DNA of 64,000 nucleotides from Asterias rubens. Taxonomy: Eukaryota. Location: contig NC_047075.1 of assembly GCF_902459465.1 (NCBI RefSeq), positions 9,486,001 to 9,550,000 on the forward strand, read 5' to 3'. A program made the translations under genes and the position numbers. The notes beneath the pieces were generated by a model, which worked only from the letters and a program-made list of their open reading frames with translations, ran no database searches and had not been told where the DNA came from. Below, piece by piece: positions 1-64,000 of this stretch (the first letter of the stretch is position 1; each line of letters starts with the position of its first letter).

Positions 1-1020
1 AACACCCTTTGAAGTCCAAAAACAAGGCAAGGAAAGCTATAAACTTACAGGCAATGCTTCTCGTAGGCGTTATCTGAGAAGGCAGTAGATTGGGATGGAT
101 TAAACTAGTCACAAAGTGTGAAAATGTCGGAACAAACTTTTGACGGAAAATTGATAAAACGTGATTCGTTGAATGAAAGAACTTGTTGCCAATAGAGGGC
201 GCAATTTAAAAAACGGATAGATGGATCCAGAATAAGTGTCTTTAAAGGATTTGGGTACTTTTTTGTAACACACAACCCAATTTCCACAGATGCATCAATT
301 GAAGATAATGATAGTAGAAAGCGTAGCTTAAAATATTAGTTGCAGAGGTGCTGTAGTTTTTGAGAAATGAGTAAAACAATGTTACTGAGATGAAAGTTAT
401 TTTCATAACATTGTTTGAAACACTTATCAAAAACTACAGCACTTCAGCAATGAATATTTCCACTGAAGCTTTCTACTATCATTATCTTCAAACTGTGTAA
501 GTTTAGTGTAAATCTGTGGACAAACTTATGTCTAATGCCTTTGTATGGATCGTCCGTTCTTTTTAAATATTCTCTCCATCAAATTTTAAGGAACTTGCCA
601 CAAATCTTCGTTTCACAATGTTGAACATCATGATTTTCCAGAAGAAAAAAAAAACCTAAAAGTTTCCCCAAGTTTGAATAGCTGCTTCCAATTTTGGATG
701 GCAATCGTATAAAGTGAGGTTATCCATGATTCTAGTTTCTATCTGGCGAAACAAAGTATTAAATGTGAACACAATTGATACAATGTATGTATTAGTATCC
801 GTCTGATCAATATGAACCCACTGTCCAACAAAATAATGTTGGTTTAGATTAAGTGAATGAGTTACTTACATGATCCCCTTCTACTCTTGATGATTATACG
901 AATACGAATCAGTCTTATTAAAAGTGGTCTTTCGAATGGGATGGACTGAATTGTGAACCGGTTGTCGAAATAGTTGCCGAAAATGGACACCATTTTGTTT
1001 ATATTAATGAATAGGTCCTT

Positions 1021-1536
1021 TTATATAACACCCAAGCAGATCCTTGCCATTTGATTGGAGGATTGTCCGTCACGTGATAGCAAATAAAAGTACCATTGCA
1101 CGCTGAGTCACTCACCGTGCTTTTTCGTTCCATCCGAAAAGTACCATTGCACGCTGGCACGCTGGCAGCGTGCAATGGTACTTTTCGGATGGAACGAAAA
1201 AGCTGAGTAAAAACATCACTGCGTGCGCGTGTCTTTGGTAACGCAGCAGGTGTTCTGCAAGAAGGCATAGTAAAATTACTAGCATTCGGCTTCTACAGTT
1301 GAAATTGTTTGTTTTGAAAGTTGTATCTTTCAATCAAAATTACAAGGTTCTACTTGGATGTTATATAAAACAAATAATGAATGTTTTTCATTCGTGCAAT
1401 GATGCGAATATGTTCATTCGTTGAAAGCTGGAATGTTCCATTCAACTCGGCTCCGCCTCGTTGAAAAGAACATTCCATCTTTCAACTCATGAACATATTC
1501 GCACCATTGCACTCATCAACATTCATTATGTGTATA
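1021..1536. mobile_element. Non-autonomous element with two adjacent inverted-repeat cassettes (Crypton-like)
   Basis: Absent from the paralogous site at 58257; IR ttatataacacccaag / cttggatgttatataa, linker TTATATAAAACAAATA (1361-1376), second long hairpin to 1536, perfect 38-bp internal hairpin (1119-1156 / 1166-1203). The family label is inference. Confidence 0.7.
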
Positions 1537-2108
1537 ACAACAAAATATTATATAGTTTGCCCGATAACAACATTTTAGTAGTGGCAGACAAAGTGAAGGA
1601 AATGGGCAAACAACTGTGTGGAATTATTTCATAATTCACATAACCTCCTTTAGGTTCACGGTTTACGTCAAATTAATGAAAACTTTCTTATGAAAATGGA
1701 AATTTCACAATAATTATCATTCAGTCCTGATGTGCACTTCGATGCAGCAACGTGTGTCTATAAGTTTAACACACGGCAGCAGTAGCCATCCTTGCTAGAT
1801 ACGCCGAGTGGTGAGGCTTTCATCCCCCGCTAGCTGAGCGATGCAACTCTGGTAAAGCCAGCGGTGAATTGTAGCGCTTGTACCGCGGGCTGTGCTCCTC
1901 CTCGCTGGTAGCGGCACGTTGTTCAGTAATGTCACCACTAACCCTATTCAAGAGAAAACCTGGTGTCTTTCGGCATACAAGTGTGATTGAGTCAAACTAA
2001 TGGAGCTTACCAATTCAGATGCAAGCTCAACAGAGAAATAACTCCGTTGTTGTCATATTTTTCTTGACTATCTTCATCAGAAACCAAGCCCCCTTTCGCT
2101 GTATCAGC

Positions 2109-2422
2109 TGTAACGCTTCCCTAGTGTTACCTTTGTTCGATGGTGAAAGCTGGAATTATCAGGAGGACGGAGACAGAAGATACAGAACTAAAGATGATTT
2201 ATTTTGGGTTACTTCACCCCTTCAACATAAGTATATCAGGTTGCCATCTTGGCAAGTATCCCAGCAGCCCTCAGTCAAGGTCTGTCACATGTCCAAACTC
2301 TGTCACATGTCCAAGCTCTGTGTTTACGGTCACGTAGTTCATGTCAGGGTCAACAGGTCACTGTACCATGTATGTGTAGTCGATGTCAAGTCATGGTGTA
2401 TTTGGTATGTAATCCCGTTACA
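2109..2422 (-). repeat. 3' LTR (314 bp)
   Basis: Adjacent to the PPT; matches 7727-8041 except cagggtc vs cagaggtc. Confidence 0.95.
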
Positions 2423-2434
2423 CTCCCCTCCACT
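2423..2434 (-). promoter_or_regulatory. Polypurine tract
   Basis: Minus strand AGTGGAGGGGAG abuts the 3' LTR. Confidence 0.85.
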
Positions 2435-2855
2435 AGAAAAGGCATACATGTGGAGAATCTGTTTAAATCACATCAATATCAAATAGGCTTAACTCTCAAA
2501 CTTAAAGTTCTACTAAAAGTTTTCTCTTTTGTAGAGATCAATGTTGAAACAAAAATGTTACTCTCAATGTCCTCTCCAGTGAGTAGCAAAGTTCTATCCA
2601 TAGAAATCATACCACCACCAAAAAAACCCAAAAAACAAACAAGGCATATTTTTGCCGAGTGACAGTTCACAAACTGCTATCTTTTTTGTTTTAACAGGTT
2701 TCAGTTATGCTGCATTTTTCGTGTCTTCTCAAGGTTTTTTTTTGTTTTTTCTTTTTTTTCTCAAAAAAACTTGTTATTTGTATCCGGTCCGGCTGGGACA
2801 ACAACGGGTTAAAAAAAAACATTTTCTGATTTAGACAGTCTCTATCAGTTCTCAG

Positions 2856-5800
2856 TTAGGGTTCACATGACTTTGTCTGATCGATGTGTGCAATCACTTC
2901 CTTCTTGGCATTAGAGATCGCGGTTAGTTTATAGTTAACAGGAGTCAGGCGTTCAGTGACGGTGAATGGTCCACACCATCTTGGTGCAAGTTTCGCAGCA
3001 AAATGTTTCTTGGCATTTGACAGGGGGTGCGTTTTCAGCATCACTGTTTCTCCAATGTTCAATTCGGCGATGCGGCGTCCTTTGTCATAGAACTTTTTTC
3101 TTTTCTTCCTTGAGCGATCATTTTGTTCAGCTACTGTCTGGCTGAGTAGTCCAGGGTCCTCGGGGGGAGCACTGTCAATGTTGAGTTTGTTTGACAGTGG
3201 TGTGCGAAGTTTCCTTCCAGTCATCAAAATGCTTGGTGCTATGCCTGTTGTAGCATGTGCAACTGAGTTCATGGCAAATGCAAATTCTGCAACGTGGATA
3301 TCCCAAGTTCGGTGATCATCACCAACATAGGATTGCATCATAGCTTTGAGGTTACGGTTCACTCGTTCCACCCAATTTGTCTGAGGGTGATAAGGTGATA
3401 TGAAGACCTGTTCCACTCCCCACTCTACACAGACTGCTTCCATGGCCTTGCAGGTAAATTGAGAGCCGTTGTCTGACAGCAGTTTCCGTGGGGCACCGAA
3501 TCTACTGAACAATTGTCGAACGATCAGACAGGCGACTGCTATTCCAGTGGCTTTGCGGAGTGGAAACACTTCAACCCATTTAGTATAATGGTCAACTGCG
3601 ACAAGTAGATATTCATGTCCACCGTAACTCTTTGGAAGAGGTCCCATCAAATCCACACCAACAATCTCCCATGGGGTCTCAGAAGTGGTAGAAAGCATAA
3701 GCCCTGGTGGCTTACGAAATACTGGCTTGGTCTGCCTGCAAATTTTACATGCTCTCACAAAGCTTCGCACATCGATGGTTATTCCCTTCCACCATAGATG
3801 TAGATCATGAAGTCGGTGCAGGGTTTTGGTACGGCCAAGGTGACCAGCAGTAGGTTTTGAGTGACACGCCTGTAGAACAGTTTGTTTGAGAGATTGGGGT
3901 ATAACCAGCTTCCATTTCAATTTGTTGTAGTGATACAACACATCATCTTTGAGGCGGTACACAGGGGAATTCTGCACATTTTTTCTCAGTGCAGCCAGGG
4001 ATGGGTCTGCCACCTGTTGCATTTGTAGTTGTGCAAAATTTAGCATTGGGGTTGTTGCCTCATCTTGATTTTTGGCTCCTGTAGTTTGCCACTCAATTTC
4101 TCGTCTGGTTTTCCAACGCTTCTTTTTGCATGAGGGGCAGGAGTAAGAAGACATTTGCTGGGCGTGCTTCTTTTTGATATGTACACACAGTAGGTGATAC
4201 CATTGGTCACAACCATCACACTGGATCCAATTGACAGGATCAGTCTGAGGAAGTTCACAGCGTAGTGCGGCACAGCTTTCGTTGATGGTGTGGTCATTGG
4301 TAGCTGTGGTAGTTGAATTTACGTCATCGGTAGTTGTCTCATCTGGAGATGGTAGGCTTCGGACCACTCCTACGATTGCTTTTTCGTGGACTCGTGAGAG
4401 AGCATCTGGGACCAGGTGTTGGGCGCCGGGTCGGTAGGTAACATCGAAACAGAAATCCTGTAATCTTAACACCCATCGAGCAAACTTGCCTGTTAGATTT
4501 GCTTTTTTGAAAAGCCAGGTGAGGGCTTGGTGGTCTGTAACAACTTGGCACCGTTTTCCTTCAAGATACACTCTCCATTTCTCAAGGGCCCAAATCACAG
4601 CCAAACACTCTCGCTCGGTGGTGCTATAGTTCCTCTCACAAGTGTCAAGGGAACGGCTGGCGTAAGCTATTGTATGAAGCTCTCCATTTGTCTCCTGCAG
4701 AAGAACTGCCCCCAAACCGGTATTGCTAGCATCAGTGTGGACAACAAATGCTCTGCTTGGGTCTGGGTACGTCAGTACTGGTTCTGAAGTGAGAATTGAT
4801 TTCATCTCGATGAAAGATGAGTGACACTTGCTGGTCCATTCCCACTTCGCTGTTTTGTGTCGTAGTTGGTTCAGTGGGGCTGCGATGCTGGCCAGGTTTG
4901 GTATGAACTTTGAATACCAGGTTACCATGCCTAAGAACCTCTCAAGTTGCTTCAGATTCGTGGGGGTGGGGTAGTCAAAGATTCCTTGAACCTTCTCTGG
5001 GTCAGTTCGAATGCCATCAGTTCCAACTATATGACCAAGGTATTTCATGCTGCTGCAGCCGAAGTTACACTTTCCTTTATTAACTGTTAAGCCAGACTGC
5101 TGAAATCTCTGGAAAATTTGACGGAGACCAGCGTTGTGTTGTTCAGGTGTAGAGGAATAACACACAATGTCGTCAAGATAAACATAGCAGATCTTCCCAA
5201 TCAGGCCATGGAGAACAATTTCCATTAATCTTTGGAAACTTGCAGGTCCATTGACAACCCCAAAGGGCAGCACTGTAAACTGGAAAAGTCCTTCCTCGCA
5301 AATAAATGCCGTTTTCTCCTGGTCATCTGAGTGCATTTTCATTTGGTGATAACCACTCTTTAGATCAAGAGAACTGAAGACCTTTGCTCCATGTAGTGAC
5401 TCTATGATGGAGTCGATAGTTGGCATCGGGTAAGCATCAAGCTTTGTGACTTTATTTAGCTTTCTGTAATCGATGCATAGTCGGTAGTCGCTTTTCTCCT
5501 TCTTCGGGACCATTACCACAGGGGATGCCCATGGCGAAGAAGAGTGCTCAACTCTGCCATCAGCTAGCATTTCATCTAACTGTTTCCGTAGTGATTGACG
5601 GCGATCGTCGGAAAGACGGTAAACTGGACCACGGAGGGGTTGTGAATCTCCGGTGTTGATGCGGTGTTTTACAATATCTGTTCGCCCTGGCTTTTCAGTT
5701 ATCACATCAGGGAATTCGTGAAGCAGATTCTGTAGAAGAAGACTGTCAGAAGCAGTGGGGGCTTGGTCAACGTCACATGCAGTAGGGCCATCTTCCTCCT

Positions 5801-7445
5801 TCTGAGGGGGCTTATTGACTGGTAAGCCCATCATTGGCCACTTAATGCGGTGGTCACCAATGCCATCTTCCAACCAAAATGAGTTCATGTGAAAGTCCAT
5901 CACAAGGTTGATTTGCTTAGCAAAATCTCGCCCAAGTAATAGTGGAGTTGGCATACTGTTCATCAGCTGTAGGTGTATTTGTGTTTCTACACCAGCGACT
6001 TCAATTTTGGTCTGAATTTTCCCCACAGGTGAACATTTGGTTCCATCAACCATGTAGAGCACTGAGCTCGAAGACTCGGGTGTTGTTGCTAGTGATAAGG
6101 ATTGGCATAGTTCTTCTGTGATGAGAGAAACACAGGAACCGGTGTCTATCAGACCTATAACCTCACGGTCACCAATTGTCACAGTGATGTAAGGGCCATT
6201 GGTCCTGTGCTCTATGTCGGGGGCATCATCCAGGGAGTCATTCATCAAGAAATTTACTTGTGGCTTTGGTGGCTTTGTTGGCTCGGCAGCTTTGGTTGAG
6301 CCTTCACTAAACTTTGTTGTGAATGGTTTGGAGTCCACCTTTGGTTGATATTGTTTTGATTGTGCAGGTGGATAGGGGCACTCAGCAATTCGATGACCCA
6401 TTTCATGACATCTGTAGCAGACCGAGTCAAACTTTCCAATTGTTTTGGTCGGTGGGTGACCTTTTGCCAAGGATGATTTACCTTGATTGTTTGCTGATTT
6501 GAATTGGTCCTGACGTTCTTGTCTGTGATCTGATTGGTTGGGTCGAGGCCCGAAGGAGTGGGAGTTTTGGTGATTGAACTGTTGTGGCTTAAATGAAGTA
6601 GTGTTTTGATTGGATGACATCTTTCTGTTAAGGATGTGTTCATCAGCAGCTTTGGCTGTCGCCTGTGTTGTGGGTAATTTCTTCTCTCTCAGTTTAAGAC
6701 GGAGTCGTTCATCAGCCATGGAGTTGAGGAGTTGATCTGTCATGATAAGCTCTATTATTCTCTTAACATCATCTGATTTCAAGGATTCATCAGAAGGCTT
6801 GGCCCATCTTTTGAAGTAGAGCTCCAATCTTGTTGCAAACTCTTCAAAGGTTTCATCTGGATTTTTTGAAGCACTTTTGAACTTCAAGCGGTATGCTTCG
6901 GGTGTCAACTGGTAATGACGGAGAATAATGGCAACGATTTTGGTGTAATCTTGTTTATCTCCTTCGGTCAGTGCGTGGAAAGCTTTCTGTGCCTTACCGG
7001 TGAGGTAAGGTTCGAGTAGACGAGGCCACTCTTCTATCGGTCTCTTCTCTGCTGTGGCCATTCTTTCAAAAGTCGTCAAGTAACAGGTGATGTCATCGTC
7101 ACTCGACAGCTTATGAAAATCGGGCAATTCTGGGCCAAATCTAATCTTAGTGGGAGTTGTAGCCTTGGTAGCTTCAGTTACGGCCTTCAGGAGGGTTTGA
7201 CAGAGGACCTCAGTCTCCTGTTTACGATTTTCCTCCATCTTCAACAACAGTTGCGATACATCTATTTGTCCTGGCTGCTTTTGGGGCTGGTCAGGTTGGG
7301 GTTCCTTCATGTGGGGAAGGTCACAAAGGCATTGGATCCTTTCTTGCTTTGTCTTAATCTCATTTACATCTAAGTGGTTGAGCTGACATAGTTGGGCTAT
7401 GTATTCACCTGTGAAGCGACGTAGATATATCGCCCTCTCAGCCAT
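2856..7445 (-). CDS. Gag-Pol polyprotein (SCAN-like gag, CCHC knuckle, aspartic protease, RT, RNase H, PHD finger, integrase), 1529 aa from the first ATG
   Basis: Motifs CYRCHEMGHRIAEC (about 6378-6419), LIDTGS (about 6135-6152), YLDD (5169-5180), TDASNTGLGAVL, a C4HC3 finger (4128-4274), integrase HHCC (HSKPTAGH...CKIC) and D-D-E core (VDLMG, LLSDNG, VERVN); no internal stops. Confidence 0.95.
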   Translation of the reverse strand: MAERAIYLRRFTGEYIAQLCQLNHLDVNEIKTKQERIQCLCDLPHMKEPQPDQPQKQPGQIDVSQLLLKMEENRKQETEVLCQTLLKAVTEATKATTPTKIRFGPELPDFHKLSSDDDITCYLTTFERMATAEKRPIEEWPRLLEPYLTGKAQKAFHALTEGDKQDYTKIVAIILRHYQLTPEAYRLKFKSASKNPDETFEEFATRLELYFKRWAKPSDESLKSDDVKRIIELIMTDQLLNSMADERLRLKLREKKLPTTQATAKAADEHILNRKMSSNQNTTSFKPQQFNHQNSHSFGPRPNQSDHRQERQDQFKSANNQGKSSLAKGHPPTKTIGKFDSVCYRCHEMGHRIAECPYPPAQSKQYQPKVDSKPFTTKFSEGSTKAAEPTKPPKPQVNFLMNDSLDDAPDIEHRTNGPYITVTIGDREVIGLIDTGSCVSLITEELCQSLSLATTPESSSSVLYMVDGTKCSPVGKIQTKIEVAGVETQIHLQLMNSMPTPLLLGRDFAKQINLVMDFHMNSFWLEDGIGDHRIKWPMMGLPVNKPPQKEEDGPTACDVDQAPTASDSLLLQNLLHEFPDVITEKPGRTDIVKHRINTGDSQPLRGPVYRLSDDRRQSLRKQLDEMLADGRVEHSSSPWASPVVMVPKKEKSDYRLCIDYRKLNKVTKLDAYPMPTIDSIIESLHGAKVFSSLDLKSGYHQMKMHSDDQEKTAFICEEGLFQFTVLPFGVVNGPASFQRLMEIVLHGLIGKICYVYLDDIVCYSSTPEQHNAGLRQIFQRFQQSGLTVNKGKCNFGCSSMKYLGHIVGTDGIRTDPEKVQGIFDYPTPTNLKQLERFLGMVTWYSKFIPNLASIAAPLNQLRHKTAKWEWTSKCHSSFIEMKSILTSEPVLTYPDPSRAFVVHTDASNTGLGAVLLQETNGELHTIAYASRSLDTCERNYSTTERECLAVIWALEKWRVYLEGKRCQVVTDHQALTWLFKKANLTGKFARWVLRLQDFCFDVTYRPGAQHLVPDALSRVHEKAIVGVVRSLPSPDETTTDDVNSTTTATNDHTINESCAALRCELPQTDPVNWIQCDGCDQWYHLLCVHIKKKHAQQMSSYSCPSCKKKRWKTRREIEWQTTGAKNQDEATTPMLNFAQLQMQQVADPSLAALRKNVQNSPVYRLKDDVLYHYNKLKWKLVIPQSLKQTVLQACHSKPTAGHLGRTKTLHRLHDLHLWWKGITIDVRSFVRACKICRQTKPVFRKPPGLMLSTTSETPWEIVGVDLMGPLPKSYGGHEYLLVAVDHYTKWVEVFPLRKATGIAVACLIVRQLFSRFGAPRKLLSDNGSQFTCKAMEAVCVEWGVEQVFISPYHPQTNWVERVNRNLKAMMQSYVGDDHRTWDIHVAEFAFAMNSVAHATTGIAPSILMTGRKLRTPLSNKLNIDSAPPEDPGLLSQTVAEQNDRSRKKRKKFYDKGRRIAELNIGETVMLKTHPLSNAKKHFAAKLAPRWCGPFTVTERLTPVNYKLTAISNAKKEVIAHIDQTKSCEP

Positions 7446-7707
7446 TGTTGACTTCAAAATTCAGCAAAACGTTTTTTTCATGCAATAGGTGCAGTTCATA
7501 CATCCATCTGTGGTTTGGTCACTAATTAACAGGATTCTCTTTAGGATATTGATAATTAAATCAACTATGAAGGTATCATAATGTTCATGATATTTTTTTT
7601 AGACTTTAAGTTTCAGTACTCACTCAGCTGCATGATCGGTTTCATGGTTTCACAGCATCATCTTATTCATCGTCAAAATCCACCAAAATCATCCAGTCTA
7701 AACAGCC

Positions 7708-7725
7708 ATCCTGCCGACTACGCCA
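7708..7725 (-). promoter_or_regulatory. Primer binding site complementary to tRNA-Ser 3' end
   Basis: Plus strand ATCCTGCCGACTACGCCA equals the 3' 18 nt of metazoan tRNA-Ser(AGA) including CCA; 1 nt from the 5' LTR. Confidence 0.9.
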
Positions 7726-7726
7726 T

Positions 7727-8041
7727 TGTAACGCTTCCCTAGTGTTACCTTTGTTCGATGGTGAAAGCTGGAATTATCAGGAGGACGGAGACAGAAGATA
7801 CAGAACTAAAGATGATTTATTTTGGGTTACTTCACCCCTTCAACATAAGTATATCAGGTTGCCATCTTGGCAAGTATCCCAGCAGCCCTCAGTCAAGGTC
7901 TGTCACATGTCCAAACTCTGTCACATGTCCAAGCTCTGTGTTTACGGTCACGTAGTTCATGTCAGAGGTCAACAGGTCACTGTACCATGTATGTGTAGTC
8001 GATGTCAAGTCATGGTGTATTTGGTATGTAATCCCGTTACA
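7727..8041 (-). repeat. 5' LTR (315 bp)
   Basis: Adjacent to the PBS; contains an 18-bp tandem duplication tctgtcacatgtccaa(a/g)c. Confidence 0.95.
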
Positions 8042-9634
8042 AGCTAAACATCAATGTCACCATGGACAAGTTATTTTTTCGTTGTCTTCAGCATGGTGAC
8101 TTAATTGAGAAATTCCCACAAACGGGATCCATTTAAAGTGCTGGTTTATTAGTGTCACATAACTGACGTTGATAAAGAATCGTTGATAGCTTACCACCAG
8201 GTTTCTTGAAGGCTGAAGAGGAGGTTGTTTTAGCAGACGACCCAGTGCAGAGCCATGAGAGTGTCCATTATCCCGCACACGTGTAAAACCACAACACAAG
8301 TTAAACACACGCTTCGTGCTGAAAAGAGCAATGGTCGCATTTGGCTACAACAACGCGCAAACGTGATTTGCATAATATAACAAAGAGATTTGTATTACAG
8401 TTTGACAAGTCTTCGTTGAAAGAATGCATAGTCTAGACTTTGCTTTTTTTATAGAAACTTCTGCAGGGGCATAACAGCTATATTTATTCACTTTTTAAAT
8501 TGTTTATGCTTTTTTTCTTCTCATAAAGTTGGAGTTGCTGATTCGAAGATTCCGCTTGTAAACTTATTTTAATAAACTTTGTATTCATCTATGCAATCAT
8601 TTAAAGACACTGGACATTATTGGTAGGCCCCCTGATTGTCAAAGACCAAGCTTCTAACTTAGTGTATCTCAACATAATGCACAAAATAACAAATGATACT
8701 TGAGCTTGGTCGCGAGATATGAAAGAAAAAACACGCTTGTCACACGAAGTTGTGTGCTTTTAGATGCTTGATTTCGAAACCTCCCAAAATCTAATTCTTA
8801 GGTCTCGAAACTGTCAAATTCGTGGGAAATTACTTCTTTCTTGAAAACTATGTTACTTCAGAGGGGCCGTTTCTCACTGAAACAATAAAATACTTCAACC
8901 AGATGTCTTGTATTCCTATCTGAAAGCACGCAAATTAGTCCAACAAGGGTGTTTTTTCTCTCTCTCGCAACTTTGATGACCAATAGCTCAAATAATGTTC
9001 ACAGGCTTGTTATTTTATGCTTTGATGTTGGGATACACCAAGTGAGAAAACTGGTGTTTGACAAAAACCAATCGTGTACCTTCCTTTTTAACCCAAGAAG
9101 GGTCTGTGAATTTTAAAACAATTCAAGACAGTTGCTTGCCCATTTCCTTCACTTTCAACCAAATCTTTAGGTGAAAATATATGGAGTTATTGTATGTCGT
9201 AATAAGCTTGTCGTATTGTTTTAACCGTCTGCCACTTCCAATACTAAAACAAAAAACGGGCAAACTATGTTTTGTTGTAAGGGCCTAGGCCCATTCATTA
9301 ATATAAACAAAATGGCGGCAAGTTTCGGCAACTATTTTGCAACCGGTTCATTCAGTCCAGCCCATCCGAAAGACCAGTTTATATCTGAAAGACAGACTCA
9401 TACAATCATCTAGAGAAGGGAATCATGTTTATAACAAATTAATTTATGAATCTACAGGTAGTTGGGTGGTAAAGGTCCAACTCCATAAAACACTGACTTT
9501 TCCATACCATAGCTTCCTGTATAAAGTATTCCACTTTCAAATATTTGAAGCACTGTATATCCATGCCATTGTGTCATGTGTAAAGTATGGACCAAAGGTT
9601 CAGTAAGTATAAAATGCGCAATATCCTGGGGGGA

Positions 9635-9706
9635 CCCACCATGGTGTAGTGGTAGGGTGTCGGACTCCGAAGCCAATAGTCCCTGGTTCGTGCCACGGTG
9701 GTGGCA
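9635..9706 (+). mobile_element. tRNA-related SINE head or tRNA pseudogene
   Basis: A-box-like TGGTGTAGTGG, B-box-like GGTTCGTGCC, CCACCA/TGGTGG stem; T and anticodon arms are imperfect. Duplicate at 60442-60513. Confidence 0.5.
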
Positions 9707-10589
9707 GTGCGGTGAGTGGCCGGCCGCTAAGTCTCGACTCACCGCGCAGTGGCACTCAAATGTCCGTTTAATTTAATTTTATTTTGTGTTGTTCGTTCAT
9801 TTAAAGTTGTTCATTATACCATGGAGGAATACTTGGGCTTAAAAATAAACTTGAACGCAATTTAAGTATTAGGAGCAGCTTACACCCAAAATAAATGGGT
9901 TCGAGTTGCGTTTTTTTTTTTACTACGTTTATGAAATTGAAAGAAAAGACACCCCTGTCAAACGAAGTTGTGTGCGTTTGGATGGTTGATTTCGAGACCT
10001 CAAATTCTAAACTTGAGGTCTCGAAATCAAATTTGTGGAAAATTACTTCTTGCTCGAAAACTGCGTCACTTCAGAGGGAGTCGTTTCTCACAATGTTTTA
10101 TACTACCAACCTCTCCCCAATATTCGTTACCAAGTAAGGTTTTATGCCGATAATTATTTTCAGTAATTACCAATAGTGTCCACTGCCTTTAAAAACATAA
10201 TTATTTAAATATGCAGAAAAAAAAATAAAAACAAAAAATACATTGTGAATACATTCTCCTGTGCTTTTCAGAAACATTCGCGAAAAGCCCATGTCATCAT
10301 CGCACATGTGACGTAATTGGGTGGGAGCTCCTTTTTGTTTTCGCCGCTTTGAGCAATTTTTGAGTGCGAACGTTGACTACTGACCAGTAACGTACATGCC
10401 CAGTGATCTACTCACTCGAACGACTCATTTGAAAGTCTAGTCAACCATCGGGAACACTCCGTCATACACCTTTCCGCAATAATTACTCGAACGCCAGCGT
10501 AAAGCTAAGATTTAGGTGCACTGTGGTCTAGCTGGTGATCAAAACAGGAGCGTCAAACATCATGGCAGTAAATACATGGCAAAATACTG

Positions 10590-10737
10590 GGTGCGTTCGT
10601 TTAGCTTCCCTGGGTCGACCCCGGTGTGTGACGAGGTTTTTTTCTGGGACGAACGTGTGCAGATAATTACCCACGTTCGTCCTGGAAAAAACCCGCCACA
10701 CACCGGGGTCGACCCAGGGAAGCTGAACGAACGCACC
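10590..10737. mobile_element. Hairpin MITE (148 bp near-perfect foldback)
   Basis: Arms ggtgcgttcgtttagcttccctgggtcgaccccggtgtgtg... and its reverse complement; duplicate at 61382-61529. Confidence 0.8.
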
Positions 10738-12620
10738 GAATGTATGATACAAATCAAAATGACAAGGGTAATTTGATCCATGGCTATCCCACAACTCATT
10801 CAACAGTTTGCGCTTGCGCAAATGGTATGCGAAAAGTATGGCTTTAGCCGTGGTGTCACTGGTGCCCTCTGCGCTTTACGCGTGTTACCAAGGAACAGGC
10901 TACCAGGACCACGGAATGAACAATGGTCTTGGCATGGGTCCAACGGTCCAATGGTCAACCAGCCTGGGATCGAATAAAAATAGTCCACCTTTTATAAGTA
11001 GGATTTGAAACACGATATGGAAATAAAGTTGATACACGATATGGAAATAAGGTTTACGGTAACACCATGCAATGAATATCTCTAAATGAGTTGGGTTCTG
11101 AAAAAAAAACACGTTCGTTTCAAGTCGACGTTTGTATTTGCACACATTTATTTCATTGCTGCCCTACATTTAAACTTACACATTTTACAAAGTTTTATAA
11201 ATATATTCAAATTATGAGTAGTTTACAGTATTACTTAGTATCTTAGGATATGAAAGTTTACAATGATTTAGATAGTTATATATTAGGAAGCTTTTAAAGT
11301 AGGACAACAATTAGGTTAGGGTGAAGCAGAGGCTTTTGTGCCTTAACCTATGGACAGACAAACAACATAAAATACTATACGAAAGAAAGAAAACACAAGA
11401 CAGACTAGACAAACAGAAATACACGACAGAGGCTAATATTTGATGGTGAGTAAGTTAACAATATACTTAAATAAACCTATGAATAAGCATCAAGAAGTTT
11501 TTTTTTGTTTTTTTTCTTGTGAATGCAGGAAGAGTGATTGAAGATTTAATTGAGTTAACTCAAATTATTCCAAGACATAACGCCACGTTTCGATCAGTAT
11601 GCTCCAAACATAGTGCACGCTCAAACTTGCTCTAATTTGTTGCAACACACAAAGCATCGTCCCTTGACGTCAACGTATTATCAAATTAACGTGCGTCATC
11701 AGCGGCAGAAGTGTTTCTAGTTTTTTTGTTTGGCTGTTTTTCTCTCTCGATAACTACAAGCAGTTTCCAAAAGTATAAATAATATCAAAATTACATGAAA
11801 AAAAAAAAGAAAAAAAAATCATAAACAAGTTTGGGGGCTGTCAGGTTAAACATCGCTCATGTAACTTAATTATAGCTGTCTTGAATATATACATATAAAA
11901 ATAGTTCTTTAAAAATTATTTTAAATCAAACTTTTTGAATCGGTAAAAGTAAGACTTTCCGAGGTAATATAGCTTGTCTATGTTTATGAATCAATAATAT
12001 GTTTATAATACTTCAATCTTTTCATCGTGTTAATTTTTTGTATTTAAGATTATTATAATCATTCAACAACTTAATATATATATTTTTCGAATTCTATAAT
12101 TGCATCAATAAATCTGTGATTAATAATTCGCTTTAAAAATGTAATTTTATTTGAATTGTTTTATTAAAGGGACACATTGCCTTGGATCGGTTAAGTTGGT
12201 CTATGGAAAGGTTTTGAAACCAATTGTTATAACATGGATATGATTAGAAAGTTGTTTTAAAAGCATAATATAATGATCCACACAAATATGCCTCGAAATT
12301 GCATGGTTTTCTTTTTACGTCTTTTAAAACCAGGACTTGAATGCGGCCGGTCAGAAACACAGAGTTTGAGTCCAGTGGTCTTCATGGCTCGGCTAAGACA
12401 ACTCACAATATTTAAATCTGCATATTTGCGTCTGTTTCATTGTGTCTCATAGAGTGATAATTCTACTAGTTATATTTTACATTTTTACATACATTTTGTT
12501 CAATAGATTTTTTGTAATTATAAGTGTATGTACATTTTTGCAAAATGAAAATAATTATATAATAATATGTTTAAAACTTCAAAATTTCACAATTTAAAAC
12601 ATGATACCTTGGCTATTTAA

Positions 12621-12994
12621 AGACAGTGGGTACTATTGGTAACTGTCAAAGACCAGTCTTTTCACTTGGTGTATATCAACATTATTCCTTAAATAAGAAA
12701 CATGTAAAAATTTGAGCGCGGTTGCTCGTTGGAGTTGCGAGATGAAAGAAAAAAACACCCATGTCACACGAAGCTGTGTGCTTTTAGATGGTTGATTTCG
12801 AGCCCTCAAATTCTAAACTTCAGGTCTCGAAATCAAATTCGTGGAAAATTACCTCTCTCGTGAAGACTACGTCACTTCAGAGGGAGCTGTTTCTCACATT
12901 GTTTTATACTATCAACCTCTCACCAGTACTCGTTACCAAGTGAGGTTTTATGCCGATAATTATTTTGACTATGTACCAATAGTGTCCACTGCCT
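12621..12994. mobile_element. TTAA-flanked MITE (Kolobok/piggyBac-type termini)
   Basis: TTAA on both sides; TIR AG(A/G)CAGTGG..ACTATTGGTAA. The family has many copies in the window. Confidence 0.75.
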
Positions 12995-13893
12995 TTAAGT
13001 TAAATGACCCAAGTTATTCAATGAGGCACACCCAGTTTTGTAGCCAAAGTAAATACGGAGCTTTTTGGTAATACTAAAAAACAATATTCAATTCTAATTT
13101 CCAAATTACAAACTGCATATTATTGATGAGAATTATTGAAACAAATGTTATGTATAAGATGAGATTTGCACACTCTAAGCTAAAGTAACTTGTTTACCAG
13201 TGTTGTAGGTCTGGAGACCAGTTTTGCCAGTCTCAGGTCTCAGTACCCTGTGGTCTCTGAGTTTTTGTGGTCAAACCCAAAAATTCTTTTTCCGTATTTT
13301 TTGTTTAAATTTGTTTTTTTTTCCGCAAGTCGCCTAACACACAAGGCCTGCAGGCCACTTCAAGGTGTGGGCTACAATCAATTTTTTTTTCAAGGGGCCT
13401 TTGCCACTACTCCTGGGGCTGAGACAGGGTTATACCCCCTTTAAAGTCAAAACCCTTTTGATCTCTGGCTGTGCTCCGGTTCTATGGGTTGATGTGGCTG
13501 GCTGCCTAAGGCGCCCTTGCATGCCCGCTTCTCGAAACATGTTGTAGCCGCGTCCATTGTGATTAAGCTCTGAACTGTGAGTAAGGATGATTAGCCTCCC
13601 AAATTATTATTACAGTCTTTATCTTTAAGTTCGCGCTAATCCTCCAATCAGATTTGCAGAATGGACTGGTGATATAAACCGAAGTTGCATGACTAATATC
13701 ACTACCTCTATCTTGTTGGTTCTATGTCACACGCCAAGTTTGCTTGAAGACAAATATGTTATCACACACGCGCTCGTGGAAAAACGGAAAAATGTAGCAC
13801 GTCTGCATCCCATACCAAAACGCAGAAACGCTATATTTTTCGGTATTCCAATCGCGCTTGTGTGATAACTTAAAATATACGGATAACGGCTCT

Positions 13894-16800
13894 TTACCCA
13901 TCAAACGTGTCTGGATTTGGAGATTTGTAATCTGCCGGTGTGTACATGACGTCAGTTCTGATTGCGTACTTCTTTCCTTTCTTCAGTAACGACCCTTCAT
14001 GGTAGATACGATGCTCAAAGATAAGAACACGCCCTGAAATGAATCAATATTTAATTTTTATAAAATGAAAACATAATGGTATTTATAATACTACTTAAAG
14101 GCACTGGACACCGGTGGTAATTACTCAAAAAAATTGTTAGCGTAAAAACTTACTTGGTAATGAGCAATGGAGAGCTGTTAATAGTATAGAAATATTGAGT
14201 GGCTCAGAGTAGAATGGAACAGTCCAAATACCGAGCGATAATATTCCTTCCATTCCATGAATTAAAGCCACTCAATATTTGTTTTATATAACTGACATAA
14301 TATCCTTGTCATTTGATGTATTTTAAATCATAACATTATGAAAAATCACACAAATTACTGACAACCAAAAATCATATAGCGCCGCGGTAGTGGCAACAAT
14401 GCACAAATCGGATCACAACCTTTTGCACAGGTGCTCATTTGTTTTAGCAGCGGCGCGGCGGCGCTGTACTGCTCAAAAACATTGGGAACAAGGATGATCC
14501 TAACTGTTGAATGGGAAATGCTATTCCCCATGGGCGAATAGGTCTTTTTGATCACCGGTGCAGATTGGAGTAATAGTGAATGTCACGTGAAGTAAGTTCA
14601 ACCAATCAAATGACAAAGATCTGATTCTGTATGTCAGTTATATAATATAAAACATTGTGAGAAAAGACTCCCTGTGAAGTAGCGTAGTTTTTTAAAAAGA
14701 AGAAACTTCTCACTAAAAATTTGAAATTGAATTCAAGACCTCAGCTCATCTCTCGAATTCAAGCAACTTAAAACACACAACTTTTGTGATAGGAGTGTTT
14801 TTTTCTTACGTTATTCTCTCGCAACTTCGACGACCAATTGAGTCCAAATATTTTCACAAGTTTGTTATTTGTGCATAGTATATATGTTGAGATACACCAA
14901 GTGACATTTACCAATAGTGTCCAGTGCCTGTGAAGGGTCTGTTTACATTTGGACATGACCCTTGTAGTGTATTTCGCGTGGGATGGTAGACACACACTGC
15001 GCAAAGGAGCTGCCATACTGGAAAAACGTTTTATTAACTATACCTGGGAATGCAGGTCATGGTGTGACCTTTGACATGAGCTGTATGCAAAGTAGACAGT
15101 ACTTAATATTTATGAGCTGGGTGTAACCAAGTGGGCCAAAGCAAATATATCACAACCCTGAAAACTGATGGCAATGCAATGTACTTTGTAAGAAGCCTGT
15201 TTTGTACAGGATTCATTTTAAAATCCCGTTGTTGACATTTAAAGCTCTTCATGGTCTTTCTCCAAAGTACATACAGGATCTTGTTTCCATCCGGAAAGTA
15301 TCTTCTTATAAACTTAGGTCAGGGAATAATGGTATTTTCTTGGAGTATCCTTCTGGTAAAATGATGACTACATTTGGTGATAGGGCTTTTTCTGTGGCAA
15401 CATGTCCCTTTAATAGTCGCAAGAAGCAACACTAGTTGCCCCAGTCGCCCAGGCCTACAGTTTGTATTTTACATGTTTTTAAACCTATGGAATGAACTCA
15501 CCTGTTTTGGGAACGCACTCGACTCTCTCAAATTCATCCATGGAGAGAAACGTTGTACTGCCTCCTTGAAAACCCTGTCAATAAAAATACGTCACGTTTA
15601 AAGTCACTGGTCACTATTGGCAATTACTCAAATTAATTGTCAGTATATTAACTTACTTGGTAACAAACAATTGAGAGCTGTTGATAGTAAAAAACATTGT
15701 GAGAAACGGGTCCCTCTGTAGTAACGTAGTTTTTGAGAAAGAAGTAATTTCTCACTAAAATATTTCAATTGAATTCTATACATCAGGCATCTAATTAGTG
15801 CCGGGCGAAAAATGAAATTTTGTTATTCGGATATCGCTGGCCAACTATCCGAAATAACCGCTTTTTTGCCGCTAGAGGGCGCTGTTCGTTTGTGAATGAG
15901 ATCTTATGGGCGGATCGGTATTAGTTTTAGACAGTGTCACTCGGTTCATTCATAAAAATGACCGGATCTAATTTAAAGATGGCGATTTGCTTTTTCTTTT
16001 GATCGTGATTGACTCTACGTGAAGGAAAACTTTTGTAATCTTTGAACAAATTACGTGAGAAATGTCATTGTTTTAACTCTTCACGGAGGTGAGCATAGTT
16101 AAATACTTAATTTATGCTGTTTTATGCTGTCTTAATAGAAGTTTCATAAGGATTCAGACAAAACATTCATATCAGTTGTCGCCCGACGTCCGCGGATCTT
16201 CGAATATTAAAGAATATCCGGTTACTCGGTTTTACAGAATTATCCGGTTTGTAAATAGGTATTCGCGCCCTATGCGGATATCCGGTTAAGAAAAAAAAGG
16301 CATTCGCGGTTACGGATAGGAAAACCTATTCGCCATTAACCGGATATTCGAATAATTCGCCAAAGGCCTACATCTAATAGCACACACTTGTGGAATCAGG
16401 TTTTTTTTCTTCATTATCTTCTCGCAATTTCAACGACCAATTGAGTTAAAATTTTCACAGGTTTGTCATTTTATGCATTTATTAGGATACACCAACTGAG
16501 GTGATTGGTCTTTGACAATTACCACAAGTGTTCAGCTCCTTAAGTATATATTATAAAAAGCTCTAATGTATAAAACAAGACCCTGATTCGACAATCGACT
16601 CATTTTGCTTCATAAATAAATGAACACCGGCTTAAAGGAACACGTTATCTTTGATCAAAGTTGGTTACGGTAAAGCGTTTGAAACCGTTTGTTATGAAAT
16701 GCCAATGGGTAGTTAGGTAATTTTAGAAAGTAGAAAATAATGAGCCACACAAACATGCCTCGAAATTGCACGATTTTCCGTTTAAGACGCGAAAGAACAT

Positions 16801-19688
16801 GGTCGGCCATTTTGTGGAGTCAAAATTTGACTCCATAAATTGGCCTCATAAATTTGCCCGCGTGTTAGTTCGCAACGTAAAAAGAAAATCGTGCAATTTA
16901 GAGTAACACTTGTGTGGATCGTTATATTCCACTTTTAAAATATCTTTCTAACCATAATGTATTTCATAACAAACGGGTTCAAATGCTTTTCAAAGACCAA
17001 CTCGACCGATCCAAGGCAACATGTTCCTTTAATGTGAAACAAGCTGCATTACATTACCTCATTCAGATAGATTTGTACGGTGATGAGAGAAGCTTCACCG
17101 TTGTCTCGTTGATAAATGCCGTCATGATGCGGCTTAAAGTATTCTCCAGGGACATAGCGGAGAAATCGGAGTCTGCGAAATAAACACACAAAGTGATGAA
17201 GCTGAGTATGACAAAGTTTAAAAGCACTGTACACTATTGGTAATTACTCAAAACAATTGTTAGTATAAAAACTTCTTTGGTAACAAGCAATGGAGAGTTA
17301 ATGATAGTATAAAAGCTTGTAAGAAACAAGCACCCTCTGAAGTAATGTAGTTTTTGAGAAGGAGGTAATTTCTCACTCGAATAATAACAGATTTCAGCTT
17401 AAGCCTTTTATTAGGCATCTGAAAGCACACAAAAGTAGCTAAGCACAATAAAATGTTGCTTAACAGGAATAAGGTTACCAGCCAAACTAACATGTCACAT
17501 GTACAATTTTTGACTGGTAACCTGCTCATTATGCGTAGCAGAAAATTGTTTACCAATATTTTCTGCCTTTAAAGACAGTGTACACTATTGGTAATTGTCA
17601 AAGACTAGCCTTCACAGTTGGTGTATCTCAACATGCATAAAATAACACCCTATGAAAATTTGAGCTCAATCGGTCATCGAACTTGCGAGATCATAATGAA
17701 AGAAAAAAACACCCTTGTCACACGAAGTTGTGTGCGTTTAGATGGTTGATTTCGAGACCTCAAGTTCTAAATCTGAGGTCTCGAAATCAAATTCGTGGAA
17801 AATTACTTCTTTTCTCAAAAACTATGTCACTTCAGAGGGAGCCGTTTCCCACAATGTTTTATACACTCGACCTCTCCCCATCACTCGTCACCAAGAAAGG
17901 TTTTATGCTAACAATTATTTTGAGTAATTACCAATAGTGTCCACTGCCTTTAAGCATCTCTATGAAATTGGGCCCAAATCTTGAGCCCTACACCACTGAT
18001 AAGCCCAGTTCATACTTCCTGCGAATGCGAAGCCAGTTTTGGTGACGCAACAATCAGTATGCACTCCCTTTCCACACGAAGGATTCACAGTAAGTATGAA
18101 CCAGGCTAAATAGTAGTCTTTCCATACCACACATGTCTATGGTACTCAGTGCTTGAACAAACAGGAACCTTAGACAGAATGTAGCAGGTTCTTTTACATG
18201 CATTACACAACACACAGGACCAACAGCTTTATGTCCCATCCTAGGGGCGCAGCAATAATGGCTAAGTGTCTGGCTCAGGGACACAAGTGTCAAGAACGGG
18301 ACTCGAACCCACACTCTGATGCTGAACAGAAACACAAGAGCATCTATTTGCTCGGCTACGCGCCAGGCCATCCTTTCAGTGTAGAGTCAGTACTGCTCAA
18401 ACAGCAACACTACACAGCAAAGTTGATATGGACACAACTGACTGTGCAATGCCTCAAACCCCATAACCCAAGAAAGAGTTCAACTTAAGTGTTTTATGTT
18501 CTTCATTTTGTTACTAACCTTTCGTTCAACATGTTCAAAGCTAATTTCGTGTTGCCGAATTTCCCCATGGTCTGTGGAATCATCTCCGTAAACGCTATTT
18601 GTTTGCATTCCACTAGCGCGCGTGTGATAACGTAGATTATCTTCAAGCAAACTCGGCGCATGACATAACACACAAGGCGCAGGTAGTGATATGGGCAGTC
18701 AATATAGGTTTATATCCAACTTTTTGTTAATAACCTTTCGTTCAATGCTATTTTCGTGCTGCCGAATTTCCCCATGGTCTGCGGAATGAACTCTGTAATC
18801 CTTTCCCAGAATGCATGAGCTATCTCTTCAGAATCAATAATACACCGGAAGTTGTTGCGAACATTAGGCATCAGCTTCTGCCTAAAAAGGTAATAAATAA
18901 ACAAACAAAGAAAATAAATGATACAAACTGTTCTAGCAATGCAAAGGTCGAGGGTTCAAATCCCCCTCGAGTGATTTGCCTTGGGTTGTCTTTTTCACCG
19001 GCTCGAAAAGAACTGATTGTGCTCAATACACTGGTGTATTAAGGATACAACAAAATTATATTCTTTATCCCATTGCAAAACTAACCTCTTTTACTATTCT
19101 TTGATACTACATTTTGTAAACAAGGTGATTTAGCTAATAGACCTAGTAAGAAAATCCTGTGTTGTAATGTTGAATTTTATTTTAAATGATTTTCATCAAA
19201 TAAGCAATTTGAAATTTGCAAAGTAAGGTAGATTTGAATAATGTTTGGTAAAATGACTTGCTTAGTCACAAGTTACCGCCTAAAATTTGAAATAGTTTTC
19301 CAAGTTTTTGAGTTGAACACAGCAAAAGTCTGAACTTGATAACTTAGACTGGACCATTCCACATGCCAAAGAGGGGAGTCAGGTCCCACATCTTGGCGTA
19401 TTTCTTTTAAGGGGGGCTGAAAAATATCTGCACTCATATCGGGAGTAAATGGTCAAAAACATACTATCCAAATTACATTTTGAAAAAACCAAAAAACCAA
19501 AAACACAAGTCTGGGAACTGATCCCCTCTTAGGTATGGAATTGTCCAGTTTAGGATATCAATGAACGACTCCCTCAGGGGAGGGGTTAAATAAAGATCAA
19601 GGTTGAACTCTCACCTTCCCATACCAATATTGACAAGGGCTTGCTCGTACCCTCGTTCCTCAGACACGCGGATAAGCTCATCACATTC
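13894..19688 (-). CDS. 2OG-Fe(II) oxygenase, prolyl-4-hydroxylase-like (P4Hc / 2OG-FeII_Oxy_3 type), 5'-incomplete
   Basis: Five GT-AG exons with compatible phases (19615-19688, 18735-18881, 17058-17172, 15502-15574, 13894-14033) give 182 aa: ECDELIRVSEERGYEQALVNIGMGRQ...RLRFLRYVPGEYFKPHHDG...QIYLNEGFQGGSTTF...VPKTGRVLIFEHRIYHEG...KYAIRTDVMY. HxD, distal His and RTD are intact. Confidence 0.88.
14189..14645. mobile_element. Second two-cassette (Crypton-like) element, reverse orientation, nested in a TTAA MITE
   Basis: IR aatattgagtggct/agccactcaatatt, linker tatttgttttatataa (14276-14291), IR tatataactgacata/tatgtcagttatata; interrupts the host MITE at tagtata|aaacattg. Confidence 0.65.
15796..16370. 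mobile_element. hAT-type MITE
   Basis: Exact 8-bp TSD CATCTAAT (15788-15795, 16371-16378); imperfect TIR tagtgccgggcgaa / ttcgccaaaggccta; nested in a TTAA MITE. Confidence 0.85.
17573..17949. mobile_element. TTAA-flanked MITE, same family
   Basis: 24-bp TIR AGACAGTGTACACTATTGGTAATT / AATTACCAATAGTGTCCACTGCCT, TTAA TSD. Confidence 0.8.
18180..18370 (-). mobile_element. tRNA-derived SINE
   Basis: Minus-strand B-box GGTTCGAGTCCC (18298-18309) followed by a gacacttgtgtccctgagc core. Confidence 0.6.
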
Positions 19689-20763
19689 CTGTAGGTTTTC
19701 GGGAGGAAAAATTGAGGCATTGCTTAAAGGGGCACTGTCCACGACCACATGATCACAGCGAGTCTGTGGCAAAACATTTTAAAATTCTGAACTCTCACCC
19801 AAAATCACTCCCACGGATGATGGCAACTTTAAAATATGATGGGATTTGATCCACACAAGGGCAAAGTTCAGAGCTACATGTAAACAGCGCTCACTCTTTA
19901 CAGTGGTCCGTTGGCAGTGTCTTAGCCAGGAATTTGGAAAGTGGGAGTGCAAACTGAAAAAGTGGGAGTGCAACCTAAAATCACTACAAAAAATAGAAAC
20001 GTGTGCGTAGCACACAAAAAGAGCGCACAGCGCCAAGTCTGTCTCACCCCCCCCCCCTTCTTAAGGGCCCTGGAAGCTCTGGATACTGTAGGTGCTCTCT
20101 GGTGGTTTCTGATGCATTTCTGGTACCTATTTCTGTTACAAGTAAACTATTTTGATTTAATTTTTGTTTTGTTTTCAACTCGAAAATGAGAGGCTTTAAA
20201 GCACAGATATTGTAAAGGTGATCGACGTCCACTATACATTATTAAACTCTATAAAATGTTTCTGGGTCAATTTTAGGCCAGTTCAAAGCAGTTACTTGGG
20301 CCATGGAGCTGCGCTTGGACCCTGAAATGATTCAAAAGCGATCAAATAATGCAGTACAAGTTTGCTGTCAACAAAATATTTTTTGGCATGTGTTTATACT
20401 CTTGATACAAATTTTTGCTTGAAGACTAAAGAAAATGGAGAGGTATTGAAGAAATTAAGAGTTATCATTTACTAATGTAAATTTTCTATCCATTCTTGTC
20501 CATTTGATTTCAGAACTGTATGCCTAAGGTCAAGAAGCTGATAATAGTAGTGGTATTTATTTTATTTATCAATTAATTAATGTAAAATAATGATTCACAC
20601 AAGTATTTGCAACCAACCAAAATGCCAAGAGTGATTTACATGTACCATAATTGTTTGCTTATTTTAAACTGACTGACCATGGTAATTAATATTTTCCTTA
20701 GTATTTTTTAAGGTTTCATAACGTTCAAGTCTTATAGGTTGTTTAATTGTTGAATATTATATG

Positions 20764-21534
20764 TTTGAATATTATATGTTTTTGGCACATTTTAATGTAA
20801 TATCATACAGTGTACATGTACATGTACATTCATGTACACATACAATACATGGTAGTATATGTTTGAAGCTTGTGTAACTTATTTTTTCTGGCTAGCAAAA
20901 AGTAACATCAACCCATTGGCATCTGTGGTGTCTGCGTGATACACAAGTACATATTTTGTTTGAGAAATGAGTGTTTGCATGTGATACACATTAGAGAAGT
21001 ATTGTTCTAAAAAAGTAGTGTATGGAAAGTAATACCAGCGTTTAATATGCAAATGAGGTGACCATGTGATTGGAAAGTTTAACCAGCATAAACATAGCAT
21101 GGAGGAAACAAAGGGGACTGGGGTTGGGTTAAAACCAGAGAAGAATATGACAGATAGTTAGTGTCAAGTACTGGCAGATTTAATTTGTATTGTGTGGTTT
21201 GATCCATGTTTCAAGTGAAACTACACACGGTACACTGGGGTATGGTTCCATACTGGGGTATGGTTCCAATATTTTGTGTGTGTTATGGGAGAATTTTGCA
21301 GCACTTTGTGGTACCTGCCTTAAATTATTTATTGCAGTTAAAAACATGCATCATCAACCCATTTCTAAAAACAATAACACAAATAAACTTACTTTTTTGC
21401 TAGCCAGAAAAAAATAAGTTACACAAGCTTCAAACATATTTTACCATGTAGTGTACATGTGTACATGAATGTACATGTACATGTATACTGTATGATATTA
21501 CATTAAAATGTGCCAAAAACATATAATATTCAAA
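20764..21534. repeat. Foldback element, about 145-bp inverted arms
   Basis: 20764-20905 is the reverse complement of 21389-21534 with few mismatches; spacer about 480 bp. Confidence 0.8.
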
Positions 21535-22399
21535 TTGCCACCACACCATGAAGGAGTTGAGTGCCAAAGCTGAAAATTGGTGTATAAGTAGATATAATAT
21601 ATATGTTTAACTGGTATCAATTTCAAAAAACATTTCAATTGATCGCGGGGTCAACCGGGGTCAAGACGGGCGGGGTCTTTTTGACCTTTTTCTGGCTGGA
21701 ACCAACTTTGGGCCCATGCTATTTCTGAATGAATGCATTGGTGAGCTTATAATTGCTTATGGGTAAAGACATGCACCCATAGATAATACCTAGGGAATAT
21801 AGGATTTATTTGACCCCTCATGTGGGCACAGGGTGACCCAAAAAATCACAAAAAACATTTTTGGCTGATTAAAGTGCCTATTTTAGGTGACCATAACTAG
21901 AAAATTAAAGGAGATACATCTAAATTGAGTGCAGATTCATGAAATTTGGCAAGAAGTAAGATGGAATACCAAATTTGAGCTCTCTACCTGGTACAATAAT
22001 TAAATTATGAGCTTTCAAAGTCGGAAATTATAAAAAAAAATCACTTTTCGCGTCCGGCGCGAGCACAAAATGGCCGCCTCGACCAAATTTCAATGGGTCA
22101 TATCTCGCAAACGACATGGAGTATGACTTAGCTTTTTTGTATGTGTTCATTTGAGCCACATTCAATCATTCTGATGAAGTTTCATCAAAATCTGAGGGGG
22201 TCACCTGGGAACTTTTCTGAAAACTGGTTGATTTGACACGGAATGACCCTTTTAAGGACGGAATGAGTTGCCAGACACTGCTCAAGATGGCATGGTTTAT
22301 GTATATGTTGATACACCAAGTGAGAAGACTAGTCTTTGACAATTACCAATAGTGTCCAGTGTATTTCATGGCCTTTAGGTTGAAATGTTTACACTAGTA

Positions 22400-23232
22400 G
22401 TTACCCATCACTTGTTGCTGCTGGTATGGTACCAGGGGTTTCATGGTTGCATCTGCATCTGTGGCCAGGGCTTCATCACAGGGCTGGTTCATGGAGGAAA
22501 GGATTGAGACCACAATATCTGCGGTGGACCCTGGGGTGTCATTATGCAATATTACGACCAGGGTGCAGGTTGATGTTTGTAGGGATGCGGTGGACCTCCA
22601 GCTGACACTGCATTCACTCCATCTGGGCTTTGATGTGGTTAGAACAACTGGTCACAAGCCAAACGCTGTGGGGGTGGTCTCTCTCTGGGGGTACGGTCGG
22701 GCATCTTCAGGCAGACCAGGTGCGACGGCTTCATCGGGAGCAGTTGCAGGGGGCGAGGCTTTGGCGTCTTGCTGGCAAGGCGCCTCCTGTTGGACTGGTT
22801 GACTGGCTTCTTTAGAGACGATGGGCTTGATTGAGAGCATCTTCGACTGGACCAACATCATCCTCAGCTTATCACTGGTTCTGGAGCTTGGTCGATGGAG
22901 ATGAGAGAAAGGGTTCGCCCCGGTGTTTCTGGTCCGATCGGTAGCAAATTGTGCCACAGCACCTTGTAAAGCATTACATGATGCTATAAAGAATTAGGTC
23001 TCATAATTCAAAACGTAGTCCCACATCTGGCAGGAAATACTGTATGTTACAGCGCCAGGAGCGTCACCGGGTGAAGGACGTTATGCGCTATGTAAGAAGC
23101 CACAATTATTATTATTCTCCAATGCTATCAAGGACACATTTGAAACGGGGAATTGGTTGTCGGTCCGTCACAGTCTTGCGGTTTAACTCTCGGTATTCGA
23201 TACACAGACTGAGAGACCCATCCTTTTTTTTA
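22400..23232 (-). mobile_element. Gypsy retrotransposon relic, interrupted by a SINE-like tail
   Basis: About 23128-23232 minus translates KKDGSLSLCIEYRELNRKTVTDRQPIPRFKCVLDSIG (Gypsy RT N-terminus); 22400-22940 is a P/A/S/T-rich frame with one internal TGA, possibly an integrase tail (weaker support). Confidence 0.6.
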
Positions 23233-23265
23233 CCCACACTTATTTTGCTAGTGTTACTGCAGCTG

Positions 23266-23650
23266 CTGAAAATACTGATATAGCTACTGCCATTGCTGCT
23301 GCTTCCATGTTATGTTACTGTTGCAGCAGTTGCTGTTGTTGTTGCTACTACCGTGTTGCTATTTATGCTGTTGCTACTGCTGCTGCTGATGCTGCTGCTG
23401 CCACTCACTGCTGCTACAATATTGTTGCTGCTGCTAGTGTTTGTTATTGCTGCTATTAGTCTACTATTGTTCCTGCTGCTGCTCTTACTTCGATACTAAT
23501 GTTGCCGCTGTGACTGCTGCTGATATTGTTGTTGCTAGCGTTACTGATATTATTATTGCTGCTGCTTCATTGATATGCTACTACTGCTGTCGTTGCTGCT
23601 ACTGTACTTTTAGTTCTGCTGCTGCTGTTGTTGCTGCTACTTCTGCTGCT
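23266..23650. repeat. Degenerate (GCT/ACT/GTT)n microsatellite
   Basis: Trinucleotide low complexity; source of the spurious Leu-rich ORFs. Confidence 0.9.
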
Positions 23651-23801
23651 CAGTACATGCCCTGATTTTAAACTAGTCCAAGGGAGCACATAAACACTCC
23701 ACTGATTTATTTGGTTTACGTGTACAATGATGTCTACTGTTTATGTTACAGCCCAGTGTACCTTTTCGCAAATGAGTTTTCCCTGAGTGAAGTTGGACAG
23801 C

Positions 23802-23871
23802 ATGGACAGAGCCGCGTCTGTTGTTTGCTTTCTTCTAGCGTGGGGTGCTATTGCACATCTCGCTAAATCTG
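23802..23871 (+). CDS. GPCR exon 1, signal peptide
   Basis: MDRAASVVCFLLAWGAIAHLAKS-G|gtaagt, phase 1. Confidence 0.75.
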
Positions 23872-26800
23872 GTAAGTTATTGTTTTGAATATCAGGTTGT
23901 CAACCACAATTGGGGAAACTGACTTCGGGTAACAGTTAAGTGATTGGGGAGAGATTAGAAACATTGAATAACAAGTTATTAACTACAATTAGGGAAACTG
24001 ACTTCCGGTAAAAATTAAGTGATTGAGGTTTAGAGTAGAACAATTTTACTATTAATCAGAAATTTCTAATTTGCGTGCCAACGCTCTACCAACCGACCCC
24101 TTTATGCGGTCTCGTTGTTCCAAATTGGATCAGATCCCTGGCTGTTCGTCTTAGACCCAATACTTGTAGATGTACATTGTTCACCGAGTCGAGTCTAAGT
24201 ACATTTTAAGTTTCACACCCAAGTTGCATAAGAAACTGTACTGTTCAACCATGGTTCAACTCAGGTGCATCGCTATATATAGTCCACTTCGTGAGCGACA
24301 CAGCCGCCCACATTTAGGGCGTGGCAACTGTCCATGTACAGCTGGCACAGCTGCAGCTGCAGCCTTTCTCCTCTCTCGGGCAGTGAGCAGGCCAGCTCTT
24401 CTCTGCTCCTCGAATATGACAAGGGCTTGACGTGTGAGAGCGCGCCTATCTGTACAATCCTGAGCACACTGTTTTGGGAGGAATACAAGCATTTGTGATT
24501 TTGTCTTTCACGCCACTATTGTACCTCTTGCGAGATGTTCCTGTAGTTCTCCTACTAAGAAATAGTTCTGCATAAAACAGTTTTTTTTGGGAGCGTGGAG
24601 TCTTTCGTTCGGATCATGTGTCCAGTCCAAGGATTGATCTCAGGCTGTGCACGTGGAGGCGTTCCAGCAAGCATTTTCAGATGTCTTCTGTACACGATCC
24701 AAGTTTCACATCTATACAGCAAACTTGTGAGGACGATTGCCTTGTACACCTTAAATTTTGTATGCGTTTTATGCTGTGTTGGTTCAGATTCCGTGCTCGC
24801 AGGCGTCCAATGGCTCGGCTTTCCTTGCAAATCATGGTCCTGATTCCTTTTTCAAGAGAGCCATCATTACACATAACACTGCCGAGATACTTGAAGCTTC
24901 CCACTGTCTTGAGCTTTGTATTAAACTTCAATCGAAATCGAAGGTGGAGGGACAGCTACCGAGGCAGATTGGTATAGCACTTCTGTATTACAAAGGATGG
25001 TGGTAAGGCACAATAGTTGCGAGGCTCCTGCTATCTTGCGCCAAATAATGCAAAGCCATCGGTAAAGAGTGGCACAGTCATGTTCTTCAAAATGAGATCC
25101 ATCAAGTACACTCCTAGCTCGAGGTCGCGTACAGCATGGTTGAGAACACTGGAGAAGAATAGGGTGAAGAGCCCAGCCGCCAATAGAGATTTGGAATGGC
25201 TGGGAATTTTCTCCCTTCGAGAGTACAATACCATTTATGTCATCATAGAAGAGGCGATTCATTTTGAAAAAAACTTTCGAGGACAACCCGGTTTTGACAG
25301 TATAGACCACAGCCCTTTGCTGGTTAGATCTATGAAGACCATAAAGAGGTCCAGGTTTTGTTAGATGCATTTTTCCTGAACCTGTCGTACTGTGAAAATC
25401 ATATCGATGGTACTACGGCCAGCACGAAAGTCACACTGAGACTCAGGTTGACTTTTCTCTGACGCAGTGCCGATGAGGCGATTGAGTATAAAACGAGCCA
25501 ATATCTTTCCAGCAATGGAGAGGGCAGAGATGCCATGGTGTTTCCCGCAGTCGCATTTGGTTTTGATTAGAGAAACAATCATCGCACCCTTGAAATCCTT
25601 GTGCACATCTGCATCCGCCCATATGCTCGTTAAAAGGCTGTGAAAGTTGCGCCACTGGACCTGCTGCATTGAATAACTCTGAAGGAACTCCTTTCATTCC
25701 AGGAGCCTCACCAGAGCTGGTCTGACTGATAGCTTTTCTAACCTCATCAAGAGTAGGAGGGGGGTCAAGGCTGTCAATTGTGGGGTTCTGAGTGATCTGA
25801 TCAAGGGCAGAACTGTCGACAGTGGAAGGTCTATTGAGCAGATTGTTAAAGTGCTCCATCCATCTCTCACTGATGCTGTTATTTATTTCTTGAGCAATGT
25901 CGTACCATCAAGCGGGGCGGATTTTGGTTTGGACGGTCCGTATAATATCTAAAAGAACTGGAGAACATGAACTCTTTGTGTCGGCATAGCACTGGACTTC
26001 ATCTGCTTTCCTATCCCACCAGGCATCTTGCATTCAGTATGTGCTCGGTTTTGGAGGTGTTGAAAACAACGACGTTTCGATGTAAAAGACATGGCATTCT
26101 GCCAAGCCGTAAATAATTTCTGCTGTTTATTCAGCATTGTCCTGATACTTTCGTCGGTTTTATCAAACCAGTGACTTGAACTGGTCACAATTAAGAAAAG
26201 TAAAGTCAATCAGGTGCCTTTGTTTAGATATTGTATGCATCAGGTTGTCTTATACTTGTCAGCTAGCCTGAAGAATGTGTTGGTAGTCGACAGGTCGTTT
26301 TCTGCACACAGGCTCAGAAGTAGAAGGTCAGTTTCACTCATTTGTCGCCCAAGGACCTGTGGACAATTTTTGAAGTCGCTGCCAACTATGACATTAATAT
26401 CGTCAGTAAGGAGAAGTTCGTCAGCAGGGGCGTTGTTTAAATTATACGACCAATGTCCCTAAAGAGCCTTTACTTCAGCGCTACTAGCCAAAGTAAGTGC
26501 ATCAGCACCTGGTGACGAGAAGTATTAAGAGAGGAAGCCAAGTGTCATGAACCTTTTAAGAAACCAACCAGTCCTTTTTAGGATTAATACCGCACTTCCA
26601 AAGAGAAATAAACCACAACCATTATACCTTGAAATACAACGGCAAATGCCCGCCATATTAAGGGGTCGTTTTAGATTTGTGTTTTAAGCCTGCTTTACAG
26701 TGGTTCGAATCTAAATAAATTCTGTTTGCCAAGAGTATTAGCAAACAAAAAAATCGTAAATTGTGGGAGTAGTAGTGGGGGGGGGGGGTTTATACAAATA

Positions 26801-29800
26801 CAGCACATAGTCTTCCACACCTTGGGACTGTCCGCTGGCCTTCTTGAAGGTCCCATGACCATTAGCGGTCTGTGCTTAAGCCAGCACCGCTCACTGCGCG
26901 TAGTTTAGCAATGAAACTCGGCTTGTGTTTGTCCGTTTGCCCGTTTGCCGTTCCCAAGGCTGTTGGAGTGCTAGAAGAGCGGAAGTTCGCTCCCAGGCAA
27001 CCCCGCTTTCGGCAACCAAGCTAGGGCTGGACACTGTTTTGATTGTATAGCAACATCTCTTTGGGATCTTCTACTGAACGTCCTATAGCCTAGGCCAAAC
27101 GATATAAAAGGGGACTTCTGGAACACTCTGTTTTTTTTTTTTTTTTTTTTTTTTTTTTGGGGGGGGGGGGTATAATCAATTGCAGCACATAGTCCAGCGG
27201 GACTTCTGGAACACTTATGTTGATTGATTAATACTGGGGCGACCGGAATATGAACTGCTGCCTCGTTTCGGGTACCGTAACTATCTCTCGAAACCTACTC
27301 TCTAGAAGATACCCACAACAAATCGAAACAAATCGTCACCGTAAAGCTCTTTGGATTTCTAGAAACTACCCGGCCCTTGTTGCTCGAACAAACAAAACAG
27401 CACAGCTCCTTTTTTTATTTCCTTAAACGCACGAACTAAAAAACACAGTTTTTGCATTTCTCGAAGCCACCATCGTTCCGCTACATTGAACTCTCTTTGG
27501 GCTGTTGCACCAGAAACGTGGCAAAAACATTGTAGGCCCTCTTTATCTTCGTATATGCGTACGAGACAATACTTCTTTGGACATATCATCTCGATTTTCT
27601 AGTTCTTGGTCGTATGCATGTTGGCTAGATAGCAAAATAAACTTCTCGAAAGGAAAACTAGTCGGTCCTCCTTGCATGTACTCGAGCTGCATCGCTTTTA
27701 GTTGCCAGCGATTATATATCTAGTTGGGAAATCGAATCTAGCTTGTGTGGAAAATAACACTTTTCCGTCGCAGAGAAGGCAGACATCCAAATATCTAGGA
27801 GCACCTAGAAGAAAGGAGGTAGAACACCAAGCCTGTGGAGTATTTCTAACAAGAGATCAAGCGCCATGGAGGTGTCGAAGCCCAGATGCCGCTTCTTTGC
27901 AAGCTAGGAGCTATTCGAACTACTCCGAGCAAAAAGAAAGATAGCGTAACTTCTATTGAATACCGGCGTACCGTGCGTAGGATACACAGCAACTCCGTGA
28001 TCGGTGCAGAGCATCCCTTATATCCTAGATACGAAACTGCTTACATATTTCCTTTCTGGCCTCCCGTATTCTCTATCTGCATTAGCTCCAGAAATATGTC
28101 CCACGATAGTTGAACGGCATATCGGCCCACCCTTCGTCGTACTCGTAGGCTTCCAGGCACGTAGGCACCCAGGTGCAGACGTGGTTCCTTACCGAGCCAG
28201 TGTTGTCGAGGATGGTGGAAAGTTGCTTCTACTGCCATTGCTGCGACTCTCTTTCTCTAGTAGCAGTGTTGTGTGTTCCACCGAAATTGCCTACGACATA
28301 GCGTTGCTAGCGGCCACCCCAGTGGTTTCAGCTAGGGATATTCGATAGCGGCTACAAGACGTACTATAGTGTTCGAGCAACTAGGAATGCCCCATTCTTC
28401 GCTTCCCTACCCGGTTCCTAGCTCCTAGCTACTATTTGGGGCTGGCTCGTAGCGGCTATACTATACAGCTTTTTCGCTTCCCTGCCCAAACTCCATTCCT
28501 AGCTTCTATTTGCTCTTCCAGCTGCTATTTGCTCTTCCAGCTGCTATTTTTTGACTGCTGCCCGTTCCCCAGTTCCTCGCTTCTATTTGCTCTTCCTGCT
28601 ACTATTTTGGGCTCCAACACCCCATACATCGCTCCCCTGCCCAAACTCCGTTCTTAGCCTTTGTTCGCTCTTCTAGCTGTGTTGTTTGGGTCGGCTGTGA
28701 GATGCGTTTGAGTAACTAGGATCGCCCCATTCGAGCTGTTTTGGGTAGCTTCTAAAGTGTAGGTTTCTAGATATCCAAAATGGAACTGTGCTATTGGTTC
28801 GGCTACGAGGTGTACTGTACCGTTCGAGCAACTAGAGGTGACCCATTCGAGGTGGCTTCTAGAAATCCAAACACTGTGTTGTTTAGCTCGTGCGTTCGAG
28901 CAACTACGGGCCGGGTAGCTTCTGAGAAACTAGGATCGGTTAGCTTTTAGAAATCCAAAAAGAGCTGTGCGGCTACGAGATGTACTAAAGCGTTCGAGCA
29001 ACTAGGGGTGCCCCATTCGAGTTGTTTTGAGTAGCTTCTAGAGGGTAGGTTTCGAAAGATAGTTTTGGCAGCCGAAACGAGGCAGCACTTACTTTTTCGG
29101 TCGCCCCAATGAAGCGCAGATAATGGTCCTGGGACCTGCAAGGAGGCAAACGGACAGCCCCAAGATGTGGAAGACAATGTGCTGTATTTGTATAATTTTT
29201 TATACCCCCCCCCCGCCAAAAAAAAAAAAAACATAAAACAAACAAAACATACAAAACCAAAAGTGTACCAGAAGTCCCCTTTCTCAATGCCTTTCTCTTA
29301 CTACTGTTGGCAATATTTTTGTGGAAAACTAAAACACGGTCACCCAGCAATAAGTAAACTTGTGTTTTTCTAGTCCATAGCATTTGGAAAGTAGAACGGG
29401 AGTCATGGGATAATAATACGATTTTAGATTAAAACATGCAAACAACCTACACAACTTGCCCCCTATGTTTGTTATTGTTGAAATTCTGTCTACGTATTCA
29501 AACATATGTGATGAAATGACAATGGAAAGTTTTATTGAGTTGTATTTGGTTATGCATGGTGGGAGTATGAGATTTACGGTGGTAGCGGCTTGTGTAAAAC
29601 TCTTACGAGTATAGTGTATGTTCTAAAAAGAACCACGTTAATGTAGGGTAATAAATAAGCATAATTATTGTACAGTTGATACAAATTTGAGTTTACTATC
29701 TCAATAAAGTTTTAGTCATTCTTCATTCTTTATTATATTATCAAAACATTGATAGTAATACCTTTTCTATCAATTGAAACACCAACCCATGACGAGCATT

Positions 29801-32800
29801 ACACTTCTGTGTCATTGGCGCTGTAAAACCTCATCTCTCACGGTATGTCAGGTTCCATCATTCAACTCAATATCCAAAAGTGAAGATTTAAACCCACACA
29901 TTCCGATGATTTTAATTTCTTCTGTTTCAGATTACTGTGGTTCATCAAACGTATTAGTTGGAACAGCTCCAGTCAATCTGACATCACCAGGCTATCCAGG
30001 AGTCTATCCTAACTCAGTAGATTGCCAGTGGGAGATCAGGGCTCCAGACTGGTTATATGTGGTGGTGTCCATACAAGATTTATACACAGAGGAGGGATAT
30101 GACTTTGTTTACATTAATGGCACCCTTCTTGATGGACACACCGCGTCAATAGAACTAAACGGAATCACACAACTAAAGTCCATTGCATTTACCTCTTTGA
30201 CGACAACTTATATCCGCTTCGCAGCTGACGATATTGTTTCAGAAAGGGGTTTTCTTCTACAACTTCAAGGCACCAATAATTGTAATACCACGGATTTCAA
30301 CAGAAACATTACAATTTATTGATCGAAATAGTTTATTGTTTGGGAATTTATCTCAGATGCAATTATTTCCAATCGTCAATTAAACACTTCTTAAAAAAAC
30401 AATAATTCGACATGCCTTTCGAGAATGACTTGAGCTGCTTCAAACAAACCTAAAAAACCTTGGAGGAAGATTTAAACCCAAGATTTAATGACTTACGTTC
30501 CCGAATGAACGTACAAGGAAGGACAACAATTAAATTTGTGGTCAACAAGGAAAAATAATTTTCGCCTCCAATATTGAAACACTTTATCGCCGCCGTTTCC
30601 ACAAAATTATGACTGTGTTATAACAAACAAATAATTATGTGTGTGGAGTTTAATTGTTTCTTTTTTGAAACTGCTGTTTCGGAGATGAACAATTATTTGT
30701 TAAAGAAATTATTACCCTTTTAATGAGCTAAAGCATTTTTTTCAACCGTTGTCTGAATGGTAAAAAAGGGGAAAAGAGACGTGCCTGCGCTTTACAGTTT
30801 GTCAAGCAAAGCATTTTACTATAACTTAAAGAATTTATCACCTCGTTAAATAAAGTCACACCTGTATTTGTTCATAGCTGGGTACTAATGTATAAACCAA
30901 CTACTGAAAATCAAATAATTAATCGGTCACGCGCACTAGTGTATTAACGATACTATGGAGCGTTACGTCCCGTTTCCATCAAAGAAACTGTAAACAAATA
31001 GATTAACATATTTTGATTTTGTTTGTTAGACGACGTTGTCGTTTCGTGAAATGGTGACGACATTTCACATTATGGTCTCTGTAATAGCTACAATTTCCTA
31101 CCACTTGTTCGACGAAGTTGTCATTTCGTGAGATGGTGACGACATTTCACATTTTGGTCTTTGTATAAATAGATACAAGTTCCTGCCACTTGGAGGATGA
31201 TCTCGACTGTAGGAATGGGATATGCGTCGCTGCACAAGCAAGGTGTGACGGTAATCTTGACTGCCGATTCGGTCCAGAAGACTATTCATATGTGGATGAA
31301 GAGGATTGTGGTGAGGACCATAGCATTAATGTTGGTGTTATTGTCGCCCTTGTAGCTGTAATTGTTGTTTTTGCTGTTGGTGTTGGTTTCGGTTATGATA
31401 TCGTTGTAGTTTTTGTTAACCTTATTGTCGTTGTCGTTGCCCTGTCGTTGGCGTCGCCGTTTGATTTGTCTTTTTGATTTGGGCCGTTAATACCTCTAAA
31501 TGATGGTTTTCCAATTCATATTTGCAACATGCAGTCAGGGTGAGTACACATCCGCATCTGGTTTGAAATGCCTGGAGAATTATACGAAGGTTCGCTATGT
31601 GGTTAAGGTTTTTCCTTATGGCGAAAATGATGAAATTTACTAGTCAAAAATTGTAGAAAGCCCAACAGCCGAATGAAGATCGAAGACAAGAAAAAAGACG
31701 CGCACGGCCTCCAAGAAACAAAGCCTCCGAAAGACTCGAAAAAAGTAGTTGACATGCCCGAAGGTGAGTAAAACTGCTCTTTCTTTGCTACAACCACGTA
31801 CCGAGGTGTGGATAGAACGATTCTATTTCTGGTAGATCCGAATGCAGGAGAAGAGCAACCGGTCCAGGAATATTTCCTCCAGCGAGAAGTCGAGCGAGAC
31901 TGTAAGAGCTTTGCAAGCTAGCAACTCATCTCCTCTGCAAACTAGGAGGTGCTCGAACAACTCCGCGAAAGAGGAAAGATATGCTTTTTTATCGGGGTAC
32001 CGTAAACATGGCGAAACACCATTGACTATTGTAGAGAAAGGTATAGAACCTAGCTCCTGCACAGAATAGGACGAGCGCTTCCTCCCCTAGAACACAGAAA
32101 GCCACGGCCTCATTACAAAACTACCAGGCAAGACCCCCATCGTTCCGCTACATTGCACTCTCTTCGGGCGGTTGCACCAGAAACGTTGCAAAATATAGCC
32201 TAGGCCAAACGATATAAAAGGGGACTCTGTTTTTTTTTTTTTTTTTTTTTTTGGGGGGGGGGTATAATCAAATGCAGCAGATAGTCCTCCGGGACTTCTG
32301 GAACACTTATGTTGATTGATTAATACTGGGGCGACCGGAAAATGAACTGTTGCATCGTTTCGGCTACCGTAACTATCTCTCGAAACCTACTCTCTAGAAG
32401 ATACCCAAAACAACTCGAATTATGGCACCCTAGTAGCTCGAACGCTATAGTAAATCTCGTCACCGTAAAGCTCTTTTTGGATTTCTAGAAGCTACCCGGC
32501 CTTTGTTGCTCGAACAAACCAAACAGCACATCTCCTTTTTTTATTTGCTCAAACGCACGAACTAAAAAACACAGTTTTTGGATTTCTCGAAGCCACCATC
32601 GTTCCGCTACATTGAACTCTCTTTGGGCTGTTGCACCAGAAACGTGGCAAAAACATTGTAGGCCCTCTTTATCTTTGTATATGCGTACGAGACAATACTT
32701 CTTTGGACATATCATCTCGATTTTCTAGTTCTTGGTCGTATGCGTTTTGGCTAGATAGCAAAACAAACTTCTCGAAAGGAAAACTAGGCGGTCCTCCTTG

Positions 32801-35800
32801 CATGTACTCGAGCTGCATCGCTTTTAGTTGCCAGCGATTATATATCTAGTTGGGAAATCGAATCTAGCTTGTGTGGAAAAATAACACTTTTCCGTCGCAG
32901 ATAAGGCAGACATCCAAATATCTAGGAGCACCTAGAAGAAAGGAGGTAGAACACCAAGCCTGTGGAGTATTTCTAACAACAAGAGATCGAGCGCCATGGA
33001 GGTGTCGAAGCTCTCCAGAAAGCTCAGATGCCGCTTCTTTGCAAGCTAGGAGCTATTCGAACTACTCCGAGCAAAAAGAAAGATAGGGTAGCTTCTATTG
33101 AATACCGGCGTACCGTGCATAGGATAGACAGCAACTCCGTGATCGGTGCAGAGCACCCCTCTTCCTAGATACGAAACTGCTAGCATATTTCCTTTCTGGC
33201 CTCCCGTATTCTCTATCTGCATTAGCTCCAGAAATATGTCCCACGATAGTTGAACGGCATATCGGCCCACCATTCGTCGTACTCGTAGGCTTCCAGGCAC
33301 GTAGGCACCCAGGTGCAGACGTGGTTCCTTACCGAGCCAGTGTTGTCGAGGATGGTGGAAAGTTGCTTCTACTGCCAATGCTGCGACTCTCTTTCTCTAG
33401 TAGCAGTGTTGTGTGTTCCACCGAAATTTCCTTGGGCATAGCGTTGCTAGCGGCCATCCCAGTGGTTGCAGCTAGGGATATTCGATAGCGGCTACAAGAC
33501 GTACTATAGTGTTCGAGCAACTAGGAAAGCCCCATTCTTCGCTTCCCTACCCGGTTCCTAGCTTCTAGCTACTATTTGGGGCTGGCTATACAGCTTTTTC
33601 GCTTCCCTGCCCAAACTCCATTTCTAGCTTCTATTTGCTCTTCCAGCTGCTATGTTTTGGCTGCCTCGTTGCGGCTATAGCTGCTCCCCGTTCCCCTGTC
33701 CCTAGCTTCTGTTTGCTCTTACGGCAACTATTTTGGGCTCCAACACCCCATTATTGGCTTCCCTGTCCAACCCATTCCTAGCCTTTATTCGCTCTTCTAG
33801 CTGCTATGTATGACTACCTCGTTGCGGCTAAAGCTGCTGCCCGTTCCCCATTTCCTCGCTTCTATTTGATCTTCCTGCTACTATTTTGGGCTCCAACACC
33901 CCATTCATCGCTCCCCTGCCCAAACTCCGTTCTTAGCCTTTGTTCGCTATTCTAGCTGTGTTGTTTGGTTCGGCTATGAGATGCGTTCGAGTAACTAGGA
34001 TCGCCCCATTCGAGCTGTTTTGGGTAGCTTCTAAAGTGTAGGTTTCTAGATATCCAAAATGGAACTGTGCTGTTGGTTCGGCTACGAGGTGTACTGTACC
34101 GTTCGAGCAACTAGAGGTGACCCATTCGAGGTGGCTTCTAGAAATCCAAACACTGTGTTGTTTAGTTTTGTGCGTTCGAGCAACTAGGGGCCGGGTAGCT
34201 TCTGAAAAAGGGGCTGTTTGGTTCGGTCGAGAAATTAGAGTCGGTTAGCTTTTAGAAATCCAAAAAGAGCTGTGCGGCTACGAGATGTACTATAGCGTTC
34301 GAGCAACCGGGGGTGCCCCATTCGAGTTGTTTTGAGTAGCTTCTAGAGGGTAGGTTTCGAAAGATAGTTTTGGCAGCCGAAACGAGGTAGCACTTACTTT
34401 TTCGGTCGCCCAAGTGAAGCGCAGATAATGGTCCTGGGACCTGCAAGGAGGCAAACGGATAGCCCCAAGATGTGGAAGACAATGTGCTGTATTTGTATAG
34501 TTTGTTATACCCCCCCCCCCCCCGCCAAAAAAAAAAAAAAAAAAGAAAACAACGAAAAAAAAAAAATAATAAAAAAAAATAAATAAACAAGAGCTAAATT
34601 GCATTTGTGCACAAATGCAGAGCTGTTTCGTCATTAAAATTTTCAAATTTCTCAACTGAGTTATAATTTTGTTAGGTATTCAAAGCAATTTGCCCAATGT
34701 GGCATAAATAAAAAAAAATGTGTGAAAGGTGCAAAAATTGAAAAAATCTTAAAAAATCACGTGATGACGTCATCATGACGTCATGTCAGATTTCAAAAGA
34801 ACTTGTCAATATCCAACATGATCGCATAATCACTTAGGGAGTTATATTAGTTCAAAAAGTGCACCTTTAAGGCCGCGTCACGTGACCCCGATGACGTCAT
34901 TGATCTGAAACTTCACAAATATGATGCCTGCCTGTCAGTTAACAGGTGTGTAAAATTTGAAGTGATTACAAAAAATTGCACTACAGACATCTTCAAAATG
35001 TCAATTTTGAAGAGTTTTCAACCTGCCACTAGAGGGCGCTGTTGCAATTTGTGACGTCATCAACATTTTTGTTGAACTGCCCACCCTTGCTAGACACTTA
35101 CGTCCTTAGAAAGCAACTTCATAATTTTTACCACTTTTGAGTTACAAGGCACTTCCGTTTTTGGCCCATTACGACCGGAAATAGAGGTCATGTGAGGTCA
35201 CGCACACAAAATAAAATAAAGACCTAATTTATCCCTACCCAATCCCGCAAACAGAATCCTAGGGTCTCTTTTCGCTGATTTGATATAAATTTTAAAACAT
35301 TTAACATAAAACACCTTTAAAATGACGTCACGTGACCGCTGATGACGTCATCATGACATCCTTGCTGTAGGATCATCATTGCACCATAACCTTCGATCCC
35401 TTGCAATTCCTCTTTAGGAACTATGCAAAAAATTGTGTGTACTGAAACAGACAAATTAAAAAAACTTTAACAAAAACAAGAGCTGTTTCGCTGCGCTTCG
35501 CTACGAAACAGCTAAACAAACTTTAACAAAAACAAGAGCTGTTTCGCTGCGCTTCGCTACGAAACAGCTAAACAAACTTTAACAAAAACAAGAGCTGTTT
35601 CGCTGCGCTTCGCTACGAAACAGCCAAAAAAAACTTTAACAAGAGCTGTTTCGCTGCGCTTCGCTACGAAACAGCTAAAAAAATAAACACACATAACATA
35701 AAAAAACAAAAGGGTACCAGAAGTCCCCTTTCTCAATGCCTTTCTCTTAATACTACTGTTGGCAATATTTTTGTGGAAAACTATAATACGATTCACCCAG

Positions 35801-49600: not shown

Positions 49601-52265
49601 CTCTGCAAGGTCTGCACAGTCTGGAAATATTGTAAGTCTGATACTTAATTTCCCTATTTATTCTGTTCCGGTTAAATATGTTATTAGGAGCCTGTGCGAA
49701 ATTTCTTGCTCCAGTCTGTGTTTTGTTTGGCTGTTTGGGGGTGGTATTTTTTTATAGACTTACTAGGCTTTTTGGGAAAGTGAACCAGTGAGTGTGTTTG
49801 GCTTTGTGTTTCCTTTTTTGTTTTCTTTGGATGTTTGTTTGTTTGTTGGTTCATTGTTTGTTATTTTTTATGTTTCTGCTTTTCTCCCTAAAACGCGTTT
49901 TTAGATGAATCATAATAATTTTAAATGTATTCACTTTGAATCAAGCAATGATAAGGGGTCTTTTTGGAGGGGCTGAAACACACATTTCCATCACACATTT
50001 TGTGCACAAAATTGTGAATTAAAGAGTCATAAAGGCCAACCCAGGGCCCAATTTCATTGAGCCGCTTAACGGTAAGCAATGTTTCCTTGCTTACTGTAGC
50101 AGTACAGTTTTATTGAGCGTAAACCTACGAGCGGTTGCTAGCTTAAGCGCGCGCAGCATTTTAGATCGTTTGCTCAATCAAAAAAAGAAGAAAGTACTGA
50201 CGAAATGGCGGATGAAATATATGCAGAATGGCGATGAAAAACAAATCATCACCTTCTCTGTCTAAAATGTATTATTTGTAATGGTTCAAAGCGCCCATTG
50301 AAAGGTTACACACTAACTTGGGAATAGACAAGAAGAAGATACATTGTACAACATTTCTGAAACATTTAAGATAAAAGCTTACTTCGCTTCACCTACCTCA
50401 CACACACACACACACACACACGTAAAATACACACCGCTGCGCCGCCATACTAGCAAATTATTGCAATGATACACTATGCGCTGTCCTTAAACAGGGTGCT
50501 TATGCAGAAAATTGGGGCTTGAATGACCCTTTTTGCTTGTTTACCGCTTTAAGCAAAAAAAAAAAATAATAATAAACTTGCTAAAGCAAGGCCATGACAT
50601 TACAAATTAATTTTCTAGGCGCGCCCGTTAAGCACAAAGTCGACCGTTAATCAGCTCCATGAAATTAGGCCCAGATGTAAACCCAGTGATTAGTGGATCC
50701 ATCTGTTCTTCGTAACAGTCTCCAAGGTATTTTGCCATCCTGTGTTAGGTTTTGTGCTTTCCAACACCATTCCCTTGTGAATATGGAACCTTCCTTCATA
50801 TATGGTGTATTTCAAGTAGTTTTAATTGTTAAACTCCCTTGCAGAAGGCGCTTTAAACACAATGGTAATTTGGGGACACTATGTGACAGCAGCTTTTCCA
50901 GGTAAATCTCAGTAGTGTGCGGTTGCTCAGAGCAGCGACAATAATGGTTATTCACCTTGTGAGTCTGCTGCCACCTAGCGTTTTCAAGTCTCCTAAAGTA
51001 TACATTTTCTTGGGGTTATTCAGAGCACACCCGTATTTATCTTTTGTTTAAATTACTGAATTTAACACAAATCTACAAATCAATTGTATTCTAGATACGT
51101 CGATGACTACCGCCTGTGCTGTAGATTTGATGAAGAAGTACCATCGAAAGAGTTTGATTACTCTAAATGTACAACGACTGAGTTGCAACCACCGCTAAAC
51201 ATCTGCGGTAGTCTGATGCGTAATGATCCACTACGAGCGTCTTTGTGGATTCTCGGGTTGAGCGCCCTCATCGGCAACTTGGTGGTCATCATCTGGAGAT
51301 GTAGACGGGGCAAAGAATTAGGCGAGAATGAGACGCACTCATTTTTGGTTCTTAATTTAGCTATATCTGACTTGATGATGGGGGTTTATATGTTGATCAT
51401 TGCTATTGCTGATATAAGGTTGGGTAAGAGTTATTCCAGTGTTGCGAAGGAATGGCGGTCTAATGTGGTTTGCAAGATTGCTGGGGTAGTATCAGTGATG
51501 TCTAGTGAAGCATCGGTATTTTTTGTCACATTGATCAGTCTGGACTGTCTTTTAAGCATTGTATTTCCCTTCAGCCGTGTTACCATCAGAGGAAAGATAA
51601 GCAAAGTTATTGTGGTCATATTATGGTTAGTATCTGCATGTGTTAGTATTATCCCGACTGTATTCAGTGGTGATAGTGATTCCAATGTATACGGTTTGTC
51701 GGATGTGTGCATTGGTCTCCCCCTGATAACTAAGGTGCTGTCTAGTTACTCATTTGTAGATAACTCCATCAGTAGCGTATTTGGTGCAGATTCAATCGCT
51801 ATACCGGTACCTGATGCAAGAGAACCGGCTTGGATCTACTCAATCGTCTTGTTCCTTGGCGTCAATTTGTTTTGTTTTATCGTTGTGTTGAGCTGCTACA
51901 TAGCGATCTTCGTGAAGGTTAAACGCTCATCTAGGCTGGTGAAAGTAACTGCTCGCCGACAGAGGGAAGTTAAGATGGCGATAAAGATGGCTCTTATAGT
52001 CGGTACTGACTTCGCATGTTGGATGCCGGTGATCATTATGGGGATTCTATCCCAGGCTGAGATTGTAGAAATTGGTCCTGATATGTACGCCTGGATCGTT
52101 GTGTTCATACTCCCAATAAACTCCTCGCTAAACCCGTATCTCTACACTTTCTACTCTAAAATAACAGGACAGAGCAACACAAAGAAACCCGAACCGAAGG
52201 TGGAGATGAAAATAACAAAATCCACTGAGACACTAGAAACCCGCGCCTCTGAAAATAGTCAGTAA
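23802..52265 (+). CDS. GRL101 / LGR type C-like GPCR with (CUB-LDLa)x4-LDLa-LRR ectodomain, about 1244 aa, 16 exons
   Basis: All exons are GT-AG with compatible phases; summed length 3735 nt is divisible by 3. Signal peptide, 4 CUB, 5 LDLa, LRRNT, 4 LRR exons, then a hinge (LCC...C...CGSLM) and 7TM exon ending NSSLNPYLYT. Confidence 0.88.
24430..26520 (-). mobile_element. Degenerate RTE-clade LINE (endonuclease and RT remnants) in GPCR intron 1
   Basis: Frameshifted pieces EHFNNLLNRPS, PPTLDEVRKAISQ, QPESQCDFRAGRSTIDMIFTVRQVQEKC, SFKYLGS, KVYKAIVLTSLLYRCETW. Confidence 0.85.
26768..29305. mobile_element. Heavily deleted Polinton/Maverick-like element, copy 1
   Basis: Starts AGTAGTAGT, ends ACTACT; long imperfect inverted termini (G-run, TATACAAATACAGCACAT.GTCTTCCACA...); CTAG/TCGA-rich interior; no TSD or Polinton core gene recognised. 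Confidence 0.5.
29931..30281 (+). CDS. GPCR exon, CUB1
   Basis: tttcag|; CG...LTSPGYPGVYPNSVDCQWEI...YDFV...RGF; donor gtaata. Confidence 0.88.
31173..31310 (+). CDS. GPCR exon, LDLa1
   Basis: C...DCRNGICV....RCDGNLDC...DEEDC, 138 nt, phase 1-1. Confidence 0.88.
34586..35455. mobile_element. Non-autonomous Helentron/Helitron2-like element
   Basis: Inserted in an A-run with no TSD; begins aacaagag, then a 20-bp palindrome tgcatttgtgcacaaatgca (34600-34619) and short subterminal IR gagctgtttcg ... gaaacag. Confidence 0.6.
35465..35676 (+). repeat. Tandem array of 4 hairpin mini-units (period 56, 56, 51 bp)
   Basis: Unit aacaagagctgtttcg-ctgcgcttcgcta-cgaaacagct contains both end motifs of the adjacent element. 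Confidence 0.9.
36417..36764 (+). CDS. GPCR exon, CUB2
   Basis: About 90% aa identical to CUB1; 348 nt. Confidence 0.88.
38206..38343 (+). CDS. GPCR exon, LDLa2
   Basis: Near-identical to LDLa1; 138 nt. Confidence 0.88.
39672..40022 (+). CDS. GPCR exon, CUB3
   Basis: 351 nt, phase 1-1, paralogous to CUB1 and CUB2. Confidence 0.88.
40844..40981 (+). CDS. GPCR exon, LDLa3
   Basis: CHLEDNFDCRNGVCVSRQARCDGQPDC...DEEDC; 138 nt. Confidence 0.88.
41661..42014 (+). CDS. GPCR exon, CUB4 (divergent)
   Basis: ACG...YPTGYPPSLDCNWNI...FKSDSYVSGPGF; 354 nt. Confidence 0.85.
42690..42910 (+). repeat. Imperfect about 40-bp tandem repeat (GGGATTCC/GGGATCCC motifs)
   Basis: About 5-6 units gggattcccggcagg...aattcacaatcgggatcccct; related motifs at 43080-43260. 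Confidence 0.8.
43389..43517 (+). CDS. GPCR exon, LDLa4
   Basis: CPGTDVFDCEDGSCLNSSGRCDGFRDCQISRKDEVDC; 129 nt. Confidence 0.85.
44281..44403 (+). CDS. GPCR exon, LDLa5
   Basis: CPGSFKCKDSSTCIHMSAVCDDKFDCPDEDDETQAAC; 123 nt. Confidence 0.88.
44904..46036. mobile_element. Solo LTR (1133 bp)
   Basis: TGTCA...TGACA termini with an exact 5-bp TSD ATAAT (44899-44903, 46037-46041). Confidence 0.8.
46222..46339 (+). CDS. GPCR exon, LRR N-terminal cap
   Basis: DDRCPTMCSC...QC..., phase 1-2, bridging LDLa and LRR phases. Confidence 0.8.
46690..46761 (+). CDS. GPCR exon, LRR1
   Basis: 72 nt, KLANENIIQLNTGIFKSLSFLESL. Confidence 0.82.
47335..47406 (+). CDS. GPCR exon, LRR2
   Basis: 72 nt, VLTNNSLRDFNAGTFSGLFNLTSL. 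Confidence 0.85.
47682..47753 (+). CDS. GPCR exon, LRR3
   Basis: 72 nt, DLSQNNISRLQSNIFEDLLNLRTL. Confidence 0.85.
47778..48500. repeat. (GAT/GAC/GGT)n microsatellite containing an assembly gap
   Basis: Trinucleotide run; 163 N at 48156-48318. Confidence 0.95.
49542..49631 (+). CDS. GPCR exon, atypical LRR4
   Basis: 90 nt, FLIRGKWNNERSTMNIAPGALQGLHSLEIL. Confidence 0.75.
50045..50671. mobile_element. PIF/Harbinger-type MITE
   Basis: TIR GGCCCAATTTCAT / ATGAAATTAGGCC, 3-bp TSD CAG; partial relatives near 41352 and 17960. Confidence 0.8.
51095..52265 (+). CDS. GPCR terminal exon, hinge plus 7TM
   Basis: YVDDYRLCC...ICGSLMRNDPLR...NLAISDLMMGVY...WRSNVVCKIAG...ACWMP...NSSLNPYLYT; stop TAA at 52263-52265. 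Confidence 0.93.
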
Positions 52266-52789
52266 TATTAAACAATGATTTTAATACCGTTTACAAACTA
52301 TGATTTAATTTTCACCCTGCTATTTGACAACTAGCCATGCTTATTACAAGGGACTTGTCATAACAAAAGATATAAACTTACCGACAGCAATCGGACAGTC
52401 TTTCAGATGGTCTAGAGATTTAATTTTACCATTCCCGGGGCACACCTGTTAATATTTGCTCGCGTGGGATCAGATTATTGTCCAAAATGATATCATTACT
52501 ACACGAAAGACCAGGGCTAATTTTTTATGTTCAAGGTCAATGGGGATTACCCGGGAGACAGCGGACATTCTATACTGTAAACAATTCCGGCGGGTAAACG
52601 GCCTTGCTATTTCCACACAATTTTAAATTATGTTTCTCAAGCGTGTTTATTTGTCAAGAAAAAATTAACTTTTCCTATTTTGTATATGCAGGGTGATTAA
52701 AACAAACAATTAGCCGTTGCTAAGTAACGCAAAAAGGGTTAAAACTTCAGTTATTCACACGACAGCTAAATATTTGTCATTTAAAAGAC

Positions 52790-53925
52790 TTTTCAAATCT
52801 GTACCAATGTCAGTTTAGTTTGTAGCAGTTTGCAACCTCTCAGTCAGTTTTCTCTCATATTATGATACTTTTTAAATGTGTACCATGTAGGTAAATTTAG
52901 CAGTTTGAAACAGCTAAGTAAATTTTTTTCCTGTTTTACAAGACTTTTTAAATTTATACCACAGATCAATTTAGTTGGTAAGCAGTTTGTAAAACCTCTC
53001 ATTCAGTTTTCTCTCATATTACGAGACTTTTTAAATGTGTACCATATATAAGTAAATTTAGCAGTTTGAAACAGCTAAGTCAATTTTTTCCCTCTTTTAC
53101 AAGACTTTTAAAATTTATACCATAGGTCAATTTCGTTGGTAAGCAGTTTGTAAAACCTCTCATTCAGTTTTCTCTCATATTACGAGACTTTTAAAATGTG
53201 TACCATATATAAGTAAATTTAGCAGTTTGAAACAGCTAAGTCAATTTTTTCCCTCTTTTACAAGACTTTTTAAATTTATACCATAGGTCAATTTAGTTGG
53301 TAAGCAGTTTGCAACCTTTCATTCAGTTTTCTCTCATATCATGGGACGTTTTAAGTGAGTACCATTAGGTCATTTTAGCAGTTTGAAACAGCTGATTTAT
53401 TTTGTTCTCTTTTGAAGGACCTTTTAAATTTGTACCACAGGTCGGTAAGCAGTTTGCATCCTCTCATTCAGTTTTCTCTCATGTTATGAGACTTTTTGTG
53501 TGTACCATAGGTCAATTTAGTTCGTAAGCAGTTTGCAACCTTTCATTCAGTTTTCTCTCATTATTAAGAGACTTTTTTAATTGTGTACCATATAGGTCAA
53601 TTTAGCAGTTTGAAACAGCTAAGTAAATTGTTGTCCTCTTTTACAAGACTTTTTAAATTTATACCATAGATCAATTTAGTTGGTAAGCAGTTTGCAACCT
53701 CTCATTCAGTTTTCTCTCATATCATGGGACGTTTTAAGTGAGTACCGTTAGGTCATTTTAGCAGTTTGAAACAGCTAATTTATTTTGTTCTCTTTTGAAA
53801 GACCTTTTAAATTTGTACCACAGGTCGGTAAGCAGTTTGCATCCTCTCATTCATTTTTCTCTCATTATTAAGAGACTTTTTGTGTGTACCATAAGTCAAT
53901 TTAGTTGGTAAGCAGTTTGAAGTAA
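52790..53925 (+). repeat. Minisatellite, about 80-bp monomer in about 160-bp dimers
   Basis: Anchor cagttttctctcat at about 52845, 53004, 53165, 53324, 53469, 53548, 53707, 53852. Confidence 0.9.
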
Positions 53926-54040
53926 ACAAATTCTTGAACAATAACATATAAAAACAAATGGTGCAATAATGGTGTAATAATCAGCTAATAATTGACTGGC
54001 ATTCCTTTAAGAGTGGTTGCCTAAACGCTTCCCTTGTTAA

Positions 54041-54417
54041 AGACAGTGGTACATTGGTAATTGTCAAAGACCAGTCTTCCCACTTGGTGTATATCAACAT
54101 ATGCATAAAATAACAAACCTGTGAAAATTTGAGCTCGATTGGTCGTCGGCGTTGCGAGATAACTATGAAAGAAAAAAACACCCTTGTCACACGAAGTTGT
54201 GTGCTTTTAGATGCTTGATTTCGAGGCCTCAAATTCTAAACTTGAGGTCTCGAAATCAAATTCATGGAAAATTACTTCTTTCTCGAAAACTATGTCACTT
54301 CAGAGGAAGCTGTTTCTCACACTGTTTTATACTACCAACCTCTCTCCATTACTCGTTACCAAGTGAGGTTTTATGCTGATAAATATTTTGAGTAATTACC
54401 AATAGTGTCCACTGCCT
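54041..54417. mobile_element. TTAA-flanked MITE, same family
   Basis: TTAA at 54037-54040 and 54418-54421; same TIR and core (cacgaagttgtgtgc...gaggtctcgaaatcaaattc). Confidence 0.8.
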
Positions 54418-54855
54418 TTAAAGGGAAGCGTCCTTAAAAAGACACTGGACACTAATTGTAATCACTGTTAGCATACAAACTTACTTTGTATAAACGTTCA
54501 ATGGAGGGCTCAATGTTGATTAAAACATTGTGAGAAACTGCTCTCTGAAATAACGTATTATTTTCGAGAAAGAAGTAATGTTTCACTGAAATACTTGAGT
54601 TTGGTTTCGAGACCTTAGAATTTGAGTAATTACCAATAGTGTCCACTGCCTTTAAAGGGAAGCGTCCTTAAAAAGACACTGGACACTAATTGTAATCACT
54701 GTTAGCATACAAACTTACTTTGTATAAACGTTCAATGGAGGGCTCAATGTTGATTAAAACATTGTGAGAAACTGCTCTCTGAAATAACGTATTATTTTCG
54801 AGAAAGAAGTAATGTTTCACTGAAATACTTGAGTTTGGTTTCGAGACCTTAGAAT
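54387..54855 (+). repeat. Local 234-bp tandem duplication spanning two MITE ends
   Basis: aagggaagcgtcc at 54421 and 54655. Confidence 0.9.
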
Positions 54856-57800
54856 TTGATTTTGAAGTCTCGAAGCCAAGCATCTGAAAGCACACAATGT
54901 CGTGTGACACGGGTGTTTTTCTTCCATTATTATCTCGCAACTTCGAAGGCCAATTGAGTTAAAATGTTCACAAGTTTGTTAATTTGTGCATAATGTTGAG
55001 TTACACCAAGTGCGAAGACTATTCTTATTACTAAAGTTGTCCAATGTATGTAAGCAAACCGGTTTTGAATTTATTGTTTTGAATGAAAGAAAGAACAACC
55101 ACAAGGTTGGTTCACGTCTTATCTCTACGAGTCTTTAATCTTAACAAATAATGATCTTAACAACACTGACGTTAATTAAATAACATGGCATTTGCCGGTT
55201 CACAAAAACATTCGATGTAAGATTGCATAATTATTATACTGGATTTGATGCATTGCTCGGTGAGATATCAATGTACATTTATTTGATTAAAGGTAACACC
55301 ATGTGTTTGTCTACATGCCACGTAGATTTTGTTCTTTAAATAACTTTTTTTGTTTGCCATTCTATAACCGCGGAGTAGATTTTCTGATTTCGGAAGACTA
55401 CTCAGCTCTGAAAAGAGTGAGTTCTTAAAAATTGGTCTCCTATTGTCATGAGAGTTATCAAAGTACCCAAAATGGTTTAAAGGATTCCTCTTTTGAATCG
55501 ATTTTTATAGAAGAAGAAAAATTCCCCATCGAAAAGCACCTCCACAGTGGCAATTTTGATGTGCTAATCGTGAAATTTGCAGCCGGGCAGTCTGGCGCAA
55601 GCTCTGGCTTCTTGGTCTGTGTGGAATTCCCGATTACGACACTTGTATCATTGAAAAAGCACCTCATAATCACTCCCCTTCACCCGGGAGTAATTAAAAA
55701 AAGTAAGTATTTGCACCAGTAGGGATTATCTGTGGTTTAGGCGTTGACTGATGTGGAATATAAGACAATAGTAGAATCGCAACGTCTTGTTTGAACATGT
55801 TAATCTTTATTTTTTAGAAGTGTTGGCTCTGAAAAGATCATGCTTAGTCTCGACTAAACAGTTTAGTTGTCTAACATTGAACAAGGTTCGGGAAAATATT
55901 TACATCAAAATTTCCCAAGTTTTTAAATGTCAATATTATATTATATAACTTTAATTTAAGACTTTCTGGGAAAATTTACCAATTGAAATGGGATCCAAAG
56001 CTAACAAGATTAGGCATCACTTGGCCAGAGATTATTGACATCACCATAAGACCAAACAAGTTGACAACATCATCAAGTACTTTGTCGAGAGTCCTGCAGA
56101 GAGTCAATGGGGAGGGAACGGGGTGGCCGAGTAAAAGAAAAGAAACATGTTTAGCGTCCGGTTTTCTCAAAAAAAGGAAGGAGTATGTTTTTTTTTTTTT
56201 TTTCTTCTTTTTCATGATGGCCGCCATTCTTTTTAAAATGCCAAGTATTCATTGTTTTTTTTCTACTGCTCAAATACACAATACATAAATGAAACATTTT
56301 GGTCAAGACATTCAGACACGACATGCAGATTATTTTAGCTGAGATCTTTTAAAATAACCTGATCATGAAAAAAAAAAGAAAAAAAAAAAAAAAGGAGGCG
56401 GCCTCTAAAAAGGAATCGGGCGTGGACGCTTAACATGTTTCTTTTTTACTTGGCCTTAGATCTTCTCGTACCTTTTCGATGTCCCCAAGATCTTGACCTA
56501 CCTTTTGTAGAGCTCCACATCGTCAGAAAAACCAATACCACACACTCCAAAGAAACCTTCAACTTCATGGGACAGTCAGTTAAGAGCTTGTGAACATAAT
56601 CTGAAAGACAATACAAACATTAGTTGAGAGCATGTTTGGGCTTGTTTCCCATGTTTCTTAATGTTGTGAATTTTAATTAGGCATCGGACACTTTTGGTAA
56701 TTAGGCCTACTCACAATAGTTGTTAGTGTAACGTATTTCCAACAGGTCCTTGTTTGCTCTGTAGCCAAAGGCAGACAGAAAAAAAAACGAACTCAAGTTA
56801 TGTTCAATATGAAACACGCTGTATTTATGTATACTTCGAGAACGACAACTTATTCGATGCTAACTCACTGAACTCAGCATTTGGTCTGTCTACACAACTT
56901 AATCATACACAATACATTGCAAGAAACGGCGCCAACACAACGCATACGGTCAGCACACCTGGATAATCTCTTATTATTATGTTATACAATGTTTTACATC
57001 ATCGATAGTTCGTCCAATCACTGAACAGTTCACCAAAAGTTCAAGCCAGCTGCCTCTGGAGCGTTGTCCTCCAAGATCCGGCGGGGCCTCTATACAACGC
57101 ACCGGCGGGGCGTATAGTTTCAGTTCGTTACATTAGCATTAGCATTTTAGCATAAAAACTTGCTTGGTAACAAGCAATGGAGAGCTGTTTAAAGTATAAA
57201 ACATTGTGAGAAACGGCTCCCTCTGAAGTAACGTAATTTTTGATATAAAAGTAAACATCATACTTGAATTTAGTTTCGAGACCTAAGAATAAGATTTTCA
57301 GGTCCCAAAATCAAGCATCTGAAAGCACACAACTACGTGTGACAAGGGTGTTTTTTCGTCCATTATTATCTCGCAACTTCGACGACCGATTGTGTTCAAA
57401 CTTTCACGCTGGTATGTTGTTTCGTGCATGTGTTGAGACACACCAAGTGTATTAGACAATCACCAAAATGTCCAGTGTCTTTAAAGGATTTGGGTACTTT
57501 TTTGTAACACACAACCCAATTTCCACAGATGCATCAATTGAAGACAATGATAGTAGAAAGCGTAGCTTAAAATATTAGTTGCAGAGGTGCTGTAGTTTTT
57601 GAGAAATGAGTAAAACAATGTTACTGAGATGAAAGTTATTTTCATAACATTGTTTGAAACACTTATCAAAAACTACAGCACTTCAGCAATGAATATTTCC
57701 ACTGAAGCTTTCTACTATCATTATCTTCAAACTGTGTAAGTTTAGTGTAAATCTGTGGACAAACTTATGTCTAATGCCTTTGTATGGATCGTCCGTTCTT

Positions 57801-60800
57801 TTCAAATATTCTCTCCATCAAATTTTAAGGAACTTGCCACAAATCTTCGTTTCACAATGTTGTACATTATGATTTTCCAGAAGAAAAAAAAAACCCTAAA
57901 ATTTTCCCCAAGTTTCAATAGCTGCTTCCAATTTTGGATGGCAATCGTATAAAGTGATTCCATGATTCTAGTTTCTATCTGGCAAAACAAAGTATTCAAT
58001 GAAAACAAAATTGATACAATGTATGTATTAGTATCGGTCTGATCAATATGAACCCACTGTCAAACAAAATAATGTTGGTTTAGATTAAGTGAATGAGTTA
58101 CTTACATGATCCCCCTTCTACTCTTGATGATTATACGAATACGAATCAGTCTTATTAAAAGTGGTCTTTCGAATGGGATGGACTGAATTGTGAACCGGTT
58201 GTCGAAATAGTTGCCGAAAATGGACGCCATTTTGTTTATATTAATGAATAGGCCCTTACAACAAAATATTATATAGTTTGCCCGATAACAACATTTTAGT
58301 AGTGGCAGACAGTTACTTTGTACTAGAGTTTAGAAAGTGAAGGAAATGGGCAAGCTACTGTGTGGAATTATTTCATAATTCACATACCCTCATTTAGGTT
58401 CACGGTTTACGACAAATTAATGAAAACTTTCTTATGAAAATGGAAATTTCACAATAATTACCATTCAGTCCTGATGTGCACTTCGATGCAGCAACGTGTG
58501 TCTATAAGTTTAACACACGGCAGCAGTAGCCATCCTTGCTAGATACGCCGAGTGGTGAGGCTTTCATCCTCCGCTAGCTGAGCGATGCAACTCTGGTAAA
58601 GCCAGCGGTGAATTGTAGCGCTTGTACCGCGGGCTGTGCTCCTCCTCGCTGGTAGCGGCACGTTGTTCAGTAATGTCATCACTAACCATATTCAAGAGAA
58701 AACCTGGTGTATTTCGGCATACAAGTGTGATTGAGTCAAACTAATGGAGCTTACCAATTCAGATGCAAGCTCAACAGAGAAATAACTCCGTTGTTGTCGT
58801 ATTTTTCTTGACTATCTTCATCAGAAACCAAGCCCCCTTTCGCTGTATCAGCTAAACATCAATGTCACCATGGACAAGTTATTTTTTCGTTGTCTTCAGC
58901 ATGGTGACTTAATTGAGAAATTCCCACAAACGGGATCCATTTAAACTGCTGGTTTATTAGTGTCACATAACTGACGTTGATAAAGAATCGTTGATAGCTT
59001 ACCACCAGGTTTCTTGAAGGCTGAAGAGGAGGTTGTTTTAGCAGACGACCCAGTGCAGAGCCATGAGAGTGTCCATTATCCCGCACACGTGTAAAACCAC
59101 AACACAAGTTAAACACACGCTTCGTGCTGAAAAGAGCAATGGTCGCAATTGGCTACAACAACGCGCAAACGTGATTTGCATATATAACAAAGAGATTTGT
59201 ATTACAGTTTGACAAGTCTTCGTTGAAAGAATGCATAGTCTAGACTTTGCTTTTTTTATAGAAACTTCTGCAGGGGCATAACAGCTATATTTATTCACTT
59301 TTTAAATTGTTTATGCTTTTTTTCTTCTCATAAAGTTGGAGTTGCTGATTCGAAGATTCCGCTTGTAAACTTATTTTAATAAACTTTGTATTCATCTATG
59401 CAATCATTTAAAGACACTGGACATTATTGGTAGGCCCCCTGATTGTCAAAGACCAAGCTTCTAACTTAGTGTATCTCAACATAATGCACAAAATAACAAA
59501 TGATACTTGAGCTTGGTCGCGAGATATGAAAGAAAAAACACGCTTGTCACACGAAGTTGTGTGCTTTTAGATGCTTGATTTCGAAACCTCCCAAAATCTA
59601 ATTCTTAGGTCTCGAAACTGTCAAATTCGTGGGAAATTACTTCTTTCTTGAAAACTATGTTACTTCAGAGGGGCCGTTTCTCACTGAAACAATAAAATAC
59701 TTCAACCAGATGTCTTGTATTCCTATCTGAAAGCACGCAAATTAGTCCAACAAGGGTGTTTTTTCTCTCTCTCGCAACTTTGATGACCAATAGCTCAAAT
59801 AATGTTCACAGGCTTGTTATTTTATGCTTTGATGTTGGGATACACCAAGTGAGAAAACTGGTGTTTGACAAAAACCAATCGTGTACCTTCCTTTTTAACC
59901 CAAGAAGGGTCTGTGAATTTTAAAACAATTCAAGACAGTTGCTTGCCCATTTCCTTCACTTTCAACCAAATTTTTAGGTGAAAATATATGGAGTTATTGT
60001 ATGTCGTAATAAGCTTGTCGTATTGTTTTAACCGTCTGCCACTTCCAATACTAAAACAAAAAACGGGCAAACTATGTTTTGTTGTAAGGGCCTAGGCCCA
60101 TTCATTAATATAAACAAAATGGCGGCAAGTTTCGGCAACTATTTTGCAACCGGTTCATTCAGTCCAGCCCATCCGAAAGACCAGTTTATATCTGAAAGAC
60201 AGACTCATACAATCATCTAGAGAAGGGAATCATGTTTATAACAAATTAATTTATGAATCTACAGGTAGTTGGGTGGTAAAGGTCCAACTCCATAAAACAC
60301 TGACTTTTCCATACCATAGTTTCCTGTATAAAGTATTCCACTTTCAAATATTTGAAGCACTGTATATCCATGCCATTGTGTCATGTGTAAAGTATGGACC
60401 AAAGGTTCAGTAAGTATAAAATGCGCAATATCCTGGGGGGACCCACCATGGTGTAGTGGTAGGGTGTCGGACTCCGAAGCCAATAGTCCCTGGTTCGTGC
60501 CACGGTGGTGGCAGTGCGGTGAGTGGCCGGCCGCTAAGTCTCGACTCACCGCGCAGTGGCACTCAAATGTCCGTTTAATTTAATTTTATTTTGTGTTGTT
60601 CGTTCATTTAAAGTTGTTCATTATACCATGGAGGAATACTTGGGCTTAAAAATAAACTTGAACGCAATTTAAGTATTAGGAGCAGCTTACACCCAAAATA
60701 AATGGGTTCGAGTTGCGTTTTTTTTTTTTACTACGTTTATGAAATTGAAAGAAAAGACACCCCTGTCAAACGAAGTTGTGTGCGTTTGGATGGTTGATTT

Positions 60801-63017
60801 CGAGACCTCAAATTCTAAACTTGAGGTCTCGAAATCAAATTTGTGGAAAATTACTTCTTGCTCGAAAACTGCGTCACTTCAGAGGGAGTCGTTTCTCACA
60901 ATGTTTTATACTACCAACCTCTCCCCAATATTCGTTACCAAGTAAGGTTTTATGCCGATAATTATTTTCAGTAATTACCAATAGTGTCCACTGCCTTTAA
61001 AAACATAATTATTTAAATATGCAGAAAAAAAATAAAAACAAAAAATACATTGTGAATACATTCTCCTGTGCTTTTCAGAAACATTCGCGAAAAGCCCATG
61101 TCATCATCGCACATGTGACGTAATTGGGTGGGAGCTCCTTTTTGTTTTCGCCGCTTTGAGCAATTTTTGAGTGCGAACGTTGACTACTGACCAGTAACGT
61201 ACATGCCCAGTGATCTACTCACTCGAACGACTCATTTGAAAGTCTAGTCAACCATCGGGAACACTCCGTCATACACCTTTCCGCAATAATTACTCGAACG
61301 CCAGCGTAAAGCTAAGATTTAGGTGCACTGTGGTCTAGCTGGTGATCAAAACAGGAGCAGTAAATACATGGCAAAATACTGGGTGCGTTCGTTTAGCTTC
61401 CCTGGGTCGACCCCGGTGTGTGACGAGGTTTTTTTCTGGGACGAACGTGTGCAGATAATTACCCACGTTCGTCCTGGAAAAAACCCGCCACACACCGGGG
61501 TCGACCCAGGGAAGCTGAACGAACGCACCGAATGTATGATACAAATCAAAATGACAAGGGTAATTTGATCCATGGCTATCCCACAACTCATTCAACAGTT
61601 TGCGCTTGCGCAAATGGTATGCGAAAAGTATGGCTTTAGCCGTGGTGTCACTGGTGCCCTCTGCGCTTTACGCGTGTTACCAAGGAACAGGCTACCAGGA
61701 CCACGGAATGAACAATGGTCTTGGCATGGGTCCAACGGTCCAATGGTCAACCAGCCTGGGATCGAATAAAAATAGTCCACCTTTTATAAGTAGGATTTGA
61801 AACACGATATGGAAATAAAGTTGATACACGATATGGAAATAAGGTTTACGGTAACACCATGCAATGAATATCTCTAAATGAGTTGGGTTCTGAAAAAAAA
61901 ACACGTTCGTTTCAAGTCGACGTTTGTATTTGCACACATTTATTTCATTGCTGCCCTACATTTAAACTTACACATTTTACAAAGTTTTATAAATATATTC
62001 AAATTATGAGTAGTTTACAGTATTACTTAGTATCTTAGGATATGAAAGTTTACAATGATTTAGATAGTTATATATTAGGAAGCTTTTAAAGTAGGACAAC
62101 AATTAGGTTAGGGTGAAGCAGAGGCTTTTGTGCCTTAACCTATGGACAGACAAACAACATAAAATACTATACGAAAGAAAGAAAACACAAGACAGACTAG
62201 ACAAACAGAAATACACGACAGAGGCTAATATTTGATGGTGAGTAAGTTAACAATATACTTAAATAAACCTATGAATAAGCATCAAGAAGTTTTTTTTTTT
62301 TTTTTTTTTCTTGTGAATGCAGGAAGAGTGATTGAAGATTTAATTGAGTTAACTCAAATTATTCCAAGACATAACGCCACGTTTCGATCAGTATGCTCCA
62401 AACATAGTGCACGCTCAAACTTGCTCTAATTTGTTGCAACACACAAAGCATCGTCCCTTGACGTCAACGTATTATCAAATTAACGTGCGTCATCAGCGGC
62501 AGAAGTGTTTCTAGTTTTTTTGTTTGGCTGTTTTTCTCTCTCGATAACTACAAGCAGTTTCCAAAAGTATAAATAATATCAAAATTACATGAAACAAAAA
62601 AAACAAACAAATCATAAACAAGTTTGGGGGCTGTCAGGTTAAACATCGCTCATGTAACTTAATTATAGCTGTCTTGAATATATACATATAAAAATAGTTC
62701 TTTAAAAATTATTTTAAATCAAACTTTTTGAATCGGTAAAAGTAAGACTTTCCGAGGTAATATAGCTTGTCTATGTTTACGAATCAATAATATGTTTATA
62801 ATACTTCAATCTTTTCATCGTGTTAATTTTTTGTATTTAAGATTATTATAATCATTCAACAACTTAATATATACATTTTTCGAATTCTATAATTGCATCA
62901 ATAAATCTGTGATTAATAATTCGCTTTAAAAATGTAATTTTATTTGAATTGTTTTATTAAAGGGACACATTGCCTTGGATCGGTTAAGTTGGTCTATGGA
63001 AAGGTTTTGAAACCAAT

Positions 63018-63159
63018 AGGAGACTTTCCAACGCTAGGCGGCAGCAGACATACCGGGTAAATTTCCATTGTTTACGTAGTTCTGAACTTGCGCATAATTC
63101 TGAGAACAATGGATTTACCCGGTAAGTCTGCTGCCCTCTATCGTCCCAGAAAGTCTCCC
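63018..63159. mobile_element. 142-bp MITE with AT TSD (ISL2EU-like)
   Basis: TIR GGAGACTTTC/GAAAGTCTCC plus inner IR; absent from the paralogous site aaccaATtgtt at about 12223. Confidence 0.75.
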
Positions 63160-63494
63160 ATTGTTATAACATGGATATGGTTACACAGTTGTTTTAAAAG
63201 CATAATATAATGATCCACACAAATATGCCTCGAAATTGCAGGGTTTTCTTTTTACGTCTTTTAAAACCCGGACTTGAATGCGGCTGGTCAGAAACACAGA
63301 GTTCGAGTCCAGTGGTCTTCATGGCTCGGCTAAGACAACTCACAATATTTAAATCTGCATATTTGCGTCTGGTTCACTGTGTCTCATATAGTGATCATTC
63401 TACTAGTTACATTTTACATTTTTACATACATTTTGTTCAATAGATTTTTTGTAATTATAAGTGTATGTACATTTTTGCAAAATGAAAATAATTA

Positions 63495-63893
63495 TATAAT
63501 AATATGTTTAAAACTTCAAAATTTCACAATTTAAAACATGATACCTTGGCTATTTAAAGACAGTGGGTACTATTGGTAACTGTCAAAGACCAGTCTTCTC
63601 ACTTGGTGTATATCAACATATTCCTTGAATAATAATATGTTCAAAACTTCAAAATTTCACAATTTAAAACATGATACCTTGGCTATTTAAAGACAGTGGG
63701 TACTATTGGTAACTGTCAAAGACCAGTCTTCTCACTTGGTGTATATCAACATATTCCTTGAATAATAATATGTTCAAAACTTCAAAATTTCACAAGTTAA
63801 AACATGATACCTTGGCTATTTAAAGACAGTGGGTACTATTGGTAACTGTCAAAGACCAGTCTTCTCACTTGGTGTATATCAACATTATTCCTT
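63495..63893 (+). repeat. 133-bp tandem triplication
   Basis: Anchor tatgtt at 63503, 63636, 63769; single copy in paralog A near 12565-12690. Confidence 0.9.
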
Positions 63894-64000
63894 AAATAAG
63901 AAACATGTAAAAATTTGAGCGCGGTTGCTCGTTGGAGTTGCGAGATGAAAGAAAAAAACACCCATGTCACACGAAGCTGTGTGCTTTTAGATGGTTGATT

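What the first reader, a model, noticed from the sequence alone, without database searches (positions are those of the whole stretch)
4128..4274. PHD finger inserted between RNase H and integrase in an intact Gypsy polyprotein
Seen: a complete C4-H-C3 finger (CAALRC-ELPQTDPVN-WIQCDGC-DQWYHLLC-VHIKKKHAQQMSSYS-CPSC) in frame, flanked by T/D-rich and basic linkers. Established: Gypsy pol normally runs RT-RH-IN, and chromatin readers in Gypsy are usually C-terminal chromodomains (chromoviruses). WIQC and WYH align with aromatic-cage positions of H3K4me3-binding PHDs such as BPTF (YIGC, WYH), although the aromatic before the first Cys is missing. Inference: the domain may stay attached to the integrase N-terminus and steer insertion by histone mark. 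I do not know a characterised LTR element with a PHD at this position.
Basis: partly seen in the sequence, partly recalled or inferred. Interest (0 to 1): 0.78.

Follow-up and report, generated by a model that had tools for sequence, protein, structure and literature searches.

The report
Histone-reader finger inside a sea-star retrotransposon
A young, uninterrupted Gypsy-type jumping gene in a sea-star genome carries, just before its integrase, a zinc finger very like the one human KDM5 proteins use to read the "active promoter" histone mark. A whole echinoderm lineage of such elements has kept it, so it probably helps choose where new copies land, though nobody has tested that.

Summary
Window 4128-4274(-) encodes a complete C4HC3 PHD finger (Pfam PF00628, 29-36 bits against a cut-off of 24). 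It sits between RNase H and integrase in one uninterrupted 1529-aa gag-pol ORF. The ORF is flanked by 314/315-bp LTRs that differ by a single indel, with a tRNA-Ser primer site.

The finger is not a private oddity. All 11 closest relatives (33-56% identity over the RH-tail-to-integrase stretch; named hosts Patiria and Strongylocentrotus) carry it at the same place. All eight zinc ligands and the second cage Trp are invariant; the first cage Trp is kept in 11 of 12. The flanking linkers are scrambled. On an RT-RH-IN tree these elements form one clade.

The finger most resembles KDM5A/B PHD3, an H3K4me3 reader whose cage is just two Trp.

Targeting of integration to H3K4me3 chromatin is plausible but untested. 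The only binding evidence is a weak predicted H3-tail docking.

The novelty claim is weakened. PHD-retrotransposon fusions have been surveyed, and the active Chlamydomonas Gypsy-7a_cRei is published with domains listed RH, PHD, INT. I found no description of this echinoderm, KDM5-type lineage.

Verdict: a new variant of a known kind, of moderate interest.

The parts
7727..8041 (-). 5' LTR (315 bp, TGTAAC...GTTACA)
   Evidence: Direct repeat with 2109-2422; the two differ only by a 1-nt indel.
7708..7725 (-). Primer-binding site TGGCGTAGTCGGCAGGAT, one base after the 5' LTR
   Evidence: Its complement lies at the 3' end of host tRNA-Ser(AGA) genes. The same PBS occurs in the relatives' loci L044 and L060.
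2856..7445 (-). Single gag-pol ORF, 1529 aa from the first ATG, stop codon included
   Evidence: Catalytic motifs are visible in the translation: protease DTGS, RT YLDD, RNase H DAS, integrase HHCC and D,D,E.
6633..6902 (-). Gag capsid C-terminal region, SCAN-like
   Evidence: PF02023, 26.3 bits, E 6.5e-6, just under the cut-off of 27. Relatives have precomputed SCAN hits.
6375..6422 (-). Gag CCHC zinc knuckle
   Evidence: PF00098, 18.2 bits, below the cut-off; the motif CYRCHEMGHRIAEC is visible.
5916..6188 (-). Aspartic protease
   Evidence: PF13975 / PF13650 / PF00077.
5025..5510 (-). Reverse transcriptase
   Evidence: PF00078, 136 bits.
4452..4838 (-). RNase H
   Evidence: PF17917 / PF17919.
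4275..4391 (-). Linker 1: T/D-rich, variable, predicted disordered
   Evidence: Mean pairwise identity 0.13 among 12 clade members. pLDDT below 50.
4128..4274 (-). PHD finger of KDM5-PHD3/BPTF type. Zn ligands C1062, C1067, C1080, C1083, H1088, C1091, C1107, C1110; cage Trp W1077 and W1086 (numbering from the TTG at 7457).
4083..4127 (-). Basic helix continuing from the finger (KKKRWKTRREIEWQ)
   Evidence: Predicted helix 130-147 of model m298e053490d0. The KKxRW...W pattern is shared by the closest relatives.
3723..4046 (-). Integrase N-terminal extension-like module plus the HHCC zinc domain
   Evidence: PF17921. pLDDT 90-95 from about residue 1138. Best fold matches are the Ty3 and PFV intasome integrases, though weakly (E 1.7e-3 and 2.6e-3, above the 0.001 line).
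3384..3659 (-). Integrase catalytic core (rve)
   Evidence: PF00665, 60 bits.
2877..3053 (-). Integrase C-terminal SH3 / GPY-F module; no chromodomain
   Evidence: PF24626 and PF22938 match; PF00385 does not match at E<=0.1.
2423..2433 (-). Polypurine tract (GTGGAGGGGAG) abutting the 3' LTR
   Evidence: alignment.
2109..2422 (-). 3' LTR (314 bp)

Best explanation
This is a recently inserted, uninterrupted Ty3/Gypsy LTR retrotransposon of a sea star. It belongs to an echinoderm-associated clade whose Pol acquired a PHD finger once, in the flexible RNase H-integrase linker, and has kept it.

The finger belongs to the KDM5-PHD3/BPTF subclass of methyl-lysine readers. It has the same C-x4-C start as KDM5 PHD3 and both tryptophans that alone form the KDM5A PHD3 cage for H3K4me3.

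Most likely mechanism (inferred, not shown):
- The protease cuts in the long disordered linker upstream of the finger.
- The finger plus its basic helix therefore becomes the extreme N-terminus of integrase.
- There it tethers the intasome to nucleosomes carrying H3K4me3/me2, that is, to active promoters and 5' ends of genes.
- This would bias or stimulate integration, much as chromodomains do for chromoviruses and as the RAG2 PHD does for RAG recombinase.

What is shown: domain identity, position, conservation, clade structure, and similarity to KDM5 PHD3.
What is inferred: the cleavage site, the histone ligand, and any effect on target choice.
For: Domain and position:
- Pfam PHD scores above its cut-off, inside an uninterrupted gag-PR-RT-RH-PHD-IN frame.

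Selection:
- All 11 relatives keep the finger at the same place. All eight Zn ligands and the WYH Trp are invariant; the WIQC Trp is kept in 11 of 12.
- Mean pairwise identity is 0.47 in the finger, 0.13 and 0.17 in the two linkers, and 0.53 in the integrase N-terminal domain.

Single origin:
- On an RT-RH+IN tree built without the PHD columns, the 12 elements form one clade (SH-aLRT 95). Its sister is a PHD-less group (99).

Reader type:
- A profile of the 12 fingers hits KDM5B PHD3 (2ma5, 3e-15) and KDM5A PHD3 (2kgg, 1.5e-14) over the full length, including 'CAAxxC..P...VDWVQCD'. BPTF follows at 1.6e-14.
- The AF2 model (pLDDT 80) matches BPTF and KDM5A PHD3, including H3K4me3-bound entries.
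- The KDM5A PHD3 cage is only Trp18 and Trp28 (PMC9814790). These align with W1077 and W1086.
- In the window's own genome, the best host match to the finger's first half is the PHD3 exon of the KDM5 gene, which lies downstream of its PLU-1 exons.

Geometry:
- AF2 predicts about 47 disordered residues between RNase H and the finger. Only about 15 separate it from a confidently folded module that matches, though weakly (Foldseek E 1.7e-3 and 2.6e-3), the Ty3 and PFV integrase N-termini.
- The Ty3 integrase N-terminal extended domain is a known host-factor and LTR contact site (10.1101/2021.07.27.453949).

Docking:
- The finger plus 2 Zn plus this genome's H3 residues 1-40 got 'weak support', score 0.38 against a best control of 0.12.
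- That mark was reached by 51 of 78 solved complexes and 2 of 108 mismatches. At 0.60 or under it was reached by only 5 of the 78 solved complexes, and by all 4 mismatches that passed.
- The runs agree in at least 91% of contacts, and partner pLDDT is at least 52. Similar complexes are already solved, so the pass may only reflect likeness.

Independent recurrence:
- Another Gypsy lineage carries a different (C-x2-C) PHD at the same junction.
Against: - No binding data, no cleavage-site data and no insertion-site data exist.
- The window's genome holds a single full copy, so no preference can be read from it.
- This copy lies in AT-rich, apparently gene-poor DNA. The nearest recognisable exon is about 22 kb away.
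- The few relatives' loci examined show no annotated neighbouring genes. That does not look promoter-proximal, although surviving copies are filtered by selection.
- Similarity to KDM5 PHD3 is only 13-22 identities in 35-49 aligned columns against the host's own KDM5, and BPTF scores almost equally. Descent from KDM5 specifically is therefore not established.
- One relative (P0005) has Leu in place of the first cage Trp.
- The docking result is weak and may come from model memory.
Confidence: 0.5

Rival explanations
1. The finger binds chromatin but does not pick sites. It stays on RT-RNase H, or on an uncleaved RT-RH-IN species, and only helps nuclear or chromatin retention of the pre-integration complex (for example through mitosis). 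It would give no detectable H3K4me3 bias.
For: Both linkers are predicted disordered, so a cut on either side is possible. A basic, NLS-like stretch follows the finger. The surviving copies examined are not obviously next to genes.
Against: The tether to the integrase module is much shorter and more conserved than the one to RNase H. Known reader domains on integrases do bias target choice: the chromodomain case is cited, and the Ty3 case.
Confidence: 0.2
2. The finger reads something other than H3K4me3: unmodified or differently modified H3, another histone, or a non-histone host protein. PHF2's PHD, for example, binds a VRK1 peptide.
For: The C-x4-C loop and the lack of a third or fourth cage aromatic leave specificity open. 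PHD fingers of this fold bind varied ligands: the hits include H4 and VRK1 complexes and H3K27me3-bound EBS/SHL. The docking support is only weak and is blind to methylation.
Against: Both tryptophans that are sufficient for the KDM5A PHD3 cage are conserved, along with the CD acidic residue after the first one. The best sequence and fold neighbours are almost all H3K4me3/me2 readers.
Confidence: 0.15
3. The finger serves the element's own expression rather than integration. As a KDM5-PHD3 look-alike it could occupy H3K4me3 at the element's promoter or elsewhere and interfere with host KDM5 recruitment and silencing.
For: The only support is the resemblance to KDM5 PHD3.
Against: It is embedded in Pol next to integrase, not in a separate regulatory protein. 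Pol is made in small amounts and is packaged. There is no precedent in the papers read.
Confidence: 0.05
4. The finger is a passenger with no present function, carried along since a single ancient capture.
For: One relative has lost a cage Trp (P0005). The family is at very low copy number here.
Against: The eight ligands are invariant and finger identity is 0.47, against 0.13-0.17 in the linkers. This holds across relatives whose RT-RH+IN core has branch lengths up to about 1 substitution per site. A neutral 49-aa insert would not survive that.
Confidence: 0.05

Closest known systems
KDM5A/JARID1A and KDM5B PHD3 (PDB 2KGG/2KGI/3GL6, 2MA5), an H3K4me3 reader with a two-Trp cage
   Same: Same unusual C-x4-C first ligand pair and the same 'CAAxxC..P...VDW[IV]QCD..C..W[YF]H..CV' pattern. 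Both cage Trp are present. These are the best profile hits (3e-15 and 1.5e-14) and are among the best fold hits.
   Different: Here the finger is part of a retrotransposon Pol, not a demethylase. It has one residue fewer between the two Trp (BPTF-like spacing). It is only about 37-45% identical to the host's own KDM5 PHD3, which is split by an intron while the element's finger is continuous. Ligand binding has not been tested.
Chlamydomonas reinhardtii Gypsy-7a_cRei (Craig et al. 2022, PMC9940879)
   Same: A Gypsy LTR element whose Gag-Pol is published with the domain list GAG, PROT, RT, RH, PHD, INT. It is active, with 86 new insertions in one laboratory strain. Intergenic insertions were 2.6x more frequent than expected, and the authors suggest the PHD may guide insertion.
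   Different: It is a green-alga element, 15.4 kb, with two ORFs. I could not obtain its sequence, so the PHD type and any relationship are untested. The window's clade is animal (echinoderm), about 5.9 kb, with a single ORF.
Chromoviruses (MAGGY, Tf1 and others): Gypsy integrases with a C-terminal chromodomain
   Same: A histone-mark reader fused to a Gypsy integrase. Targeting to marked chromatin has been demonstrated (Gao et al. 2008, as cited).
   Different: Here it is a PHD at the N-terminal side, of an H3K4me3-reader type. No chromodomain is present.
RAG2 / RAG2-like C-terminal PHD with the RAG1 recombinase
   Same: A transposase-type DDE enzyme coupled to an H3K4me-reading PHD. This genome's own RAG2-like gene (Kelch plus PHD, next to a RAG1 homologue) has a C-x4-C finger with TWIQCDKCKKWYH. 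That the RAG2 PHD reads H3K4me3 and stimulates cleavage is from my own knowledge (Matthews et al. 2007).
   Different: There the PHD is on a separate accessory protein, and the system is a DNA transposon or recombinase, not an LTR retrotransposon.
Other PHD-bearing transposable elements: CR1-like LINEs, Chlamys PLEs, Ginger1, cnidarian PYGO-like PHD retrotransposons, REM1
   Same: PHD is a recurrent accessory domain of TEs.
   Different: They differ in element class, in domain position (ORF1, inside RT or EN, transposase C-terminus, or a separate ORF) and in PHD subfamily. None is functionally characterised.

Membership tests
Ty3/Gypsy (Metaviridae) LTR retrotransposon | Pol domain order PR-RT-RH-IN, with Gypsy-type RT, RNase H and integrase | tested here: met
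   The Pfam order is given. The element falls among Gypsy polyproteins.
Ty3/Gypsy (Metaviridae) LTR retrotransposon | Two LTRs with TG...CA ends, a PBS after the 5' LTR and a PPT before the 3' LTR | tested here: met
   The PBS matches the host tRNA-Ser(AGA) 3' end.
Ty3/Gypsy (Metaviridae) LTR retrotransposon | Target-site duplication of 4-6 bp | tested here: inconclusive
   In element orientation the junctions read ...TAGCT|TGTAAC...GTTACA|GCTGAT. That gives only a 3-bp GCT repeat, or AGCT if the last LTR base is counted. The Patiria relative L060 has a clean 4-bp CAGT.
PHD finger (PF00628) | C4HC3 ligand pattern and a Pfam score above the gathering cut-off | tested here: met
   29.4 bits in the whole protein and 35.6 bits in the fragment, against a cut-off of 24. 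Ligands are invariant in 12 sequences.
PHD finger (PF00628) | PHD fold | tested here: met
   AF2 pLDDT 80. Foldseek top hits are all PHD fingers, with TM 0.66-0.70. This is a prediction only.
H3K4me3-reading PHD subclass (KDM5 PHD3 / BPTF type) | Aromatic cage residues at the two Trp positions | tested here: met
   W1077 and W1086 align with KDM5A Trp18 and Trp28. They are conserved in 11 of 12 and 12 of 12 relatives.
H3K4me3-reading PHD subclass (KDM5 PHD3 / BPTF type) | Binding of the H3 N-terminal tail with a preference for K4me3 | not testable with these tools
   The only result is a methylation-blind docking: weak support, 0.38 against a best control of 0.12.
Chromovirus | Chromodomain at the integrase C-terminus | tested here: not met
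   No PF00385 hit at E<=0.1. The C-terminus has only SH3_Tf2-1 and Integrase_p58_C.
Echinoderm RH-PHD-IN Gypsy clade (P0001-P0011) | Groups with these elements on an RT-RH+IN tree and shares the finger at the same alignment position | tested here: met
   Clade support is SH-aLRT 95, and 99 for the inner 10. The 18-nt PBS is shared with L044 and L060.
Chlamydomonas Gypsy-7a_cRei-like elements | Sequence relationship of Pol and of the PHD | not tested
   Only the published domain list was available. No sequence was in reach.

The most novel reading that the evidence does not exclude
An animal LTR-retrotransposon lineage captured the H3K4me3-reading PHD3 of the host demethylase KDM5 and fused it to the N-terminus of its integrase. 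That would make it a natural H3K4me3-directed integrase that homes to active promoters. It would be the euchromatic mirror image of chromoviruses and a retroelement parallel to RAG2-guided RAG1.
Probability: 0.3. Interest if true: 0.75.

Novelty: new variant of a known kind. Interest (0 to 1): 0.5.

Why it matters
How LTR elements choose their targets is known in molecular detail for only a handful of cases: Ty1, Ty3, Ty5, Tf1, the chromoviruses, and the retroviral LEDGF and BET tethers. TE-borne PHD fingers have been listed many times, but in the papers I read none had been tested for function.

This clade offers a clean test case. It has a small, well-folded reader whose closest solved relatives have a defined two-Trp H3K4me3 cage. 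It sits at a defined place next to integrase. It has been conserved through deep divergence. It occurs in echinoderms, for which embryo chromatin maps and population resequencing are feasible.

It would also give a natural model for promoter-directed integrases. If it does not, the strong conservation of the finger needs another explanation.

Tried and rejected
- **Reads.** I therefore have no expression, polymorphism or variant data.
- **Sequencing runs.** The look-up of sequencing runs shows 31-mers of the internal region in runs of four coded organisms and two marine metagenomes, none on record as RNA. Without reads I cannot separate other species from low coverage.
- **TSD.** No clean 4-bp duplication for this copy.
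- **Insertion context.** The flanks of this copy and of five relatives' loci show nothing that tests promoter proximity.
- **P0006-family LTR ends.** The ends in L057-L059 are noisy (low-coverage long-read contigs), so I drew no TSD from them.
- **L003.** This was the only other own-genome match spanning the whole query. It has RNase H and integrase but no PHD.
- **Host-exon chimera.** Rejected, because the frame is continuous and relatives share the finger.
- **Literature.** Searches for a described RH-PHD-IN animal Gypsy clade, or for Gmr30/SCAN links, found nothing specific. The REM1 paper (PMC1291216) is not held.
- **Alignment.** One MAFFT run timed out and was replaced by a segment-wise alignment.
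- **Costly profile search.** Not used, because the claim does not rest on absence of relatives.
Full report
**1. The observation**

The plus strand of that stretch has stops. The peptide lies inside one long open frame, 2856-7457(-). The first ATG is at 7445, in a CAACAATGG context, which gives 1529 aa.

Pfam finds these domains, in order:
- a SCAN-like gag capsid region (26.3 bits, just under the cut-off) and a CCHC knuckle;
- an aspartic protease, RVT_1 and RNase H;
- PHD (PF00628, residues 1068-1110, 29.4 bits, E 8e-7, cut-off 24);
- Integrase_H2C2, rve, and SH3_Tf2-1 / Integrase_p58_C.

Scanned alone, the region around the finger scores 35.6 bits, E 9.6e-9. The catalytic motifs of protease, RT, RNase H and integrase can be read in the translation. 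There is no chromodomain.

**2. The element**

Direct repeats at 2109-2422 and 7727-8041 are the LTRs (314 and 315 bp, TGTAAC...GTTACA). They differ by one indel and no substitution.

One base after the 5' LTR lies TGGCGTAGTCGGCAGGAT. Its complement occurs at the 3' end of tRNA-Ser(AGA) genes of the same genome. A polypurine tract, GGAGGGGAG, abuts the 3' LTR.

The target-site duplication is unclear. Only GCT is repeated, or AGCT if the last LTR base is counted.

In the 417.6-Mb assembly this is the only full-length copy. A few partial LTR-like fragments, at 66-97% identity, lie elsewhere. The family is therefore old in the genome but at very low copy number, and this insertion is young.

Earlier notes of this scan call the genome a sea star. 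The nearest named relatives are from Patiria miniata, which agrees with that.

**3. Relatives**

I ran a word search with residues 940-1260, scored against whole polyproteins. It returned ten proteins at 41-59% identity that cover the whole stretch and all carry PF00628 (P0001-P0010). An eleventh, P0011, has a finger that falls just under the Pfam cut-off (22.2 bits).
- Two are Patiria miniata proteins annotated 'uncharacterized'.
- The 90% cluster of P0008 contains a Strongylocentrotus protein.
- The hosts of the rest are unknown: ENA or Logan assemblies, and one metagenome.

In the alignment, all eleven have the finger at the same place between the RNase H end motif (PDALSR) and the integrase.
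- All eight ligands are invariant: C-x4-C-x12(14)-C-x2-C-x4-H-x2-C-x15-C-x2-C.
- The Trp of WYH/WFH is invariant.
- The Trp of WIQC is kept in 11 of 12; P0005 has Leu.

Mean pairwise identity is 0.47 in the finger, 0.13 and 0.17 in the two linkers, 0.53 in the integrase N-terminal part and 0.68 in the RNase H tail. That contrast shows purifying selection on the finger itself.

The elements around P0001 (L044) and P0003 (L060, Patiria) share the same 18-nt PBS. L060 has identical LTRs and a clean 4-bp duplication, CAGT. One protein of the P0006 family is encoded identically on three contigs of one assembly, so that family has been recently active.

**4. One gain, kept**

I built a quick maximum-likelihood tree (LG+G4, SH-aLRT only) on the RT-RH and integrase-core columns, leaving out the finger and the linkers.
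- The 12 finger-bearing elements fall on one side of a branch (support 95; 99 for the inner ten).
- Their sister is a group of six PHD-less Gypsy polyproteins (support 99).
- End branches of the two outliers, P0010 and P0011, are 0.8-1.0 substitutions per site. The finger has therefore survived deep divergence.

Caveats: this is a quick search, and the sample is drawn from one word search.

**5. What kind of PHD**

A profile of the twelve fingers was searched against all PDB sequences.
- The best hits are KDM5B PHD3 (2ma5, E 3e-15) and KDM5A/JARID1A PHD3 (2kgg and others, 1.5e-14), aligned over the full length.
- BPTF follows (1.6e-14), aligned only from the second Cys onward.
- After that come ALFIN, PHF2/8, CFP1, Spp1, DIDO and TAF3, most of them solved in complex with H3K4me3/me2 peptides.

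The KDM5 fingers share the odd C-x4-C start and the string CAAxxC..P...VDW[IV]QCD..C..W[YF]H.

The AF2 model of the finger (pLDDT 80) matches the BPTF and KDM5A PHD3 structures.

[quoted passage not shown] In the alignment these are the partners of W1077 and W1086 of the element.

Within the window's own genome, the best host match to the finger's first half is an exon reading CSAKHCLQPTGDDISWVQCDKCQKWYHLLCIG. It lies about 4 kb downstream of the PLU-1 exons of the KDM5 gene on the same strand. The rest of that host finger follows after an intron of about 370 nt with GT...AG ends.

The element's finger has no intron. It is 13-22 identities in 35-49 aligned columns from the host's. Capture from a KDM5 mRNA is therefore a reasonable inference, but it is not established, because BPTF-type fingers score nearly as well.

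**6. Where the finger sits in the protein**

I made an AF2 model of the segment from the RNase H tail to the HHCC domain, using the 12-sequence alignment. It gives:
- pLDDT below 50 for about 47 residues upstream of the finger;
- 78-90 for the finger;
- a helix that continues from its last zinc knuckle through the basic KKKRWKTRREIEWQ;
- only about 15 low-confidence residues after that;
- then pLDDT 90-95 for two helices, a small sheet and the HHCC helices.

The best fold matches of this model are the integrase chains of the Ty3 intasome (7q5b) and the PFV intasome (3oy9). The E-values are weak, 1.7e-3 and 2.6e-3. Both of those integrases have an N-terminal extension before the HHCC domain. 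In Ty3 that extension contacts the LTR and has been reported to touch TFIIIC.

In other Gypsy families of this genome, the same RNase H-to-integrase interval is 76-121 aa, against 138-156 aa here (coordinates). The finger is thus an insert into a naturally long, loose linker.

This geometry favours the finger travelling with integrase, but it does not prove it.

**7. Binding test in silico**

I folded the finger with two zinc ions and residues 1-40 of this genome's own histone H3. The result was 'weak support':
- score 0.38, best control 0.12;
- the mark was reached by 51 of 78 solved complexes and 2 of 108 mismatched pairs;
- at 0.60 or under it was reached by only 5 of those 78 solved complexes, and by all 4 mismatches that passed;
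- the runs agree in at least 91% of contacts, and partner pLDDT is at least 52.

Because PHD-H3 complexes are already solved, the pass may only reflect likeness. The test is also blind to methylation.

**8. What is already known**

PHD fingers are a recurrent accessory domain of transposable elements:
- CR1-like LINEs and REM1 (cited in PMC6673714);
- Ginger1 transposases (PMC2836005);

A survey of 172 genomes found 823 gene models that join chromatin and TE domains, mostly PHD and Chromo. They include cnidarian retrotransposons with PYGO-like PHDs (10.1101/2021.11.30.470311).

Most directly, the Chlamydomonas v6 genome paper shows the active element Gypsy-7a_cRei with the domain list GAG, PROT, RT, RH, PHD, INT. 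It reports 86 new insertions in one strain, with intergenic insertions 2.6x more frequent than expected. The authors suggest the PHD may help avoid deleterious insertions (PMC9940879).

In my own search, three further Gypsy polyproteins (P0079, P0084, P0091) have a canonical C-x2-C finger without cage Trp at the same RH-IN junction. Two of them also carry DNA methyltransferase-like domains. They lie elsewhere on the tree.

The junction is therefore a repeated landing place for PHD fingers, and the architecture as such is not new. I did not find any description of the echinoderm clade, of a KDM5-PHD3-type finger in an LTR element, or of any functional test of a TE-borne PHD.

**9. Mechanism and rivals**

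My best reading, at about 0.5, is this. The finger is the N-terminal appendage of integrase. It tethers the intasome to H3K4me3/me2 nucleosomes and so biases or stimulates integration at active promoters.

The working analogues are:
- chromodomain-guided chromoviruses;
- LEDGF- and BET-tethered retroviruses;
- the RAG2 PHD, which couples RAG1 to H3K4me3 (this last from my own knowledge).

This genome's own RAG2-like gene has a similar C-x4-C, TWIQCD...WYH finger next to a RAG1 homologue.

The rivals are:
- a chromatin or nuclear tether with no site bias, or a finger that stays on RT-RNase H (0.2);
- a different ligand (0.15);
- a role in the element's own expression, by competing with KDM5 (0.05);
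- a functionless passenger (0.05, contradicted by the conservation).

Evidence that does not favour promoter targeting:
- the single copy here sits in AT-rich DNA, with the nearest recognisable exon about 22 kb away;
- the relatives' loci show no annotated neighbours.

Survivorship bias makes this weak evidence either way.

**10. Limits and conduct**

Because this is a provirus-like element of an animal, I only compared and described copies. I name no copy as suited for mobilisation. The mobilisation assay is listed under referred steps.

**Verdict**

The finding is a new variant of a known kind, with interest 0.5.

Noticed in passing
L052 = G000:C12:11104965-11108078 (ORFs L052:757-1620(+) and L052:2417-3103(-)): A Kelch beta-propeller ORF ends in a PHD finger (PCDFIPC...TWIQCDKCKKWYHTHC...FFCFSCKK*). 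It lies convergent with an ORF that matches RAG1 (PF12940, 101.5 bits). This looks like the sea star's RAG1-like/RAG2-like pair, and its PHD also has a C-x4-C start.
   Followed up: partly
window 6633-6902 (-): The gag capsid C-terminal region matches the SCAN domain (PF02023, 26.3 bits against a cut-off of 27). Several relatives and another PHD-less Gypsy group (P0085, P0100, P0103) also hit SCAN. This fits the idea, from my own knowledge, that SCAN derives from a Gypsy gag.
   Followed up: partly
P0079, P0084, P0091 (proteins): These Gypsy polyproteins carry a canonical C-x2-C PHD without cage Trp between RNase H and integrase. P0084 also has a cytosine-5 DNA methyltransferase domain above cut-off; P0079 has a Dam-like domain (PF05869) and only a sub-threshold methyltransferase hit. 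Hosts are unknown. They represent a separate gain of a PHD at the same junction.
   Followed up: partly
G000:C2:14054616-14062524 (-), locus L048: This is the host KDM5 gene. PLU-1 exons are followed by a PHD3 exon, CSAKHC...WYHLLCIG, which is split from ...MTQEPGDDEEFICRPC by an intron of about 370 nt with GT...AG ends.
   Followed up: yes
L046/L047 = G000:C7:12983225-12983845 (+): Two adjacent exons encode BPTF-like fingers (FYIGCDRCNDWFHGRCVNI... and FYIGCDMCQNWFHGACVNI...). This is probably the host BPTF/NURF301 gene with tandem C-terminal PHDs.
   Followed up: no
window 8720-8783 and 9938-10001: A 64-nt direct repeat at 88% identity lies just outside the element. It is probably a small interspersed repeat.
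   Followed up: no
window 29774-30319 (+): An ORF with a CUB domain (PF00431, E 1.5e-10). It is the nearest recognisable coding exon to the element, about 22 kb away.
   Followed up: no
L070:6272-7033 (+), contig of P0010: The most divergent clade member with a Pfam-significant finger has an extra 253-aa ORF downstream of pol, with no Pfam hit on record. It could be a third ORF (env-like or other).
   Followed up: no
L060:6143-7765 and 7791-10751 (Patiria miniata, JADOBP010000017.1): The Patiria relative has 100% identical 259-bp LTRs and a 4-bp CAGT duplication. Its coding region is in two ORFs in different frames. The public gene model covers only the RT-to-integrase part.
   Followed up: partly
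window 2423-7726: 31-mers of the internal region occur in public runs of four coded organisms and two marine metagenomes, from nine studies. Shares are 0.32-0.81 outside the source sample. None is on record as RNA. Whether these are other species or low-coverage samples of the same species could not be settled.
   Followed up: partly
G000:C13:15151568-15151791, C8:20300497-20300686, C21:3020352-3020631: Partial LTR-like fragments of the same family at 95%, 91% and 73% identity. They are older remnants, in contrast with the single young full copy.
   Followed up: no

Follow-up and report, generated by a model that had tools for sequence, protein, structure and literature searches.

A transcribed starfish gene for a relaxin/GRL101-type receptor with alternating CUB and LDLa modules and a cysteine in place of the DRY arginine

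The window, the whole 64-kb stretch of Asterias rubens DNA (64,000 nucleotides) that was analysed, holds the RefSeq gene LOC117299647, annotated as "uncharacterized protein". The gene lies on the plus strand, with its ATG at 23802 and the end of its stop codon at 52265. A gene model built from splice sites only comprises 17 exons with AG/GT borders, which form one open frame of 1268 amino acids with no internal stop. The modules are arranged in the order signal peptide, four CUB-LDLa units, a further LDLa, an LRRNT, five LRR exons, a Cys-rich hinge and a seven-transmembrane (7TM) domain. LOC117299647 is a real, transcribed gene for a relaxin/GRL101-type receptor with an ectodomain of alternating CUB and LDLa modules. 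Its features are listed below; P0168 is the RefSeq protein, and X1, X6, X9 and X10 are RNA runs.

23802-23871, plus strand: exon 1, start codon and signal peptide (MDRAASVVCFLLAWGAIAHLAKS), phase-1 donor; identical in P0168
29931-30281, plus strand: CUB1 exon, 351 nt, phase 1-1, AG/GT borders; Pfam CUB E 1.6e-10; in P0168
31173-31310, plus strand: LDLa1 exon, 138 nt, phase 1-1; Pfam E 1.1e-3, below the gathering score when taken alone; in P0168
36417-36764, plus strand: CUB2 exon, 348 nt, phase 1-1, skipped by RefSeq; Pfam CUB E 7.4e-12; contig depth in X6, X9 and X10
37207-37294, plus strand: remnant of a CUB exon 3' end in the CUB2-LDLa2 intron, GT donor retained; about 95% like the CUB1 and CUB3 3' ends
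38206-38343, plus strand: LDLa2 exon, 138 nt, phase 1-1, skipped by RefSeq; Pfam E 9e-5; contig depth in X6, X9 and X10
39672-40022, plus strand: CUB3 exon, 351 nt, phase 1-1, extended by RefSeq to 40070; Pfam CUB E 1.1e-11
40844-40981, plus strand: LDLa3 exon, 138 nt, phase 1-1; Pfam E 3e-5; joined whole to CUB4 in contigs
41661-42014, plus strand: CUB4 exon, 354 nt, phase 1-1; identity to CUB1-3 about 38-40%; Pfam CUB E 8e-6
43389-43517, plus strand: LDLa4 exon, 129 nt, phase 1-1; Pfam E 7.8e-4; in P0168
44281-44403, plus strand: LDLa5 exon, 123 nt, phase 1-1, closest of the five to a canonical LDLa; Pfam E 4e-8, score 33.8 bits (cut-off 24.1)
46222-46339, plus strand: LRRNT exon, 118 nt, phase 1 to 2; tblastn with homologues, alignment, in P0168
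46690-46761, plus strand: LRR1 exon, 72 nt, phase 2-2; profile match, borders, homologue alignment
47335-47406, plus strand: LRR2 exon, 72 nt, phase 2-2; profile match, borders, homologue alignment
47682-47753, plus strand: LRR3 exon, 72 nt, phase 2-2; tblastn with homologues, profile match, borders, alignment
48156-48318, no strand: assembly gap of 163 N in the LRR3-LRR4 intron, simple repeats on each side; flanking exons in frame
49228-49299, plus strand: LRR4 exon, 72 nt, phase 2-2; profile match, borders, homologue alignment
49542-49631, plus strand: LRR5 exon, 90 nt, phase 2-2, an irregular final repeat; homologue alignment and P0168
51095-52265, plus strand: last exon, Cys-rich hinge, seven TM helices, tail and stop codon; Pfam 7tm_1 E 8e-27
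27136-31651 and 32230-38684, plus strand: two tandem blocks, each with a repeat element, a CUB and an LDLa; 92-94% alike by self-BLAST
39237-40994, plus strand: third tandem unit, 86-95% alike to the two blocks by self-BLAST

The first intron is long, the modules are separated by introns of 1-5 kb, and the region is one of tandem duplication. In 15 exons the RefSeq product P0168 is 100% identical to the splice-site model; it contains three CUB-LDLa units, as CUB2-LDLa2 is skipped, and gains 16 extra residues through a weak donor at 40070. An earlier sequence-only reading had correctly traced one frame from signal peptide to 7TM and placed both ends of the gene, but it counted 16 exons. It reported four LRR exons where five are found, the one missed in its count being probably LRR1; the homologues also have an LRRNT and five repeats, which align without a hole. 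No LRR is hidden in the assembly gap at 48156-48318, as the homologue alignment lacks no repeat there and RefSeq joins LRR3 to LRR4 directly. LRR5 has two in-phase acceptors, of which only 49542 agrees with both the homologue alignment and P0168. The claim that all ectodomain modules are phase 1-1 holds for the signal-peptide, CUB and LDLa exons, while the LRRNT exon goes from phase 1 to 2 and the LRR exons are 2-2.

Single exons searched against Pfam gave four matches to CUB (E 8e-6 to 7e-12), five to Ldl_recept_a and one to 7tm_1 (E 8e-27), with LDLa1, LDLa2 and LDLa4 scoring under the gathering cut-off on their own. LRR_8 was found on the RefSeq product, which is identical to the model in this part, scoring 60.9 to 80.2 bits (cut-off 27). 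The closest solved CUB domains to CUB1 are those of cubilin, neuropilin and C1s, and similarity to MASP was also seen.

The long first intron, the 1-5 kb introns between modules and the tandem duplications would be in keeping with a mistaken merger of two genes, one for a CUB/LDLa protein, secreted or single-pass, and, downstream of it, one for an ordinary LDLa-LRR-7TM receptor. This explanation is close to refuted. One frame is kept across all borders, none of the CUB and LDLa exons is followed in frame by a stop codon or a transmembrane segment, and RefSeq makes a single protein of the locus. The same CUB/LDLa-LRR-7TM fusion recurs in dozens of independent models from 11 echinoderm species. 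The RNA speaks against the objection that the CUB/LDLa exons and the 7TM exon might belong to separate transcripts: CUB4 is covered with 0-1 mismatches by contigs of X1, X6 and X9, which run on into the start of LDLa4, their overhang beyond CUB4 matching from position 43392. In X1 and X6 the whole LDLa3 exon is joined to CUB4 in the same contig with zero mismatch. The X1 contig, of 3066 nt, starts at LDLa3 and extends 2570 nt past CUB4, where 1919 nt of coding sequence remain, and X1 contains 0.99 of the words in the 7TM exon. Judged from their length, the long X1 and X9 contigs probably reach the 7TM, their first 30 letters beyond CUB4 having been read. The RefSeq model, the LDLa3-CUB4 and CUB4-LDLa4 joints and the dozens of homologues thus bear out the proposal that a CUB/LDLa array and an LGR-type LRR-7TM part are fused in a single gene.

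The class of the receptor follows from its modules. The 7TM domain resembles those of glycoprotein-hormone and relaxin receptors, and ahead of its TM1 lie an LRR domain, capped by cysteines at the N-terminus, and a Cys-rich hinge, as in LGRs. LDLa5 and four more LDLa exons lie N-terminal to the LRR domain, as in type C. The type C1 arrangement of one or two LDLa, around ten LRRs and a long LDLa-LRR linker is absent; three residues lie between the final Cys of LDLa5 and the LRRNT's first Cys. Type C2 receptors have several LDLa and a short LRR domain of about six repeats, which agrees with the five LDLa and five LRRs here, but they are built of LDLa and LRR modules only, whereas four CUBs are interleaved with the LDLa of LOC117299647. 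Nor does a single TM helix follow the array, as in single-pass CUB/LDLa receptors, since it runs in frame into the LRR and 7TM exons. The label "C2-like" is based on module counts and the automatic names of paralogues.

Units 1-3 of LOC117299647 arose by recent tandem duplication, with 92-95% nucleotide identity by self-BLAST and dN/dS between units of 0.3-0.7. The genomic sequence keeps all four units of the array described in the sequence-only reading in frame, but four together occur in none of the RNA contigs or annotated gene models. The product might therefore usually contain three or fewer units, the fourth being haplotype-specific, silent or an error in the assembly of a tandem repeat, which we regard as possible but rather doubtful. 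The only RefSeq model skips CUB2-LDLa2. An upstream gene copy, 96-100% identical in its exons to LOC117299647, has three units; sequence corresponding to about 29215-35554 of the window is missing from it. In X9 an LDLa2-type 3' end is joined directly to CUB4 and the depth on LDLa3 is zero. In X1 the depth on both CUB2 and LDLa2 is zero and only 0.05 of the CUB2 words are found; these holes prove little, because X1 has no depth on CUB3 either, an exon that is part of the RefSeq model. The 5' half of CUB3 has zero contig depth in any of the four runs.

On the other side, each type of junction that a four-unit chain requires turned up in at least one contig. X9 has an LDLa 3' end ahead of 36417 (CUB2); in the same run CUB2 is joined to LDLa2 (36764 to 38206/7), and a CUB1/3-type start follows the LDLa2 donor; the CUB-LDLa3 and LDLa3-CUB4 types complete the set. 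The word shares of CUB2 are 0.24-0.41, against about 0.44 expected under exon-only coverage. In X6 the depth on CUB2 is 37-42, with no listed difference at several sites that distinguish the upstream copy. The units differ by 6-14% in sequence, unlike collapsed or doubled reads, and close paralogues have 4-7 CUBs. 

Elsewhere in the contigs, two from X6 carry the last 27 letters of exon 1 directly before a CUB2-type exon start. A short-sided X6 joint from the CUB remnant (37294 to 38206) is indistinguishable from a CUB1/3-LDLa joint. P0168 represents the same gene without CUB2-LDLa2 and with 16 residues that the contig joints do not support: those of CUB3 use 40022, and among the joints listed none lies at 40070.

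The number and identity of the units vary between RNA runs. At variant positions X6 and X9 carry mosaic combinations of the CUB1, CUB2, CUB3 and upstream-copy states, and the origin of the contigs is blurred by these mosaic alleles and by the nearly identical upstream copy. The proposed variable-length isoforms are plausible, given the skip in RefSeq and the X9 joint from an LDLa2-type end to CUB4, but some of the length variation may reflect haplotype or copy variation instead of splicing.

LOC117299647 belongs to a large echinoderm family. At least 79 CUB-bearing relatives combine CUB, LDLa, LRR and 7tm_1, are distributed over all five echinoderm classes and contain 1-11 CUBs, and the best six relatives by 7TM all carry the four domain types. 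In this family CUB and LDLa are each encoded by a phase 1-1 exon, multiplied to 1-11 CUBs per gene. Related 7TM exons number at least 30 in the A. rubens genome itself, most of them on a single scaffold. The 7TM falls inside a CUB-bearing clade of 64 rows, which contains an asteroid clade of 51 rows (SH-aLRT 95) and, with support 99, a 23-row subclade holding LOC117299647. The sole CUB-free row among the named proteins of the 64-row clade is a 636-amino-acid model (P0004) in the same 90% cluster as a CUB-bearing protein; the larger tree has further rows without a CUB, all of them unnamed models 317-668 amino acids long. Relatives also carry SRCR, C-type lectin or HYR cassettes in the ectodomain.

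The CUB-on-LGR design looks lineage-specific to echinoderms on these comparisons, every CUB-bearing relative of known origin being echinoderm as far as compared. The gene itself is not a singular one, as it is one of a large family in public protein sets. Many paralogues are called "GRL101-like" by RefSeq and UniRef, and no description of a CUB on an LGR was found in the literature searched; the family is already in automatic gene catalogues, yet undescribed in the papers searched. What is new here, from the aligned sequences, is the placement of LOC117299647 in a starfish-only subclade in which the DRY arginine is replaced by Cys or Ser.

The best PDB match of the 7TM domain is RXFP1 (7tmw, E 2e-37), followed by FSHR, LHCGR and TSHR at about 1e-27, while other class A receptors match at 1e-14 or weaker. 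The hinge (YVDDYRLCC...C...PPLN.CG) aligns with the homologues and with that of the glycoprotein-hormone receptor FSHR. The D/E-R-Y motif with Arg3.50 of G-protein-activating class A receptors is replaced in TM3 by DCL, with Cys at position 3.50. In the starfish subclade of 23-25 rows this position is Cys (20) or Ser (5) and never Arg, whereas 217 of 246 relatives retain Arg3.50. A sequencing slip is not the cause, as Cys also stands at this position in the A. amurensis orthologue. The "LGR signalling core" of the first reading is thus an LRR-7TM of LGR type without the DRY arginine, and ordinary G-protein signalling is not to be assumed; the loss of Arg3.50, as read from the alignment, argues against simple G-protein signalling.

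The protein might then be an atypical receptor whose 7TM does not activate G proteins and which acts in a scavenging, endocytic or arrestin-only manner, the array taking up or clearing ligands. CUB and LDLa modules are typical of endocytic receptors such as cubilin and LRPs, and cubilin provides the nearest solved CUB. Natural class A receptors without Arg3.50, for example C5aR2 (DLC), are uncoupled from G proteins, and the Cys or Ser at 3.50 throughout the subclade, including the A. amurensis orthologue, would fit such a receptor. However, D2.50 (LNLAISD), CWxP (FACWMPV) and NPxxY (SSLNPYLY) are conserved in the family and across the subclade, as for a receptor still switching states. RXFP1 (7tmw) has EKY at the same site yet couples to Gs, so type-C LGRs tolerate a change at 3.50. 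On balance this explanation is unlikely, though it deserves serious weight.

The reading we favour, and consider probable though far from settled, is that LOC117299647 encodes an orphan type-C (GRL101-like, "C2-like") LRR GPCR with a varying number of CUB-LDLa units, ligand-driven LRR-hinge/7TM switching and possibly a non-canonical output. The CUB/LDLa array would capture an extracellular ligand, probably a protein; the sensing of large ligands, microbes or environmental cues, as suggested in the first reading, is a speculative role. By analogy with other CUB and LDLa modules the capture may depend on calcium, the calcium-binding reading of both modules coming from motifs judged by eye. As in other LGRs, ligand binding would change the seating of the LRR-hinge on the 7TM and so switch the receptor. 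Because the DRY arginine is Cys here and Cys or Ser across the starfish subclade, the receptor may couple to G proteins weakly or in a non-canonical way, or may signal through arrestin or endocytosis. Its products would differ in their number of CUB-LDLa units through exon skipping, copy-number differences between haplotypes, or both.

A hormone receptor of the insulin/relaxin system, in which the CUB/LDLa array merely adds affinity, is improbable. RXFP1 is the nearest solved relative, relaxin-type peptides are bound by type-C LGRs, and Veenstra proposed GRL101 as an IGF receptor (PMC8286064). GRL101, however, has one orthologue per ambulacrarian species (PMC8286064), while the at least 30 fast-duplicating paralogues with 1-11 CUBs far exceed the few known insulin-like peptides. 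In starfish, relaxin-type peptides act through RXFP/LGR3, a receptor with one or two LDLa (PMC11863921), and LOC117299647 has five LRRs and lacks the RXFP-type LDLa-LRR linker.

A wider reading of the favoured type-C receptor, speculative and quite unlikely as a whole, is that echinoderms expanded a receptor of GRL101 type into a large family of recognition GPCRs, modular and fast-evolving, with cassettes of innate-immune and endocytic type, of which one starfish subclade, that of LOC117299647, dropped the DRY arginine and signals non-canonically. Cassette number would differ by haplotype, by splicing or by both, and individuals would therefore have different receptor repertoires. If true, these repertoires would serve the recognition of microbial, dietary or conspecific protein cues.

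Among known systems, LRP3/10/12, NETO1/2, LEV-10 and matriptase use adjacent or alternating CUB and LDLa as their ligand-binding part, followed by one TM helix or a protease domain. LOC117299647 shares these modules by type but has an LRR-7TM core. SudRes2 of Biomphalaria sudanica is likewise a dense tandem cluster of GRL101-like LGRs with an extra N-terminal recognition module; its gene content varies between haplotypes, and its authors proposed a role in parasite recognition (PMC12297450). In that mollusc a single C-type lectin domain is added (PMC12297450), whereas the echinoderm genes, known in starfish from sequence, have a CUB-LDLa array.

RXFP1 and RXFP2, fly Lgr3 and Lgr4 and starfish RXFP/LGR3, all of type C1, also have LDLa before the LRRs, the feature by which type C is recognised (PMC11863921), and RXFP1 is the nearest structure. 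They differ from LOC117299647 in its five LDLa, four CUBs, five LRRs and three-residue LDLa5-LRRNT spacing. GRL101 of Lymnaea stagnalis (type C2) is similar in its LGR-group rhodopsin-class 7TM, its several LDLa before a short LRR domain and its orphan status. It has a pure array of twelve LDLa with no CUB and an LRR domain of six repeats (PMC8286064), while LOC117299647, compared by module counts, alternates CUB and LDLa, has five repeats and has lost the DRY arginine. A CUB-free LDLa-LRR-7TM protein of Patiria (P0113) is a better candidate for the true GRL101 orthologue than LOC117299647.

The window, at 9,486,001–9,550,000 of A. rubens scaffold C15, consists of AT-rich animal DNA, and the + strand open frames between 23.8 and 52.3 kb contain four CUB-like segments, five LDLa-like segments and one long 7TM block. 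In Pfam searches with single exons, there were four matches to CUB (E 8e-6 to 7e-12) and five to Ldl_recept_a (E 1e-3 to 4e-8), with only LDLa3 and LDLa5 reaching the gathering score among the LDLa exons tested alone; the 7TM exon matched 7tm_1 with an E of 8e-27. Only AG/GT sites and reading phase were used to set the exon borders, and the short LRR exons were placed with a profile built on the LRR regions of homologues. The resulting model of the gene (LOC117299647, 23802–52265) has 1268 codons in 17 exons and is free of internal stops.

Exons of the gene model (window positions)
23802–23871, + strand, signal peptide exon, AG/GT borders, phase 1-1
29931–30281, + strand, CUB1 exon, AG/GT borders, phase 1-1
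31173–31310, + strand, LDLa1 exon, AG/GT borders, phase 1-1
36417–36764, + strand, CUB2 exon, AG/GT borders, phase 1-1
38206–38343, + strand, LDLa2 exon, AG/GT borders, phase 1-1
39672–40022, + strand, CUB3 exon, AG/GT borders, phase 1-1
40844–40981, + strand, LDLa3 exon, AG/GT borders, phase 1-1
41661–42014, + strand, CUB4 exon, AG/GT borders, phase 1-1
43389–43517, + strand, LDLa4 exon, AG/GT borders, phase 1-1
44281–44403, + strand, LDLa5 exon, AG/GT borders, phase 1-1
46222–46339, + strand, LRRNT exon, phase 1 to phase 2
46690–46761, + strand, LRR1 exon, homologue profile, phase 2-2
47335–47406, + strand, LRR2 exon, homologue profile, phase 2-2
47682–47753, + strand, LRR3 exon, homologue profile, phase 2-2
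49228–49299, + strand, LRR4 exon, homologue profile, phase 2-2
49542–49631, + strand, LRR5 exon, homologue profile, phase 2-2
51095–52265, + strand, hinge-7TM-tail exon, AG/GT borders

In the splice-site model the exons for the signal peptide, the CUBs and the LDLa modules are all phase 1-1 cassettes, as the sequence-only reading had proposed; its count of 16 exons and four LRRs overlooked one LRR exon, and the gene has 17 exons and five LRRs. A scan of the open frames for the LxxLxLxxN pattern missed every LRR exon, since phase-2 introns cut the motif apart, and tblastn with homologues recovered only part of these exons, which were recovered with the homologue LRR profile. Two other acceptors for LRR5 were rejected, that at 49556 because it breaks the frame and that at 49575 because, although in frame, it leaves a hole relative to the homologues; 49542 was retained. 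The nearest homologues consist of LRRNT and five repeats, and the gene model aligns with them without a hole. An assembly gap of 163 N (48156–48318) is located within the LRR3–LRR4 intron amid simple repeats, and the exons flanking it stay in frame. These repeats (47760–48560) are rich in GAT, GAC and CAT, and at their position P0166, the RefSeq model of the A. amurensis orthologue, has a long Asp/Gly-rich run, which is probably a retained intron. Pfam searches of the intron ORFs returned nothing but one weak RVT_1 match, below cut-off. Intron 1 contains decayed retroelement open frames (24500–26200, minus strand), in one of which RVT_1 has an E of 4.5e-4.

This is a genuine, expressed gene that automatic catalogues already contain. 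A word-indexed protein search returned P0168, the A. rubens RefSeq ‘uncharacterized protein LOC117299647’, which is 100% identical to the gene model except that CUB2 and LDLa2 are skipped and 16 residues are added; it contains units (CUB-LDLa pairs) 1, 3 and 4. The splice-site model, which was derived independently, thus matches the public one in 15 exons. The extra residues, CNTTDFNRNITIYLSK, come from a 48-nt lengthening of CUB3 (40023–40070) to a weak donor, AAAA|GTTTAT, at 40070. Contig joints at the CUB3 end fall on 40022, and none at the 40070 donor is listed among the contigs laid on 36380–42050. The RefSeq model probably misses or mis-joins cassettes.

Exon–exon joints demonstrate spliced RNA among the contigs of the sequencing runs X1, X6, X9 and X10, which carry no RNA label on record and in which part of the intron is covered. 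The share of sampled words of the 7TM exon was 0.99 in X1 and 0.46–0.76 in five further runs (X5–X10). For CUB2, where the word test took in the exon plus 200 nt of intron per side and about 0.44 is expected if only the exon is present, the shares were 0.41 (X6), 0.34 (X5), 0.30 (X9), 0.24 (X10) and 0.05 (X1). Contigs of X1, X6, X9 and X10 were aligned to 36380–42050 at a likeness of at least 97%. The LDLa3–CUB4 joint is found at the exact model borders in two contigs, one of 3066 nt from X1 and one of 671 nt from X6, each with the full 138-nt LDLa3 on one side and no mismatches. CUB2 is joined to LDLa2 in X9, a CUB 3' end to LDLa3 in X6, and the first letters of LDLa4 directly follow CUB4 in X1, X6 and X9. 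An LDLa 3' end lies immediately 5' of the CUB2 acceptor and a CUB1/3-type start immediately 3' of the LDLa2 donor (both in X9), and the last 27 letters of exon 1 immediately precede a CUB2-type start in X6. Past CUB4, with 1919 nt of coding sequence left, the X1 contig continues for 2570 nt and the X9 contig for 2648 nt; by their length both would extend into the 7TM exon. Tandem repeats begin at about 52.85 kb, and they would break an assembly at about the point where these long contigs should end. One X10 contig of depth 5 joins 38323 (inside LDLa2) to 46228 (inside LRRNT), off the splice sites, and is probably an assembly or template-switch artefact. Many high-depth contigs, from each of the four runs, cover the segment 41351–41506 of the LDLa3–CUB4 intron and then diverge into unlike sequence; the segment has the look of a common dispersed repeat.

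A second copy of the entire gene (C15:9,445,462–9,474,096, loci L001–L006) is located ~64 kb upstream on the same scaffold. It is colinear with the gene, at 96–98.7% including introns and 96–100% in most exons, contains three units and is without a counterpart of window 29215–35554. Its signal-peptide exon encodes a peptide identical to that of the gene, and over the first 69 nt its first CUB does not differ from CUB2. The 7TM part (C15:9472902–9474096) carries a one-base insertion and a 3-nt deletion, with a broken frame and stop codons, and the copy is probably a pseudogene of recent origin, provided that the insertion is not an assembly error. It is unlikely to be a falsely duplicated haplotype, as ~29 kb of unique DNA intervenes between it and the gene. 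Tandem repeats of ~160 nt each, which start ~600 nt past the stop codon of the gene (52850–53900), are present downstream of the upstream copy as well.

The four-fold array of the sequence-only reading is present in frame in the DNA of the gene, but P0168 has three units, and no contig in X1, X6, X9 or X10 spans all four, because short-read contigs cannot bridge units this similar. In these same runs the 5' half of CUB3 has no coverage, and X9 joins an LDLa2-type 3' end to CUB4 with LDLa3 at zero depth. The lack of CUB2 in X1 was rejected as proof of skipping, since CUB3, which is in P0168, is also without X1 depth. The X6 junction from the signal peptide to CUB2 was withdrawn as exon skipping once the upstream copy was found: with the same signal peptide, and a first CUB matching CUB2 over 69 nt, this junction may belong to that copy. 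At variant letters the X6 and X9 contigs combine, as mosaics, the states of CUB1, CUB2, CUB3 and the upstream copy, which points to allelic shuffling among units. It is likely that the number of units varies, via splicing and/or haplotype differences; the suggested variable-length isoforms are plausible, and part of the variation in length may lie between haplotypes or gene copies.

Units 1 and 2 form two tandem blocks, 92–94% alike, with a repeat element in each, and unit 3 is 86–95% alike to them. The two element copies (27136–29245 and 32230–34552), unclassified, ~2 kb long and 90–94% alike, are placed ahead of CUB1 and CUB2, and their open frames gave no Pfam match. The upstream copy has one ~2-kb element at the corresponding position, and recombination between these repeats, adding or removing a unit, would fit. 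The intron before LDLa2 still contains the 3' end of a former CUB exon (37207–37294, in the stretch 37207–37341) whose GT donor is intact, a relic of unequal crossing-over among units. A short-sided X6 joint may use the donor of this remnant. CUB4, LDLa4 and LDLa5, with ~40% identity to the other modules, are old modules, judging from sequence. Among the young units dN/dS is 0.3–0.7, and constraint is therefore present but mild.

Searched against 1.84 billion representative proteins, the 7TM exon gave 899 matches at E ≤1e-30, the best being long starfish proteins, and CUB, LDLa, LRR_8 and 7tm_1 occur together in all six best 7TM relatives. A family-trained CUB profile detected CUB in 79 of 250 collected proteins, the model not counted. 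CUB-bearing relatives of known origin are all echinoderm: Patiria, Acanthaster, two Asterias species, Amphiura, two Diadema species, Lytechinus, Strongylocentrotus, Apostichopus, and the crinoids Anneissia and Antedon. The CUB label is strongly clustered in the 7TM trees (8 changes vs 25.6 in shuffles), and a 64-row clade, which includes a 51-row asteroid clade (SH-aLRT 95) and a 12-row brittle-star clade (98), has CUB in every row but one truncated model; as the trees are unrooted, gain and loss of CUB are indistinguishable. The proteins contain 1–11 CUB and 1–14 LDLa modules, and the 417.6-Mb A. rubens assembly holds at least 30 related 7TM exons, most on C15. The gene is one of many such automatically catalogued echinoderm genes, in which one LRR-7TM core carries a varying CUB/LDLa cassette array, with dozens of genes per genome; orphan ‘GRL101-like’ names obscure this family. 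In other echinoderm relatives the same core carries SRCR, C-type lectin or HYR modules, with SRCR arrays, C-type lectin or HYR replacing or standing beside CUB/LDLa in P0089/P0252, P0014/P0249 and P0214/P0235. The SRCR-array relatives in A. rubens are named ‘DMBT1-like’ and are located on the same scaffold as the gene.

Class A receptors have D/E-R-Y at the end of TM3. In the gene TM3 ends with D-C-L (51530–51550, coding ISLDCLLSI), which places Cys at position 3.50; RXFP1 (7tmw) has EKY at this site, and Arg is kept in 217 of 246 relatives. In a well-supported, starfish-only subclade around the gene, which includes the A. amurensis orthologue, the residue is Cys in 20 and Ser in 5 of 25 members. 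As Arg3.50 is replaced in all 25, the change is old and retained. D2.50, CWxP and NPxxY are retained. With the DRY arginine gone, it is uncertain whether G proteins are coupled in the ordinary way, and the extent of this loss across the subclade offers a natural experiment on type-C LGR signalling. In the literature searched on CUB/LDLa/LRR GPCRs, GRL101 and echinoderms, no description of CUB on an LGR was found, text matches to ‘CUB’ being journal DOIs (j.cub) or adhesion GPCRs only, and the CUB-bearing design and the DRY loss appear in no paper among it.

By eye, a pattern known from calcium-binding CUBs, E...YD.V...DD, is present in the CUBs, and LDLa5 has an acidic CD..DC.DEDDE cage, so that both are putative calcium binders. 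Beyond the observed modular anatomy, splicing, family membership and motif loss, a mechanism can be proposed in which the CUB/LDLa array would capture an extracellular protein ligand, binding would move the LRR-hinge block on the 7TM domain, as in other LGRs, and the receptor output may be non-canonical. It is also hypothesized that these receptors sense microbes, food or conspecific cues, as the family expansion, the kinds of modules and a snail precedent suggest. A. rubens is a species already in use for receptor deorphanisation.

The textbook LGR is a hormone receptor whose ectodomain follows a fixed plan. Among solved chains RXFP1 (7tmw, E 2e-37) is nearest to the gene, followed by FSHR, LHCGR and TSHR at about 1e-27, and the FSHR hinge aligns with the stretch of the gene ahead of TM1. 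LDLa before LRR is the mark of type C LGRs (PMC11863921), and the type C1 plan given there is unlike the gene, which combines five LDLa with five LRRs and has a spacer of only three residues. Compared by module counts, the GRL101-like C2 plan fits the five LDLa and five LRRs, with the CUBs as an addition; the GRL101 array consists of LDLa only, according to PMC8286064. The true orthologue of GRL101 may instead be P0113, a Patiria protein with LDLa, LRR and 7TM but no CUB. Of published precedents for an added module on clustered GRL101-like receptors, the closest is the lectin-bearing cluster of Biomphalaria sudanica, which is linked to schistosome resistance (PMC12297450). In the echinoderm family, LGRs may have been recruited for recognition a second time, independently of this snail cluster.
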